Shown here piece by piece: positions 1-64,000 of a DNA stretch of 64,000 nt. The translations under genes and the position numbers were made by a program. The stretch is from NCBI GenBank assembly GCA_040758575.1, contig JBFLVH010000008.1:35624-99623 (forward strand), given 5' to 3'. Position 1 is the first letter of the stretch. Each line of letters starts with the position of its first letter. The notes beneath the pieces were generated by a model, which was given only the letters and a program-made list of their open reading frames with translations, made no database searches and was not told the origin of the DNA. Source of the DNA: Bacteroidota bacterium. Lineage in GTDB: Bacteria > Bacteroidota > Bacteroidia > B-17B0 > Aurantibacillaceae.

Positions 1-98
1 CTATTTAATTTGTTTAAAGATGGGCCCTCTTTTATTGAAAAGTCAGATGATTCAATAAAAAATATTTATAGTTGGAAATAATGATTTAGGTATAAAAA

Positions 99-243
99 AT
101 TGAAAAATTTATACATACCACAATTCTCATGTATAAAAACTATACATATCACCACTCTCATGTATAAAAAATTGAAAAATTTATACATATCATTATTCTC
201 ATGTATAAAAATCTCAAAAATTTATACATATAACATCTTCAAA
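99..243. repeat. Tandem array of AT-rich palindromic units (TTTATACAT-N12-ATGTATAAA), about 72-bp period: three full hairpins plus one half-site
   Basis: Arms at 108-116/129-137, 141-147/160-166 and 180-188/201-209, with a half-site at 221-229. The 12-nt loops are related (accacaattctc, atcaccactctc, atcattattctc). ATTGAAAAATTTATACATA recurs at 99 and 171. Lies just 3' of pepF. Confidence 0.7.
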
Positions 244-245
244 TT

Positions 246-1934
246 TTACATCAAACATTGTTCATACTCTTTCCATACAAAGTCAATTAGTTCCTTAATA
301 TAACTTTCAGAAAAATTAAATTGAATACCTGCTGTTTGATAAATTTCAGGAATGGACTTTGTATTGCCCAAAGAAAGTGCATTTTTGTATGCACTAATGG
401 CTTGGGTTTTATTGTGTTTGTAGTTTTTCCAAATTGCAATGGCTCCCAATTGTGCAAAACCATATTCAATGTAATAAAACGGCACTTCGTAAATATGCAA
501 TTGTGCTTGCCATCTTATCTTCAAAAAACGCTCTATTCCTTTGTGAGAAATATTTTTAGGGGATAAGTGCTTTATTGTATTCAGCCAATAATCATATCTT
601 TCATTGATAGAATGAGAAGGGTTCTCGTATAGCAAATGTTGAAATTTATCAATAGCGGCTATCCATGGCAAAGCATCTATAACGCTTTCTAACTGCTGTT
701 GTTTGGCTCTCTTCAAGTCATTTTCATTTTTGAAAAACACATCCCAATAATCCATACTTATCAATTCCATACTCATACTGGCTAATTCTGCTACTTCACT
801 GGGCGGACTTTTGAAATCTAAAACAGGATAGTGGTTATTCAAAAAGAAATGCACAGCGTGTCCTGTTTCGTGCATAAGTGTTACTAAATCTCTATGTAAT
901 CCAACAGCATTCATAAAAATAAATGGCACACCGCTTTTATACAATGGATATTGATAACCACCCGGTGCCTTGCCAATTCTGGAACTCAAATCCAATCTTT
1001 TAAGACGATGCATTTCTCTTAAACAATCTGCAAAAAAAACATCTATTTGCTCAAAACAACGAATACTTTTCTCAACAAACTCTTCTTCTGTTTCAAATGG
1101 TTTTAAGGGCTCTAAACCATACATATCTACCTGTGTATCCCAAGTATAATAATCGTTTTCAAGTGCTAACTTTTTTTGACGAATTCGGTGAATTTCTTCT
1201 ACAACAGGCACAACAGCTTTTTCAACCGATGTGTGAAACTGTTTGCAATCTTCCACAGAATAATCATATCTGCCCAATGCGGTATGCATATAATCACGAT
1301 AGTTGGCAAATCCTGCATTTTGTGCTACCTGATGGCGTAATGCAATTAACTCATTCAAAAGTTGATTTAATTGATCTTCATCTTGTTGTCTTCTTTCATT
1401 GATGAGATAATATACTTCTTTTCTGATATTACGATTTTGATTTTTCAAATAAACACTGGCTTGTTGTAAGGTCAATGTTTTCCCATCGTATTGAATACTT
1501 TGTTGTCCTGTTATTTCAGCATATTGTTGTTGAAGTTCTTGTATTTTTGTAAGCAGGGGCACATTCTCTTCTCTGAATAATTCAATATCCTTTTTAATAT
1601 TCTTTTTAAATACTGAGAAAACATCTTCTGAAAGTGCATTAAAATAAGGTGATTCAAAAGTTTTAGTATTAATTTTATTTTGAACAATTTGTAAGTGCGG
1701 CTCAATTTCTGTTACGAACTGAATATATTTTTGTTTGAGCACTTCGTCATTTGTATGGCAGGTCATATTTATGTATCTCCATCCGCCTTCTTCTGAAATT
1801 ACAGATAATAACTCATTCCAATCATATATAAATTGCAAATAGTCGTTAAACTCATTAAAATTTCTATTCAATAATTCGTCAAATATTGGTTGTAAATCTG
1901 CCCATTTATCAAATTTAATATCCTGATATTTCAT
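246..1934 (-). CDS. pepF: M3-family oligoendopeptidase F
   Basis: 562-aa ORF with zinc motif HETGHAVH (HExxH). Length and sequence resemble M3B PepF. Confidence 0.85.
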   Translation of the reverse strand: MKYQDIKFDKWADLQPIFDELLNRNFNEFNDYLQFIYDWNELLSVISEEGGWRYINMTCHTNDEVLKQKYIQFVTEIEPHLQIVQNKINTKTFESPYFNALSEDVFSVFKKNIKKDIELFREENVPLLTKIQELQQQYAEITGQQSIQYDGKTLTLQQASVYLKNQNRNIRKEVYYLINERRQQDEDQLNQLLNELIALRHQVAQNAGFANYRDYMHTALGRYDYSVEDCKQFHTSVEKAVVPVVEEIHRIRQKKLALENDYYTWDTQVDMYGLEPLKPFETEEEFVEKSIRCFEQIDVFFADCLREMHRLKRLDLSSRIGKAPGGYQYPLYKSGVPFIFMNAVGLHRDLVTLMHETGHAVHFFLNNHYPVLDFKSPPSEVAELASMSMELISMDYWDVFFKNENDLKRAKQQQLESVIDALPWIAAIDKFQHLLYENPSHSINERYDYWLNTIKHLSPKNISHKGIERFLKIRWQAQLHIYEVPFYYIEYGFAQLGAIAIWKNYKHNKTQAISAYKNALSLGNTKSIPEIYQTAGIQFNFSESYIKELIDFVWKEYEQCLM

Positions 1935-2028
1935 AAAAATTTTTTGCGAAATGTAGTAATTTATATCTTAAATGTTTTCAGTTTTGATATAAGTGTAATC
2001 AGTATATTTAGGCACAGAATTATTAGAT

Positions 2029-2925
2029 ATGTCCATCAGTGTAAAAAATGTTACTAAAATTTATGGTAAGCAAAAAGCCCTGGATAATGTTTCATTTGAA
2101 ATAAAAAATGGAGAAATTGTAGGTTTTTTAGGACCTAATGGTGCGGGCAAAAGCACTATGATGAAAATTATTACAGGATACATTCCCCCAAGTAGTGGAA
2201 TGGTAGAAGTAAATGGTTTAAACATATTTGAACATTCTCTTGAAATAAAAAAACAAATCGGTTATTTACCTGAACAAAATCCTTTGTATTACGAAATGTA
2301 TGTAAAAGAATTTTTAGAGTTTATTGCTAAATTATATGGCATAAAAAGTGTTCATCAGAGAGTGAAAGAAATGATTGATATATGCGGTTTGGAAATTGAA
2401 CAACACAAAAAAATAGGTACACTTTCAAAAGGTTATAAGCAAAGAGTAGGTTTAGCGCAGGCACTTATCCATAACCCATCTGTACTAATATTAGATGAAC
2501 CCACATCTGGTTTAGACCCCAATCAATTAGAAGAAATCCGACAATTAATTAAAACACTTGGAAAGGATAAAACAGTAATGTTAAGCACTCATATTATGCA
2601 GGAAGTAGAAGCCGTGTGTAATAAAGTCATTATTATACATCGTGGTAAAATTGTGGCTTCTGATGATATTCAAAATATTAGAAAATCGGCGGGTACAAAA
2701 AAAATTATTGTTGAATTCTCCATAGCATTGAACAAACAACATTTTGCGGAATTATCGCTTCAAAGCATTGAAAAAATTTCTGATACACAATGGGCTATTG
2801 AAACAACTGATGAAGATATACCTAAAAAATTGATGAACATTGCCATTAAAAATAATTGCAGTATTGTTAGTTTGAATAAGTCAGAAATGAAATTAGAAGA
2901 AGTATTTAAATCTTTAACTCAATGA
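2029..2925 (+). CDS. gldA: Gliding-motility ABC transporter ATP-binding protein GldA
   Basis: Walker A GPNGAGKST, signature LSKGYKQR, Walker B LILDEPTSGLD. The N-terminus MSISVKNVTKIYGKQKAL resembles Flavobacterium GldA as I recall it. gldF-gldG lie downstream on the same strand. Confidence 0.8.
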   Translation: MSISVKNVTKIYGKQKALDNVSFEIKNGEIVGFLGPNGAGKSTMMKIITGYIPPSSGMVEVNGLNIFEHSLEIKKQIGYLPEQNPLYYEMYVKEFLEFIAKLYGIKSVHQRVKEMIDICGLEIEQHKKIGTLSKGYKQRVGLAQALIHNPSVLILDEPTSGLDPNQLEEIRQLIKTLGKDKTVMLSTHIMQEVEAVCNKVIIIHRGKIVASDDIQNIRKSAGTKKIIVEFSIALNKQHFAELSLQSIEKISDTQWAIETTDEDIPKKLMNIAIKNNCSIVSLNKSEMKLEEVFKSLTQ

Positions 2926-3015
2926 TGTGCGGTTATAAAAAATTGATTGTTTTTTTTCAATATTGTCCAAAATGGGTTAATTATTTTTTAAGACAATTTT
3001 ATTTTGAGTGGTTTA

Positions 3016-3050
3016 ATGTTTGTCTTTTGCCTGCGGCAAAAGACAAACAT
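3016..3050 (+). terminator. Perfect 16-bp hairpin downstream of gldA
   Basis: ATGTTTGTCTTTTGCC-tgc-GGCAAAAGACAAACAT. It is GC-enriched relative to its surroundings and has no U-tract of its own. Confidence 0.55.
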
Positions 3051-3058
3051 CTTAAAGA

Positions 3059-3115
3059 CCTCTCCCCTTTAATTCCCCTCTCCTTAAAAAGGAGAGGGGC
3101 TGGGGGTGAGGTTTT
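3059..3115 (+). terminator. Nested GC-rich hairpin followed by a T-run (rho-independent terminator candidate for gldA)
   Basis: Inner stem CCCCTCTCC-ttaaaaa-GGAGAGGGG. Outer stem CCTCTCCCC...GGGGTGAGG has one mismatch. TTTTT follows. Confidence 0.6.
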
Positions 3116-3140
3116 TCCGTGGAAAATATTGGTTTCTTTT

Positions 3141-4001
3141 ATGTTCCTATTGTTTTCTCTTTGTCTATCATTTGCTCAAAATAAAATGGATTCACTTGGA
3201 AGAAAACAAGGATACTGGAAAGTATATTATCCTAATTCCAAACACCTTGAATATGAAGGGTTTTTTAAAGATGATAAACCGCAAGGATTGTTCAAGTATT
3301 ATTATGAACACGATACTATTAAAGCCAAAGTTAATTTTATCAAAGAGGGTAAATATGCTTATGCTACCCTCTATCATATGAATGGAAAAATAATGGCAAA
3401 GGGTAAATATCTGGAACAAAAAAAAGATTCTGTGTGGGAATTTTACAATCAATTAGGACAATTACTCAACAGAGAAAATTATCTGCAAGGTCAAAGACAT
3501 GGATTAAGTATTACTTATTATGACTCAGGAAAAGTATATCAAAAAACACAATATATCTTAAATAAAAAACACGGGTATTTTATTGAATACTTCCCTGATG
3601 GAAAAATAAAAGGAATGGGCTATTACAAAAACGATTTGGCAGAAGGATATTTTGTTTATTATGCGCCTAACGGCACACGAGTTGGACTTATAACTTATCA
3701 AAATGGCGTGAGAAACGGACCTACTGTAATTAAAGATTTAGATGGAAAAATAACTGAAAAAACGCTTTACAAAAACGGTTATCCGGTTAAAAATGAAAAA
3801 GAATCAGAAATGTTTTTTCAACAACATCCTGAAATGCTTCATAATGAATTCGGTCTTGAAAAAGATATAATTAAACTTTTTGAAAACAGAAATGAAAAAT
3901 CATTTTTTATGGATAACATTACTACTGAAAACAAAAATGAACTTCTAAAAAATTTACAGCAAAAAAAATCTAATAATCCTAAACAAAAGATTAAAAAATA
4001 G
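3141..4001 (+). CDS. MORN-variant repeat protein (YwqK-like), secreted
   Basis: Repeated G(Y/L)xKxYYxNGxxxxEGxF-type units (GYWKVYYPNSKHLEYEGFF, GLFKYYYEHDT, HGLSITYYDSGKV, HGYFIEYFPDGKI, EGYFVYYAPNG). ATG at 3141 gives the signal-like MFLLFSLCLSFAQ. The ORF-track start at 2922 runs through the two hairpins. Confidence 0.7.
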   Translation: MFLLFSLCLSFAQNKMDSLGRKQGYWKVYYPNSKHLEYEGFFKDDKPQGLFKYYYEHDTIKAKVNFIKEGKYAYATLYHMNGKIMAKGKYLEQKKDSVWEFYNQLGQLLNRENYLQGQRHGLSITYYDSGKVYQKTQYILNKKHGYFIEYFPDGKIKGMGYYKNDLAEGYFVYYAPNGTRVGLITYQNGVRNGPTVIKDLDGKITEKTLYKNGYPVKNEKESEMFFQQHPEMLHNEFGLEKDIIKLFENRNEKSFFMDNITTENKNELLKNLQQKKSNNPKQKIKK

Positions 4002-4004
4002 ATT

Positions 4005-4028
4005 TAAATGATTCTATAAAATCATTTA
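4005..4028. terminator. AT-rich 9-bp hairpin between convergent genes
   Basis: TAAATGATT-ctataa-AATCATTTA, between the MORN gene stop (4001) and the peptidase stop (4071). Confidence 0.45.
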
Positions 4029-4070
4029 GAAATTTATTAAGATATTTTAAAAGGAAGTTTTTTACTTTAA

Positions 4071-5207
4071 TTAAAATTTACCAAGCTCATCATTTATTAG
4101 TTTAAACATTTCTGTTTCAGTTATTTTGAACTCATAATATATTTGCTTTAAACAACTATCTGCATTATCTTTAAAATCTTTTAATCTCAAAAGTCCTTTA
4201 ATACCAAATTTTTTGTATATTACATTTACTATTAATGCTGAAGACACATAAGCATCAGTAGAATTTGGTTTTTCATTAATTGTTTTGAATAAATTTTTAT
4301 TAAATGGATAGTATTTACTTTTAAATACTTTAAGTAAGTTAGAATAAGATTGATTTAAACTTCCTCCAAAAAATGTTGCTATACCTTCACTTAAAAAATG
4401 CCCTGTTTTTATTTTATTATCAACAACAAGATGCACTAATTCATGTGGATAATAAAATATTCCTTTTCCGGAAATTATCATTTTAGCGTCATAAAATGTC
4501 TTTCCAGTAGTATATCCTGCGTAAAAAAAATTAAATCCTAATAAATACCCTAAACTCTCTGGACTTTTACAAACCACAAAATTCACAGAATCTATTTTTG
4601 CTGAAAAAATATAAATCATACTATCAAGAAAATTTTTTGCTTTTTCCATTTCTAATTCATTTGGGTTTAAAGATGGTTCAATAATGTATTTTATTTTGTC
4701 ATAATTATATTTTTTCCAATTTGCTATTCTTTCTTCAAAAAGATTAAAAAGATACAAATTATTGTTTTGTTTTAAAATTCCAATTTCAACAATTGCAAAT
4801 GGGTTGGAGTTTAAAGATGCATTAGTGTCATTTGGCGTAAAATTAAAATGACAAAATGAGGTAGTTATATAGCAAGTATCACCTTGAGAACTAATAGAAA
4901 GAATATATGGTTTAAAATAATTTAGTAAAGATTTTTGGGGATACTGAAATAGAGATGAATAAAACAATGAGTAGTCATTCCCAAATTGTTTTATTTGAGA
5001 TGGTAGCCAATATTTTTTTCTAATAGAATCATTTTCTTCATACAAAAAATTTATCCAAAAATTCAAATACTCTTTACATGAAGATTGATTTAATGAAATA
5101 CTTGCTAAAGAATGTAAATAAAATTTAGGGGATGAGTTCTCTTTTTCTTGTGAAAAAACAAAACTTAAATAAAAACAAAATAAAATAGAAAATAATATAT
5201 GTTTCAT
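4071..5207 (-). CDS. Secreted HExxH metallopeptidase (peptidase MA-like), last gene of the lanthipeptide operon
   Basis: Signal peptide MKHILFSILFCFYLSFVFSQ. HELVH followed 15 residues later by SEGIATFFGG (gluzincin-like HExxH...E, resembling Peptidase_MA_2). Its start overlaps the lanM stop as ATGA (5204-5207). Confidence 0.6.
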   Translation of the reverse strand: MKHILFSILFCFYLSFVFSQEKENSSPKFYLHSLASISLNQSSCKEYLNFWINFLYEENDSIRKKYWLPSQIKQFGNDYSLFYSSLFQYPQKSLLNYFKPYILSISSQGDTCYITTSFCHFNFTPNDTNASLNSNPFAIVEIGILKQNNNLYLFNLFEERIANWKKYNYDKIKYIIEPSLNPNELEMEKAKNFLDSMIYIFSAKIDSVNFVVCKSPESLGYLLGFNFFYAGYTTGKTFYDAKMIISGKGIFYYPHELVHLVVDNKIKTGHFLSEGIATFFGGSLNQSYSNLLKVFKSKYYPFNKNLFKTINEKPNSTDAYVSSALIVNVIYKKFGIKGLLRLKDFKDNADSCLKQIYYEFKITETEMFKLINDELGKF

Positions 5208-8089
5208 AAAGATTTGTAATCTCTTGGTTTATTTGATGTAGGAGGATGGAGCAGTAAAATAGAGGGCATATTATAATCAAATAATAATTTTAATATATTA
5301 TATGCAATACCAGAATTACCCAAAAACAAACCATTCAATGAAAACTTTCCATTTTTAAATCCAGTTTTCCAATTTAATTCACCAGTAGTATCCTTTTTAT
5401 AAATTTCAAACACAATTTTATTTTTTGTTAAAGTTATTAAATTGTGATTTTTAGTTTTATATCCAATCGCCATTAACGTTTCTAAATTTCCTAACATTCC
5501 ATGACATAAACAATGTGAATGTTCGAATCCTTCTTTAAGAATAGTCCCTTTTATTTTATTCCAGTTAATATCAAAGTTAATAGGCAGAAGATTTTCAATT
5601 TCTAAATAAGCATTTAATATACCAGATGAACCATGGCACCAAGAAGGGGATGTTATTAAAAAATCAGAATATCGTAAATCTCTCCAACCTTGATAACTCT
5701 CAAAAAAATAATTGTTATTATATTTTATAATACTATTTAAAAACATAATATCTTTTTTTGTGTAACCAAATAATTCATAATATTTTGATAGAGCATATAA
5801 AATACCTGCATTACCATGTGCAAAACCAACTAAATATTTAAATTTATTGCATTCCCATGTTATGCCATTGGATGTAATAATTGCTGATTTTAGTATTTTT
5901 TGATATATTTTTTGAATAGGTAGTATTAAAGAATTTAGTTTTTCATTTTTATAGTAGTCAATAAGTAAAATCAATAAACCAGAACATCCATTTAATACAT
6001 CTATAAATGTATCAAATCTTATGTTATTTTTAACATATGGAACTAATTTCTGTTCAAATAATTCATTTAAATTTGTATTTTCAATATCGCCAATTATTTT
6101 ACTATAATGCCAATAAAAATAAAGGGTTGAAAATGGAAAATGGTAAGGTGAAAAAAGATAATATGATTTTGAGGGATTAAAATTTTTAAAAGTAAAAAGA
6201 GATTTATTCATAATAGATTGTGCGACCCTTTTGTATTTTGATTCTTTTGTAAATTTATATAAGTATAAATAAAACAATCCCAATCCATCTAATCCGTCGT
6301 AAATTCCAAAATTTTTCGGAGCAAACTCCCATTGACCAACTCTTCCTACATTAATATCTATCCATTGATATGATTTACCTACACGTATCCTATCATTTAG
6401 TACCTTTTCTGCTATTTGAATAATGTGTTTTTTTATTTTTTTCGTATCATAATTATAAGGTAATGAATTATTGTTTAAACTTTTCTTTTCAAGAATCTTA
6501 TTGTCTTTACTTTGTTCAAATTGATAAAAACACGAAATAGATTTTTCAATATATGAAATTTGATCTTTAATTACAGTATCAGATAATTTGTTTATTCTAT
6601 TAACCATCGAATGAAACCCAGACTTTTTTAAAATATAATACCTGTTGTTTTTATCAAAAATAAATTTTTTAAATGGTTTTGTATAAAATATAGGATAATC
6701 TAAATTTTGTAATTCTTTTATTTCAGATTCAATTAATTCCTTTGGGAAACAATCTTTATCATATGAACTATACAAATAATTCAAAATTTTTATTCTTTTA
6801 GAATAACTTTTTAAATTATCTGGATGTAAACTCTCTTTAAGAATTATATTATAGACATTTGTATGTCTCATTAACACTCTAGTACTAATATTATATTGAT
6901 TAATTAAGCTTTTAACAATGGAAATTAACCACTTTTTATTAATCATAATGAATCTACAACAACTATCAAAACCGTCGCAAATTTTCGAGCACATAACATC
7001 TATGGCTATCTTTTTATCAGATTTACTTGGAATGTGATAAGAATATTTAGGAAAGCTTTGAATTAAGTATTCTATCTTTTTGTTTCTACTAAAAAATAAT
7101 TTTGTGTGTGAAGAATGAATTGCTTCAAGGGATATACCACCAAAATTTAATCCTACATTATCTATTTTATTTGGTGTCCAAAAAGGAAGAAGTCCAGTGC
7201 CAATAACAGATTCTTTATAGTAATTTTCAATTAAAGGATAAGTATCGTTAATTGATGATTTTATTATGGGTTTAAATAAACATTCAGTGTCAATAAAAAC
7301 AGGTATTGTTTTCTTTACAATTATATTATCAGCAATTATATCAGATATTCCTAAAGAATAAAATAGAGCAAGGTATTTTCCAATATTCTCGTAATATAAC
7401 TTAACCCCCTTCTTTGAATTATTAGGTACATAATTAACAAACTCTTCCCAATAATAATTACATTTTATTAGCCTCTTTGGAAATATAAAAGGCAAATTAT
7501 AACCTTTTTCATTAATTTTTCTTATAATACATTCAAAAACTAAACTACTTTCATAAGGTTTTACTTTATATGCAATTTTTGAACCAGATTGAAATATTAT
7601 CACTGTATGTGTTTGACCATTGTTGTGAAAATCACCAATTGGCCATTGAATGGAGATGGGCACACTATCTATACCAAAATAATTCTGGATATCTTTTTTA
7701 TCATTTAAAAATCTGTCAATAAGATCAGAAAAATATTTGACATAATTTTGAATTGAAATATCAAGAATTCTTTTGAGTTGAGGATATTTACTAAAACAAG
7801 AATAAAATAATTCTTTTTTTCTAATAAACAAAATATTCTTGCGACCATCTTTATAAGTATCACTTAAGCTATTATATGTGTAAAGTATGGGAAATTTAAT
7901 TAATTCAAAAATTTGTATTGATATTGCTTCTGAAATAGAATTTATAAACAAAATGAGATTTTCATTATAGTTAATACTTTTTTGAAGTAATATAAATACA
8001 CTATTTTTAATTTCATTAAAATCATTATGACTAATTTCTTCATCAAATTCCTTTCTTAAATATTCATCACTTGAAAAATAAAATTTCAT
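5204..8089 (-). CDS. lanM: Class II lanthipeptide synthetase (LanM): N-terminal kinase-like dehydratase plus C-terminal LanC-like cyclase
   Basis: 961 aa. Motifs: GDFHNNGQTHTVIIFQSGSKIAYKVKP, DIIADN...FIDTE, SVIGTGLLP, RVLMRHTNVY. Cyclase motifs: YDGLDGLGLF, GFAHGNAG (H758), SWCHG (C818), CLCHG (C862/H863). Confidence 0.9.
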   Translation of the reverse strand: MKFYFSSDEYLRKEFDEEISHNDFNEIKNSVFILLQKSINYNENLILFINSISEAISIQIFELIKFPILYTYNSLSDTYKDGRKNILFIRKKELFYSCFSKYPQLKRILDISIQNYVKYFSDLIDRFLNDKKDIQNYFGIDSVPISIQWPIGDFHNNGQTHTVIIFQSGSKIAYKVKPYESSLVFECIIRKINEKGYNLPFIFPKRLIKCNYYWEEFVNYVPNNSKKGVKLYYENIGKYLALFYSLGISDIIADNIIVKKTIPVFIDTECLFKPIIKSSINDTYPLIENYYKESVIGTGLLPFWTPNKIDNVGLNFGGISLEAIHSSHTKLFFSRNKKIEYLIQSFPKYSYHIPSKSDKKIAIDVMCSKICDGFDSCCRFIMINKKWLISIVKSLINQYNISTRVLMRHTNVYNIILKESLHPDNLKSYSKRIKILNYLYSSYDKDCFPKELIESEIKELQNLDYPIFYTKPFKKFIFDKNNRYYILKKSGFHSMVNRINKLSDTVIKDQISYIEKSISCFYQFEQSKDNKILEKKSLNNNSLPYNYDTKKIKKHIIQIAEKVLNDRIRVGKSYQWIDINVGRVGQWEFAPKNFGIYDGLDGLGLFYLYLYKFTKESKYKRVAQSIMNKSLFTFKNFNPSKSYYLFSPYHFPFSTLYFYWHYSKIIGDIENTNLNELFEQKLVPYVKNNIRFDTFIDVLNGCSGLLILLIDYYKNEKLNSLILPIQKIYQKILKSAIITSNGITWECNKFKYLVGFAHGNAGILYALSKYYELFGYTKKDIMFLNSIIKYNNNYFFESYQGWRDLRYSDFLITSPSWCHGSSGILNAYLEIENLLPINFDINWNKIKGTILKEGFEHSHCLCHGMLGNLETLMAIGYKTKNHNLITLTKNKIVFEIYKKDTTGELNWKTGFKNGKFSLNGLFLGNSGIAYNILKLLFDYNMPSILLLHPPTSNKPRDYKSL

Positions 8090-8146
8090 CTCGCACTAAC
8101 TTCATTCATACAACCAGAAAATCCGGTCTAATTATTATCAAATTTA

Positions 8147-8386
8147 CTATTCTAAACCTATTGCAAACTCATATCTATCTACAACAAGTTTGAAACCAGA
8201 TGGAGATTCAGAAATATCAGCCTTTTTTATTTGAACTTTAGGTACATCACTAAAACAACAATGTACAACCGTGCCATCACACCCGCTTCCACTACCAGTT
8301 CCAGATGACCCTAATGCTCCATTGTATCTTTCAACTAGGAATTCTAACTCCTCTTTTCTCATTTTAATTACTTCAGTTAAAGCCAT
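8147..8386 (-). CDS. lanA: Putative lanthipeptide precursor (LanA) with a central Cys/Ser/Thr core and a C-terminal leader-like extension
   Basis: 79-aa ORF 57 nt upstream of lanM on the same strand. Core is SSGTGSGSGCDGTVVHCCFS (3 Cys, 7 Ser/Thr). Leader motif FLVERYNGALG is echoed near the C-terminus as LVVDRYEFAIG. Confidence 0.7.
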   Translation of the reverse strand: MALTEVIKMRKEELEFLVERYNGALGSSGTGSGSGCDGTVVHCCFSDVPKVQIKKADISESPSGFKLVVDRYEFAIGLE

Positions 8387-8661
8387 AAATTTAATTTTTG
8401 ATGTTATTATTGGCTGTAAAAATAAGTAAAAAGATATTTATTTACAAATAAAAAATCACTTTTTTCCTAAATATTTTTAAATAGTTTTTTAAGTTGCTGT
8501 ATTTCAGTAATTTAAATTTTTAAAATTATTTATAATTTAAAGTATTAAAAATATACCTCCTCCTCTTTTTTGTTCTTTTTAAACCTCATATTCCTATTTC
8601 TAAACTTACCTATCCTTTAATATCATTAATGTTACTATTTAGCTTATAATTAAACCTCAAT

Positions 8662-8738
8662 GACGCAAAGATTTTTATGACAAGAATTGCACGAATTATT
8701 TTTCAATTTTTAGTATTCATTTTTCACATCTTTGCGCC
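8662..8738. repeat. Inverted repeat GACGCAAAGAT ... ATCTTTGCGCC (10 of 11 matched) with 55-nt spacer
   Basis: Arms at 8662-8672 and 8728-8738. A third CGCAAAG copy lies at 8829-8835. Located in the 585-nt non-coding gap. Confidence 0.4.
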
Positions 8739-8860
8739 TTAGCATTAAAAAATTTAATAGTGATGAATAGTAACTTATTAATTAAATTTTTCAATTCCAC
8801 TTAAATACTAATTTTACACTATATTCGCCGCAAAGTATAATAGTAAGTTTTTAGTTTTTA

Positions 8861-8925
8861 ATGCTGACGCTAGCGGTCAGCATGCTGATATTTTGCGTAG
8901 CAAAATCGTCAGCATTTTGATTTTA
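8861..8925 (+). terminator. Two adjacent GC-rich hairpins, the second followed by a T-run, 47 nt upstream of gldF
   Basis: Hairpin A: ATGCTGAC-gctagcg-GTCAGCAT (8861-8883). Hairpin B: ATGCTGA-t-ATTTTGC-gta-GCAAAAT-cg-TCAGCAT (8882-8915), then TTTTGATTTT. The U-tract exists only on the + strand. Confidence 0.5.
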
Positions 8926-8971
8926 GAATTTGAAATGAAAAAAACTAAACACTGAAAAAACTCAACACTAA

Positions 8972-9712
8972 ATGAAAGCATTATTTATCAAAGAAATACG
9001 AAGTTACTTAAATTCTCTGACAGGGTTTTTAGTGATACTTGTATTTTTAATTGTAACTGGTTTATTCTTGTGGATAATACCTAATGAAGCAACGGGCACT
9101 AACATTCTTGAAAATGGTTTTGCATCATTAGAAAGTTTGTTTTCCCTGGCTCCTTGGGTGTTTTTAATTTTAATTCCTGCGATTAGTATGAAATTATTTG
9201 CAGAAGAAAACAAAGCGGGCACATTAGAACTTTTACTCACTAAGCCATTAACCGAAATGCAAATTGTTTTATCTAAATACTTTGCAGGTTTTGTAATCAT
9301 CGTATTTTCACTACTACCAACCTTAATTTATTACTACACTGTTTATCAACTTGGCTTGCCAAAAGGTAATTTAGACACAGGCGGCACCTGGGGTTCATAT
9401 ATTGGGCTTTTCTTTTTAGCATCTGTATTTTTGTCTATTGGATTGTTTACTTCTGTTATCACAGATAATCAAGTGATTGCATTTATTTTTGGACTTATTA
9501 TGTGTTATTTATTTTACAATGGATTTGAATATCTGGCTACTTTCTTTTCTAATGGCTCTGTTGCACTTTTTATTTCTTCATTAGGAATTAACTATCATTA
9601 TTATAGTATGAGTAGAGGTGTTATTGATTCAAGAGATGTGCTCTATTTTTTAACTGTCATAACAATTTTTCTATTGCTCACCAGGTTAATTTTACAAAGT
9701 AGAAAATGGTAA
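8972..9712 (+). CDS. gldF: Gliding-motility ABC transporter permease GldF
   Basis: 246-aa ABC-2 type multi-TM protein. N-terminus MKALFIKEIRSYLNSLTGFLVILVFL is GldF-like. Overlaps gldG by 7 nt. Confidence 0.8.
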   Translation: MKALFIKEIRSYLNSLTGFLVILVFLIVTGLFLWIIPNEATGTNILENGFASLESLFSLAPWVFLILIPAISMKLFAEENKAGTLELLLTKPLTEMQIVLSKYFAGFVIIVFSLLPTLIYYYTVYQLGLPKGNLDTGGTWGSYIGLFFLASVFLSIGLFTSVITDNQVIAFIFGLIMCYLFYNGFEYLATFFSNGSVALFISSLGINYHYYSMSRGVIDSRDVLYFLTVITIFLLLTRLILQSRKW

Positions 9713-11409
9713 ATCAAATGCAAAACATTAAATATTCATCAAAGAAAAAAGATATAGGAAATTTTATCGCTTCCGTTATTGCCTTATTAATTATTAATTT
9801 TATTTTGAGTTTTTATTTTTTTAGATGGGACTTGACTGCTGAAAAAAGATATACTCTTTCTCCTTTCACAAAAGAATTTTTGAAAAATATTGATGATATT
9901 GTTTATTTTAAAATTTATTTAAGTGGCGACTTACCACCTGAATTTAATAAATTAAAAAAAGAAGTAAAAGAAATGCTGGATGAAATGCGAATCATTAACG
10001 ATAACATTCAGTATGAATTTGTTGATATTAATAGCGTTGGAAATAAAGAAGATATTAGAAATCTTGAAAAACAATTGTATGATAAAGGCATTGTGCCCGA
10101 ACAGGTAATAGAAAAAAAACAAAATAAAACATCAGAAAGTTTAGTTTGGCCTGGCGCACTTGTGTCTTACAAAGGAAAAGAAACTGTATGGCAAATTTTT
10201 TCAAGACAACTTGGTTATACTCCACAAGAAAACATTAATCACGCACTAAACGAAATTGAATATGGCATATGCAAAAGTATTCACAAACTCAAAAGAAAAA
10301 AGCGTCCTGAAATATCCATAGTTGAAGGGCACAAAGAATTAGACACTCTTCGTTTATATGACCTTATTCGTACTTTGTCAGAAGAATACAATATATCAAG
10401 AATCAATATCAATCATAAATTATATGCACTAAAGAATTTAGACGCTATCATTATTGCAAAACCTGATACACTCATTGATGAAAAAGATAAATTCATCATT
10501 GACCAATTTATAATGAAAGGTGGTAAAGTGCTATGGATGTTAGACCCTGTAAAAATTAATATGGATTCCTTTCGCCTGAAGGGATATTCTCTAGCGCTGA
10601 ACAATGAAACCAATTTAGAAGATATGCTATTTAGATATGGAGTACGACTAAACCCCGATTTAATCCAGGATTTACAATGTGCTGCAATACCTGTAAATAT
10701 TGGCTTTTCCAAAGGACAACCCAATTTTAAATTATTCCCCTGGATATTCTATCCTTTGATTATGCCTACTTCCAATCATCCTATTGTCAAAAATATGGAT
10801 TTGATTAAAACCGAATTCGTTAGCACCATAGATACATTAAGCACATCAGGTATTAAAAAAACCATATTGCTTACATCTTCTAAAAACTCAAGAGTAGCCC
10901 CAGTGCCATTCAGGGTATCGCTGGCTATCACGCAGTTCAAATTAAAAGAAAGTGCATTCAATCAAGGACCTAAACCAATTGCAGTTTTGTTAGAAGGAAC
11001 ATTTAAATCTTTATACGCCAACCGAATACCAACTATAATTATGGAAGACAGCACCATTCAGTTCAAAGAAGTTAGCGTTCCTAACAAAATGATTGTTATT
11101 TCAGATGGAGATATTGCCAAAAACGACATCAACAGAAGCACTGGTGTAATATATCCATTAGGTTACGACAAATATACTAATCAAACTTTTGCTAACAAAC
11201 AATTTATAGTTAATTGCATCAATTATCTATTAGATGAAACAGGACTGATGCAACTTCGTTCCCGTGAAGTAAAATTAAGATTATTAGACCAAAAGAAAAT
11301 AGCACTTCAAAAAACTAAATGGCAAATTTACAATGTGCTCTTACCACCTGTGATAATTAGTATTCTGGTTATTTTACAATATTATTGGAGAAAAAGAAAA
11401 TATACTTGA
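9706..11409 (+). CDS. gldG: Gliding-motility ABC transporter accessory protein GldG
   Basis: 567 aa with N- and C-terminal TM helices and the RWDLTAEKRYTLSP motif typical of GldG. Coupled to gldF. Confidence 0.8.
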   Translation: MVNQMQNIKYSSKKKDIGNFIASVIALLIINFILSFYFFRWDLTAEKRYTLSPFTKEFLKNIDDIVYFKIYLSGDLPPEFNKLKKEVKEMLDEMRIINDNIQYEFVDINSVGNKEDIRNLEKQLYDKGIVPEQVIEKKQNKTSESLVWPGALVSYKGKETVWQIFSRQLGYTPQENINHALNEIEYGICKSIHKLKRKKRPEISIVEGHKELDTLRLYDLIRTLSEEYNISRININHKLYALKNLDAIIIAKPDTLIDEKDKFIIDQFIMKGGKVLWMLDPVKINMDSFRLKGYSLALNNETNLEDMLFRYGVRLNPDLIQDLQCAAIPVNIGFSKGQPNFKLFPWIFYPLIMPTSNHPIVKNMDLIKTEFVSTIDTLSTSGIKKTILLTSSKNSRVAPVPFRVSLAITQFKLKESAFNQGPKPIAVLLEGTFKSLYANRIPTIIMEDSTIQFKEVSVPNKMIVISDGDIAKNDINRSTGVIYPLGYDKYTNQTFANKQFIVNCINYLLDETGLMQLRSREVKLRLLDQKKIALQKTKWQIYNVLLPPVIISILVILQYYWRKRKYT

Positions 11410-11434
11410 TATGGAATAAAATCAAGGAAAACCT

Positions 11435-11449
11435 TCCGCCAGAGGCGGA
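11435..11449 (+). terminator. Short GC hairpin after gldG (weak terminator candidate)
   Basis: TCCGCC-aga-GGCGGA. No clear U-tract. Confidence 0.25.
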
Positions 11450-11480
11450 TGAGTATTCAGACAATAGAAACCACATCTAA

Positions 11481-12266
11481 ATGCAATACAAATATCTAAT
11501 ACATCCTCTTAAAGAAATTATTTATCAGGCAGGACAAAGAATTCTGGAAGCATCTAAAAATTTTGATAAATCAAAAATCATTCATAAGAACACTTATGAT
11601 TTAGTGAGTTATGTTGATATTGAAACTGAAAGATTTTTAATTGAAGAATTATCTAAATTATTTCCTGATGCTGGATTTATTGCAGAAGAATCACATTTAC
11701 AATCCAACAAAGATTGGAATTGGATTATAGACCCATTAGATGGAACAACTAATTTTACAAGGCAATTACCATCTTATGCCATTAGCGTAGCATTAGCCCA
11801 CAAAACCGAAATTCTAATAGGAGTGGTTTACAATATTCCTCTGAATGAAATGTTCTGGGCGGTCAAAAACAATGGAGCTTTTCTGAATGATAAGACAATA
11901 AAGGTATCCAATAATGATTTTTCAAATTCTTTATTCGTTACTGGTTTTTCTGTTTCAAGATTTGATAAAGTAGAGATACATTTAAATGTAGTTAAACAAA
12001 TTATTACGCAAACATTAGGGATTAGAAGATTGGGGGCAGCCGCAGTAGATTTGTGTTATGTAGCATGTGGAAGATTAGACGGCTTTTTTGAATGGTATTT
12101 AAATCCATGGGATGTTGCAGCAGGTAGTTTAATTGCTATTGAAGCTGGTGCTCTTGTCAGTGATTTTTCTGGTCAAAACAATTATTTATTTGGAAAAGAA
12201 ATTGTATCTGCCCAACCCAAAGTTTATCAACAACTACTTCAAATGATTCAAAATTCAACAATATGA
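11481..12266 (+). CDS. Inositol monophosphatase family protein (SuhB-like)
   Basis: Motifs WIIDPLDGTTNF and WDVAAG. 261 aa. Confidence 0.8.
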   Translation: MQYKYLIHPLKEIIYQAGQRILEASKNFDKSKIIHKNTYDLVSYVDIETERFLIEELSKLFPDAGFIAEESHLQSNKDWNWIIDPLDGTTNFTRQLPSYAISVALAHKTEILIGVVYNIPLNEMFWAVKNNGAFLNDKTIKVSNNDFSNSLFVTGFSVSRFDKVEIHLNVVKQIITQTLGIRRLGAAAVDLCYVACGRLDGFFEWYLNPWDVAAGSLIAIEAGALVSDFSGQNNYLFGKEIVSAQPKVYQQLLQMIQNSTI

Positions 12267-13495
12267 ACTTCAAACCCAAAATAATTAACGACCCTGTTTA
12301 TGGTTTTGTGAGTATAAATCATCCAATCATTTTAGAAATCATCAATCATCCGTATTTTCAGAGATTGAGAAGAATTAAACAGTTGGGGCTAACTAATCTT
12401 GTTTATCCTGGTGCATTACATACCCGATTTCATCACGCAATAGGCGCCATGCATTTAATGCAACAGGCCATTCAAACACTTAAAACAAAAGGTATTCGCA
12501 TCAATGATAAAGAAGAACAAGCATCTTTAATAGCCATATTACTTCACGACATTGGACACGGACCATTTTCACATGCCCTTGAAAATACTATTGTTTCAAA
12601 TGTTTCGCACGAAGATATTTCTTCAATACTAATGCACGATTTGAATAAACAAATGAATGGCAAGTTATCTCTGGCAATAAAAATTTTTGAAGACACTTAT
12701 GAAAGAAAATTTTTTCATCAATTAGTAAGCAGTCAGTTGGATACAGATAGATTGGATTATTTATTGAGAGATAGCTTCTTTACAGGTGTAAGTGAAGGTG
12801 TTATTGGAACAGATAGAATTATTAAAATGCTTACAGTTGTCAATGATAAATTAGTAGTAGAACAAAAAGGCATTTATAGTATTGAAAAATTTTTGATTGC
12901 AAGAAGATTAATGTATTGGCAGGTATATTTGCACAAAACAGTATTATCTGCAGAAAACATGCTGGTTAAAATTCTTACACGAGCAAAAGAGTTGGTAAGA
13001 AAATATAATTACGATTTGTTTGCTACACCTGCATTAAAATTTTTTCTACAAAATAATATTGAAAAAGATAGATTTTACAAAGATAAGATGGTCATTGAAA
13101 ATTTTATCAATTTAGATGATAATGATATTATTGCATCTATCAAAGTGTGGACAAAGTGTGATGATTTTATTTTATCTGAATTGAGCAAAAAATTTATCTA
13201 CAGACAATTATTTAAAACAATATTACAAAAAGACGAAATACCACAAAAAGTGATAACATCAATAGAAAAAAGAGTATTAAAGAAATACCATCATATTTCA
13301 ACACAAGAAATAAATTATTTTGTAATCAATGGTAGTGTGAATAATTCTGCTTATGTAAAAAACAAATTTAAAATTGAAATATTTGATGGTAAAAAATTAA
13401 TTGACATAGCCCGTGCAAGTGATAATTTAAATATAGAAGCATTAAGTGGCGAAGTGAAAAAATATTTTTTAAGTTATGATAGAAATATTGAATGA
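12263..13495 (+). CDS. HD-domain phosphohydrolase (COG1078 / SAMHD1-like family)
   Basis: RFHHAIGAMHL, LLHDIGHGPFSH and DTDRLDYLLRDS. ATGA overlap with the upstream gene. Confidence 0.8.
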   Translation: MNFKPKIINDPVYGFVSINHPIILEIINHPYFQRLRRIKQLGLTNLVYPGALHTRFHHAIGAMHLMQQAIQTLKTKGIRINDKEEQASLIAILLHDIGHGPFSHALENTIVSNVSHEDISSILMHDLNKQMNGKLSLAIKIFEDTYERKFFHQLVSSQLDTDRLDYLLRDSFFTGVSEGVIGTDRIIKMLTVVNDKLVVEQKGIYSIEKFLIARRLMYWQVYLHKTVLSAENMLVKILTRAKELVRKYNYDLFATPALKFFLQNNIEKDRFYKDKMVIENFINLDDNDIIASIKVWTKCDDFILSELSKKFIYRQLFKTILQKDEIPQKVITSIEKRVLKKYHHISTQEINYFVINGSVNNSAYVKNKFKIEIFDGKKLIDIARASDNLNIEALSGEVKKYFLSYDRNIE

Positions 13496-13551
13496 TAATA
13501 ATAATTCTACATTCTTCTATGTTCATTAAAATTAACCTTCTCACCTTCTAA

Positions 13552-14559
13552 ATGAAAAAAGTAAATTGCTTAATTGTAGGTAGTGGACTTGCAGGTGTAA
13601 CAATAGCTTGGAAACTATATCAAAAAAATATTTCTTTTCACATCATCAGTAACCCACATTTATCCACTTCATCTATCATTGCACCTGGTATTATCAATCC
13701 CATTGTTTTCAAAAGAATGATCCCTTCATGGAACATCACAGAACTTTTAAGTATATCACAATCATTTTACAAAAATATTGAACAAACACTCCAACAAAAA
13801 ATATTTGAAAATATTCAAATAGCCCATTGTTTGCATTCAGATGATGATGAAAAATTGTGGAAAGAAAAACAATTTTTTTATCCTCAATTTTTAGGTGAAA
13901 TAACAACATTAAATGATTTGCCAATTAAAAATATCAAACAAAATTTCAAATGTGGTATGGTGCTGAATGCAGCAAGATTAAAAGTTTCAGAATACATTTA
14001 TTATTCACTAAATTACTTCAAAAACATTAATGCCTATTCTGAAGAAAAATTTTATCATGAAAATTTATTAATCAATGAAAAAATATTAGAGTATAATCAA
14101 ATCATTGCTGAAAAAATTATTTTTTGTGAAGGTTATCACTTGCAAAGCAATCCTTTTTTTCAACACATTTCACTTAAACCTGCAAAAGGTGAGTTAGTTG
14201 AAATTTCTACACCACATCCAATAATGCCTGAAAACATTGTGCTTCATTATCATCTCAACATCATACCTAATAATACAAACAAATACTTAATTGGCTCAAA
14301 TTATGAATGGCAAAACATTGATGAACAAGCAACACAAAACATAAAGGAAAAATTTCTATCTGTTTTTGATAGTTTATTTGATGTTTCTTATGAAGTTATT
14401 GGACATTATGCAGGCATTCGTCCTGCTTCATTAGACAGAAGACCTATTATACAACAGCATCCCAAATTTTCAAATTTATTTACTATCAATGGCTTTGGCA
14501 CAAAAGGCGTTATGCTTGCTCCGTATGCCGCAGAAGAATTGTTGAAGTTATTGATCTAA
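13552..14559 (+). CDS. FAD-dependent oxidoreductase (DAO family)
   Basis: N-terminal dinucleotide-binding motif CLIVGSGLAGVT; C-terminal GFGTKGVMLAP. 335 aa. Confidence 0.7.
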   Translation: MKKVNCLIVGSGLAGVTIAWKLYQKNISFHIISNPHLSTSSIIAPGIINPIVFKRMIPSWNITELLSISQSFYKNIEQTLQQKIFENIQIAHCLHSDDDEKLWKEKQFFYPQFLGEITTLNDLPIKNIKQNFKCGMVLNAARLKVSEYIYYSLNYFKNINAYSEEKFYHENLLINEKILEYNQIIAEKIIFCEGYHLQSNPFFQHISLKPAKGELVEISTPHPIMPENIVLHYHLNIIPNNTNKYLIGSNYEWQNIDEQATQNIKEKFLSVFDSLFDVSYEVIGHYAGIRPASLDRRPIIQQHPKFSNLFTINGFGTKGVMLAPYAAEELLKLLI

Positions 14560-14560
14560 C

Positions 14561-15160
14561 TCACTTCTCTTGAATGATTGGCACTATAATTCTCGTTCTC
14601 CAACGATTGGTATCTTCACCTACAACATACACTTCTCTTGCAGGACCAATTTGTTTATATCTGTTTTCTTTTAATATCTCTTTTATTTTATCATAACTTT
14701 GATGAATGCGATTAAATGAACCATAATGGTCATAAAGCAATGCCAATGTTTTTTCTAAAATAACAGGTTTAGCATATTTGGGATTTCTTTTAGGTTTAGA
14801 TTTTAAGAACATAAATGTTTCAAACACAATTTTTTCAGGTGATGAATGATAAAAAATACATCCTGGCTGGTCTGCTACGCTTGCTTCTGTGTATTCAGCA
14901 TCTTTCAAAATTTTCTCATAATTCCTCTGCATTACAAAAGACGCCTTGTCTGGTGTTGTAGAATCTAAAATACAAAACACAGGTTGCTCTTCTATCATCA
15001 TTATTCCCTTAAAACAAGTATCTGATGATTTTAATTGAGCAGAAATATTTTTATCATTTGAGTTTTTTATGATTTCTTTCTCTTCTTTTGAAGTATTGCA
15101 AGACAGTAGCATTAGCAAAATGGCGCTATAAATAAAATTGATTAAAAATAATTTTTTCAT
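14561..15160 (-). CDS. Lipoprotein, possibly with a GyrI-like effector-binding fold
   Basis: Lipobox LLSC after MKKLFLINFIYSAILLM. The C-terminal GPAREVYV...WRTRIIVPI resembles GyrI-like domains. Weak call. Confidence 0.35.
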   Translation of the reverse strand: MKKLFLINFIYSAILLMLLSCNTSKEEKEIIKNSNDKNISAQLKSSDTCFKGIMMIEEQPVFCILDSTTPDKASFVMQRNYEKILKDAEYTEASVADQPGCIFYHSSPEKIVFETFMFLKSKPKRNPKYAKPVILEKTLALLYDHYGSFNRIHQSYDKIKEILKENRYKQIGPAREVYVVGEDTNRWRTRIIVPIIQEK

Positions 15161-15174
15161 AAATAAAATTTATA

Positions 15175-16260
15175 CTACAATCTTCTGAACAAACCTTCTA
15201 TAAACTCTATTGTAGCAATGTTTTTGTAATCATCACCAAAAGCATGATGCCACATAAATGGTAAATTATAGGATACTTGTGCCATTGCCTTTATAGTTTC
15301 ATCATCCCAATTTTTACTTAAATTCTGTGGTAATTCAATTTGATTTCTTTTCAACATTTGTTTAAAATCCTTTACACCATCAGGATAAATATCTTCAAGA
15401 TGTTGAAATATCACACAATTAGCATAGCAGTGCCTATATCCTAAAATTTTTGACAAGCCATAACTTAATGCATGACAAACCCCCACTTCACTATAAGTTA
15501 AACTCAATGCCCCCATTAAAGATGCAACCATTAACTTATCATCATTTTCTGGTGTTTGCCCTGCTTTTTCAGATAAATATATTTCCTTGCATAATTTAAT
15601 GGCTTCTTCTGCATAAGCAGAACTAAATGCGTTCTTTTTAATACCGTTCTCACTTTCTATGCAATGAATGTAAGTATCCATTCCCGTATAAAACCATTTA
15701 TCTTTTGGAACAGTTGCAATCAATTCAGGATCTAAAATTACTTGATTAAATACTGTGTAATCACTCTTCAAACCCAATTTTTTTTCAGGACCTGTTAGTA
15801 CTGCTGTCATACTTACTTCTGCTCCTGTGCCAGAAATAGTAGGCACTCCAAGATGATACACTCCCGGATGTTTGACAAGATTCAATCCTTGATACTGCGT
15901 TGAACTACCCGGATTTGTAAGCATTAAAGATACTGCTTTGGCAATATCCATAATACTTCCACCACCAATCCCTATAACCCCAGAAGGCAATCCTTTTTTG
16001 TTTAATATATCATCTCGCAAATTATCTACTTGTTCTGTTGTGGGCTCGTGTGGATCTACATCAATAAAATATACTAAATCTTCCGATTCATTTTGCAATC
16101 TTTTTTCTAATGCCTTTCCCTTAAAATAATTGTCTACAATAAAAACAAAATATTGATTATTCTCTTTTCTAATAGGAGCAATAATTTCAGAGAGTTGATT
16201 AAATGTCCCCCTGCCATACACAATTCTGTCAATGTTTTTGAAATTTTTATGCATAACCAA
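15175..16260 (-). CDS. Iron-containing alcohol dehydrogenase family protein
   Basis: GIGGGSIMDIAKAV nucleotide-binding motif and conserved His residues (HCIE, CHALSY). 361 aa. Adjacent to the aminotransferase. Confidence 0.75.
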   Translation of the reverse strand: MVMHKNFKNIDRIVYGRGTFNQLSEIIAPIRKENNQYFVFIVDNYFKGKALEKRLQNESEDLVYFIDVDPHEPTTEQVDNLRDDILNKKGLPSGVIGIGGGSIMDIAKAVSLMLTNPGSSTQYQGLNLVKHPGVYHLGVPTISGTGAEVSMTAVLTGPEKKLGLKSDYTVFNQVILDPELIATVPKDKWFYTGMDTYIHCIESENGIKKNAFSSAYAEEAIKLCKEIYLSEKAGQTPENDDKLMVASLMGALSLTYSEVGVCHALSYGLSKILGYRHCYANCVIFQHLEDIYPDGVKDFKQMLKRNQIELPQNLSKNWDDETIKAMAQVSYNLPFMWHHAFGDDYKNIATIEFIEGLFRRL

Positions 16261-16268
16261 ATTGTTTA

Positions 16269-17522
16269 TTATACATACATTTTTTTACTCAATGCTATTT
16301 TAGCACATTCAATAATGTTATTGGCTAAATTGTTCATTTCTTCTTCTGTCCAGCTTACACGAATACCAAATGAAATTAAACGGCCAATTACTTCCTGTGT
16401 TTTAGGTAAATGCAGGTTTCTGTAATCCTGTGATTTGTGTTGATAATGAATAGGCATTTTGTTAGGAAATTTGAGTTCTTTAATATGATCCCATTGATTG
16501 ATAAAATGATACATATTAGTGTACCAATAATTAAAGCCGCCTATTCCTTTTTTATTTAATTCCTCTACAAATGCTTTTGCAGTAGTAGTATCAGGCATCA
16601 TTAAGTTCATAAATGTTGCGGAATCTCCGTTTTCATCGGGCAATCGGCTGAATGTAATCTCATTTACAGCAGATTTTATTTTATCTTGCAAATACTTTTT
16701 ATTCTTTTGATTGATTTGTTTTACTTCTGGCACTCTGCGAGTTTGTGCTAATCCAACAGCAGCATGCAATTCGCTAATTCTAAAATTAAACCCAATAATA
16801 GGATGCTGCTCCATTCCTCTGTTATTACCTTCATGATTATGCCCATGGTCGCAAAAATATTCAGCCATTTTATATGTATGCTCGTCATTAGTAACTAAAA
16901 CGCCGCCTTCGCCAGCCGTTGCAATTTTGAAAAAATCAAAAGAATAACTACCTGCTTTACCAAATAATCCCGTATAAGTTCCTTTGTAAGAAGCCGCAAA
17001 CGCCTGCCCTGCATCTTCTACTAATATTAAATTATGCTTTTTAACCACTTCTAAAATACCTGACATATCAGCCATCCCCCCACACATATGAACTAAACAT
17101 ACTGCTCTTGTTTTTGGTGTAATGGCTTTTTCAATACCTTCTGCACTCAAACATAAAGTTTCATCAATTTCAGCAAATACAGGAATAGCACCTGCTAACA
17201 TCACCGCTTCAATAGTAGCAACAAATGTAAAAGGCGGCACAATTACTTCATCTCCATAACCAATACCCGATGATACCAATGCAGCAAAAATAGCCGCAGA
17301 TCCGCTACTTACAGCCAATGCGTACTTTGAACCAGTTATTTTTTTTACTTCTTCTTCAAACTCTTTTGCTTTCCAGATATTATTTCTTTGCGCTTCATGA
17401 TTGTAACGAAACAAAATACCCGTGTTCATTACATCCATTAGTTCTTTTAATTCTTCTTTTCCAAATTTTTCTGTGCCTGGCATAGTTGTAAATTTTTTGC
17501 AAATATCATTGTAATTTCTCAA
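16269..17522 (-). CDS. DegT/DnrJ/EryC1/StrS-family PLP-dependent sugar aminotransferase
   Basis: SSGSAAIFAAL and the PLP-lysine context SFDFFKIATAGEGGVLV. 417 aa. Confidence 0.85.
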   Translation of the reverse strand: MRNYNDICKKFTTMPGTEKFGKEELKELMDVMNTGILFRYNHEAQRNNIWKAKEFEEEVKKITGSKYALAVSSGSAAIFAALVSSGIGYGDEVIVPPFTFVATIEAVMLAGAIPVFAEIDETLCLSAEGIEKAITPKTRAVCLVHMCGGMADMSGILEVVKKHNLILVEDAGQAFAASYKGTYTGLFGKAGSYSFDFFKIATAGEGGVLVTNDEHTYKMAEYFCDHGHNHEGNNRGMEQHPIIGFNFRISELHAAVGLAQTRRVPEVKQINQKNKKYLQDKIKSAVNEITFSRLPDENGDSATFMNLMMPDTTTAKAFVEELNKKGIGGFNYWYTNMYHFINQWDHIKELKFPNKMPIHYQHKSQDYRNLHLPKTQEVIGRLISFGIRVSWTEEEMNNLANNIIECAKIALSKKMYV

Positions 17523-17550
17523 TAAAACAAAACATCAAATGCAATCAAAA

Positions 17551-18111
17551 TTATTCCACCTTTCTATCTCTTATTTTAACTGCAGGATTGCCTTGATAAA
17601 TGGAATATGGCTCTGTGCTTTGTATAACAATACTTCCTACAGTTATTACTGATTGCGTTTTCACTACCACACCCGGACACACAACACACTTTGCTCCTAC
17701 CCACGCACCTTCTTCTATAACTATACCTCTTACTATCAAATCAAATGTCACTTTTTTGTAATTGTGATTTCCACACAACAACATTGCTTCCTGTGAAATA
17801 CAAGCATTGTCGCCAATTTTGACATCTCCTAAATTATCAATCCATACTTTTTCACCTATCCAAACATAGTTACCAATTTTTAATTTCCACGGATATTTAA
17901 TTTTTACATAGGGCTTAATTACAACTCCTTTTCCAATCTGTGCTCCAAAAAGTTTTAATAATATCACTCTCCAAAAACTGCCCGGAATAGCTGAATTTAC
18001 AAGATATTCTCCAACAACATACCACAATACTCTTTTAATAATATTGCCTGGATGATACCACGAATTTGAATACTGAGATAAATCAACTTTTTTGTTGTGC
18101 TGCATATTCAA
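17551..18111 (-). CDS. Hexapeptide-repeat acetyltransferase (WcaF-like)
   Basis: Left-handed beta-helix repeats (IGNYVWIGEKVWIDNLGDVKIGDNACI, GAWVGAKCVVCPGVVV). 186 aa. Confidence 0.75.
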   Translation of the reverse strand: MNMQHNKKVDLSQYSNSWYHPGNIIKRVLWYVVGEYLVNSAIPGSFWRVILLKLFGAQIGKGVVIKPYVKIKYPWKLKIGNYVWIGEKVWIDNLGDVKIGDNACISQEAMLLCGNHNYKKVTFDLIVRGIVIEEGAWVGAKCVVCPGVVVKTQSVITVGSIVIQSTEPYSIYQGNPAVKIRDRKVE

Positions 18112-19246
18112 ACATTTTAATATATTCAGAGATAATTTCTTGTGTGTTTAATTTTTGTTGAATATAGTATCTCGCATTTTTACACATTGCTTGAAATTCT
18201 TCATTGTTCATTTGAAGCAGATGAATAATCTTATCTTTAAATAAATTTTCATTTAAAGAAATCGCATATCCTGCTTGATATTGTTCTATATCATTCCAGG
18301 GCGTTTGATCACTTATCAATACAGGTCTTTCACACATCATAGTTTCTACAATAGAATGACCAAAATTTTCATTTTTAGTCGGTAAAAATAAAGCGTGGTA
18401 TTGTGGTATGACCTTGCCAACTTCTTCAAAACTCAATGTACCCTTGTACTTTACTATAATATTTTCTGGCAAATTTTTTATCATGTCCTTACAATATTTA
18501 AAGTATTCTTTATCTTCATTATTACCAAAAATATCCAATTCAATTTTTTGGTCAGAAGTAAGAGATAATGTGCTTAAAATTTTAATCGCAAAGTCAAGAT
18601 TTTTTATTGGGCTAATTCTTGATAAGAAAAATAATTTTAATTCTCCTGTAGATTTTGTGATGTGCTGGTAATCGCATTGAATGTATGATAAATTGGGAAT
18701 ATTGAAAATTTTTTGATGTGGGAATAATCTTTTTATACTGTTGAATTCTTCAATACTTGTACTATGAAAAATTACAGAATGATGCAGTCCTAAAATTTTT
18801 GATAACCATAAAAAAATCTTTTTCTTAAATGACTTAACTGCTAATGCTCCTGAAACAAGCATTCCTCTTGGTGATAATATAATCGGATAGTTGATTTTTC
18901 TTGTTTTATTTAATAACAATGGAAGTATAGAACAACGATACGACCAAAAACTATTAATATACAAAACATCAGGATTTACAGAATGAAGAACTTTAATTAA
19001 TGAATTAAATGAAAAATTTTTGTGAGTAAAATAAAATACATTAATACCATTATACTTCGTCCAACAATTGGCTTGAACATTATATTGTTTTTCAGAAAGA
19101 ATATCAGTATTAAAAGTAACAATATAAAAATCAATTTGTTGAGACAAAGATTTAACTAATGAGTAAATAGATTTGACAGGTCCTCCTGCTTTATTTCCAG
19201 GCAAGAACCAATCTATTAAAATAAGTACTTTTAATTTTTTTTCCAT
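18083..19246 (-). CDS. Glycosyltransferase family 4 (GT-B)
   Basis: 387 aa. N-terminus ILIDWFLPGNKAGGPV; C-terminal E-x7-E-like region FGHSIVETMMCERPVLIS. Confidence 0.75.
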   Translation of the reverse strand: MEKKLKVLILIDWFLPGNKAGGPVKSIYSLVKSLSQQIDFYIVTFNTDILSEKQYNVQANCWTKYNGINVFYFTHKNFSFNSLIKVLHSVNPDVLYINSFWSYRCSILPLLLNKTRKINYPIILSPRGMLVSGALAVKSFKKKIFLWLSKILGLHHSVIFHSTSIEEFNSIKRLFPHQKIFNIPNLSYIQCDYQHITKSTGELKLFFLSRISPIKNLDFAIKILSTLSLTSDQKIELDIFGNNEDKEYFKYCKDMIKNLPENIIVKYKGTLSFEEVGKVIPQYHALFLPTKNENFGHSIVETMMCERPVLISDQTPWNDIEQYQAGYAISLNENLFKDKIIHLLQMNNEEFQAMCKNARYYIQQKLNTQEIISEYIKMFEYAAQQKS

Positions 19247-19313
19247 TAGTGCAAAATTACATTATATTTTTGAATCTAATTTTCTTAAACTCTAAAGTAC
19301 ATAAGATTTGTAA

Positions 19314-19601
19314 ATGAACAAATTCATCAAACATCTAAATAAATACAATTTTTATTTTTACAGGACACATCACGGCGCAGAATGTGATTTAGTAATTGTA
19401 AGAGGAAATAAACCTATTGCGTGTATTGAAATTAAATTATCTAACGCTCCTGAAATTCCTAAAGGATTTATCAGCTCAATAGATGATTTAAAAACAAATA
19501 AAAACTTTATTGTTACTCCTGAAAGTGATAATTATACATATAAAAACATTAGAATTTGCTCTTTACAAACCTTTATTCAAAAATATTTAAATAAAATCTA
19601 A
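19314..19601 (+). pseudogene. C-terminal remnant of a DUF4143-type AAA ATPase gene
   Basis: The 95-aa ORF matches only the tail of roughly 400-aa proteins (YFYRTHHGAECDLVIVRGNKPIACIEIKLS). No ATPase part lies upstream. Opposite strand to the surrounding glycan genes. Confidence 0.6.
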
Positions 19602-19640
19602 CCGTGAAAAATTGTAATTTCATTTTACATTTTTCACGGT
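19601..19640. terminator. Strong hairpin between convergent ORFs
   Basis: ACCGTGAAAAAT(T)GTAA-tttcatt-TTACATTTTTCACGGT, about 16 bp with one bulge. Confidence 0.7.
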
Positions 19641-19694
19641 TAATTTTCATATAAATTATTGATTTTCAATAACATATTAAAAGTGGTATTTACA

Positions 19695-21557
19695 TCATAC
19701 TCTAATATCGTTTTTCTCTATCCAATTTTGTAATACAACTAAATGCCAGAACAGCCACCATCTATTATGCTTTTTATTTTGATATTTTTTCCACTCGTTT
19801 AATAAAAATTCTTTTTCAACAAAAGGATTGTTTGAAAATGTATTTAATTTATTCTCACAAAATGTTTTTAATTCTCTTCTCATCCAGTTTTGAAATGGAA
19901 GCACAAAGCCCATTTTTTTTCTATGAATAATATTTTTAGGCAATATGTCAGATATGGATTCTGTCAATAATTTTTTAGGTGTATATGGATATTTAATATT
20001 GTCAGATAATGATAAAACAAATTCTACCAATAAAGTATCTAAAAATGGATTTCTTACTTCCAGTGCATTGGCCATACTCATCTGATCTGTATCTCTCAAG
20101 AGCGTATGTTCCATATAATTTCTCATTTCTAATAGCGAAATGAAAGATAACTTTTTCTCTTCATTGATAAGGTATTCGTATTCTTTCAATTTATTTAATG
20201 ATGTGGTATTATTATTTTTAATAGGCAATTTATTGTCTTGAAAAACCTTTCTATAATTAGGAAAAACATCTTGTATCTTTAATGATGGACTTTGTAAAAG
20301 AATTTTCAATCTATAAGCATTATTAAATAAATCATCAGGAATTATTTTTTTCAACAATCTTCTAATTTCAGGAAAATCAAGTATATCAATAGAATGTAGT
20401 TTGTTTAATACTTTAAATTGCGGATAACCTGCAAATAATTCATCTCCACCTAACCCAGACAATGCAACTGTAATACCAGCGTTTTTTGTGGCCTTTGATA
20501 CTATGTATGTATTGATACTATCTCCTGTTGGATAATCCATTTTCTCAAAAGCTTCACTTACATCGTTCAAAATATTTTTTTCTTCTAAAACAATCTTATG
20601 ATGGTTCGTTTGATATTGATTTGCCAATAATTCAGCATATTCTTTTTCTGAAAATTGTTTATCTGATGTGGTAATATGAAAAGTATCTACATTGTTTTTA
20701 ATTTGTTTCATAATGCCTACAATAGCAGAAGAATCAATGCCTCCCGAGAGAAATGCTCCCAATGGCACATCGCTAATTAATCGTTTTTCTACTGCTTGAA
20801 ATAATAGGGTTCTTGTCTGCTTTTTTGCTTCATCAATATCAGCATCAATATGTTGAATGTTCGGTGTCCAATATTTTTGAATTTGCAAATGATTATTTTC
20901 TAAATGTATTGAATGAGCAGATGGTAGTAATTGAATATCTTGAATAAGTGTGTGTGGTGCAAAAGTTGTTTGATATTGAAAATAATCGTAAAGTTGGGAT
21001 GCATTTAATTTTCTTTCTGACAAATTAGATTGTAATAATGCTCTGATTTCAGATGAAAAGGCAAAGTATTTTTTATTGTAAATGTAATACAATGGCTTCT
21101 TGCCCTGTCTATCTCGTGCAATAAACAAGTGTTGATTTTGTTTGTCATAAATAGCAAAAGCAAACATTCCATCTAAATATTTCACACAATCTTTTCCCCA
21201 ACGATAATAAGCAGCCAGTATCACTTCTGTATCAGAATGCGTTTTAAATGGATAAGGGGGAAATGGGGATTTATATTGTACTCTTTGAAGTTCGGTTCTT
21301 AATTCTCTGTAATTGTAAATTTCACCATTAAAAACAATAAATAAGCGATTTTGATAACAAGCCATTGGCTGATTGGCATTATCAGACAGGTCAATGATTT
21401 TTAATCGTGTATGCCCAAAAGCACAATGACTATCTATTGTTACAACCTGTGAATAATCAGGCCCTCTGTGATGTAATGAGTGTATTATTGAATGAATGTT
21501 ATGTTGGTATTCATTGACATTGTTTTCAAAAGTAAAAATTCCAGCTATTCCACACAT
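19695..21557 (-). CDS. asnB: Asparagine synthase (glutamine-hydrolysing) family amidotransferase
   Basis: N-terminal MCGIAG nucleophile and the SGGIDSS PP-loop. 620 aa. Confidence 0.9.
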   Translation of the reverse strand: MCGIAGIFTFENNVNEYQHNIHSIIHSLHHRGPDYSQVVTIDSHCAFGHTRLKIIDLSDNANQPMACYQNRLFIVFNGEIYNYRELRTELQRVQYKSPFPPYPFKTHSDTEVILAAYYRWGKDCVKYLDGMFAFAIYDKQNQHLFIARDRQGKKPLYYIYNKKYFAFSSEIRALLQSNLSERKLNASQLYDYFQYQTTFAPHTLIQDIQLLPSAHSIHLENNHLQIQKYWTPNIQHIDADIDEAKKQTRTLLFQAVEKRLISDVPLGAFLSGGIDSSAIVGIMKQIKNNVDTFHITTSDKQFSEKEYAELLANQYQTNHHKIVLEEKNILNDVSEAFEKMDYPTGDSINTYIVSKATKNAGITVALSGLGGDELFAGYPQFKVLNKLHSIDILDFPEIRRLLKKIIPDDLFNNAYRLKILLQSPSLKIQDVFPNYRKVFQDNKLPIKNNNTTSLNKLKEYEYLINEEKKLSFISLLEMRNYMEHTLLRDTDQMSMANALEVRNPFLDTLLVEFVLSLSDNIKYPYTPKKLLTESISDILPKNIIHRKKMGFVLPFQNWMRRELKTFCENKLNTFSNNPFVEKEFLLNEWKKYQNKKHNRWWLFWHLVVLQNWIEKNDIRV

Positions 21558-21563
21558 ATAAAA

Positions 21564-22532
21564 TTACTTCACTTTTAATTTATCTAAACCATTGAGTTTC
21601 ATAAACGACTCACTATTTAATAATTTATCTAAACCTTCTTCAAGAGAAGTCAGTGGTCTTTGTAAAATATTTTTCATTTTAGAATTATCGGGCATTCTGC
21701 GGGTCATATCACCTTCTTTGAGTGGTGGTAAAAAAACAATTTCTGATTTAGATTGTGTATGTTGAATAACTCTTTTTGCTAATTCTAAAATACTTATCAT
21801 TTCATCATTACCGATATTAATCACATCATTATTGACTAAATCATTTTCCATAATTTTTATCATTGTATCTACATTGTCGTCAATGTAAGTAAATGTGCGG
21901 GTTTGAGAGCCATCGCCATATATTGTAATGGGTTCATTTTTCAATGCTGCTACTAAAAATTTTGGTATTACAAAGTCAGTTGTTTGGTAAGGCCCATAGG
22001 TATTAAAAAAACGAAAAATGGTATAATTTATACCGAATTCCTGATAGTATGAACGACAATAGCATTCACCGACATTTTTAACTACAGCATAAGGCAATCG
22101 TGAGTTAAGCGGCGTGGAATGTTCTCTTTGTGGAATTTCAACGGGTTCGCCATATACTTCTGATGATGAGGAATAAAAAAACTTTTTAATGCCTGCTGCT
22201 TTTGATAATTCAAGTATGTATTCAATCCCTTTGATATCGTTCAATACTTTTAATGGATATTGCTGTGTTCTTTGTACACCAACAACCGCAGCAAAGTGAA
22301 ATACATAAGTAAATTTATATTGAAAAAATACTTTTGCCAAATCCTGATAATTATTGCAATCTGCTTGAATAAAATGAATATTGTTGTGTGGAGAAATCGG
22401 CACTTTATCTTTACTGCCTGTGCTTAAATTATCTACTATTACAATGTTGTAATCAGGATTTTCAGACAATTTGCGGGCCAGCGAACTGCCTATATTTCCA
22501 GCCCCCCCTGTTATGAGTATATTAATTGACAT
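21564..22532 (-). CDS. NAD-dependent sugar-nucleotide epimerase/dehydratase (UDP-glucuronate decarboxylase-like)
   Basis: GGAGNIGSSL Rossmann motif, SSSEVYG and YAVVK (YxxxK). 322 aa. Confidence 0.85.
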   Translation of the reverse strand: MSINILITGGAGNIGSSLARKLSENPDYNIVIVDNLSTGSKDKVPISPHNNIHFIQADCNNYQDLAKVFFQYKFTYVFHFAAVVGVQRTQQYPLKVLNDIKGIEYILELSKAAGIKKFFYSSSSEVYGEPVEIPQREHSTPLNSRLPYAVVKNVGECYCRSYYQEFGINYTIFRFFNTYGPYQTTDFVIPKFLVAALKNEPITIYGDGSQTRTFTYIDDNVDTMIKIMENDLVNNDVINIGNDEMISILELAKRVIQHTQSKSEIVFLPPLKEGDMTRRMPDNSKMKNILQRPLTSLEEGLDKLLNSESFMKLNGLDKLKVK

Positions 22533-22542
22533 AAATATTTTT

Positions 22543-23580
22543 TTACTGACAAATGTCGTAAATTATTTTTATCCATTTATCAGTTGTTATTTTTTGAGAT
22601 AGTTGATAAGAATGTTCGCACATTTTCCAATATTCATCATCATTTAGATTCATCATTTGTTTTAAATATTTCTTTAATTGCTCTTTATTGTTAGGTGAAA
22701 AAATGAAACCATTTTTATTATGTTCTATAAAATATTCTACTGCACCTACTTCTTCTGAAGCAATAATGGGCAATCCTGCAGATGCCACTTCGTGAATAAC
22801 TACTCCATAAGGTTCAAATTTACTGGGTAAAACAAACACATCACTTTGCAATAAAATATCCTTTAATTGATTTGGTTGAATAAATCCAATATGCTGAATT
22901 TTTGAATATTGTGCAGGAACTATATTTCCCTTACCAGCGCATATTAGATTCCATTGATGAGAAAATTCATTGCTTAATTCCATAAAGCAATCCCACAACA
23001 TTTGAATATTCTTTTCTGTAGCATATCTACCAATGTATAAAAAATTATAGTTGCGTTTTTTTGAGTGTATTCTTTGCTGATAAATAGAATGAAAGTATTC
23101 TGTATCGGCACAATAGAAACCTGTGATAACATTGTTTTCTTCAAATCCAAGATGCAGTGCAAATTCTTTTTGCAAACTTCCTGGCACAAATGCTTTTTGA
23201 AACAAATGCTTATATTTCAATCTAAAATACATACTTCCTAATATTTGACGAATTGTGCCCTTCCATTGATTATCTAATAATAAAACATTGCAATTTAAGT
23301 TCAATTTTTCAACAATTTTAAAATAATCTTTGTAAATCCATCCCGCCTGAAACAAGCAAGTAGGTTGAAATTCTTTTATTTTATTTAATAATTCACCGAT
23401 TGGATATTCTTCACGATAAATAATTTGTATCAAATTAGTTGCAGTTTGAAATTGAAATGGCGCTATTGGATTAACCTGCTTACAAACCAACATCACAGGC
23501 ACATTGTAAGTAATAGCAAATCTCTCTATATTCTTGAAAAAGTAAGGGGCTAATTCTTCGTATAAAACAACCAATCTCAT
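22543..23580 (-). CDS. Glycosyltransferase family 1/4
   Basis: C-terminal [25 protein letters not shown] (E-x7-E region). 345 aa. Confidence 0.75.
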
Positions 23581-24098
23581 TGAAATAATTTTTGATATAT
23601 TGCATAGTTTTCATCATCAAAAATGACAAAATAAATATCTATTGGATAGGGGGCTGTTTGACAAATTTCTGTGATGGTTTGATAAACAATTTTAGCTGCT
23701 CTTTCTTTTGGAAAACCATATACACCTGTGCTGATGTTTGGAAATGCAATAGATTTTAATTGTTTTTCAAATGCAATTTGCATAGATTTTTTGTAACACG
23801 ATGCAAGCAGTTCATCTTCATTATGCTGACCACCTCGCCACACAGGGCCTACTGCATGAATAACATATTTTGCAGGCAATTGATAGCCCTTTGTAATTTT
23901 TGCATCACCTGTTGCGCATCCACCTAATGTTTTACATTCTTCTAATAATTCTTTGCCTGCCGCTCTGTGTATGGCACCATCTACCCCTCCACCACCTAAT
24001 AATTTTGTATTTGCTGCATTGACTATAGCATCTACTTTCATTTTGGTGATATCGTCCCTTACAATTTTTATATTGCAATTGTTTATTTGTTTTTCCAT
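23577..24098 (-). CDS. Macro-domain protein (YmdB / O-acetyl-ADP-ribose deacetylase-like)
   Basis: [36 protein letters not shown]. 4-nt overlap with the downstream GT gene. Confidence 0.85.
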
Positions 24099-24120
24099 AG
24101 TGATTGTTTTTTAATTCTTA

Positions 24121-24867
24121 TCAAATTAAAAATTGTCCGATTTTTCTCAATGGTTTCAAATATAAAGTATAAAATTTGGGGTTCAAATTATTGATTGTCC
24201 ACGCTTTTCGGTCGTTGATATTGGCTAATATTCTGTTCCTTAAAGAAATATTGCTAACGCCACCAACACGCATTGCAATGATGTAATCATTCAAATATTC
24301 AAATGGCACATGATATTTATACATATTTCTCAATATCCATTCATAATCTGCGGCAGTGCCCATATCCAAACGATATAATCCATTTTGTTCATACACTTTT
24401 TTAGTAACAAAACAAGTAGGGTGCGGTGGCATCCAGCCAAATAAAAACGATTGTGAGTTGTATGTTCCCGCCTTCCACTTGCGGACAATCTTTTCTTTAT
24501 TTTTTCTATCAACATAATATAAATTAGCATAAACACCTTGATAATCCTGATGAAACAACTTGACTACATTATCAATTACATTGTGATACACATAAAAATC
24601 ATCTGCATGTAATATACCAATGATTTCACCACTGGCATTTTGAATCCCTTTATTTATCGCATCATACAGCCCATTGTCTTTTTCTGAAATAATTTTTCTA
24701 TTTTGAAATGAATATTTTTCAATAATATCTAATGAATTATCTGAAGAACAATTGTCTATGATAATATGTTCAATATTTGAATAAGATTGTTGATAAATAG
24801 AATTCAAGCAATCTTTAATAGTAGCGGCATTATTAAATACTGGTGTGATGATACTAACTAACTTCAT
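24121..24867 (-). CDS. Glycosyltransferase family 2
   Basis: VSIITPVFNNAATI ... IIIDNCSSDNS ... LHADD motifs. 248 aa. Confidence 0.8.
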   Translation of the reverse strand: MKLVSIITPVFNNAATIKDCLNSIYQQSYSNIEHIIIDNCSSDNSLDIIEKYSFQNRKIISEKDNGLYDAINKGIQNASGEIIGILHADDFYVYHNVIDNVVKLFHQDYQGVYANLYYVDRKNKEKIVRKWKAGTYNSQSFLFGWMPPHPTCFVTKKVYEQNGLYRLDMGTAADYEWILRNMYKYHVPFEYLNDYIIAMRVGGVSNISLRNRILANINDRKAWTINNLNPKFYTLYLKPLRKIGQFLI

Positions 24868-26099
24868 TATTCAAAAATTTTTGCAAAGTGATACAAATCA
24901 TCAAACACAAAATCATAAGGAAAACTTTTGTCGGGATTTTTTGACAACAACACCGAATACATACCAGCATTGTGTGCAAATTGCAAATCAGATAAACTAT
25001 CTCCTACCATTATTGATTTGGAAAAACCAATATCATTAAATTCTTCTTTGGCTTTCAAAGCCAGTCCTATATTGGGTTTTCGCATAATAGATTTTGTTGA
25101 TGCTAAATCAGGGGCATAATAAATTTTATCTATAATAATATTTTCTTTTGCTAATGTGTGGAGCATATAATCGTGTATTTGCTGTAAATCGCTTTCGGTC
25201 ATTATTTTCTTTCCAATTCCCTGTTGATTGGTAACAATAATTATTCTCCCAAATATTTGACGAAGTATTTTCAAAGCATTAACTACATTATCTATCCAAA
25301 TAAATTCATTGATACTCTTCACATAATCATTTTCTAATTTTTGATTGATTACACCATCTCTATCTAAAAATAAAGTCCAATCTTTATTGATGTTTAGATG
25401 TTTTAATTGAACGAAGTCATTTTGTGCTTTTAAGTAATCATCAGGCACGCCAATATCTATAAAGTAATTATTGACTTTTATTGTTTTTATTTTATGATGA
25501 GTATAAATTTTTTCCAGAAAATCATTTTCAAAAGAAAAAATTTTTTGAGATGGAATATTGTTCAAAAAAAATTTTTTATTAATAAGATAAACACCTGCAT
25601 TGATATATCCGCTTTTCAATGTATTAGATTTTTCAGTAAATCCACACAAATAATTATTATCATTTGTTTCAACAAATCCATATCTATTAGAATGATAGAT
25701 ATATTTTAAAGCCATTGTCATTTTTTCATTTTGATGGGCGTGAAATAATTCTTTCAAGTTCACATTCAAAAAAGTATCACCATTGATAACTAAAATATTT
25801 TCAGCATTTATTTTTTGAAATGCTAATTTCAAAGCACCACCTGTTCCCAGCGGCTCGTCTTCTAAAATATAGTGTAATTTTAAATTGTGAAATGTTTGAT
25901 GAAAATAATTTTGAATTACTTCTGCTTTATAGCCAACAGATAAATAAACATCTTTTATTCCCTGACATTGCAAATGTTTGAGAATATAATATAAAAATGG
26001 CTTTCCTGCCACATTGGCCATAGGTTTAGGCATATCGGGCACAAGGTGTTTAAGTCGTGTTCCCAATCCACCAGCGAGAATCAATGCAGGGATATTCAT
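24867..26099 (-). CDS. Fusion protein: sugar-1-phosphate nucleotidyltransferase (HddC-like) plus D,D-heptose-1,7-bisphosphate phosphatase (GmhB-like HAD)
   Basis: N-terminal ALILAGGLGTRL; C-terminal LFLDRDGVIN ... VTNQQGIG ... MVGDSLSDLQ. I place the start at ATG 26099 because a TAnnTTTG box lies inside the longer ORF (to 26165). Confidence 0.8.
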   Translation of the reverse strand: MNIPALILAGGLGTRLKHLVPDMPKPMANVAGKPFLYYILKHLQCQGIKDVYLSVGYKAEVIQNYFHQTFHNLKLHYILEDEPLGTGGALKLAFQKINAENILVINGDTFLNVNLKELFHAHQNEKMTMALKYIYHSNRYGFVETNDNNYLCGFTEKSNTLKSGYINAGVYLINKKFFLNNIPSQKIFSFENDFLEKIYTHHKIKTIKVNNYFIDIGVPDDYLKAQNDFVQLKHLNINKDWTLFLDRDGVINQKLENDYVKSINEFIWIDNVVNALKILRQIFGRIIIVTNQQGIGKKIMTESDLQQIHDYMLHTLAKENIIIDKIYYAPDLASTKSIMRKPNIGLALKAKEEFNDIGFSKSIMVGDSLSDLQFAHNAGMYSVLLSKNPDKSFPYDFVFDDLYHFAKIFE

Positions 26100-26119
26100 C
26101 TGATTTAAATTATCATTGG

Positions 26120-26127
26120 CAAAAATA
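26120..26127 (-). promoter_or_regulatory. Bacteroidetes -7 promoter box TATTTTTG
   Basis: Exact TAnnTTTG on the minus strand, 20 nt upstream of ATG 26099. Confidence 0.45.
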
Positions 26128-26218
26128 GAGAAATAAATTGGGATATAAATAATCACACTATCCATATCATAAAGTCCTTGTTTTTTTACTTACATTAGCC
26201 ACCTAAATTTAGAGCAAT

Positions 26219-27955
26219 ATGTATAGAACACACACTTGCGGAGAATTAAGAATAACAGATGTGAATAAAAAAGTAACATTAGCGGGTTGGGTGCAAAGAA
26301 GAAGGGACTTGGGAAACCTTACATTTATTGATTTGAGAGACAGGTATGGTATTACACAATTAGCATTTAGTGTTGATATTAATGCTACATTGTTAGAGCA
26401 AGCCCGCACCTTGCACAGAGAATATGTAGTGCAGATTACAGGAATAGTAAGAGAAAGAGAAAGTAAAAATAAACAATTACCTACGGGAGATATTGAAATT
26501 GTTGTTGAAGACATTAAAGTGCTTAATCCATCGCAAACACCACCTTTTACAATTGAAGATAATACAGATGGTGGAGAAGAATTAAGGATGAAGTTTCGTT
26601 ATTTAGATTTGAGAAGAAATCCATTAAAAAATAATTTGATTTTAAGACATCGTTTAGCATTAGAAACCAGAAAGTATTTAGATAGTTTGGGGTTTTTAGA
26701 AATAGAAACGCCATTTTTAATTAAGTCAACACCAGAAGGAGCAAGGGATTTTGTAGTGCCCAGCAGAATGCACAAAGGAGAATTTTATGCTTTGCCACAA
26801 AGTCCGCAAACATTCAAACAAATTTTAATGGTTGCAGGTTATGACAGATATTTTCAAATAGTAAGATGTTTCAGAGATGAAGATTTGAGAGCAGATAGAC
26901 AACCTGAATTTACTCAAATAGATTGTGAAATGAGTTTTGTAGAAAGAGAAGATATTTTACAAACTTTTGAAGGATTGATTCGTCATTTGTTCAAAGTGGT
27001 TAAAAATGTTGATTTGCCTGCTTTTCAAAGAATGAGTTATGATGATGCTATGAATTATTATGGTTCTGACAAGCCCGATTTAAGATTTGATTTGAAATTT
27101 ATACACTTTACGAATTTGTTGAAAAATAAGGGATTTCAGGTATTTGATAATGCAGAAATTATTGTAGGAATGAATTTAAAAGGACAATCTAATGCCACAC
27201 GAAAGCAAATTGATGAGTGGACAAATTTTGTAAAAGACCCAAAAGTAGGTGCTAATGGATTAGTTTATATTAAATACAATTCAGATGGAAGTGTAAAATC
27301 TTCAATTGATAAATATTTTTCTGAAGAACAATTAAAAGAAGTGTTACATCAAATAAATGCACAGCAAGGAGATTTGATTTTGATTGTAGCAGGTGAAAAA
27401 GTAAAAACATTGAAAGCATTAGGACAATTGAGGTTGTATTTAGGTAAGCAATTTCAATTGATACAAGAAAACCAATTTGCTTGCTTATGGGTATTGGACT
27501 TTCCATTGTTTGAATATGATGAAGAAGAGCAAAGATGGGTAAGTATGCATCATCCTTTCACTTCACCAATCGGTGATTTGAGTGGAGATATTGGTAGCAT
27601 TAAAGCCAATGCTTATGATATGGTAATCAATGGAACTGAAGTAGGGGGAGGAAGTATTCGTATTCACAATAAAGCATTACAAAAGAAAATATTTGAATTG
27701 CTTGGCTTCACAGAAGAAGAGGCAATGAAGCAATTTGGTTTTTTAATGAATGCTTTTGAATATGGAGCACCACCACACGGAGGTATTGCATTTGGTTTTG
27801 ACCGATTGACCGCTTTGATGTGCAATACTGATTCTATCAGAGATGTGATTGCATTTCCAAAAAATAATGCAGGTAGAGATACAATGATTGATGCACCATC
27901 TGAAATTAATGAAAAACAATTAGAAGAATTAGGTTTGTTAATTAAACAGGCATAA
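26219..27955 (+). CDS. aspS: Aspartate--tRNA ligase
   Basis: 578 aa. [11 protein letters not shown] start, [18 protein letters not shown] (motif 2), GGGSIRIH, and the GFDRL class II motif 3 region. Confidence 0.95.
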
Positions 27956-27992
27956 GCATTAGTATATTATTGTAATTACTTCAAGGTAAATA

Positions 27993-29312
27993 ATGAATTT
28001 CACATATAGAAAAATTTTAGAGATTGTTGTGCCATTGATTATTAGTGGCTTTGGGCAGAGTATTATTTATGTAACAGATATTTTATTTTTAGGACGATTG
28101 GGAGAAATAGCATTAGGCGCATCTGCTATTGCAGGATTATTTTATGCGTCTATAATGATGATTGGATTTGGCATCTCATCGGGATTACAGGTATTAATTG
28201 CACAAAAAGTTGGAGAAGATAAAAGTTCAGAAACCCATCGCTTGTTACTAAATGGAATTTTATTACAAGTATTGATAAGTATTGTAATTACATTGCTATA
28301 CTACTTATTTCGCTCTTTTCTAATATACTTATTTGTAAAAAATATTCAGGTAGGAGAAGCCACAGAACAATTTTTAAACATTCGTATTTTAGGGCTTTTA
28401 CCTTATTTTATATTTTATGCTTACAGGTCTTATTATCTGGGCATTGGAAGCACCAAAATTATTTCAGGAGTAACGATTGTGATGAGTATATTAAATTTAA
28501 TTTTAAATCCTGTTTTGATATATGGATGGGAATTTATTCAACCGATGAATTATTTAGGTTCTGCTGCAGCATCAGTAATTTCAGAATATATCAGCACTTT
28601 CATCATTATGCTATATTATGCATATTCAAAGAAATCAGCCAGATTCATTTCACACATTGAAAAGTTAGTATTAAAAAACATCATGCAAACTTCGCTTCCT
28701 TTAATTTTTCAGCACTTTATTTCAGTATTTTCATGGTTTTTATTTTTTGTTTTTATTGAAAAAATGGGCACCAAAGAATTAGCCACTTCTAATGTAATAA
28801 GAGCCGTGTATGTGCTGGTAATGGCACCTATTCTGGCATTTTCACATTCTACAATCACTATTGTAGGTCAATTATTTGGAGGAAAAGCATATTCAACAAT
28901 GAACAATACATTATGGAAAATAATATATTTATCTATGATTTTCACCTTGCCATTTTCTTGTTTGTCATTTTTTAAGCCCGAATGGTTAATGATGATTTTT
29001 ACTGATAATGGAGAGATTATTCATCAGGGCAGAAATTTAATGCGATTAGTAGCGTTTGCTTTGATGTATTTTGCATTCAGTATGCCATGGTTAAGTGCGG
29101 TTACTGGAATTGGTGAAACAAATAAAGCATTGGTAATAGAGTCGTTGTCATTTATTATTTACATATTAGCAAGTTATTTATTTGTATTTGTATTAAAATG
29201 GGATTTACTAAAAGTTTGGTTGAATGAGTTTGTTTATTTTACAAGTATATTTATGTTTTCAAAATGGTTTTATACTGAAAAGATGAAAAGTGTTTTAAAA
29301 GAAAATGATTAG
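27993..29312 (+). CDS. MATE-family efflux transporter
   Basis: 439 aa, about 12 TM helices, MatE-like N-terminus (ILEIVVPLIISGFGQSIIYVTDILFLGRLG). Confidence 0.85.
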   Translation: MNFTYRKILEIVVPLIISGFGQSIIYVTDILFLGRLGEIALGASAIAGLFYASIMMIGFGISSGLQVLIAQKVGEDKSSETHRLLLNGILLQVLISIVITLLYYLFRSFLIYLFVKNIQVGEATEQFLNIRILGLLPYFIFYAYRSYYLGIGSTKIISGVTIVMSILNLILNPVLIYGWEFIQPMNYLGSAAASVISEYISTFIIMLYYAYSKKSARFISHIEKLVLKNIMQTSLPLIFQHFISVFSWFLFFVFIEKMGTKELATSNVIRAVYVLVMAPILAFSHSTITIVGQLFGGKAYSTMNNTLWKIIYLSMIFTLPFSCLSFFKPEWLMMIFTDNGEIIHQGRNLMRLVAFALMYFAFSMPWLSAVTGIGETNKALVIESLSFIIYILASYLFVFVLKWDLLKVWLNEFVYFTSIFMFSKWFYTEKMKSVLKEND

Positions 29313-29343
29313 ATGGGTGACATTAAAGTATCCAAAATGTTAT

Positions 29344-30879
29344 CTAATATAATTTCAAAGTATAAGTTTGATTAGATTTGATTTCAACTTCTTTTTGAAT
29401 AGTGTAAATACTTGAACGCATAGATTTAGCACGCCATACTACTACATATTTTCCTGGCAATAAATAAAAAGTTTGTTGAGTTTCTTTAGACAAATTACTA
29501 ATCCATTTTAATTTTCCATTGTTTCCTTGCAGAAATAAACTTCCATCACCCGCTTCTAATGATTGTATTTTTAACTCACCAGCAGAGGGCACAGAAATAC
29601 TTTGTGTTTTTACAGGTTGTATTTCAACATATTGATGAATAAGGGGCAGAGTAAGTATGTCAATAATATAGTCATTGACGAGATATTTTTCTGAAGTATT
29701 TAAGTTTTGAACATTCAAAATTTGATGTGTTTTCTTATCTCGTATTACTACTCTTGTTTTTTCATTGAAATTAAAAATGCCTTTTTCTCTTTGAACTAAC
29801 AATGCCCCTTGTGGCGTATTGAGTGGAATAATATTGTGAGTTCCTTCATTAAGTGTAAATTCGCTACTTTCAACAGGTGGAATGGTGTGTGCAACTACCT
29901 TATAAGTAATATGAGATGGTAAAATCAAAGTGTCTGGATTGTTCAACTCATTTAATGAATGGATGTAATTGTATAAATAAGTTTTTTTTCGGGCATCATA
30001 AAAGGTAATGTTCACATTGGTTTCAGTGGGGCGACCCGCAATATCTAACAGGTTTATCTGCAATGTAGTTTTATTGAGTTTTTGTTGAGTGATAACTTCT
30101 GAAATATTTTTGTAGAGAGATTTATCATTAGCATCTAAATAATTTCCCACACAATTAAAAGATTGTGCTTGTTGTGAGCTCAAACCAATGCCAATGATAA
30201 AGGGTTTAAATTTTATACCTTGCTCTTCAAGAAATTTTCGGGCTTTGCAGGGGTCACCTTTACACTCTTCAATTCCATCTGTAATGAGTATTATATTATT
30301 TAATGTTTTATTATCTGGAAAATCAGAAGCAGATTGAATGAGAGAATGTTCTATTGGTGTAATACCTGTTGGTTTTAATGTGCTAATGTATTCTTTAATG
30401 GTTTTGACATTATTGGGCTTAAATGGTATTACTAATTTTGAATCATTACAATCACCTGGTGGATATTTGACTTGTGAGCCATAAACTCGTAATGCTAATT
30501 GAACATTTGGGATTTTAGACAAAGAGTCAATGAGTTGAAAGCAAAGATTTTTAGCAACATTCATCTTTTCTTTGCCTTCCCATTTTCCTGACATGCTATT
30601 GCTGGCATCAAAGATAATCAGCACCCTTGTAATAGGTGCAGAATGCAATGCTTTTTTTTTCTTTTCTTCACAAGGCAAGCAGACATTATTGTTTTGAGAG
30701 AATAAAATCTTATGATAAATCAAGAAAAAGATTAACAATGACCATTTCAAAGATAAAAATATTTCTTTAATTACTTGTTTCTTAAAGAATAAAGAGAAAA
30801 TAAAAAGTAGGGAATTTTGAAGTATTGGTGATTTTTGTCTACAAATAAATATCAAACATAAAAAGCTAAAAAAACTCAT
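29344..30879 (-). CDS. von Willebrand factor A domain protein, membrane anchored
   Basis: MIDAS-type DASNSMSG in VLIIFDASNSMSG. ILITDGIE. Start codon uncertain. Confidence 0.7.
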   Translation of the reverse strand: MSFFSFLCLIFICRQKSPILQNSLLFIFSLFFKKQVIKEIFLSLKWSLLIFFLIYHKILFSQNNNVCLPCEEKKKKALHSAPITRVLIIFDASNSMSGKWEGKEKMNVAKNLCFQLIDSLSKIPNVQLALRVYGSQVKYPPGDCNDSKLVIPFKPNNVKTIKEYISTLKPTGITPIEHSLIQSASDFPDNKTLNNIILITDGIEECKGDPCKARKFLEEQGIKFKPFIIGIGLSSQQAQSFNCVGNYLDANDKSLYKNISEVITQQKLNKTTLQINLLDIAGRPTETNVNITFYDARKKTYLYNYIHSLNELNNPDTLILPSHITYKVVAHTIPPVESSEFTLNEGTHNIIPLNTPQGALLVQREKGIFNFNEKTRVVIRDKKTHQILNVQNLNTSEKYLVNDYIIDILTLPLIHQYVEIQPVKTQSISVPSAGELKIQSLEAGDGSLFLQGNNGKLKWISNLSKETQQTFYLLPGKYVVVWRAKSMRSSIYTIQKEVEIKSNQTYTLKLY

Positions 30880-30885
30880 TGAGCA

Positions 30886-31416
30886 TTATTCTTCTTCTTT
30901 TTTAGAAACAGGGTGAATATTTTTGCAGGACTCAATCATTTTTTCAATAGCAGTTTTTGAGAAGGGTGCTCCATCAGAGTTTCTGTTGTCTTCAAATGTG
31001 TATGCGTTATTGCCAATTTTTTGAATTGATAAAAAATGATGTTCAGAAGGCATGTCGCCAATAGCCCATTCCCAAGCGATAGTGGTTGGTTCATCTATAA
31101 AAAATTGTTTGATTTTGTATACATCATCATTTCCCAAATCTGCTTTTTTGAAGGCAACATCTTCTTCTCCGTCTTTAATGAGAATATCAAAGTTTTTTCC
31201 TACTTTGACTTCTACTACTCCGCCTGGCTGTTCAATAATTTCTAATACGCCTTGTGTGCTATCAGGAACAAACATCATAAAGGGCTTACCATATTGCACT
31301 AATTCAACTTTTCTCATTCCTTCAGGCACTTTAATCTCTTCTTCTTTTTTTCCACCACAAGAAATCAGTATTATGCTTGTAATTCCTGCTAATAAAATAG
31401 AAGTTATTTTTTTCAT
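30886..31416 (-). CDS. Hypothetical lipoprotein
   Basis: MKKITSILLAGITSIILISCGG lipobox. No family recognised. Confidence 0.5.
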   Translation of the reverse strand: MKKITSILLAGITSIILISCGGKKEEEIKVPEGMRKVELVQYGKPFMMFVPDSTQGVLEIIEQPGGVVEVKVGKNFDILIKDGEEDVAFKKADLGNDDVYKIKQFFIDEPTTIAWEWAIGDMPSEHHFLSIQKIGNNAYTFEDNRNSDGAPFSKTAIEKMIESCKNIHPVSKKEEE

Positions 31417-31452
31417 ATTTTATTTTTTTGCAAATGTGCGAAAAATAATTGT

Positions 31453-32610
31453 TTAGAAAAAATTTTGCTTGTTATTAATTTTTTGTTTGAGTAAAACACT
31501 TGGCCTGTATCTATCTTCCTGATACCAATCGTAGAGTTTCATCAATTCATTGTATATGGTTGAAATTCCTAATTCATCTGCCCAATGTAAAAGCCCTTTG
31601 GGATAATTAACGCCTTTGGTCATAGCAGTTTCAATATCTTCTCTGGAAGCAATATTGTAATAAAGAGCATCGGCAGCTTCATTGATAAGCATTGATAGAA
31701 TTCTCATAAAAATTTGATGATGGAGATTTTCATCTTTAATATTAGGTTCAGTGGGTAGTGGCTGAGAATAATTATAAAAGCCCCTGCCTGTTTTTCTTCC
31801 TAACAATCCTGCTTCCAATAATCTTTTTTGTGTGATAGATGGTTTGTATTTTGGGTCATAATACATTTGTGTCCAAACAGTTTCAGTTACAACATAATTT
31901 ACATCGTGCCCAATTAAATCCATTAGTTCAAAAGGTCCCATTCTAAATCCGCCAATATTTTTCATAGTCCAATCAATAGTTACAAAATCGGTAATACCTT
32001 CGTCGTAAATTCTTAATGCTTCGCTATAGAAAGGACGTGCAATGCGATTAACTATAAATCCAGGAGTGTCTTTTGCAACTACTGTTGTTTTTCCCCAATC
32101 TGCAAGAGTTTTTAATACTAATTGAGTAATGTTGTTATCAGTTAAAATGGTGGGTATTACTTCTACCAATGGCATTAAAGGTGCGGGATTGAAAAAGTGA
32201 ATTCCTAAAAATCTGTTGGGATATTGTAACTCTTTTATCATTGAATGAACAGAAAGAGAAGATGTGTTGGTGGCTAATATGCATTGAGATGAAACATATT
32301 TTTCTATTTCTTTAAATAAATTCTTTTTTGCATCTAAATTTTCAATAATGGCTTCAATGACCAATTCAGCATCTTTGATAATATCAAAGGATGAGATAAG
32401 GTGTAGATTTTGAAGAAAAATATCTTTTTGAGAGGAAGTAATTTTTTGCTTTTCAACTAATTTAGATAGAGATTGTTCAATATTGCTTTTGGCTTTTTGT
32501 AAAACAGTTTCAGAAACATCATACAAATATACTTTGCATTGATTTGTAAGGGCAACCTGTGCAATACCAGAGCCCATAGTGCCTGCACCTATAACTGCTA
32601 TTGTTTTCAT
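31453..32610 (-). CDS. 3-hydroxyacyl-CoA / 3-hydroxybutyryl-CoA dehydrogenase
   Basis: IAVIGAGTMGSGIAQV Rossmann motif, NTSSLS, HFFNPAP, PGFIVNR. 385 aa with an extra C-terminal 3HCDH_C-like segment. Confidence 0.85.
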   Translation of the reverse strand: MKTIAVIGAGTMGSGIAQVALTNQCKVYLYDVSETVLQKAKSNIEQSLSKLVEKQKITSSQKDIFLQNLHLISSFDIIKDAELVIEAIIENLDAKKNLFKEIEKYVSSQCILATNTSSLSVHSMIKELQYPNRFLGIHFFNPAPLMPLVEVIPTILTDNNITQLVLKTLADWGKTTVVAKDTPGFIVNRIARPFYSEALRIYDEGITDFVTIDWTMKNIGGFRMGPFELMDLIGHDVNYVVTETVWTQMYYDPKYKPSITQKRLLEAGLLGRKTGRGFYNYSQPLPTEPNIKDENLHHQIFMRILSMLINEAADALYYNIASREDIETAMTKGVNYPKGLLHWADELGISTIYNELMKLYDWYQEDRYRPSVLLKQKINNKQNFF

Positions 32611-32624
32611 AATATATTTTGATG

Positions 32625-32632
32625 CAAATATA
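32625..32632 (-). promoter_or_regulatory. Bacteroidetes -7 promoter box TATATTTG
   Basis: Exact TAnnTTTG on the minus strand, 14 nt upstream of ATG 32610. Confidence 0.45.
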
Positions 32633-32659
32633 AGGGATTTGACAGGAAATATTTTTTAA

Positions 32660-33406
32660 CTATTCTTTATTATATAGCATAGGGACAAATTGAAAGTCAC
32701 CTAATTTTTCTTTTACAAAAGTATTATCTTTTTGTCTTGTAAATAGAAGCATTTCGTGAGTTTGTTGATTTTCTACGGGAATAATCATTTTACCACCTTC
32801 TTTAAGTTGGAATAATAATTTTTCAGGAACAAATGGCGCGGCAGCAGTTACAATAATTTTATCAAAAGGAGCAAATTCAGGCCAGCCAGCATAACCATCG
32901 CCATAATTGAGATGATAATTAGAATATTCTAAAAAATCTAATAATTGCTTACTACGAATATGAAGTTCTTCAATTCTTTCAATGCTATAAACTTCTGCCC
33001 CTAATTCTAATAAAACGGCAGTTTGATAACCAGAGCCCGTGCCTATTTCAAGCACTTTATCTCCTGGTTGAATTTGTAGTGCTTGTGTTTGAAATGCAAC
33101 AGTGTATGGATGCGAGATAGTTTGACCAAAACCTATTGGTAGTGCCTTGTCATCGTAAATATAATCTAATAAGACAGAAATACCTTGTGATACATATTTA
33201 TTTTTTTGTTCATCATATTGCAGATTATGCAAATCAAAAAATAAATGCCTTGGAATTTTTCCAATAGCATTCAAAACATTTTTGTCTTTAATCCCCTTTT
33301 TTTCTAATCGTTTAACGAGTTGTTTCCTTTTGCCTTCTAAAATCAAGAGTTCTTTTTCAGATAGGTCAATTTTTTGCAGAAAAATATTTTTTCTTTTAGA
33401 CATCAT
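32660..33406 (-). CDS. pcm: Protein-L-isoaspartate O-methyltransferase
   Basis: VLEIGTGSGYQTAVL SAM-binding motif, PRHLF, ISHPYTVA. 248 aa. Confidence 0.85.
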   Translation of the reverse strand: MMSKRKNIFLQKIDLSEKELLILEGKRKQLVKRLEKKGIKDKNVLNAIGKIPRHLFFDLHNLQYDEQKNKYVSQGISVLLDYIYDDKALPIGFGQTISHPYTVAFQTQALQIQPGDKVLEIGTGSGYQTAVLLELGAEVYSIERIEELHIRSKQLLDFLEYSNYHLNYGDGYAGWPEFAPFDKIIVTAAAPFVPEKLLFQLKEGGKMIIPVENQQTHEMLLFTRQKDNTFVKEKLGDFQFVPMLYNKE

Positions 33407-33409
33407 AAA

Positions 33410-35929
33410 TTATTCAATGATTTTATTTTGAATTAGTTGGTCAATGTAATATCTTTTATTATTGTAGAGTGCGATTACAAATGCATCTTTCACACCTGCT
33501 TTGATAATTTTTTTATTATACTCTAATGCTTCATTTAAAGTGCTAAATTTACCTGTGTGTAAAATATATTTTCCATTTTCTAAACGATAAGTTTGAATGG
33601 AAGATATTTTTTTAATATTATTATATCCTGTATAGGTAGATGTGTTAGAAACTCCTATTTGTACAGAAAAAAAGAGATTTTCTTTAGAGACACTTCCGTA
33701 TTTTTCAGAGTAATTAAATATTTTTTGTTGAAATGAATTTAATACAACGCCTGAAAAATCAATTGATTTAGAAGGAGTAGTAATTGAAGAAGAAGTTTGT
33801 TCTTTATGGGCTTGTAAATTTGAATTTTCTTTATGTTCAGCGGTTGTAGTGTTTATGGATTGATGTTCTTTTTGAATTTCTTTTGCTAATTGTTCATCTT
33901 TTTTCACATAAATACCCATTTTCACAAGGTCAGACAGATATACTCTTTTGCCTTTATATATGGCTAATACAAAGGCATCTTTTTGTCCTGCTTTAATAAC
34001 TTTAAGATTGTGTTGAAACGCTTCGTTTAATGTTTTAAAATCGCCACCAATAGTAAATCTTGTTAGTCCATCTTCTAACTGAATAGTTTCTACTTTTCCT
34101 AATCCTTTTAAGTGGTTGTAAGAATAATTTTTAGGATACTTGTATGCAGCAATTTGCACTTTAAATACAAGTCCTTCTACACTGATGTTTCCATAGTTTT
34201 TAGTGTATTCATAAGTTTCTTTTTGAACAGGATTAAGAGATGGTGTTGGCGAGGTAGGATTAGTTGTGCTTGTAATTGTATTGGTAATAACAGGTTCAGG
34301 GGTTTTAACAACAGGAGAGGACATTGTTTCAAATTGAAACAAGTGCATTTTTTCTTTGTAGGAATTTAAATCTTTTGTGCTTACAACAAATGATTCAGAA
34401 AAATTACTATCTAATTTACATTCAATTTTAAAGTCATAACCTGCGGGAAGATTGATGAGGTATTTGCCTTTTTCTTTTGTTTTAGTTTGATAATATATTT
34501 CTTCTTTCCCATCTCTGACAATATATGTAGTAATATTAACATTACTAATAGATTTTTTATCTTTGAAAACAGTACCATAAACTAACATATTGACGGGCTT
34601 GGAATCAAAATTGGTTTCAATGATGTAAATATCTTTCAATCCAATGCCATTAGGTCTTGCACTTGAATAGTAGGCATGTTCACCACTTGCAGATGTAACA
34701 AAATAAATATCATCAGCGGGTGTATTGATGGGGTAACCTACATTTTCAACTTGTTTGAATGTAGAATCTTTTAAATCCATTTTGGATACAAAAATATCGT
34801 AATCGCCCATGCTATTATGCCCTTTGGAACTAAAGTAAAGAGTAACGCCATCAGGATGAATAAAGGGCGCGTCTTCATCTAAAGGCGTGTTGATAGCACT
34901 TCCGAGGTTAGTAATATTTCCCCACGAGCTATCGGGTAACAAAGTGGCTTTGTAAATGTCTTTTCCGCCGTATCCACCAGGTCTTTCGCTTGAAAAATAG
35001 AGAGTTCTTCCATCGGCGGTAATAGAACAACTGCCTTCCCAGGAATATGAATTGACAAGTCCTTTTAGTTTTTGCGGAGGCGTAAATTCTTTGTTTCCAA
35101 AATAATAAGAAACATAAATATCGCCATGAGTGATACCATCATCTTTGTAGACAAACAACATCATTCCATCGGGAGAAAAAGCGATAGCAGCGTCGTGAGA
35201 GTTGGTGTTAAGAGTATCTATTGGTTGTGGTTCAGACCATTTATTAAGAATTTTTTCCGATATAAAAATATCTTCAAAGAAAATACCTTTTGGGTCGGGA
35301 AGCAAAGAGGCGTTTTGTCTTCCGCCTTTACTTTTTTCACCACGATAAGTAAAAATCATAGTGGCTTCATCGGTAGTAATTACAGGCACATACTCATCCC
35401 ATTCTGTGTTGATAGGAGCACCTAAATTGCTCACTTTTGCACGAGTAGGAGATGAGTATAAAACTTTTGCGTTTTGAATATAATTTTTAAGAAGTTCAGC
35501 ATTGGCTTTATCTTCGGGAGATAGTTTTTTTTGAGATAAAAATTGATTGACAAATTCTTCTGCTTTGTCAAATTGATAATTGTAATGGTAAGCACGAGCG
35601 AGGTCGTATTGAATCTTATCTATTTTGGGGTTGGCGGCATAACTCTCTTCTAATAAACGAAGAGCCAGGTCATATTTATCACTTCTTGTTAATGATAATT
35701 TACCCACAAAATATTTTAGATACACTTCATTAGGATGGTGATTATAGATGCTTTCCAGTATAGGATATGCTAATGCTGTATTCCCTTCATCATATAGCAA
35801 TAATGCTTCATTGAGAGAATCTACTTCTGTTTTTCTCCATTTTTTGGTTTTCATTGTTTGGGCTACAATGCCTGAAAACAAGAGTAATAATGCTATATTT
35901 AAAATGGCTTTTTTATGAAAAAAACTCAT
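33410..35929 (-). CDS. Secreted TPR - PD40 (TolB-like beta-propeller) - tandem SPOR-like domain protein
   Basis: 839 aa with a signal peptide. N-terminal TPR-like helices. Repeated PD40-like units (SPDGMMLFV, TADGRTLYFSS, HPDGVTLYFSS). Two related C-terminal modules (FKVQIAAYKYP...AFVLAIYKGKRVY and FSVQIGVSNTS...AFVIALYNNKRYY). Confidence 0.6.
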   Translation of the reverse strand: MSFFHKKAILNIALLLLFSGIVAQTMKTKKWRKTEVDSLNEALLLYDEGNTALAYPILESIYNHHPNEVYLKYFVGKLSLTRSDKYDLALRLLEESYAANPKIDKIQYDLARAYHYNYQFDKAEEFVNQFLSQKKLSPEDKANAELLKNYIQNAKVLYSSPTRAKVSNLGAPINTEWDEYVPVITTDEATMIFTYRGEKSKGGRQNASLLPDPKGIFFEDIFISEKILNKWSEPQPIDTLNTNSHDAAIAFSPDGMMLFVYKDDGITHGDIYVSYYFGNKEFTPPQKLKGLVNSYSWEGSCSITADGRTLYFSSERPGGYGGKDIYKATLLPDSSWGNITNLGSAINTPLDEDAPFIHPDGVTLYFSSKGHNSMGDYDIFVSKMDLKDSTFKQVENVGYPINTPADDIYFVTSASGEHAYYSSARPNGIGLKDIYIIETNFDSKPVNMLVYGTVFKDKKSISNVNITTYIVRDGKEEIYYQTKTKEKGKYLINLPAGYDFKIECKLDSNFSESFVVSTKDLNSYKEKMHLFQFETMSSPVVKTPEPVITNTITSTTNPTSPTPSLNPVQKETYEYTKNYGNISVEGLVFKVQIAAYKYPKNYSYNHLKGLGKVETIQLEDGLTRFTIGGDFKTLNEAFQHNLKVIKAGQKDAFVLAIYKGKRVYLSDLVKMGIYVKKDEQLAKEIQKEHQSINTTTAEHKENSNLQAHKEQTSSSITTPSKSIDFSGVVLNSFQQKIFNYSEKYGSVSKENLFFSVQIGVSNTSTYTGYNNIKKISSIQTYRLENGKYILHTGKFSTLNEALEYNKKIIKAGVKDAFVIALYNNKRYYIDQLIQNKIIE

Positions 35930-35943
35930 TGTATAATTATTTA

Positions 35944-36234
35944 TTAACCGATAATTTTTGGCACTCTGAAATAATCTGAATCTTTTTTAGGAGCATTCGC
36001 AAGAGCATTTTCTTTTTTCAAAGTTTCTTTTACAACATCATCTCGCAGAATGTTTTGATTTGGAGTAAGATAAATAAGTGGTTCAACATTATCGGTGTTG
36101 AGTTCATTGAGTTGGTCAATGTAATCTAAAATGCGATTTAAGTCATTGAGTATTTTTTGTTTTTCTTCTGCGGTGAACTCTAAACGAGAGAGATGTGCAA
36201 GTTGGTCAATTAATTCTTCATTGATTTTTTTCAT
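35944..36234 (-). CDS. gatC: Asp/Glu-tRNA amidotransferase subunit C
   Basis: 96 aa. LAHLSRLEFTAEEKQKILNDLNRILDYIDQLNELNTDNVEP. Confidence 0.85.
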   Translation of the reverse strand: MKKINEELIDQLAHLSRLEFTAEEKQKILNDLNRILDYIDQLNELNTDNVEPLIYLTPNQNILRDDVVKETLKKENALANAPKKDSDYFRVPKIIG

Positions 36235-36973
36235 AGTAATGATTTAATTGTTCTTGAATAAATTGTTTTATTTTTAACTGCAAATCTAATAAATTTTTTT
36301 CAGTATATTCAGAAGTATCTATTGGCTTTCCGATGGCAATATGGGCAATACCAGGAAATCCATTGCTTTTGAAGAAGCCGCCATTTTCAAGTAAATGCCA
36401 GTTGTTCAAATTGGCTACTGGAATAATCGGCACTTTTTTTTGAATGGCTAATTTGAATGCTCCGTTTTTGAAGGGTTTTAATTTACCTTGTGGAGAAATA
36501 GTGCCTTCGGGAAATATAACCACACAAAAACCTTTGTCTATCCATTCTGCGGCTTTTTCAAAGGCACGAGCGGCATCCAAAGGATTCTGACGACGAACGG
36601 GAATGTCAAAATATTTGAAAAAGATATTGAATACAGGTATTTTTAATAACTCCGCTTTGCCAATAAATACTGCGGGTTGATGAATATAAAATACACTAAA
36701 TAAAATATCCAGATAAGAAGTGTGATTGGGTGTAATGATACAAGGAGATGGGAATTTGAACTTGCCTAGTGGATAAGTGATATTAGGTGCAAGTCCAGAT
36801 AATAAGCAAATGATAAAAGCCCAGATTTGCTTTAAGCGATAAACTAATTTAAATTGTTTGGTAACGAGTAATGTGTAAAAAATTGGAAATAACGCAAGAA
36901 GAGAAATTGAGAATACAAGGGCGAACCAAGATTTCCACAAGGTAATTATAAGCGTTCTGAAAATTTTTTTCAT
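36218..36973 (-). CDS. plsC: 1-acyl-sn-glycerol-3-phosphate acyltransferase
   Basis: HX4D motif NHTSYLDI and the FPEGT motif. 251 aa. Confidence 0.8.
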   Translation of the reverse strand: MKKIFRTLIITLWKSWFALVFSISLLALFPIFYTLLVTKQFKLVYRLKQIWAFIICLLSGLAPNITYPLGKFKFPSPCIITPNHTSYLDILFSVFYIHQPAVFIGKAELLKIPVFNIFFKYFDIPVRRQNPLDAARAFEKAAEWIDKGFCVVIFPEGTISPQGKLKPFKNGAFKLAIQKKVPIIPVANLNNWHLLENGGFFKSNGFPGIAHIAIGKPIDTSEYTEKNLLDLQLKIKQFIQEQLNHYYEKNQ

Positions 36974-37028
36974 AAGGGGATAAATATAGCAAAAGAAATG
37001 TGGTGAGAGCGGATTGAAAAAATTGAGG

Positions 37029-38393
37029 TTACATGCTTTCCAGCGAATACTTTCTAATGATATTGAGTAATGATTGGTAATAATAATATTTTTGGGCTAT
37101 TTCAATAACTTTTGCTTGTGATTGTAAATAATATAATTCACGGGTGTTGATAGTGAAAAGGTTGCTTTCTCCCACTTTAAAGTTTTGAATTTCTGCCTGC
37201 AACATTTGATAATATCTATTATTCAACTGAATAGCAAAATTTAATTGATTAAAGTATTGTAAATAATTGTTGAAATAAATTTTAAGTTTGTTTTGTATTT
37301 GTTGAGATTTGAATTGAAATTCATTTTTAGTTTGTTGAATTTTTAGATTTATCAATTTGAGTTCTGCTCTTTCTTTTCTTAATAACAATGGAAATGATAT
37401 GTCTATACCCCATTTATAATTATTGGTATTTAGGGGATAATTGTAGTTGTCAGAAAATGGTTGTAGTAAAAAGTTGTATTTGATATTTAATTGTGGTTTT
37501 AAAAATTCAATTTTTAATTTTTTTTCTAATTGAAGTTGTTTTAGTTTGATTTGATAAGTTTTGAGTTCAGGATAATTAGGGATAATACTTGTAGTATCTA
37601 GATTTTGAAAAGTAATATTATTGGTAATAACGGGTGCTATAAAATTAGTATCAATGCTGTTATTTAAGTGCGTGAGTAATTGAAACTTTGAATTTTGATA
37701 ATCTAATAATGCTTTTTGATAAGACAATAAAAAATTTTGATATTGATTTCCTGCATCCAATGTATCAATGGGAGCGTTTTCTCCAGTTTTTACAGCGTTT
37801 TTTACATTCGTATATCTTTCATAAGATGTTTTGACTAAATTTTTGTACATTAACATTAAATTAAATTTTTCAAAGAAATTCCAATAATCTTGAATTATCC
37901 ATTCTAATGTGTTGATAATTTGAGCGTTCAAAAAAACTTTATTATTTCTACTTAATAATCGGGCAGTTTGTAAATTCAATCTTCTTTCATCGTAAAATAA
38001 ATTTCTTAAAACAGGAACACTTGCTCCTAATGAGAACAAGCCAGAAGGGGGGATGTAAGAATCATTATTGATATACATTCCTGATGCATAATTATAGTTT
38101 AAATTCAAATCAATTCCAGGATAAGTAGGTTGTTTAATTTCAAAGTTGTAATAAAGGAAGTAATTTTTATTATCAAAAAATTTATTTTGTAAGTCATAAG
38201 ATAATTTGGGGTCAAATTGTCCTTTTGCTTTTAAGAGATATGCTTTAAAGGTTTGAGTAGTTGTAATTTGTGCGTTTTGAATTAGTGGATGATTTTGTAA
38301 AATATAATCCAAAAACTTTTGAAAAGTGAGAGTATCTTGTGAGAAGAGAGAAGAAGCAAAAATTAAAAGAAATATTTTTAGTGATATTTTCAT
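37029..38393 (-). CDS. TolC-family outer-membrane efflux protein
   Basis: 454 aa, signal peptide, two-fold repeat of coiled/helical OEP segments. 4-nt overlap with the HlyD gene. Confidence 0.75.
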   Translation of the reverse strand: MKISLKIFLLIFASSLFSQDTLTFQKFLDYILQNHPLIQNAQITTTQTFKAYLLKAKGQFDPKLSYDLQNKFFDNKNYFLYYNFEIKQPTYPGIDLNLNYNYASGMYINNDSYIPPSGLFSLGASVPVLRNLFYDERRLNLQTARLLSRNNKVFLNAQIINTLEWIIQDYWNFFEKFNLMLMYKNLVKTSYERYTNVKNAVKTGENAPIDTLDAGNQYQNFLLSYQKALLDYQNSKFQLLTHLNNSIDTNFIAPVITNNITFQNLDTTSIIPNYPELKTYQIKLKQLQLEKKLKIEFLKPQLNIKYNFLLQPFSDNYNYPLNTNNYKWGIDISFPLLLRKERAELKLINLKIQQTKNEFQFKSQQIQNKLKIYFNNYLQYFNQLNFAIQLNNRYYQMLQAEIQNFKVGESNLFTINTRELYYLQSQAKVIEIAQKYYYYQSLLNIIRKYSLESM

Positions 38394-39739
38394 TTTTCTT
38401 TTGACTTATCAGATTTTGATTTGATGCTTTGTTCTTTTTGGGCATCAACATTGATATAAAAATCAGGTGGGAATCCATTGATTTGACGCCATATTTCATA
38501 CCATATTGGAACGGTTTTAAGTAAGGCAATACAGTTTGCTCCACCGCCTACATAAAGGTCTTTTGGCCAGGGATGGTCGGAAGTATCAGGCTCTACAAGC
38601 ACTCTATACATTCCATTTGGAGAGATAAATTTATCAATAGAATAAACTTTACCACCAAAGGTTCCATAACTTACGGAGGGCCATCCTGAAAACACGATGG
38701 CAGGCCATCCATCAAATTGAATGCGGATTTTACTTCCTTTTGCAAGTAGATTTACATCTAATGGTTTGACATACATTTCTACACCTATTTTGTAGTGTGC
38801 AGGCATTATATTCACAATAGGTTCGCCAGGATAAACTATTTCACCTACACCTGTTTTGATGGTTTTAAGAATGTAACAATCTTGCGGGGCGATGATATTA
38901 TAATTGCTTGTTCTTGTAGCATAATTAGAAGACGCCACCTGTAGTTTGAGTAATTCACTTTGAGCATCCATCAGAGCGCTTAAAGCAGAAAATTTATCTG
39001 ACTCTGCTTTGGAAATTTTTTCATTAAATTCATTTTCAATATTATGAAGTTCTACTTCTAATGAATAGTATTCATTCAAAGTGGCTTGATATTTATTAAA
39101 GGAAGCAACTTCTTTGGATTGTGCTTCTGCGAATTTTACTCTTCTGTTTTCAAGGTCGGTAGTAGATTTTAATCCTTGTTTATGAAGTTCTTCCATTCTT
39201 TCATATTGTTTTTTAGCGGCTTCTAAATTTTGAACGGCTGCTAACCACTCATTACTATCTGCAAGTAGTTTTAGTTTGGCTTGCTGAATTTTGTATAGGA
39301 TTTGTTGTCTTTTCAAATTACGAATTTTAATAAGAGCATCAATTTGAGTATTTAATGCGTTAATTTTATTTTCGTAACTGACAATGGCTTTTTCTTTGGC
39401 TTTGAGTTGTTCAGAAACTCTTTGAAGTAATTTGGGGTCAAAATAATCTGTTTTTATTTCTGCTATTTTAAGGATAGTGTCGCCTTTTTTTACGAAGTCC
39501 CCTTCTTTGTAAAACCATTTTTCAATTTTTCCTTCAATGACAGATTGAAGTGTTTGAGACCGAGATGATTGGTCTAACGAGGTAACATATCCTTTTGAGC
39601 GAAAATTTTGTGTCCATGGAAGAAATAATAAAATAAGAAGTAAATAAAAAAGCCATTTAAGAAAAGTAAAAAAAGGATTTTTTAATTTAATTTGAATCAA
39701 ATAGGATTGGAACTTTGAATAATATTTTTCTTTCTGCAT
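38390..39739 (-). CDS. HlyD-family membrane-fusion / secretion protein
   Basis: N-terminal TM helix, lipoyl-like EGDFVKKGDTILKI, long coiled coil, beta-barrel C-terminus. 449 aa. Confidence 0.8.
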   Translation of the reverse strand: MQKEKYYSKFQSYLIQIKLKNPFFTFLKWLFYLLLILLFLPWTQNFRSKGYVTSLDQSSRSQTLQSVIEGKIEKWFYKEGDFVKKGDTILKIAEIKTDYFDPKLLQRVSEQLKAKEKAIVSYENKINALNTQIDALIKIRNLKRQQILYKIQQAKLKLLADSNEWLAAVQNLEAAKKQYERMEELHKQGLKSTTDLENRRVKFAEAQSKEVASFNKYQATLNEYYSLEVELHNIENEFNEKISKAESDKFSALSALMDAQSELLKLQVASSNYATRTSNYNIIAPQDCYILKTIKTGVGEIVYPGEPIVNIMPAHYKIGVEMYVKPLDVNLLAKGSKIRIQFDGWPAIVFSGWPSVSYGTFGGKVYSIDKFISPNGMYRVLVEPDTSDHPWPKDLYVGGGANCIALLKTVPIWYEIWRQINGFPPDFYINVDAQKEQSIKSKSDKSKEK

Positions 39740-39756
39740 TGTTAGAATATGTTTTT

Positions 39757-41451
39757 TTAGTATGGATAATTTCCTATATCATCATAATATTTAAGTTTTC
39801 CTTCTTTTAATAGAAGGATTTTATTAAAATAATTTTTATATTTTGTATCGGAGGCGCTTACTATTGTTGTCCATCCATATTGTTTGGTATTACAGATAAT
39901 ATCCAATAAAACAGGGACATCTTTTTCATAAATATCATTAAATATATTTTCAAAAATAATTAATTTGGGTTTTGTAACAATTGCCCTTAAAAATAATATT
40001 TTTGCAATGAATGATTTAGAATAGTTGTGTCCATAAGTCAGCATTTCTGTTTCATATTTATCAGGTAAATTATTGATGGTTTTATCCAGACCAATTTTTG
40101 ATGAAATGCTAATTAAAAAATCATAGTCATAATTTCTTCCAAGATGAATATTTTCAAGTATTGTTCCTTTGAAAATTATATCGCTATCTAAATAAGTTCC
40201 AATATTAAATCTCAATGCGTTTATATCATAAAGATAAATATCCTTATCATTAATAAAAATATCCCCTTTTGTAGGGAAGAGCAAAGTAGCAAATATTTTT
40301 TGCAAAGTTGTCTTGCCTGAATAACTTTCTCCAACTAATAAAACATTTTCAAATTCATTGATTTGTAAGTTAATATCATCTAAAATATTTTTATCAGAAT
40401 CAGGATAACGAAAGGATACATTTTTTAATTCAATTTTTATATAAGGTAAATCTTTAATTTTTTCTTGCAATAATTGTGGCAATGTTTCTTCTTTTAAATC
40501 TAATACTTCATGAATTTTTGCAAGTGAAACAATCATATCGTAAATGGTTCTAATCAAAAAGACCATTTTATCAAAAGAATTGACAAGTATAGAAATGACA
40601 ATTTCAGAAGCAACAAATTCTCCAATGTTCATTTGTTGTTCAATAACAAGAATGCTTCCAACAATTACAAAGAACATTATAGTGATAAATTTTACTATGT
40701 TTAATAAAATAAATTGTTTTTCAAGTGTGAAATAATGTTTGTTTCTATAATAATAGTAATTTTTGATAATGTTATCTAATTTTTGAAAATGCAATTCTGT
40801 AATTCCTGCTAATTTTAAGGAGGCAGAAGCGCTACCTGTCTCTTCAATCCAATAAGCAGTATCGTATTTATATTTTGAGTATTGAATTCCACTTTCCAAC
40901 CCTTTGTTGAATGTCCATTTAACACCAAAATAAATTACAACAAATAAAATTAAAATTAAAATAATAAATATCGGATGATAAAAACTTAATAATAGCATAG
41001 ATAAAATAATGATGATAGATGAAAAAGAAAAGTCAATAAGAATTTTTTGAACAATCTTTTGAAGAGTAACTACATCAAAAAAACGATTAGCAAGGTCTCT
41101 GGAATTTTGATAAATCATTTCAAGGTAGTGAAGGGCAGGGAATTTTTGAATGAACTTGAAAGAGAAATCAGCAAATATTTTTTGTTCAATAAACTCAATA
41201 ATTCTTAATTGATATATTTGAACAATGGCTGAAAAAATAATACTTATTGCTAACATAAACATAATTAGTACCAAAGAAACAGAATATGCCGCTCCTTGTA
41301 TAAAGTTAATAAGCAATTGAATACTAATAGGAAAAATCAAAGAAAAGAAAGACATTATTAAACCTAATGCATATATTTGTAATATTTCTTTTTTGTATTC
41401 ATTGAGTAATTGCAAAAAGTGATGCCAAATATTTTTTGTGTTATTTGCCAT
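39757..41451 (-). CDS. ABC exporter half-transporter (TMD-NBD) with a degenerate nucleotide-binding domain
   Basis: 564 aa with a 6-TM ABC_membrane-like N-half. Walker A GESYSGKTT is present. Signature is YSKSF (for LSGGQ), Walker B is LIIFEN (for hhhhDE), the H-loop His is absent (VSASD) and the Q-loop Gln is absent (YLDSD). No C39 domain. Confidence 0.75.
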   Translation of the reverse strand: MANNTKNIWHHFLQLLNEYKKEILQIYALGLIMSFFSLIFPISIQLLINFIQGAAYSVSLVLIMFMLAISIIFSAIVQIYQLRIIEFIEQKIFADFSFKFIQKFPALHYLEMIYQNSRDLANRFFDVVTLQKIVQKILIDFSFSSIIIILSMLLLSFYHPIFIILILILFVVIYFGVKWTFNKGLESGIQYSKYKYDTAYWIEETGSASASLKLAGITELHFQKLDNIIKNYYYYRNKHYFTLEKQFILLNIVKFITIMFFVIVGSILVIEQQMNIGEFVASEIVISILVNSFDKMVFLIRTIYDMIVSLAKIHEVLDLKEETLPQLLQEKIKDLPYIKIELKNVSFRYPDSDKNILDDINLQINEFENVLLVGESYSGKTTLQKIFATLLFPTKGDIFINDKDIYLYDINALRFNIGTYLDSDIIFKGTILENIHLGRNYDYDFLISISSKIGLDKTINNLPDKYETEMLTYGHNYSKSFIAKILFLRAIVTKPKLIIFENIFNDIYEKDVPVLLDIICNTKQYGWTTIVSASDTKYKNYFNKILLLKEGKLKYYDDIGNYPY

Positions 41452-41530
41452 AAAATATTCTGTTTGGGCAAATAAAAGGAAAATTTATTTAGATTTAATT
41501 TAAATTACAAGGTATGATATAAAAATCCCA

Positions 41531-42889
41531 TCACCTTATCATCCATCTTATTATTTCCTTCCATGTGGCTTTTTTACCATACATTAAAATGCCTGTGCGA
41601 TAAATTTTGGCTGAAAGTTGAGTCATTACAAGAAATGATAAATATAATAATACCAGAGAAATCAATACTTCCCAAAACGGCACGCCAAAGGGCAAACGAG
41701 CCATCATTACAATGGGTGAAGTGAAAGGAATAAAAGACGCCCAATAAGAAAGCGAAGTATCAGGATTAGAAATCATTTTAGCAGCAATGAAATATCCTAC
41801 CATTAAAAGCAGTGTTACTGGCAATGTGAATTGTTGTGCATCTGTTTCTGTATCTGCTGCACTGCCTAATGCTGCCAATATAGCACTATAAAATAAGTAT
41901 CCACCTACAAAATATAACACAAAGCATATTGCTATTTCAAAAAAATTTAATTTATCAATTTGTTTTAATAATTCAAATGCCTGCAATTCTCCCTGAAAAT
42001 TTTCTAATTGATTCCAGTTGGCTTCCACACCTTTTTCATATACTTCTTTTTGTTGTTTTAAGTATTTCTGATAATCTTCTCTTACACCACTCATCAAGGT
42101 TACAGAGACAATAGTCACCAATATAAAAGTCATAATTCCCATAACTATAAACTGCCCTATGCCTAATACAGCAATGCCAAGAATTTTTCCCATTAATAAT
42201 TGAAATGGACGAATAGAGGATACAATTACTTCTACTACTCTGTTATTTTTTTCTTCTATCACACTTTTGAACAGCATCATTCCATACATTGTAATGAACA
42301 TAAACATTAGCAAGGCAGATAAAAAACCAAAAATACTCATAAATGCTGTGATTTGCTCTGAATGCTCTCCTTTTTCATTAACCTTTTCAGTTATTATTCT
42401 CACATTTTGTCGGGCACTATTTATAGTTTGTGGATTAATATTATTAGCCAATAATTTATGTTCAAATAATAATTTTTCCATTTGCGACTTAATCATTGTT
42501 TGAAAAGCCAATCCCGGTGTTTTTTTGTAAAATAATTTTACTGTGCCACCTGCTCCATCTATTATATTATGTGGAATGTATAACAGCACATCTACATCTT
42601 CACGATTGAGTTTATCCAAACATTTTTCTAATGAATTATTTGAATATAAAAATGTGATGTAATTATTCCCCAAAAGTTTTCCAACAAAAAATTGCGACTC
42701 ATCTGCTACCAATACATTGTATTCAGTTTCTTCTTCAGTACTTAACCAAAACATTAATGCAACAAAACCTGCAATAATAAAGGGTGTTAAGAAAGTCATT
42801 AAAATAAAAATTTTGTTGCTGATTTTTCTTTTTATTTCAAATGCAATGACAAGAAAAATTTTTTTCATATTAATATATATTTGTTGCAC
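41531..42889 (-). CDS. ABC-2 type transporter permease (NatB/YhaP-like)
   Basis: 452 aa. One N-terminal TM helix, a large extracytoplasmic loop, then 5 C-terminal TM helices. No cognate ATPase gene adjacent. Confidence 0.65.
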   Translation of the reverse strand: MQQIYINMKKIFLVIAFEIKRKISNKIFILMTFLTPFIIAGFVALMFWLSTEEETEYNVLVADESQFFVGKLLGNNYITFLYSNNSLEKCLDKLNREDVDVLLYIPHNIIDGAGGTVKLFYKKTPGLAFQTMIKSQMEKLLFEHKLLANNINPQTINSARQNVRIITEKVNEKGEHSEQITAFMSIFGFLSALLMFMFITMYGMMLFKSVIEEKNNRVVEVIVSSIRPFQLLMGKILGIAVLGIGQFIVMGIMTFILVTIVSVTLMSGVREDYQKYLKQQKEVYEKGVEANWNQLENFQGELQAFELLKQIDKLNFFEIAICFVLYFVGGYLFYSAILAALGSAADTETDAQQFTLPVTLLLMVGYFIAAKMISNPDTSLSYWASFIPFTSPIVMMARLPFGVPFWEVLISLVLLYLSFLVMTQLSAKIYRTGILMYGKKATWKEIIRWMIR

Positions 42890-42917
42890 AAATTTAATAA
42901 TTAGATTGGAGTTGTAT

Positions 42918-44744
42918 TTACATATTACTTTGATTTTTCAACGATTGGTCAAAATACTCTCTAATACATTGTGCTTTTTTAGTGCCTACTACTTTTGCTA
43001 ACTCGTGAATAGATTGTTTTTTGATTTGTTCTATTGAGCCAAAATGTTTTAATAATTGTGTTGCTAATTTTTCACCTATTCCTTTAATATTAAGTAGTTC
43101 AGTTTGCAACACAGATTTGGTTCTTCTTTTTCTATGATGTGTAATTCCAAAGCGATGCACTTCATCACGAATGTGTTGAATAACTTTTAATGTTGGGCTT
43201 CTCTTATCTAAATATAATGGCAATGGGTCATCTGGAAAAAATATTTCTTCTAATCTTTTAGCAATTGAAATGATGTGTATTTTGTCTTTTAGTCCTAATT
43301 TTTCTAATGATTCAAGAGCAGCATTGAGTTGTCCTTTTCCTCCATCAATTACAATTAAATCAGGCAGTGGTAAATTTTCATCTAAAACTCTTTTGTATCT
43401 TCTGTAAATCACTTCCCGCATTGTAGCAAAATCATCGGGCTTGCCTTCTTCAACAGTTTTTACATTAAAATGTCTGTATTCACTTTTGGCAGGTTTCCCG
43501 TCTATAAATACAGCCATAGCACTTACTGCATAAGCCCCTTGAATATTGGAATTGTCAAATGCTTCAATTCTTCGGGGCTCTTTATTCATTCGCAAGTCCC
43601 TCATCATTTGCTGCATTAGTTGATTAGTGTATTGTTCGGGGTCTTTAATTGCTAATTGCTTTTCTTTTTCAGATGCGTATTGTTCTAAATTTTTTTCTAA
43701 CAAATCTAAAAGTTTTTTCTTATCGCCTGCCTTTGGAACAGTGTATTTCACATTAGGTATTTGAAACGAAACATTAACAGGGACAATAATCTCACTTGCA
43801 TTACTTGAAAATTTATCCCTTAATTGAGAAATAACAGTAGATAAAATTTCGTCTGTGTCTTCATCAGCAAAAGTAGAAGTATCAGAAATGAATGTTTGAA
43901 TAATAAAACCATTTTTAATTCTCAAATAACCAATGTAAGTTTTTTGATTATATTGATAAATATCATAAACCTCGGCATCTTTTACATCTGAAACAACCTG
44001 CGATTTAGCTTGATATTTTTTTAATGCTTCAATTTTATCTTTAATAATTTGTGCTTGTTCAAATTGTAATTTTTGAACATATTCTTGTTTTTGTTGTTCT
44101 AAATATTCAAACACATCTTTGAGTTGTCCTTTGATAATTTTTTTGATTTGCTGAATGTTTTGATTGTATTCTTCTTCTGTTTGATAACCAACGCAAGGGG
44201 CTTTACATTTACCAATGTGATAATCCAAGCACGGACGAAATTTTTTCTTTTGAATATTTTCATCGGATAATAAATAATTGCAGGTGCGAAGGGGAAAAAT
44301 TTCTTTGATGGTTTCAATTAAAAATCTTACAGCAAGCACTGATGGATATGGTCCATAATATTCAAAGGTTGGAATATTTTTTTTTCGGGTATAAAACACT
44401 TTTGGAAATCGTTCTTTGGTAATAACAATCCAGGGATATGTTTTATCATCTTTAAGTTGAATGTTATATTTAGGTTGAAGTGATTTAATGAGCGTGTTTT
44501 CTAAAATCAGAGCATCGTATTCTGTGGGAACAGTAATGGTTTCAATGTGTTTAATTTTTTTGACTAATAATTTCAATCTCAAACTATCGTGCTCTTTTTG
44601 AAAATAAGAACTTACTCTTTTTTTTAGATTCTTGGCTTTTCCAATGTAGAGCAATGTATTTTTATCATCGTAAAATTTATACACGCCTGCTGTTTCAGGA
44701 ATATTTTGAATTTGAATGTTTAAATCATCATTTATATCTTGCAT
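42918..44744 (-). CDS. uvrC: Excinuclease ABC subunit C
   Basis: 608 aa. GIY-YIG N-terminus (GVYKFYD...LYIGKAKNLKKR), UVR domain, C-terminal HhH. Confidence 0.95.
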   Translation of the reverse strand: MQDINDDLNIQIQNIPETAGVYKFYDDKNTLLYIGKAKNLKKRVSSYFQKEHDSLRLKLLVKKIKHIETITVPTEYDALILENTLIKSLQPKYNIQLKDDKTYPWIVITKERFPKVFYTRKKNIPTFEYYGPYPSVLAVRFLIETIKEIFPLRTCNYLLSDENIQKKKFRPCLDYHIGKCKAPCVGYQTEEEYNQNIQQIKKIIKGQLKDVFEYLEQQKQEYVQKLQFEQAQIIKDKIEALKKYQAKSQVVSDVKDAEVYDIYQYNQKTYIGYLRIKNGFIIQTFISDTSTFADEDTDEILSTVISQLRDKFSSNASEIIVPVNVSFQIPNVKYTVPKAGDKKKLLDLLEKNLEQYASEKEKQLAIKDPEQYTNQLMQQMMRDLRMNKEPRRIEAFDNSNIQGAYAVSAMAVFIDGKPAKSEYRHFNVKTVEEGKPDDFATMREVIYRRYKRVLDENLPLPDLIVIDGGKGQLNAALESLEKLGLKDKIHIISIAKRLEEIFFPDDPLPLYLDKRSPTLKVIQHIRDEVHRFGITHHRKRRTKSVLQTELLNIKGIGEKLATQLLKHFGSIEQIKKQSIHELAKVVGTKKAQCIREYFDQSLKNQSNM

Positions 44745-44747
44745 AAT

Positions 44748-45452
44748 TCAATACATATATGAACGCAAATCTAATGGATATTCTACTCTCGGCGATTTTT
44801 GTTTAAACTTATTTAATTTATTGGCAAATTTTGTTACATAAATATCATACTTGTTGATATTCATTCCATTTACATAGTATGGGAAAGGATGTTTTAATTG
44901 TATACCGTATTTATTTTTTACAATAATAGCCACTTCCTTACTGGTAGGTCCGCTTTCTGATACTTTGGTAGCAAGGGAATCAGGAATGAGTCCAAGATGG
45001 CTTTCTACTAAACTACCTCTTTCTGCTATCAGATAAAATTTTTCTTTCAATTCAATATCTGGATTTCTATTGAGATTAGTATCTAAAAAAAATCCTTTGC
45101 GAAAACCTTTCAACAAACTATCAGAAGAATAATCATACATAAAATACAATTTAGAAAATTTGTAATTTCTTGCAAAGGCACTGACAATTTTTTTGTTCTC
45201 TGAGTATGTAGATAATTCAACTTCTTTGGCTGTTTTGAGTTTTTGTTGGGCTTTAAGCATCTCAATAACTTTTCTATTAGATTTTAATCTGACAATCAAA
45301 GCACCACTGTCGGCTAATTGATTGATTTGCCAATTTGCTAACAATATTCTTCTTTGACGAAATTTGTAAAATTGATAATCATTGTTGTTTTGTGAATATA
45401 TATTTGATGTGATTAGAATTAGAAGAGTTAGTAAAAATTTTAATTGATTCAT
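44748..45452 (-). CDS. Hypothetical secreted protein
   Basis: 234 aa with signal peptide MNQLKFLLTLLILITSNIYSQ. No family recognised. Confidence 0.5.
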   Translation of the reverse strand: MNQLKFLLTLLILITSNIYSQNNNDYQFYKFRQRRILLANWQINQLADSGALIVRLKSNRKVIEMLKAQQKLKTAKEVELSTYSENKKIVSAFARNYKFSKLYFMYDYSSDSLLKGFRKGFFLDTNLNRNPDIELKEKFYLIAERGSLVESHLGLIPDSLATKVSESGPTSKEVAIIVKNKYGIQLKHPFPYYVNGMNINKYDIYVTKFANKLNKFKQKSPRVEYPLDLRSYMY

Positions 45453-45461
45453 AATAAATTT

Positions 45462-46160
45462 TTAATCTTTGAAAGTATATCCAATGCCTCTAACAGATAG
45501 AAAATATCTGGGATTTTTGGGGTCGTCTTCAAATAATTTTCTGTATAACACTACAAAATTATCAATGGTTCTATATGATGCTTCTTCTGCTTTATCTGCC
45601 CAAATGGCTTCTAAAATTTGTTGTCTGGAAAGCACTTTATTTTTGTTATTAAAAAAGTATTGTAATAATGCTGCTTCTCTAACAGATAATGCAAATACTG
45701 ATTTATCGGGCAATTCAACGGTCATTGTGTTGAAATTCACTTTTCTGTTGTTGATAATTATTTCATCTGTTGCATAGTATCTTTCCAGTAATTTTTTAAT
45801 TCGCAATAAGAGTTCTTCTAAATCAAATGGTTTTGTCAAATAATCATCTGCACCTAATTTTAATCCATAAATTTTATCATCTCTATCATTTCTAACCGTC
45901 AGAAAAAAGACAGGAAAATTTTTATTTATAGATTTTATTTTTTCACATAGTTCAAAGCCATTCATTTTAGGCATACTTACATCTAACAAGGCAAGATGCA
46001 AGCGAGGTTTTTCTTTAATAAAAATGTCTAATGCTTCTTTACCATTTTTTGCAGTTATTACATTATATCCTTCTTGTTGTAAATTCAGTTCTATGATGTT
46101 TCGCAAATTTTCTTCATCATCTACTAAGAGAATATTGTATTTTGTATGAGAAGCCATCAT
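45462..46160 (-). CDS. OmpR/PhoB-family response regulator
   Basis: Receiver domain (ILLVDDE, LALLDVSMPKMNG, K in TKPF) plus a winged-helix C-terminus (VRGIGYTF). Confidence 0.85.
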   Translation of the reverse strand: MMASHTKYNILLVDDEENLRNIIELNLQQEGYNVITAKNGKEALDIFIKEKPRLHLALLDVSMPKMNGFELCEKIKSINKNFPVFFLTVRNDRDDKIYGLKLGADDYLTKPFDLEELLLRIKKLLERYYATDEIIINNRKVNFNTMTVELPDKSVFALSVREAALLQYFFNNKNKVLSRQQILEAIWADKAEEASYRTIDNFVVLYRKLFEDDPKNPRYFLSVRGIGYTFKD

Positions 46161-46169
46161 AATTTTTAG

Positions 46170-47714
46170 TTATTCTAATCCCCAATTTTGTCGGTCTAAA
46201 CTTCTGTAATGCACGGCTTCTGCAACATGATGTGCTTTAATGTTTTCGGAATTATCAAGGTCTGCAATAGTGCGAGAAACTTTTAATATTCTATCATAAG
46301 CACGGGCAGAGAGTTGTAATTTTTCCATTGCATTTTTGAGTATTTTCATTCCTGCATCATCTAATTCACAATACTTTTTAATTTCATTGCTTTTCATTTG
46401 TGCATTGCAATATACACCATCAATATTCTTAAATCGCTCTGTTTGAATATTGCGGGCTTTTATCACTCTTTCTCTTATTTGAGCACTGGTTTCTACGGGA
46501 ATGTTTCTTGCTGCTAATTCTTCAAAATTAACAGGAACTACTTCAACATGCAAATCAATTCTATCCATCAATGGTCCAGAGATTTTACTCATATATTTCT
46601 GAATCATTGCGGGTGTACAAACGCATTCTTTTTCGGGATGATTGTAATAACCGCATGGGCAGGGATTCATACTAGATACCAACATAAAGCTCGCAGGATA
46701 TTGAACGGTAAATTTTGCACGAGAAATTGTAACTACTCTATCTTCCAATGGTTGTCTTAATACTTCCAACACACTTCTTTTGAATTCGGGTAGTTCATCT
46801 AAAAATAAAACACCATTGTGAGCCAGAGAAATTTCGCCGGGTTGAGGATTGTTTCCACCGCCAACCAATGCCACATCACTGATGGTATGATGTGGAGAAC
46901 GAAAAGGGCGTTGAGTAATCAAACCAATGTTTTTTCCCATTTTACCCGCGACGCTGTGAATTTTGGTGGTTTCAAGGGCTTCTTCCAAAGTAAGCGGAGG
47001 CAGGATAGAAGGCAGTCGTTTGCTTAACATTGTTTTTCCTGCACCAGGCGGACCGATTAAGATAACATTGTGCCCACCCGCTGCGGCAATTTCCATAGCT
47101 CTTTTAATATTTTGCTGTCCTTTTACATCTGCAAAATCTAAATCATACTCATTCAATTTTTTGACAAATAATGCCTGTACATCAATTTTCAAGGGTTCTA
47201 TGGGATTATCATTATTTAAATGGTCTATTAATTGTTTTAGATGTTGAACGGGATATACTTCTAATCCATCAACAATAGCAGCTTCCGTGGCATTTTCGGC
47301 AGGTAAAAATATTTTTTTGAATCCATCTTTTTTGGCTTTGATGGCCATTGGCAAAGCACCTTTAATAGGTCGCAAAGACCCATCCAAAGCCAATTCGCCC
47401 ATAATAACACTATCTTCGGCATGTTCTATGTTAATTTGTTCTGATGCGGCCAAGATTCCAATGGCAATTGTAACATCATAAGCAGAACCTTCTTTCCGTA
47501 TATCTGCAGGTGCCATATTGATGGTAATTTGTTTGCCCGGCATTCTGTAATCAATGTTTTTTAGTGCTGCCTGAATTCTTTGCTGACTTTCTTTTACAGC
47601 ACTATCGGGCAAACCAACTAGAAAAAAATTAATACCTTGAGTAATGTTTGTTTCAACAATTATTTTAGTGGCTTCAATTCCATTAACTGCGTAACCATAA
47701 GTTTTAAACAACAT
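46170..47714 (-). CDS. comM: YifB/ComM-family Mg-chelatase-like AAA+ ATPase
   Basis: 514 aa. GPPGAGKTM Walker A, GVLFLDE Walker B, C-terminal ChlI-like region. Confidence 0.9.
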
Positions 47715-47805
47715 GGGCTTAAAATTTTTGATACAAAAATGCTGATTTTTTTACAATAATGTGCGATTAGAATTTTTAGTCAGTTTAAATAAGTAATAAA
47801 TTCCT

Positions 47806-47813
47806 TATTTTTG
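47806..47813 (+). promoter_or_regulatory. Bacteroidetes -7 promoter box TATTTTTG
   Basis: Exact TAnnTTTG, 6 nt upstream of the lipB ATG (47820). Confidence 0.45.
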
Positions 47814-47819
47814 TGATGT

Positions 47820-48533
47820 ATGAAAAATAAAGAGGTAATATATCAACATTTGGGAACACGAGAGTATGCTGAATGCTGGCAGTATCAGGAAAAATTGATG
47901 AAGGAAATTATTGATATAAAATTATCAAACAGAGAAAAAGAGATACCTGTTTCAACTCAAAATTATTTATTGACGGTAGAACATCCGCATGTTTATACAC
48001 TTGGTAAAAGTGGAAAAGAAAATCACTTATTAGTTTCAGATGAGTTTTTGAAATCCATCAATGCCAGTTATTTTAAGGTCAATAGAGGAGGTGATATTAC
48101 TTATCATGGATATGGGCAATTAGTTGTTTATCCTATATTAGATTTAGAAAATTTTTTTACTGATATTCATAAGTATGTTAGATATTTGGAAGAAGTTATA
48201 ATCCGAACATTGGCGGAGTATGATATAAAAGCAGAGAGAAGTAAAGGAGAAACGGGGGTATGGTTAGATGTAAATTCGCCCAATGCCCGTAAAATTTGTG
48301 CTATTGGTGTAAGAAGTAGTAGATGGGTTACAATGCATGGTCTGGCTTTTAATATTAATGTGGATTTAAGATACTTTAATTACATTGTGCCGTGTGGAAT
48401 TGTTGATAAAAAAGTAACATCTTTGAATAAAGAACTTGGATATAATGTAGATGAAAACGAAGTGAGGATGAAGGTTTTAAGACATTTTGAAGAAGTATTT
48501 GAATGTAATATTGTAGAAAAATTAAAAACTTAA
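47820..48533 (+). CDS. lipB: Lipoyl(octanoyl) transferase
   Basis: [26 protein letters not shown]. 237 aa. Confidence 0.9.
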
Positions 48534-48566
48534 TATTGGCTTAACATTAGAAAAACGCATATTGTA

Positions 48567-48574
48567 TAAGTTTG
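48567..48574 (+). promoter_or_regulatory. Bacteroidetes -7 promoter box TAAGTTTG
   Basis: Exact TAnnTTTG, 14 nt upstream of the pstS ATG at 48589. Confidence 0.45.
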
Positions 48575-48588
48575 TGGCAAAAAAAATT

Positions 48589-49536
48589 ATGAGAAAAATT
48601 GGAATTATTTTAGGAGCAGCAACAGTTATGTTTTCTTGTGGCAACAAAAAAGAAAACAATAATACATTAACTGGAACTATCAACATTGATGGCTCGTCTA
48701 CTGTTTATCCCATTACGGAAGCAGTGGCAGAGGAGTTTAAAAAAGTTTATCCTGATGTTAAAGTAGCGGTAGCTTTATCTGGCACGGGAGGAGGATTTAA
48801 GAAGTTTGTAAGAGGAGAAACAGATATTAATGATGCGTCTCGTCCTATTACTAAATTTGAAGATAGTATAGCAAAAGTAAACGGTATTCAATATATTGAT
48901 TTGGAAATAGCTTATGATGGGTTGGCAGTGGTTGTAAATCCACAAAATGATTGGTGTAAAGATATTACTGTGGCAGAGTTAAAGAAAATATGGGAGCCCG
49001 AAGCACAGGGTAAAATTACTCACTGGAATCAAATTAGACCTGAATGGCCTAATGAGCCCATTCATTTGTATGGTGCAGGAGTAGAAAGTGGAACTTATGA
49101 TTATTTTACCGAAGCCATTGTAGGCAAAGCACACAGCAGCAGAGGAGATTATACTTCATCTGAAGATGATAATGTATTGGTGCAAGGTGTTTCTTCTGAT
49201 AAATTTGCATTAGGTTTTTTTGGTTTTGCTTATTACGAAGAAAATAAAGATAAAATTAAATTGGTGGCTATTGATAATGGAAATGGTCCTGTATTACCTT
49301 CTATTGAAACAGTAAAAAACAAAAGCTATTCGCCTTTAGCCCGTCCATTATTTATTTATATCAATAATAAAGCAGCGGAAAGAAAAGAAGTACAAGAATT
49401 TATCAATTTTTATTTAGATCAAATGAATATGCTTGTTCCGGAAGTGGGTTATATTCCTTTGAGTGATGAAGAAACGCAGAAAGTAAAAGAAAAATGGCAA
49501 AAATTTTTGAACGAGCATAAAAAACAACTACCATAA
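48589..49536 (+). CDS. pstS: Phosphate ABC transporter substrate-binding lipoprotein PstS
   Basis: Lipobox MFSCG. GSSTVYP, SGTGGGF and DASRP motifs. ATG 48589 preferred over the TTG at 48562. Confidence 0.85.
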
Positions 49537-49542
49537 TTCTTT

Positions 49543-51096
49543 ATGCAAAAGAAACTTCCCATAGGTATACAAACACTTTCAAAGATTATTGAAGGGAATT
49601 ATTACTATGTAGATAAAACGGCTTATGTTTATCAACTTGCTAATCAAGGTGGAGGATATTATTTTCTTTCTCGCCCCAGAAGATTTGGAAAGAGTTTATT
49701 TGTAGATACATTGAAGCAAGCATTTTCAGGAAATAAAGAATTATTCAAAGGATTGTATTTAGAAAATAATTGGGATTGGAGTAAGAAGTATCCAGTGATA
49801 CACATTGATTTTGGAACAGGCGTTGAAAACACAGAGGACTTAAAGAAAACATTAAATTATTTATTAAATAGACACATAGAAGAGTATAAAGTAAGTTTGA
49901 ATATTGGCGAAGAATCATACAAAACAAAATTTCAAGAGTTAATAATAGAGTTAAGTAAAAAGTTTAATGAAAAAGTAGTGATATTGATCGATGAGTATGA
50001 CAAACCGATATTAGATAAAATTGAGGATAAATCAATAGCGGAAGCGAATAGAGAGGTATTGAGGAATTTTTATTCAGTTATTAAAGCGAGTGATAGTTAT
50101 ATTAAATTTGTATTCATCACAGGTGTAACAAAATTTAATAAAGTGTCTATATTTAGTGGATTAAATCAACTACAAGATATTACTTTACATTCAAGGTATT
50201 CATCAATATGTGGATATACTGAACAAGAAATGCAGAAAGTATTTGAAGATAGATTGAATGAAGTAGATATAGAAAAAATGCGACATTGGTATAATGGATA
50301 CAATTGGTTAGGCGAGAGTGTATATAATCCATTTGATGTGTTGTTGTATTTAGATGAAAAAAAATTTCATCCCTATTGGTTTCAAACAGGCACACCAACA
50401 TTTTTGATGAAACTAATAAAAGAAAAAAGATACTATCTACCACAATTAGAAAATATTGAAATCACTGATAAAATATTAGATTCATTTGATGTTGATAATA
50501 TTTCAATTGAAAATTTATTATTCCAAACGGGATATTTAACCATCAAAGAAACAAGAACAAGTAGTAGTGGAAAACTTCTCTATACACTTACCTATCCAAA
50601 TTTTGAGGTGAAGACATCTTTTAATGAACATTTATTAGATTATTTAAGTTCAGTTGATAAGAAGTCATCATATTTAATACAGGTAGAAGAGATATTTGAG
50701 GGGAATAGAATAGAAGGATTAAAAGATGTGTTGCAATCGTTCTACGCGTCTATTCCTTATGAGTGGTATATTAAAAATGAATTAGACAAATACGAAGGAT
50801 ATTACGCAAGTGTGTTGTATGCATTGATGATGGGCACGGGATTGAATATAGTGGTAGAAGATAATACGAACAAAGGGAGAGTGGATATGGTGATAAAGTA
50901 TAACAATAGAGCATATATAATGGAATTCAAAGTGATAAGAGATGAGAAAGAAAAAGGTAGTGCATTGCAACAAATCAAGGCAAAGAAGTATTTTGAAAAA
51001 TATCAATTCACCAGTGCAGAGATATATTTGATAGGCATAGAATTTAGTGAGCAAGAGAGAAATATCATTAACTTTGAAATTGAAAAAATCCTTTAA
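49543..51096 (+). CDS. AAA-ATPase-like (PF09820-type) plus PD-(D/E)XK nuclease (PDDEXK_9-type) protein
   Basis: N-terminus LPIGIQTLSKIIEGNYYYVDKT...YFLSRPRRFGKSL. C-terminus GRVDMVIKYNNRAYIMEFKV...ALQQIKAKKY. 6-nt and 11-nt gaps to pstS and pstC. Confidence 0.8.
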   Translation: MQKKLPIGIQTLSKIIEGNYYYVDKTAYVYQLANQGGGYYFLSRPRRFGKSLFVDTLKQAFSGNKELFKGLYLENNWDWSKKYPVIHIDFGTGVENTEDLKKTLNYLLNRHIEEYKVSLNIGEESYKTKFQELIIELSKKFNEKVVILIDEYDKPILDKIEDKSIAEANREVLRNFYSVIKASDSYIKFVFITGVTKFNKVSIFSGLNQLQDITLHSRYSSICGYTEQEMQKVFEDRLNEVDIEKMRHWYNGYNWLGESVYNPFDVLLYLDEKKFHPYWFQTGTPTFLMKLIKEKRYYLPQLENIEITDKILDSFDVDNISIENLLFQTGYLTIKETRTSSSGKLLYTLTYPNFEVKTSFNEHLLDYLSSVDKKSSYLIQVEEIFEGNRIEGLKDVLQSFYASIPYEWYIKNELDKYEGYYASVLYALMMGTGLNIVVEDNTNKGRVDMVIKYNNRAYIMEFKVIRDEKEKGSALQQIKAKKYFEKYQFTSAEIYLIGIEFSEQERNIINFEIEKIL

Positions 51097-51107
51097 CTTT
51101 TAATATA

Positions 51108-51977
51108 ATGAAAGAAAAAATTATAGAAAAGATACTTCAAACATCAGCGTTTATTAGTATTTTTACTACACTTGGTATATTATATGTTTTATTGTCTGAA
51201 TCTATTGGTTTTTTCAAAGAAGTTTCTATCATTGAATTTCTAACTGATACTCAATGGACACCTTTATTTACTGAAAAGCACTTTGGGATTTTACCATTGC
51301 TATCAGGTACACTATTAACATCATTCATTGCTATATTGGTTTCAGTGCCTATTGGATTAAGTATTGCGATATTTTTGAATGAATATTCATCCAAAAAATT
51401 GAGAAAAATTCTAAAACCTATACTTGAAGTTTTAGCCGCTATTCCTACTGTGGTGTATGGTTATTTTGCTTTAATGGTAGTTACACCGTTTCTTCAGAAA
51501 TTTATTCCCGATTTATCAGGGTTTAATGCTCTTTCACCTGGTATTGTAATGGGTATTATGATTATTCCTTTGATAGCATCATTAAGCGAAGATGCTTTAT
51601 ATGCGATTCCTTATAGCTTACGAGAAGCTTCTTATGGTATGGGAGCCACTAAGCTTCAAACTGTATTCAGAGTGCTTATTCCTTCTGCATCTTCGGGTAT
51701 TATTGTATCTATTATTCTTGCTATATCAAGGGCATTTGGTGAAACTATGATTGTAGCAATTGCAGCTGGTCAACAACCTAATTTTACTTTTAATCCGCTT
51801 ATACCTATTGAAACTATTACAACTTACATCGTACAGGTAAGCTTAGGTGATGTTGTACAAGGTTCTATTGAATACAAAACTATTTATGCTGCTGGAATAG
51901 CATTATTTGTTTTGACATTTATATTAAATAACATCAGTTATTTCATAAGAAAAAAATATCAGAAGTATCAATTATGA
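51108..51977 (+). CDS. pstC: Phosphate ABC transporter permease PstC
   Basis: 289 aa, 6 TM helices. EAA-loop region REASYGMGATKLQT. Confidence 0.85.
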   Translation: MKEKIIEKILQTSAFISIFTTLGILYVLLSESIGFFKEVSIIEFLTDTQWTPLFTEKHFGILPLLSGTLLTSFIAILVSVPIGLSIAIFLNEYSSKKLRKILKPILEVLAAIPTVVYGYFALMVVTPFLQKFIPDLSGFNALSPGIVMGIMIIPLIASLSEDALYAIPYSLREASYGMGATKLQTVFRVLIPSASSGIIVSIILAISRAFGETMIVAIAAGQQPNFTFNPLIPIETITTYIVQVSLGDVVQGSIEYKTIYAAGIALFVLTFILNNISYFIRKKYQKYQL

Positions 51978-52837
51978 GTAATTCTTACATTAAGTGGAAT
52001 AAACTTAAAGACCTTATATTTAAATGGTATGGACTATTATGTACCGTAGCAGGCATATTTATTCTTGCTATTTTCTTATACACTATCATAGCAGATGGAT
52101 GGGACAGATTAAATTGGCAATTCTTTACATCATTGCCTTCTCGCAGACCATCTAATGCAGGAATTTTGGTGCCACTATTAGGCACTTTGTGGATAATGAT
52201 TCTTACTACTATTATTGCTGTGCCCATCGGCATTGCAGCGGCTATATATCTTGAAGAATATGGTAAAAAAAGCCGTTTTGCTTCATTCATAGAAGTAAAC
52301 ATTGCTAATCTTGCAGGCGTTCCATCTATTATTTACGGCTTATTAGCACTTGAAATATTTGTTAGAATTATGGGATTGGGCAGAAGTTTGTTATCAGGCG
52401 CTTTAACGCTCTCTTTACTCATTTTACCTATTATCATAGTATCTACAAGAGAAGCATTAAAAAGTGTGCCTAAAAGCATTCGTGAAGCATCTTATGCACT
52501 TGGAGCCACTAAATGGAAAACTATATGGAATGCCGTGTTACCATCAGCAGCAGGCGGCATTTTAACAGGCGTTATTTTAGCCATATCCCGTGCTATTGGA
52601 GAAACCGCACCACTTGTAGTTATTGGTGCTATGTTATATATCACCACTATTCCCACGCATCCATTAGATGATTTTTCCGCTCTACCTATTCAAATTTATA
52701 ACTGGTTATCCAGACCACAAAAAGGATTTATTGAAAATGCAACTGCAGCTATTATTGTACTATTAGCTATCACATTTATATTAAATGGAATTGCCATATA
52801 TTTGCGCAATAAATGGCAAAGTAAAGTTAAATGGTAA
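51974..52837 (+). CDS. pstA: Phosphate ABC transporter permease PstA
   Basis: 287 aa. REASYALGATKWKT. ATGA overlap with pstC. Confidence 0.85.
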   Translation: MSNSYIKWNKLKDLIFKWYGLLCTVAGIFILAIFLYTIIADGWDRLNWQFFTSLPSRRPSNAGILVPLLGTLWIMILTTIIAVPIGIAAAIYLEEYGKKSRFASFIEVNIANLAGVPSIIYGLLALEIFVRIMGLGRSLLSGALTLSLLILPIIIVSTREALKSVPKSIREASYALGATKWKTIWNAVLPSAAGGILTGVILAISRAIGETAPLVVIGAMLYITTIPTHPLDDFSALPIQIYNWLSRPQKGFIENATAAIIVLLAITFILNGIAIYLRNKWQSKVKW

Positions 52838-52852
52838 TACAAAATCTGAATT

Positions 52853-53608
52853 ATGCTATCTAAAATATCCGCAGAAAATGTTAATGTTTATTATGGTAAT
52901 AATCACGTAATAAAAAATGTTACTTTATCTATTAAGCCCAATGAAGTTGTCGCATTTATTGGACCTTCTGGTTGCGGAAAATCTACATTTTTACGATTAC
53001 TCAACAGAATGAATGATTTTATTGAAACTTTTAGAATGGATGGAAAAATAATTATTGATAACGAAGATATTTACGATAAAAAAATCCAAGTAGAAGAATT
53101 AAGAAAAAAAGTTGGAATGGTCTTTCAAAAACCCAATCCGTTCCCAAAAAGCATTTACGAAAATGTTGTGTATGGCTTGAAAATTCAAGGTATTAGAGAC
53201 AAAAAAATTTTGGATAGTGTTGTAGAAAAAACTCTTCAGCAAGTTGGTATATGGAATGAAGTAAAAGATAAATTACATCAATCTGCATTAGCACTATCTG
53301 GTGGCCAACAACAAAGAATTTGTATTGCCCGAACATTGGCTGTTGAGCCATCTGTTGTTTTAATGGATGAGCCCACTTCTGCATTAGACCCTATTTCTAC
53401 GGCTACTATTGAAGAATTAATATATCAACTCAAAAAAGATTATACTATTGTTATTGTTACACATAATATGCAACAAGCAGGTAGAGTAAGTGACAGAACA
53501 GCATTTTTTTATATGGGCGAACTGATTGAATTTAGTGATACAAAAGAACTTTTTACTAACCCAAAAGTGGAGCTCACTCAAAAATATATTACTGGAAGAT
53601 TTGGATAA
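52853..53608 (+). CDS. pstB: Phosphate ABC transporter ATP-binding protein PstB
   Basis: [36 protein letters not shown]. 251 aa. Confidence 0.95.
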
Positions 53609-53654
53609 TACTCTTTATACTCTATATTAAATTTAACCGCTAAAAAAAAGAACT

Positions 53655-54317
53655 ATGACACATTTGGAAGAAGAAATACTCAAAACCAAACAAGATACTT
53701 TAAGAATGTTTCAACTGGTAATAGATCAGGTTGAAAACAGTTACAAAGCCATCTTTACAAAAGATGTTGCATTAGCTATGAGTATTAAAGATAAAGAAGA
53801 ACAAATTAATCGCATGGAATTAGAAATAGAAAAGCAAGTAGAAAATGTTTTTGCTCTTTTCAACCCTGTTGCTATTGATTTGCGTTTTTTAATGTCTGTA
53901 TTGAGAATTATCTATAATTTAGAAAGAATTGGCGATAGCACTAAAGCCATTGCAAAATTCATCATTAAAAAGAAATATATTTTAGATGAAGATATTTTAA
54001 ACAAAATCAATTTAAATGAAATTTTTGAAACATCTTTTAAATCAGTATTGCTTGCACGCGAAGCATTTGAAAAAGAAGATGTGAAAATTGCTTATCAGTT
54101 AATTGACAAAAATACTGACCTTGATGAGTTATGCGATAATGCTCAATACAAAATATCAGAATATATTCGTCAAAACCCTGATAAAACTGAATATGGTTTA
54201 AGTATTTTATCTTTACTAAGAAAAATTGAAAGAATGCAAGACCAATCTCGTAATATTGCCCGCGAAATTATTTTTTATTTAGAAGCTAAAATACTAAAAC
54301 ATCAGGGAAAAATTTAA
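53655..54317 (+). CDS. phoU: Phosphate signalling complex protein PhoU
   Basis: 220 aa. Two PhoU repeats with ERIGD / ERMQD motifs. Confidence 0.9.
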   Translation: MTHLEEEILKTKQDTLRMFQLVIDQVENSYKAIFTKDVALAMSIKDKEEQINRMELEIEKQVENVFALFNPVAIDLRFLMSVLRIIYNLERIGDSTKAIAKFIIKKKYILDEDILNKINLNEIFETSFKSVLLAREAFEKEDVKIAYQLIDKNTDLDELCDNAQYKISEYIRQNPDKTEYGLSILSLLRKIERMQDQSRNIAREIIFYLEAKILKHQGKI

Positions 54318-55603
54318 TTTGCTAACCACCCTTTTGGATCCATTGTTTTCTGTCCCTTCCACACCTGAAAATTAAGCGAATACTTATTTTCATCAGTATT
54401 ATACATTACCGTTCCTATCACTTGCTTAGCATTTACTTTATCTCCTTGTTTGACATAAACTTCCTGCAAGTTAGAATATACCGTTAAATATTCTCCGTGT
54501 CGGATAATAACTAATTTTCCACCCATTGGTGAAAGTGCAATACCAGTTACTTCACCATTAAACACAGAATGAACCTTCATTGGTTGATTAGAGCACAACT
54601 CAATTCCATTGTTAAACATTACAAAACCTTTAATAGCAGGATGTTCATATTCTCCATAATTAGCACAAATAAATCCTGATGAAATAGGCCACGGCAATTT
54701 TCCTTTGTTCAATTCAAAATTATTCCCTGTAATTTCTGCTTCCTTTGAAAGTATTGGCACCATTGGTTTTTCAGATTCTTTATTCTTTTCTTTAATTTTA
54801 ATGGATGTTTTTTCTTTTTCTTTCTCTGCTTTGAGTTTAGCCATTTTCTCTGCCTCTTCTTTTTTTCTTTTAATCTCTTCTTCAATTAATTTTTTAATTG
54901 CTAATTGTAATTCCTGTGCTTGTTTTTTCTTTTTCTCAAGCTCTGCTCTCAACTCTTTCTCTTTTTTTTGGATTTGCTGCAACTCTTGTTCTTCTTCTTG
55001 TTTTTCTTGTGCCAATGTTTGTTTTTCCTGTTCTTCCTGACCTAATAGCTGCTGTTTTTCTGCTAATTGTTGTTGTAACAACTGAACCTGCTCTTCTAAC
55101 TTTTTTTGATGAGCAATAATTGCTTTGCCTTGTTTTTCTCTATATCTACTATATTCCTGAATATATTTTAATCTTTGATATGCCTGATAAAAATCCTGTG
55201 CAGAAAATAAAAATATTAAGTCATCAAAATTTTTAAAAGAATGTTTCTTTTGTGCTAATTGAAGCATTCGGGCATATTCTGATTTTAATTTTTTTAAATC
55301 TTTTTGCAATGCATCAATATTTTGATTGGTTTTTTCTATTTCATTATTGGTTTTAGCAATTTCTTGCTGAATGGTTTGAATCAGTTCTTCACGCATTTCC
55401 AGTTTTTTCTTCAATATAATAATTTGACTAATGGACAATTTTTTATTGATAGAAGTTTCTTTCAACATTTGATTAATGAGTTGTATTTCCTGCTCTAATT
55501 TTTTCTTTTTCTTTTCCAGCGATGTTTTAGAATTTTGTGCAACAGCTGAATAAACAAAGAACATCAAAACTATCCACCAATTATATTGAATAAACCGAAG
55601 CAT
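54314..55603 (-). CDS. envC: EnvC-like murein hydrolase activator (coiled coil plus degenerate LytM/M23 domain)
   Basis: Long K/E/Q-rich coiled coil. The C-terminal M23-like fold lacks the zinc ligands (GIE for GID, YSNL for YxHL, SLNFQ for HLHFE). Start set at ATG 55603 because a TAnnTTTG box lies inside the longer ORF (to 55651). Confidence 0.75.
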   Translation of the reverse strand: MLRFIQYNWWIVLMFFVYSAVAQNSKTSLEKKKKKLEQEIQLINQMLKETSINKKLSISQIIILKKKLEMREELIQTIQQEIAKTNNEIEKTNQNIDALQKDLKKLKSEYARMLQLAQKKHSFKNFDDLIFLFSAQDFYQAYQRLKYIQEYSRYREKQGKAIIAHQKKLEEQVQLLQQQLAEKQQLLGQEEQEKQTLAQEKQEEEQELQQIQKKEKELRAELEKKKKQAQELQLAIKKLIEEEIKRKKEEAEKMAKLKAEKEKEKTSIKIKEKNKESEKPMVPILSKEAEITGNNFELNKGKLPWPISSGFICANYGEYEHPAIKGFVMFNNGIELCSNQPMKVHSVFNGEVTGIALSPMGGKLVIIRHGEYLTVYSNLQEVYVKQGDKVNAKQVIGTVMYNTDENKYSLNFQVWKGQKTMDPKGWLAN

Positions 55604-55625
55604 TGTAAATACAATAAATAATGGG

Positions 55626-55633
55626 CAAATATA
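55626..55633 (-). promoter_or_regulatory. Bacteroidetes -7 promoter box TATATTTG
   Basis: Exact TAnnTTTG on the minus strand, 22 nt upstream of ATG 55603. Confidence 0.45.
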
Positions 55634-55670
55634 GTGGATTTTAAAAAGCATTAGAAATAATTTGATTTAC

Positions 55671-55678
55671 TACTTTTG
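55671..55678 (+). promoter_or_regulatory. Bacteroidetes -7 promoter box TACTTTTG
   Basis: Exact TAnnTTTG, 8 nt upstream of the bioF ATG (55687). Confidence 0.45.
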
Positions 55679-55686
55679 TCAGCAAG

Positions 55687-56808
55687 ATGAAATACTCTTT
55701 TCCTATCAAATGGCAGAAAAAAATTGATGATTCTTTCAAAAGAAATTTGTTAGATTATTCAAATAATATTGACTTTGCAAGTAATGACTATCTTGGATTT
55801 TCAAAGAATGCTAAAATAAAATGTTTATTTCAAAAACATATTAACAACTTACATCTTTCAGGAAGCGCGGGTTCAAGATTAATAAGCGGCAATAGAAAAT
55901 GGATAGAAGATATTGAGAAAAAAATTGCTTCATTTCACAATGCAGAAAATGCACTTATATTTCCATCTGCTTATCAAGCCAATGTTGGTTTATTCTCTTG
56001 CATTGCAGATAGAAATGATTTGTATTTAATAGATGAACACATCCACGCTTCCGTATACGATGGAATAAGATTAAGTTTTGCTAAATACTATAAATTTCAA
56101 CACAACAATTTTGAACATCTTCAAAAACTCATACAACAGCATTATTTAAAATTTGAAAACATATTTGTCGTTGTAGAATCTTTGTACTCAATGGATGGCG
56201 ATATTCCTGATATACAGCAATTATTATCTTTAATTGATAATGAAAAAGTATTTTTGATTGTAGATGAAGCCCACGCTTTTGGAATAATGGGCGAAAACAA
56301 TTTAGGATTGTTTAATTCTAAATCATTAGCAGAAAAATGTGTAGCAAGAATTGTTGGATATGGAAAAGCAGCAGGTTTTTCTGGGGCTGCAATTGTTGGT
56401 AGTGATGTTTTGAAAAACTATCTTATCAATTTTTGTCGTTCGTTTATTTTCAGCACGGGTTTACCATTATATCACTATCAAATAATTGAACATTTATACA
56501 ATGAAATAATGAATCATTCAGATACAGAAATAAATCAATTAAATGCGAACATCAATGCTTATCTCAATGAAGTAAAAGATTCTATGCTATTTTCTCACAA
56601 TACATCTCCTATACAATATGTATTAATCTCCAATATGGATTTTAAGCCAATTCAAAACATTATACTTGAAAACAAATTCTTTGCAAAAGTAATACTTCCG
56701 CCCACTGTTCCCCCTAACCAAGAAAGAATAAGGATTTCATTGCATTCATTTAACACTAAAGATGAAATAATTTCTTTCATTCAATTAATTAAAAAAATTA
56801 TTACATAA
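55687..56808 (+). CDS. bioF: 8-amino-7-oxononanoate synthase
   Basis: 373 aa PLP-dependent alpha-oxoamine synthase (SMDGD, VDEAHAFG, GYGKAAG). Followed by bioD and bioA. Confidence 0.85.
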   Translation: MKYSFPIKWQKKIDDSFKRNLLDYSNNIDFASNDYLGFSKNAKIKCLFQKHINNLHLSGSAGSRLISGNRKWIEDIEKKIASFHNAENALIFPSAYQANVGLFSCIADRNDLYLIDEHIHASVYDGIRLSFAKYYKFQHNNFEHLQKLIQQHYLKFENIFVVVESLYSMDGDIPDIQQLLSLIDNEKVFLIVDEAHAFGIMGENNLGLFNSKSLAEKCVARIVGYGKAAGFSGAAIVGSDVLKNYLINFCRSFIFSTGLPLYHYQIIEHLYNEIMNHSDTEINQLNANINAYLNEVKDSMLFSHNTSPIQYVLISNMDFKPIQNIILENKFFAKVILPPTVPPNQERIRISLHSFNTKDEIISFIQLIKKIIT

Positions 56809-57438
56809 ATGCATAAAAAATATTTTGTAACAGGCATAGGAACTAATGTTGGAAAAACTTTTGTAAGTGCTTTATTGTGCGAATACTTAAAAGCAGATTA
56901 TTTTAAACCTGTTCAAACGGGCTATCCGCCTGATAGAGATAGCGATTGGATTAAAAAAATTGTAACTTACAATATTAAAATTCATCCTGAAAATTATTTA
57001 CTTCAATTACCTGCATCTCCACATCTTGCGGCAGAAAAAGAAAATATACAAATAGATATTCAAAACATTCAATTGCCACAAACCAACAATCATCTTATTA
57101 TAGAAGGTGCGGGCGGATTATTAGTGCCATTAAACAATTCATACTACATTGCTGATTTAATAAAACATTTTAATGCAGAGTGTATTTTAGCTATCAGTAA
57201 TTACTTGGGATGCATTAATCATTCATTATTAAGTTTGTATTACATTCAAAAAGAAAATTTACCATTTAAGGGAATCATTTTGAATGGAAATTTTGAAATT
57301 TCAGTATTGAATGCCATTACAAAAAACTTATCATCTCAACAAATTATCTCACACATTCCATACTTTGAAACATTTGATAAATCAACTTTTCCAAAAGCAT
57401 TTGATGTTTTTGTAAAAAACTTAAATACATCATTGTAA
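56809..57438 (+). CDS. bioD: Dethiobiotin synthase
   Basis: P-loop GTNVGKT, EGAGGLLVP. 209 aa. Confidence 0.85.
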   Translation: MHKKYFVTGIGTNVGKTFVSALLCEYLKADYFKPVQTGYPPDRDSDWIKKIVTYNIKIHPENYLLQLPASPHLAAEKENIQIDIQNIQLPQTNNHLIIEGAGGLLVPLNNSYYIADLIKHFNAECILAISNYLGCINHSLLSLYYIQKENLPFKGIILNGNFEISVLNAITKNLSSQQIISHIPYFETFDKSTFPKAFDVFVKNLNTSL

Positions 57439-57439
57439 T

Positions 57440-58723
57440 ATGAAAAATTTAGATTACACTGCATTAGATAAAGAACTTATATGGCATCCATTCACGCACT
57501 TAAAATATCAAAAAGAAAACATTGTCATCACAAGAGCCAAAGGAATATATCTTTATACACAGAATAATAGAAAAATTATAGATGGCATTGGAAGTTGGTG
57601 GGTCAATGTTCACGGACATTCGCATCCACATATTGTAAAGAAAATTAAACAACAACTTCAATCAATGGAACATTGCATATTCAGTGGCTTTACACATCCG
57701 CCTGCTATTGAATTAGCCCACTTACTATCAAAAATATCTCCTATCAAAAAATCCAAAATATTTTATTCTGACAACGGCTCAACAGCAGTAGAAGTGGCTA
57801 TCAAAATGGCATTGCAGTATTTTTACAATCAAGATAAACCATATAGAAATAAAATTATTGCATTCAAAAATGCCTATCACGGCGATACTTTCGGCGGAAT
57901 GAGTGTAGCAGAAAGAAATGTTTTTAATTTACCATTCAAATCTAATTTGTTTGATACTTATTTTATTGACTTGCCCGATGCGAATAATTTCCCCATTGTC
58001 AAAAGACAACTCATTAAATATATTGATAAAGATAATGTAGCGGCTTTTATTTTTGAACCATTGGTGCAAGGTGCAGCAGGAATGAAAATGTATGAAGCCA
58101 AATATTTAGATGAATTGATAAGCATTTGCAAATTCAATAATGTAATTACCATTGCAGACGAAGTATTTACTGGATTTGGAAAAACAGGAAAAGTATTTGC
58201 ATCAGATTTTTTGAAAAATAAACCTGATATTATTTGCTTATCAAAAGGGCTCACGGGTGGATTTTTACCATTAGGCGTAACCATTGCTCATCAAAAAATT
58301 TTCAATGCTTTTGTAAGTAGCGATAAAACCAAAACATTTTATCACGGACATAGTTATACTGCTAATCCATTGATGTGTGCGGCTGCCATTGGAAATTTAG
58401 AACTCATTCAACAACCTGATTTTTTATTAAAAATTAAAACCATAGAGCAATGGCATAAAAAATTTGTCAAAAAAATAGAACAACATCAAAAAATTAAAGA
58501 CATTCGTTGCAAAGGCATTATTCTGGCTATTGAAATTAAAACAAAAGATAAAACGCATTACTTGAATGAACTATCCACTAAAATAGAACAATATTTTTTA
58601 GAACGAGATATATTGTTAAGACCGCTTGGCAATGTGCTGTATATTGTGCCGCCTGTGATTATCAAAGAAAATGAAATGCAAAAAATTTACTCTGCTATTG
58701 AAAGTTTTTTGGATATAGTTTAA
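57440..58723 (+). CDS. bioA: Adenosylmethionine-8-amino-7-oxononanoate aminotransferase
   Basis: Class III aminotransferase. GSWWVNVHGHSHP, ADEVFTGFGKTG, LSKGLTGG. 427 aa. Confidence 0.9.
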   Translation: MKNLDYTALDKELIWHPFTHLKYQKENIVITRAKGIYLYTQNNRKIIDGIGSWWVNVHGHSHPHIVKKIKQQLQSMEHCIFSGFTHPPAIELAHLLSKISPIKKSKIFYSDNGSTAVEVAIKMALQYFYNQDKPYRNKIIAFKNAYHGDTFGGMSVAERNVFNLPFKSNLFDTYFIDLPDANNFPIVKRQLIKYIDKDNVAAFIFEPLVQGAAGMKMYEAKYLDELISICKFNNVITIADEVFTGFGKTGKVFASDFLKNKPDIICLSKGLTGGFLPLGVTIAHQKIFNAFVSSDKTKTFYHGHSYTANPLMCAAAIGNLELIQQPDFLLKIKTIEQWHKKFVKKIEQHQKIKDIRCKGIILAIEIKTKDKTHYLNELSTKIEQYFLERDILLRPLGNVLYIVPPVIIKENEMQKIYSAIESFLDIV

Positions 58724-58744
58724 TTGAATAATCTTTTCTTTTCC

Positions 58745-58752
58745 TATTTTTG
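58745..58752 (+). promoter_or_regulatory. Bacteroidetes -7 promoter box TATTTTTG
   Basis: Exact TAnnTTTG, 5 nt upstream of the recN ATG (58758). Confidence 0.45.
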
Positions 58753-58757
58753 CACCT

Positions 58758-60413
58758 ATGCTGAAAGAATTAAGAGTTCAAAATTTTGCTCTCATCAATC
58801 ACGCTGAAATTGTTTTCAAAAAAACATTTGTTGTTATTACAGGTGAAACAGGTGCAGGAAAATCCATTCTTTTAGATGCTCTATCTCTTGCATTAGGCGA
58901 AAAAGCCGATACTTCCTATGTTTTTGATAAGTCAAAAAAAAGTATCATAGAAGCCGTTTTTGACCTTTCTCAATTGAACTTGCAGGAATTTTTTGAGCAA
59001 AATGATTTGGATTATCAACAAGAAACTTTTATTCGTAGAGAAATTACAGCAGACGGAAAATCCCGTGCTTTTATCAATGATACGCCTGTTAATGTCTCTG
59101 TATTAAAATCCTTGCGAGAATACTTAATTGACATACACTCTCAACATCAAAATCTCATTATTCATTCTGAAAAATTTCGTTTTAATTTTATTGATGCTCT
59201 TGCCAATTGTTTGAAAGAAAGAATAAATTATTCCAATTTATTTAAGCAATATCAAGCCAATAAAAAAGAACTGGAATCTCTTATTCAACAACAATACAAC
59301 TCACAAAAAGAAACAGAGTATCTTCAGTTTTTATTCAATGAATTAGAAGAAGCCAATATTAAAGAAGGCGAATTATCTGCTATAGAAGAAGAATTACAAC
59401 AATTAGAAAATGCAGAAAACATTATTCAGCAACTAACTGCTACTACTCAAACCTTGCAAAACGCTGAAATTAATGTTGTCCAATTACTTCATCAATGTAA
59501 AAATTATTTGAATAACATATCAAAATTTAATTCTGCTTACAACGATTTAGCACAAAGATTACAAAGTGTTTTAATTGAAGTGAAAGATATTAGCATAGAA
59601 GCAGAAAAATTATTATCAGATGTGCAAATCAATCCTGAAAGAATTGAACAACTGAATGATAGATTAAATGTTATCAACAAACTTTTGAAAAAGCACAATG
59701 TAAAAACAGATGCAGAATTACTACAAGTTCAAAAAGAAATAGAAAGTAAATTATTACAATATCAAAATATAGATGATATTATTATTGAAAAACAAAAACA
59801 ACTAACTCAACAAGAAAATCAATTAAAAAATCTGTCTCAACAATTATCTTCTAATCGTCATACTGCCAAATCAATCATAGAAAAGGAATGCGTTGAAATA
59901 CTGAAAGACCTTGCAATGCCTAACGCTCAATTCATTATAGATATTAAAGATACTGAACAACTCAATGAATACGGAACTAATGATATTCAGTTTTTATTTT
60001 CTGCAAACAAAGGCATTGCGCCTTCCGAAGTTCAAAAAGTAGCATCAGGTGGTGAAATATCAAGGTTAATGTTGACCATTAAATCATTGATGGCAAAGAA
60101 AATTCATTTGCCTACCATCATATTTGATGAAATAGATACAGGTGTGAGCGGTGCTGTGGCTTCTAAAATGGGCGATATAATGAAAAAGATGAGTGAGAAT
60201 ATGCAGGTGATTGCAATTACACATTTGCCACAAATTGCCGCAAAAGGACAACAACATTTGTATGTAAGTAAAGAAGATAAAAACAATATCACCATTTCAA
60301 GAATTACTGAATTAAATGATGAAGAAAGAGTAACAGAAATTGCTAAAATGTTGAGCAATGATGTGCCTGGTGAAGCCGCTTATCAAAATGCAAGAGAACT
60401 ACTAACTCGTTAA
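58758..60413 (+). CDS. recN: DNA repair protein RecN
   Basis: 551 aa. GETGAGKSIL Walker A, long coiled coil, SGGEISRLML signature, IIFDEIDTGVSG. Confidence 0.9.
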   Translation: MLKELRVQNFALINHAEIVFKKTFVVITGETGAGKSILLDALSLALGEKADTSYVFDKSKKSIIEAVFDLSQLNLQEFFEQNDLDYQQETFIRREITADGKSRAFINDTPVNVSVLKSLREYLIDIHSQHQNLIIHSEKFRFNFIDALANCLKERINYSNLFKQYQANKKELESLIQQQYNSQKETEYLQFLFNELEEANIKEGELSAIEEELQQLENAENIIQQLTATTQTLQNAEINVVQLLHQCKNYLNNISKFNSAYNDLAQRLQSVLIEVKDISIEAEKLLSDVQINPERIEQLNDRLNVINKLLKKHNVKTDAELLQVQKEIESKLLQYQNIDDIIIEKQKQLTQQENQLKNLSQQLSSNRHTAKSIIEKECVEILKDLAMPNAQFIIDIKDTEQLNEYGTNDIQFLFSANKGIAPSEVQKVASGGEISRLMLTIKSLMAKKIHLPTIIFDEIDTGVSGAVASKMGDIMKKMSENMQVIAITHLPQIAAKGQQHLYVSKEDKNNITISRITELNDEERVTEIAKMLSNDVPGEAAYQNARELLTR

Positions 60414-60419
60414 ATAAGA

Positions 60420-61241
60420 ATGTCGTCTAACAAAGGAAAAATAGGAATTTTTGATTCAGGTTATGGTGGATTAACTGTTTTCAAAGAAATATTAAAAGTG
60501 CTTCCTGAATATGATTATATCTATTTAGGTGATAATGCCCGTGCTCCTTATGGCAGCCGTAGTTTTGAAACAGTTTATCAATTTACAAAAGAATGCGTGC
60601 AATTGTTATTTGAAAAAAATTGTCCCCTTGTTATTCTTGCCTGCAATACCGCATCAGCCAAAGCATTGAGAACAATACAACAAAAGGACTTGCCTGTAAT
60701 AGCCCCTGAAAATCGTGTGTTAGGTGTTATCAGACCTACTGCAGAAGAAATCGGATATTTTACTAAAACAAAACACATCGGCATTTTTGCAACAGAAGGA
60801 ACAGTAAAATCAGAATCCTATCTATTAGAGATTAAAAAATTTTTTCCCGAATTAAAAGTAACGCAAGAGTCCTGCCCAATGTGGGTACCACTTGTAGAGA
60901 ATAATGAACACTTATCACCTGGTGCAGATTATTTCATTCAAAAGCATATTGATAATTTATTTCAAAAAGATAAAAACATTGACACTATCTTGCTGGGATG
61001 CACACATTATCCATTGTTGTTACAAAAATTAAAAATATTTCTTCCGCCTGAAATAAATATCATCTCGCAAGGCAGCATTGTTGCTAAAAAATTAAAAGAT
61101 TATTTAATAAGACATCCTGAAATAGAGAGTAGATTAGGAAAAAACTCAAACAAAACATTTTACACTACCATTGAATCAGAATGGTTCAATGAAAAAGCAG
61201 AATTGTTTTTTGGTGAAAAAGTGCAGGCGAATAGGATTTGA
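60420..61241 (+). CDS. murI: Glutamate racemase
   Basis: GIFDSGYGGLTV, ACNTAS, GCTHYP. 273 aa. Confidence 0.9.
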   Translation: MSSNKGKIGIFDSGYGGLTVFKEILKVLPEYDYIYLGDNARAPYGSRSFETVYQFTKECVQLLFEKNCPLVILACNTASAKALRTIQQKDLPVIAPENRVLGVIRPTAEEIGYFTKTKHIGIFATEGTVKSESYLLEIKKFFPELKVTQESCPMWVPLVENNEHLSPGADYFIQKHIDNLFQKDKNIDTILLGCTHYPLLLQKLKIFLPPEINIISQGSIVAKKLKDYLIRHPEIESRLGKNSNKTFYTTIESEWFNEKAELFFGEKVQANRI

Positions 61242-61249
61242 AATTTAAT

Positions 61250-64000
61250 TCACTCCACATCATCACAATGATACAATTTATGCGGCTTTGGATGATACTT
61301 CTGCGTAGATTGTCCATTCTTCTTTTCTTTCAGTAATTTAGCAATAATTCTTGCTCTCTCTTTTTGAATGTCTTCTTCTAACTTTTTATTTTCTTCATCA
61401 TCATAAAATATTTGTCCTTCAATAATTGTATATTTTACTTTTGAATTTACACTTAATGGAAAGTCCGTCCATAGAACTAAATCAGCCACTTTGCCTACTT
61501 CAATACTGCCCACTTCTTTATCTACACCTAATGCTTTTGCAGGATTAAGTGTTACCAATTTCAATGCTTGCACAGGTGTGAGTCCTCCATATTTGATGGT
61601 TTTTCCTGCTTCCTGATTCAGTCGTCTGCCCATTTCTGCATCATCAGAATTGATGCAGGTATTCACGCCCATTTTGGTAAGTAGTGCTGCATTATATGGA
61701 ATGGCTTCCATTACTTCCATTTTGTAAGCCCACCAATCGCTAAATGTAGAAGCATTTGCATTGTGTTGTTTTAATTTATCTGCCACTTTGTATCCTTCTA
61801 ATATATGCGTAAAAGTATTCACTCTGAATCCCAAACTATCTGCAAGATGTAACAACATATTAATTTCACTTTGCACATAACTATGACAGGTAATATCTCT
61901 TTTGTTTTCTAATATTTCCACCAATGCTTCCAGTTCTAAATCCTTTCTAAATGCTTTCTCTTTACCTTTTATTTTAGGTTGATTCAAATATTGCTGTTTT
62001 TCTTTCTGATATTTTTTCGCACGATGAAAGTAGTCGTTGAATACCTGTTCCACGCCCATTCGGGTTTGTGGAAAGCGGTCTGTTGGTGGGTTATTACCTT
62101 GCTTTACATTTTCTCCTAATGCAAATTTGATAGATGGACGGGCTTTTGAATATTTCATTTCATCTGCTGTGTAGCCCCATTTCAATTTGATGGTTTGACA
62201 TTGTCCTCCAATAGGATTAGCAGAGCCGTGCAAAAGTTGTGCAGTCGTTACACCACCTGCTAACTGACGATAAATATTAATATCTTCTGGATTGATTACA
62301 TCGCCAATTCTAACTTCTGCACTACTGGCTTGTGTCCATTCATTAACGCCTCCTTCAATAGCAATATGCGAATGTTCATCAATAATTCCTGGAGTAAGAT
62401 GTAATCCTTTGGCATCAATAATTTTTGCAAATGCCATTTTTGGAACATCAATGTTTGGTGCTATTCGCACAATTTTTCCATCAACTACATATACATCATA
62501 TTCGTTCAAAACACTATCTTTAGTATTTGTCCAGACAATAGCATCTTTTATCAGCAGGGCATCATAGCGATGTTTGAATTGTTCAATTGCTTTTTGAAAA
62601 AAATTCAATGTATCTCCCGATGGCTCTCCATAAGCACAAAAGGGATAATAAATTTTTCCAATATCAGTAATTGTTTCATCTTTCTTGTTAGATGAACTAT
62701 CTTTGATAGATTCTATTTTAGGTATTACTAAAACATTAGATTGTTGTGTTTTCAAGTTAAAAATCACTCCATAAATGCTACTATCTTTGAAGTTGTAATC
62801 CCCTGAAAAGGACAATTGATAAATAGAATCATTGAGTGAAAATGAAATTTTTGGAAATTCAATTTTGAAAGTAGATTTAATTTGTTGAGTGTCTTTTTTA
62901 ATTTTAAGTTTTAATGAAGAAATATTACCATCAACAAATAAAGATAAATTTATGTTATTAAATTTAAGATTGTATTTGCCTTTCAATTTATCTGCATCTC
63001 TATTGTAGAAAATATGGGGTTTTCCAAGAATCCAGTGTTCTATTATGGTAGTGTTTTCAGAAAAAATATCATTATCGGTGATAAAAAAATTCGCCAGATA
63101 ATTTTCTTTTAATTGACCAATTTTATCAGAAAGACCAATAAAATTAGCAGGATTGAAAGTAAGTGCTTTTAATATAGTTTTTTCAGAACATCCATATTTT
63201 TTTATTTTTCGTAAATAAGATAAAAATGTACTTTTATCTTTTAATCCATAAGAAGTTATCGCAAAATCAATATTATTTTTTTCAAGAAATGCGGCATTAG
63301 CAGGTGCCATTTCCCAATGTTTCAAATCTGAAAGTGAGATAATTTCAGCATCCAAAGGGTCGCTTACATCATAGGGCTCTGGAAAAGTCAAAGGAATAAT
63401 CAATTTAGGATGAAGTTGTTTTAATTCATTAATTCGTTGATATTCATCTCCATTTGTTTTGTAGATAAAAGATAAGCGAAATTCATTTGCAATTTTTTGT
63501 GCTCTGAAAATATCCCATTTATTTGAGCATTCAAAAATGATAGGCAGTTCTAATAATTTATTCAAGTATTCTAATGAGATATTGACTTCATCACTTTGAT
63601 TTTTATACCATTGTGCATCATATAATGATTGGCGAATGAGTGCAATAGAGCCCATTAAAGAGGATGGATAGTAATGTGGCGAGTTTCCTTTTTTGAAGGA
63701 TAAATTCGTAGATGCTTTTTCCTTAATAATTTGCTCGTGCTCTGATACATCAGCCAATGATACCAAAACATTAGTGCCACGAACGATGCCATCTTTAATG
63801 CCAGTTAAAGTAATACCAATTCCATTTTTTCTGTATTCATCTACTTTCTCTTTATTAAAAGTATAATTTTTAGAAGCATCAAAGTCGCTGTGAATAGAGG
63901 GGTTCCAATAGTATGCACCTTTGATATAATTTTCTTTGAATGAGCCCGTATTTTTTTGTTTTGGCAATTCGGGCATACCAAAATCAGAATACAAATCAAT
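61250..64000 (-). CDS. Large amidohydrolase-family protein (N-terminus beyond the window edge)
   Basis: More than 914 aa and open to the window end. Metal-binding IIDEHSHIA (HxH), CINSDDAE and GSIEVGKVADLVLW are typical of the amidohydrolase superfamily. Confidence 0.7.
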   Translation of the reverse strand: MDLYSDFGMPELPKQKNTGSFKENYIKGAYYWNPSIHSDFDASKNYTFNKEKVDEYRKNGIGITLTGIKDGIVRGTNVLVSLADVSEHEQIIKEKASTNLSFKKGNSPHYYPSSLMGSIALIRQSLYDAQWYKNQSDEVNISLEYLNKLLELPIIFECSNKWDIFRAQKIANEFRLSFIYKTNGDEYQRINELKQLHPKLIIPLTFPEPYDVSDPLDAEIISLSDLKHWEMAPANAAFLEKNNIDFAITSYGLKDKSTFLSYLRKIKKYGCSEKTILKALTFNPANFIGLSDKIGQLKENYLANFFITDNDIFSENTTIIEHWILGKPHIFYNRDADKLKGKYNLKFNNINLSLFVDGNISSLKLKIKKDTQQIKSTFKIEFPKISFSLNDSIYQLSFSGDYNFKDSSIYGVIFNLKTQQSNVLVIPKIESIKDSSSNKKDETITDIGKIYYPFCAYGEPSGDTLNFFQKAIEQFKHRYDALLIKDAIVWTNTKDSVLNEYDVYVVDGKIVRIAPNIDVPKMAFAKIIDAKGLHLTPGIIDEHSHIAIEGGVNEWTQASSAEVRIGDVINPEDINIYRQLAGGVTTAQLLHGSANPIGGQCQTIKLKWGYTADEMKYSKARPSIKFALGENVKQGNNPPTDRFPQTRMGVEQVFNDYFHRAKKYQKEKQQYLNQPKIKGKEKAFRKDLELEALVEILENKRDITCHSYVQSEINMLLHLADSLGFRVNTFTHILEGYKVADKLKQHNANASTFSDWWAYKMEVMEAIPYNAALLTKMGVNTCINSDDAEMGRRLNQEAGKTIKYGGLTPVQALKLVTLNPAKALGVDKEVGSIEVGKVADLVLWTDFPLSVNSKVKYTIIEGQIFYDDEENKKLEEDIQKERARIIAKLLKEKKNGQSTQKYHPKPHKLYHCDDVE

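Follow-up and report, generated by a model that had tools for sequence, protein, structure and literature searches.

A conserved tripartite export cassette of Bacteroidota with an ABC-fold subunit that probably no longer runs on ATP hydrolysis

In the window, by which we mean the whole 64,000-nucleotide stretch of Bacteroidota DNA that was analysed, three neighbouring genes on the minus strand encode an ABC-fold subunit, a periplasmic adaptor and an outer-membrane factor:

39757–41451, minus strand: ABC-fold inner-membrane subunit, 564 aa (open reading frame; PF00005, PF00664, AF2 and Foldseek)
40462–41451, minus strand: its transmembrane domain (TMD), residues 1–330 (AF2; TMD profile)
39757–40434, minus strand: its degenerate nucleotide-binding domain (NBD), residues 340–564 (AF2 pLDDT 85–92; orthologue dN/dS)
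38390–39739, minus strand: HlyD-type periplasmic adaptor, 449 aa (PF13437, 40 bits; TIGR01843, 82.6 bits, below its cut-off)
37029–38393, minus strand: TolC-like outer-membrane factor, 454 aa (PF02321, 91.3 bits)

The adaptor gene starts 17 nt downstream of the ABC gene and is overlapped by the TolC-like gene by 4 nt; with co-directional genes and with PF13437 and PF02321 above their cut-offs, the locus has the architecture of a tripartite ABC/MFP/OMF system. The same order recurs in 82 further loci: the HlyD adaptor follows the ABC gene in every one of them (400–800 bits), OEP/TolC is the third cassette gene in every locus of sufficient length, and a TetR gene lies directly upstream of the cassette in about 65. 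The ABC reading frame is intact in the query and in all 82 loci. As the preliminary description had stated, the query operon contains no second ABC gene, and the cassette contains none in any of the 82 loci either; a canonical NBD gene occurs within 7 kb of the cassette in only two of them and is incidental there. The scan of the 82 loci covered the cassette genes, the TetR gene and canonical NBDs only; for two loci the complete gene lists were read, and neither has a conserved cargo gene beside the cassette. The usual presence of a TetR gene together with the lack of a linked cargo gene makes a small molecule or a lipid a likelier substrate than a protein. The upstream neighbour of the query (41531–42889) encodes an ABC-2 permease (PF12698) and no ATPase; we asked whether it belongs to the system or hints at a missing ATPase and rejected both ideas, since none of the 82 other loci has it in the cassette. 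A sigma-70 promoter scan returned 45 sites where 39.6 were expected.

The product of 39757–41451 is a PCAT/HlyB-type ABC half-transporter that combines a six-helix type IV exporter TMD with a degenerate NBD. AF2 models the whole chain with a pLDDT of 85.2 and a pTM of 0.77 and places six transmembrane helices (TM1 20–53, TM2 58–106, TM3 117–158, TM4 161–207, TM5 220–270, TM6 276–317), with very short periplasmic loops (residues 54–57, 159–160 and 271–275). Foldseek relates this model over its full length to HlyB, PCAT1 and PrtD with TMq values of 0.80–0.90 (HlyB 8dck_A, 0.87; PCAT1 8vox_A, 0.90), and in the predicted structure the ABC fold is intact. In a Pfam search the NBD matches PF00005 over residues 357–500 with 54.1 bits, above the gathering cut-off of 25, whereas canonical NBDs of the same genome reach 80–128 bits. 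The TMD scores 21.5 bits against PF00664, under the cut-off of 28 (relatives score 31–43 bits); despite this, the six predicted helices and the Foldseek match assign the protein to the type IV exporter fold. A phmmer search of the PDB with the TMD alone gave no match, and relatives were only reached with the TMD profile (A2), which finds ComA (6e-16), PCAT1 (1e-9) and HlyB (3e-9) among known transporters. A C39 domain, whose absence had already been noted, is lacking: TM1 begins at about residue 20 and the chain starts at the elbow helix of the AF2 model. N-terminal extensions of 160–230 aa that occur in relatives matched no Pfam family.

Within the NBD, the motifs lie as follows, the Walker A assignment resting on HMMER, MAFFT and back-translation and the others on the HMMER and MAFFT alignments:

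40306–40332, minus strand: Walker A/P-loop GESYSGKTT, kept
40186–40188, minus strand: Q-loop Gln replaced by Asp422
40009–40023, minus strand: signature LSGGQ replaced by YSKSF
39946–39963, minus strand: Walker B hhhhDE replaced by LIIFEN (Asp to Glu, catalytic Glu to Asn)
39850–39852, minus strand: H-loop His replaced by Ser534

The register was checked by a HMMER alignment to ABCB1/ABCB4 chains, by a MAFFT alignment with five canonical half-transporters of the same genome and by back-translation of the coordinates; all three agree, which rules out misplaced motifs. The preliminary description had read Walker A as retained, the Q-loop Gln and the H-loop His as missing, and the signature and Walker B as YSKSF and LIIFEN: Every one of these calls proved correct, and profile alignment did not recover canonical signature, Walker B or H-loop residues. 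GESYSGKTT contains the Lys and the Thr, the second Gly of GxxGxGK is a Tyr, and the motif conforms to the general P-loop pattern GxxxxGK[ST]; the D-loop SALD reads NDIY. Of the features of a catalytically competent ABC ATPase, the query thus possesses Walker A and lacks the Walker B DE pair, LSGGQ, the Q-loop Gln and the H-loop His. Judged by these residues, its NBD is a pseudo-ATPase, in which the ABC fold and the P-loop are kept and the catalytic residues are gone, and it would have lost ATP hydrolysis.

All of the 120 nearest homologues depart from the canonical Q-loop Gln, signature and H-loop His; because the same columns are degenerate throughout, a chance pattern is excluded, and on alignment evidence catalytic loss is a trait of the family and not a local defect. 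The Q-loop column holds Ser (51), Thr (27), Ala (15) or Pro (11) and never Gln, the signature column has the consensus I-S/P-Y/F-T/S-I, the Walker B columns read Lys (72), Glu (45) or Asp (2) followed by Asp (84), Glu (24) or Asn (12), and the H-loop column holds Gln (40), Ser (33) or Glu (15) and never His. The catalytic columns drift among orthologues, at least 10 different residues being accepted, with entropies of 2.4–2.7 bits versus 0.07 bits for K380. P-loop positions are near-invariant in this set (G374 in 120/120, G379 and K380 in 119/120 each). Beyond it, none of 140 NBD-bearing representatives of 50%-identity clusters combines the Walker B DE pair with the H-loop His; 73 of the 140 have the full GK[ST] and 96 the P-loop Lys, which about 30% have thus lost. 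This tally of diverse representatives comes from an HMM-anchored alignment, made to guard against register errors; a tally with MAFFT gave concordant results. An ATP-binding-only protein, as had been suggested at first, accords with the P-loop of the nearest homologues but not with its loss in diverse clusters, nor with the deletion of the entire NBD in Sphingobacteriaceae: Nucleotide binding is consequently no universal requirement of the system.

That deletion is the end point of a graded decay. Relatives from Chlorobia and Kapabacteria lack the Q-loop Gln and LSGGQ yet keep the Walker B DE pair and the H-loop His; further forms are ND/N, KD/ED/EN, P-loop-less and NBD-less. In two loci (L083/L084) genes of 334 and 340 aa have PF00664 as their sole Pfam match and precede HlyD and OEP genes, and at least 120 TMD-only clusters of 72–94% identity exist in Sphingobacteriaceae (Pedobacter, Mucilaginibacter), nested within the degenerate-NBD clade. 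In NBD-less Pedobacter genomes, the best family-like NBD matches all lie inside fused exporters of 580–780 aa, which speaks, though not decisively, against a stand-alone NBD that would act in trans.

Within the family, the TMD is more conserved than the NBD (pairwise identity 0.71 vs 0.48), the reverse of the canonical exporters of the same genome (0.18 vs 0.42), and 47 columns are invariant across 120 sequences. The preliminary description had named neutral evolution of the degenerate positions in orthologues as the mark of a pseudogene. The catalytic columns do indeed drift freely; the gene and the NBD as a whole, however, are under purifying selection (orthologue-pair dN/dS 0.03–0.15 for the NBD and 0.02–0.075 for the TMD), which makes the NBD a pseudo-enzyme domain and not part of a pseudogene. 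With the TMD profile, 1463 clusters were found at E ≤ 1e-30, and a relative is present in at least 586 species genomes; in a sample of the phylum, 68 of 301 genomes and 45 of 144 genera carry the family, as a single copy in all but one genome.

The best half-transporter profile matches to the family are PCAT1/ComA and HlyB/PrtD, which have the TM1 P..Q and ICL1 R-F-x-D motifs in common with it; HlyB/PrtD-type systems also have similar operon partners, namely a HlyD-type adaptor and a TolC-type channel. In contrast to these known systems, the query has neither a C39 nor a C39-like domain, and its Q-loop, signature, Walker B, D-loop and H-loop are non-canonical; compared with PCAT and T1SS loci, the family lacks a linked cargo gene (in the two loci read) and usually has a TetR regulator. 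Scores against NCBIfam models place the protein outside the T1SS ABC proteins (TIGR01846 for HlyB, 140.9 bits against a cut-off of 725.55; TIGR01842 for PrtD, 124.2 against 510.15; TIGR03375 for LssB, 142.5 against 693.1) as well as outside the PCAT/bacteriocin exporters (TIGR01193, 115.6 against 523.85; TIGR03796, 138.4 against 853.3). TM287/288, TmrAB, BmrCD and CFTR have likewise lost a catalytic Glu and an H-loop His while keeping Walker A. To our knowledge, these always retain one consensus site with a co-encoded partner, whereas the query chain is defective on both site faces and has no encoded partner, and it is therefore no member of the heterodimeric degenerate-site exporters. The degenerate site of such heterodimers binds nucleotide with scant turnover (PMC7544095). 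SbmA/BacA (SLiPT), whose ABC-exporter-like TMD is driven by protons via a glutamate ladder and is ATP-free, and LmrA without its NBD, likewise a proton-driven ABC-exporter TMD (PMC8442886), are formal analogues of the TMD-only members in Sphingobacteriaceae. SbmA, however, is an importer with an extra TM0 and without coupling helices that acts outside any tripartite duct, whereas the query family keeps long intracellular helices, in most members a vestigial NBD, and has one invariant membrane Glu instead of a ladder; a sequence relationship between SbmA/BacA and the query family is undetectable.

The invariant acidic residue lies near the periplasmic end of the last helix:

40603–40605, minus strand: Glu283 of TM6, at a distance of seven residues from the helix's periplasmic end (conservation)

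Glu283 is invariant in the sets A1–A3 and present in 146/146 representatives, while PCAT1 and ComA have an Asn in the aligned position. Its equivalent also occurs in 111 of 120 wider relatives, including those that keep the DE pair and the His; the residue hence predates catalytic loss and is by itself no evidence of a switch in energy source. With P41, Q45 and Q52 it belongs to the invariant polar residues of the lumen-lining helices TM1 and TM6. An intramembrane salt bridge between K254 and E283 was considered and dropped: In the AF2 model, the periplasmic helix end is 16 residues away for K254 (TM5) and seven for E283 (TM6), so that their depths differ by about nine helical positions.

ATP hydrolysis is the defining feature of ABC exporters, and assemblies of the tripartite ABC/HlyD/TolC type are textbook ATP-driven machines. 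From residues and gene order we consider it probable that the cassette encodes a conserved Bacteroidota export duct of ABC-fold, HlyD-like and TolC-like components that is derived from PCAT/T1SS exporters and is no longer run on ATP hydrolysis. The idea of a non-hydrolysing component in a tripartite exporter, raised in the preliminary description, is thereby supported and, by motif columns, synteny and distribution, extends to a large family. The subunit would act as a homodimer, hence with both composite ATP sites dead, and transport by this ABC-fold protein would proceed without ATP hydrolysis. The work would be done by the highly conserved TMD, and the NBD may persist in a structural or regulatory role, possibly binding nucleotide, and some lineages do without it. 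Energy would most likely come from the proton-motive force, acting via Glu283, which is embedded in the membrane towards the periplasmic end of TM6; proton coupling of the ABC-fold subunit, to which this invariant Glu and the NBD-less members point circumstantially, is our leading guess. Alternatively, a small molecule made by the cell might be released downhill in a gated manner via the adaptor and TolC duct.

A further-reaching reading, which we judge possible but rather doubtful, is that these systems constitute a distinct energetic class of tripartite pump: An ABC-exporter TMD would have turned into a secondary, proton-coupled or purely gated transporter, with the TM6 Glu as coupling residue and an NBD found at every stage of decay, from catalytic loss through P-loop loss to deletion. 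The reading would cover about 1,500 clusters at 50% identity, mostly from Bacteroidota, with DE/His-keeping relatives in Chlorobia and Kapabacteria; if true, it would provide a natural series of a primary active transporter becoming a secondary one. Widespread and conserved, the dead-site family is a natural experiment on what an ABC fold needs ATP for, power stroke or reset, and it bears on whether a type IV exporter TMD can run on proton-motive force. The evolution from primary to secondary transporter, the question posed by SbmA and Rv1819c, becomes approachable in a single family with all intermediates.

Four other explanations were weighed against loss of ATP-driven export. The subunit might be a passive scaffold that anchors the HlyD–TolC duct, with substrate taken up on the periplasmic side or out of the outer leaflet and without energy coupling at the subunit itself. 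Loading from the periplasmic side is established for MacB- and RND-type pumps, the adaptor is more conserved than the ABC protein (400–500 bits at about 35% ABC identity), and some lineages dispense with the NBD; the short periplasmic loops, however, provide no periplasmic substrate-capture domain, and the invariant polar residues of TM1 and TM6 resemble a translocation path and not a mere anchor, which renders this explanation unlikely. We find it still less plausible that export is powered by an NBD that splits ATP, or a different NTP, in some unorthodox way. The near-invariant P-loop of the closer relatives and the constrained NBD imply that the domain does something, weak hydrolysis of this kind being conceivable, and an acidic residue is usually left at one Walker B position (ED, KD, EN, EE), but few columns of the NBD vary more than the would-be catalytic ones, a Lys in place of the Walker B Asp, as in 72 of 120 homologues, does not permit Mg2+ coordination, an ATP sandwich would need the lost signature and D-loop, and P-loop Lys and NBD go missing as described above, the latter in a whole bacterial family.

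The preliminary description had also allowed for a partner NBD encoded elsewhere, so that a heterodimer with a canonical ABC half-transporter would supply the hydrolysing site. Many heterodimeric exporters have a single degenerate site, TM287/288 and TmrAB are among the Foldseek matches, and a search of the genome for paralogous half-transporters found five other TMD–NBD exporters, one of which (C10) shows the pattern of a degenerate site (LIDD, SQK) and has no partner next to it. All five are distant (at most 84 bits to the query), though, no locus links an ABC gene to the cassette, and members without P-loop or NBD keep the same cassette; moreover, with Walker B and H-loop as well as the signature dead on one chain, a heterodimer with any partner would have no consensus composite site, and we regard such pairing as highly improbable. 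Finally, the view that the gene is a pseudogene, left over from the decay of a type I secretion ABC gene, as loss of nearly all catalytic motifs and drifting columns might suggest, deserves practically no credence given the intact frames, dN/dS far below 1 in both domains, the invariant columns and the confident predicted fold.

Current annotation gives genes of this family the name 'peptidase domain-containing ABC transporter' or 'ABC transporter ATP-binding protein', both of which are misleading for it, and the literature searched yielded no description of the family. The query itself belongs to a sub-clade on a long branch that has lost the TetR gene and may have diverged functionally from the rest. 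Carriers of the family include fish pathogens, for example Flavobacterium psychrophilum and Tenacibaculum.

In the window, the half-transporter studied here (hereafter the query) is encoded on the reverse strand together with an adaptor and an outer-membrane factor (OEP), a trio that we refer to as the cassette.

Genes of the cassette and its surroundings
35944-36234, minus strand: gatC, overlapped by the acyltransferase gene
36218-36973, minus strand: PlsC-type acyltransferase gene, 55 nt 3' of the OEP gene, 17-nt overlap with gatC
37029-38393, minus strand: TolC-like outer-membrane factor, 454 aa, Pfam OEP, 4-nt overlap with the adaptor gene
38390-39739, minus strand: HlyD-type adaptor, 449 aa, starting 17 nt 3' of the ABC gene, Pfam HlyD_3 and Biotin_lipoyl_2
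39757-41451, minus strand: ORF of the ABC-fold half-transporter, 564 aa, Pfam ABC_tran 54.1 bits at residues 357-500
39757-40434, minus strand: its nucleotide-binding domain (NBD), residues 340-564, the coordinates of the finding
41531-42889, minus strand: ABC-2 family permease, 452 aa, PF12698 at 190 bits, between uvrC and the cassette

The transmembrane domain (TMD) of the query matches Pfam ABC_membrane weakly and under the cut-off (21.5 bits), and the top NCBIfam models for the protein are type I secretion/bacteriocin ABC families (LssB, HlyB, NHLP, PrtD) at 124-142 bits versus cut-offs of 510-853; by these scores, the protein is kin to those families and a member of none. The ABC-2 permease, which no ATPase gene adjoins in the window, was rejected as a cassette member because it is unlinked to the cassette in every other genome examined. 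Likewise, in the two further loci with gene lists read (L001, L002), the acyltransferase gene is not conserved beside the cassette.

The preliminary description had claimed that the NBD lacks nearly every catalytic motif. We fixed the motif register by HMMER alignment to ABCB1/ABCB4 chains and by MAFFT alignment with five TMD-NBD exporters of the same genome, and confirmed the coordinates by back-translation: Both alignments place every motif as originally described, and the degeneracy of the NBD is confirmed. The same columns were then read in 120 homologues (33-73% identity, from a word-indexed search) of Flavobacteriaceae (Flagellimonas, Aquimarina, Ulvibacterium) and uncultured Bacteroidia.

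NBD motifs: canonical form; query; columns in the 120 homologues
Walker A: GxxGxGK[ST]; GESYSGKTT, Lys/Thr kept, second Gly = Tyr; G374 120/120, G379 119/120, K380 119/120
Q-loop: Gln; Asp422; S51 T27 A15 P11, Gln absent
Signature: LSGGQ; YSKSF; I-S/P-Y/F-T/S-I
Walker B: hhhhDE; LIIFEN; Asp column K72 E45 D2, catalytic Glu column D84 E24 N12
D-loop: SALD; NDIY
H-loop: His; Ser534; Q40 S33 E15, His absent

All five paralogues carry the canonical Q, LSGGQ/LSAGQ, DE, and His in the MAFFT alignment except one, a 596-aa half-transporter outside the window (contig C10:22054-23844, plus strand; Walker B LIDD, H-loop SQK, signature VSGGQ intact), which has the classical single-degenerate-site pattern and no adjacent partner gene. 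Among the homologues, column entropy is 2.3-2.7 bits in the Q-loop, signature, and H-loop, against 0.0-0.07 bits at the P-loop residues G374, G379, and K380. Mapped on a TMD-based tree, the Walker B pair shows at least 10 different states and the H-loop column 11 different residues; the ex-catalytic positions are therefore unconstrained. Motif loss is a trait of the whole family.

A pseudogene can be rejected, as reading frames are intact in 82/82 related loci, Nei-Gojobori dN/dS is low (TMD 0.02-0.075, NBD 0.03-0.15; orthologue pairs with unsaturated dS), 47 columns are invariant among the 120 sequences, and the AF2 model of the whole query is confident (pLDDT 85.2, pTM 0.77; most of the NBD 85-92). 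In Foldseek, this model superposes on HlyB (8dck_A, TMq 0.87), PCAT1 (8vox_A, 0.90), TM287/288, TmrAB, and PrtD. Moreover, the usual conservation pattern of ABC exporters is reversed: Pairwise identity in the family is 0.71 for the TMD and 0.48 for the NBD, whereas canonical exporters in the query's genome show 0.18 and 0.42.

Beyond the close homologues, the family appears from its sequences to be a natural decay series of the NBD. Relatives from Chlorobia/Kapabacteria (Chloroherpeton thalassium, Chloroherpetonaceae, Ca. Kapaibacterium) still have DE in Walker B and His in the H-loop; their Q-loop Gln is already gone, and their signatures are such as VSIGM, LPLGL, and LSxGQ. Most have 690-830 aa with an extra N-terminal domain of 160-230 aa (L086:6461-8635, L090:6115-8295, L087:6383-8854, L091:6294-8615), for which a Pfam search matched no family; L089, with 583 aa, has none. 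One TetR-linked Bacteroidia group (724-726 aa) has Walker B LLILND and Asn in place of the H-loop His, and the main group has KD, ED, or EN as its Walker B pair. Among 140 diverse NBD-bearing representatives aligned to the family HMM, DE and His never occur together (0/140), the Walker A Lys remains in only 96 and full GK[ST] in 73, and some P-loops can no longer be recognised. In Sphingobacteriaceae homologues, the NBD is gone: Two Pedobacter-type genomes encode proteins of 334 and 340 aa (L083:7099-8103, L084:6981-8003) with PF00664 only, directly upstream of HlyD and OEP, the stop overlapping the HlyD start. At least 120 such clusters (72-94% mutual identity) occur in Pedobacter/Mucilaginibacter, and the TMD-only homologues fall inside the degenerate group as a single clade (100% support). 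No dedicated trans-acting NBD is evident in two genomes with the TMD-only form, whose most family-like NBDs all lie within ordinary 580-780 aa exporters.

When one genome per species was scanned, at least 586 genomes had a relative; those listed include Flavobacterium (F. psychrophilum, F. branchiophilum), Tenacibaculum, Polaribacter, Olleya, Aquimarina, Flagellimonas, Crocinitomicaceae, Fluviicola, Saprospiraceae, Chitinophagales, and Cytophagales. In an even phylum sample, the gene is present in 68/301 genomes and 45/144 genera, as a single copy in all carriers but one, and a TMD-only profile retrieves 1463 50%-identity clusters at E<=1e-30 among 1.84 billion representatives. The order ABC-HlyD-OEP on one strand is kept in 82/82 loci; a particular TetR-family gene lies immediately upstream in about 65 of them, and just two have a canonical NBD gene within 7 kb. 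The query belongs to a long-branch sub-clade (with P0002, P0003, L002, P0005-7; Walker B EN in all) that lacks this TetR gene, and the query's genome has no homologue of it. Directly upstream of the cassette, the close relative GCA_017880035 has at least eight tandem DUF5618 (PF18498) genes of ~137 aa scattered among nuo (complex I) genes (L002:2220-7838). In two genomes of one family, uvrA directly precedes the ABC gene (L088:8429-11290, L085:3383-6337). The double NBD of uvrA was first taken as a candidate partner, but the arrangement, though conserved, seems to be incidental.

In an ABC dimer, each site combines Walker A/B, Q-loop, and H-loop from one chain with the signature from the other. 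The query chain is defective on both site faces, and therefore a partner could not rescue catalysis. Consequently, the proposal of a partner NBD encoded elsewhere is not borne out: Both faces are defective, no ABC gene is linked, and P-loop-less and NBD-less members exist, so that the simplest reading is an export duct that does not use ATP hydrolysis by the query protein. This agrees with the non-hydrolysing scaffold proposed initially; its ATP-binding-only character holds for the query lineage and fails for the family as a whole. The NBD is still constrained wherever present, and since the P-loop is kept near the query, the domain probably has a structural or nucleotide-sensing role there, though not a universal one; the universal core of the family is the TMD.

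Within this core, the AF2 model puts Glu283 in TM6, seven residues in from the periplasmic end and level with the conserved Gln45 of TM1. It is invariant (146/146 representatives), the sole invariant charged residue clearly within the membrane, and aligns with a conserved Asn of ComA and PCAT1. Our leading hypothesis is that export would be driven by proton coupling through Glu283; SbmA/BacA and NBD-less LmrA are precedents for proton-driven ABC-like TMDs (PMC8442886). The other option would be downhill, gated release. A caveat is that the TM6 Glu occurs in 111/120 relatives, among them keepers of DE and His, and predates the catalytic loss; it may represent pre-adaptation instead of replacement.

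Full-text literature searches turned up neither this family nor any homodimeric tripartite ABC exporter in which both sites are dead, and the degeneracy covered by a 2021 Chem Rev review of tripartite systems is single-site only. The ABC/HlyD/OEP architecture itself is known, and the degenerate cassette is a known kind of system in a new form, of real interest to transporter biology since it opens the question of energy coupling to direct test. As to what the duct may carry, a small molecule or lipid is the putative substrate, given the usual TetR gene and the absence of a conserved cargo gene beside the cassette in two loci with full gene lists.
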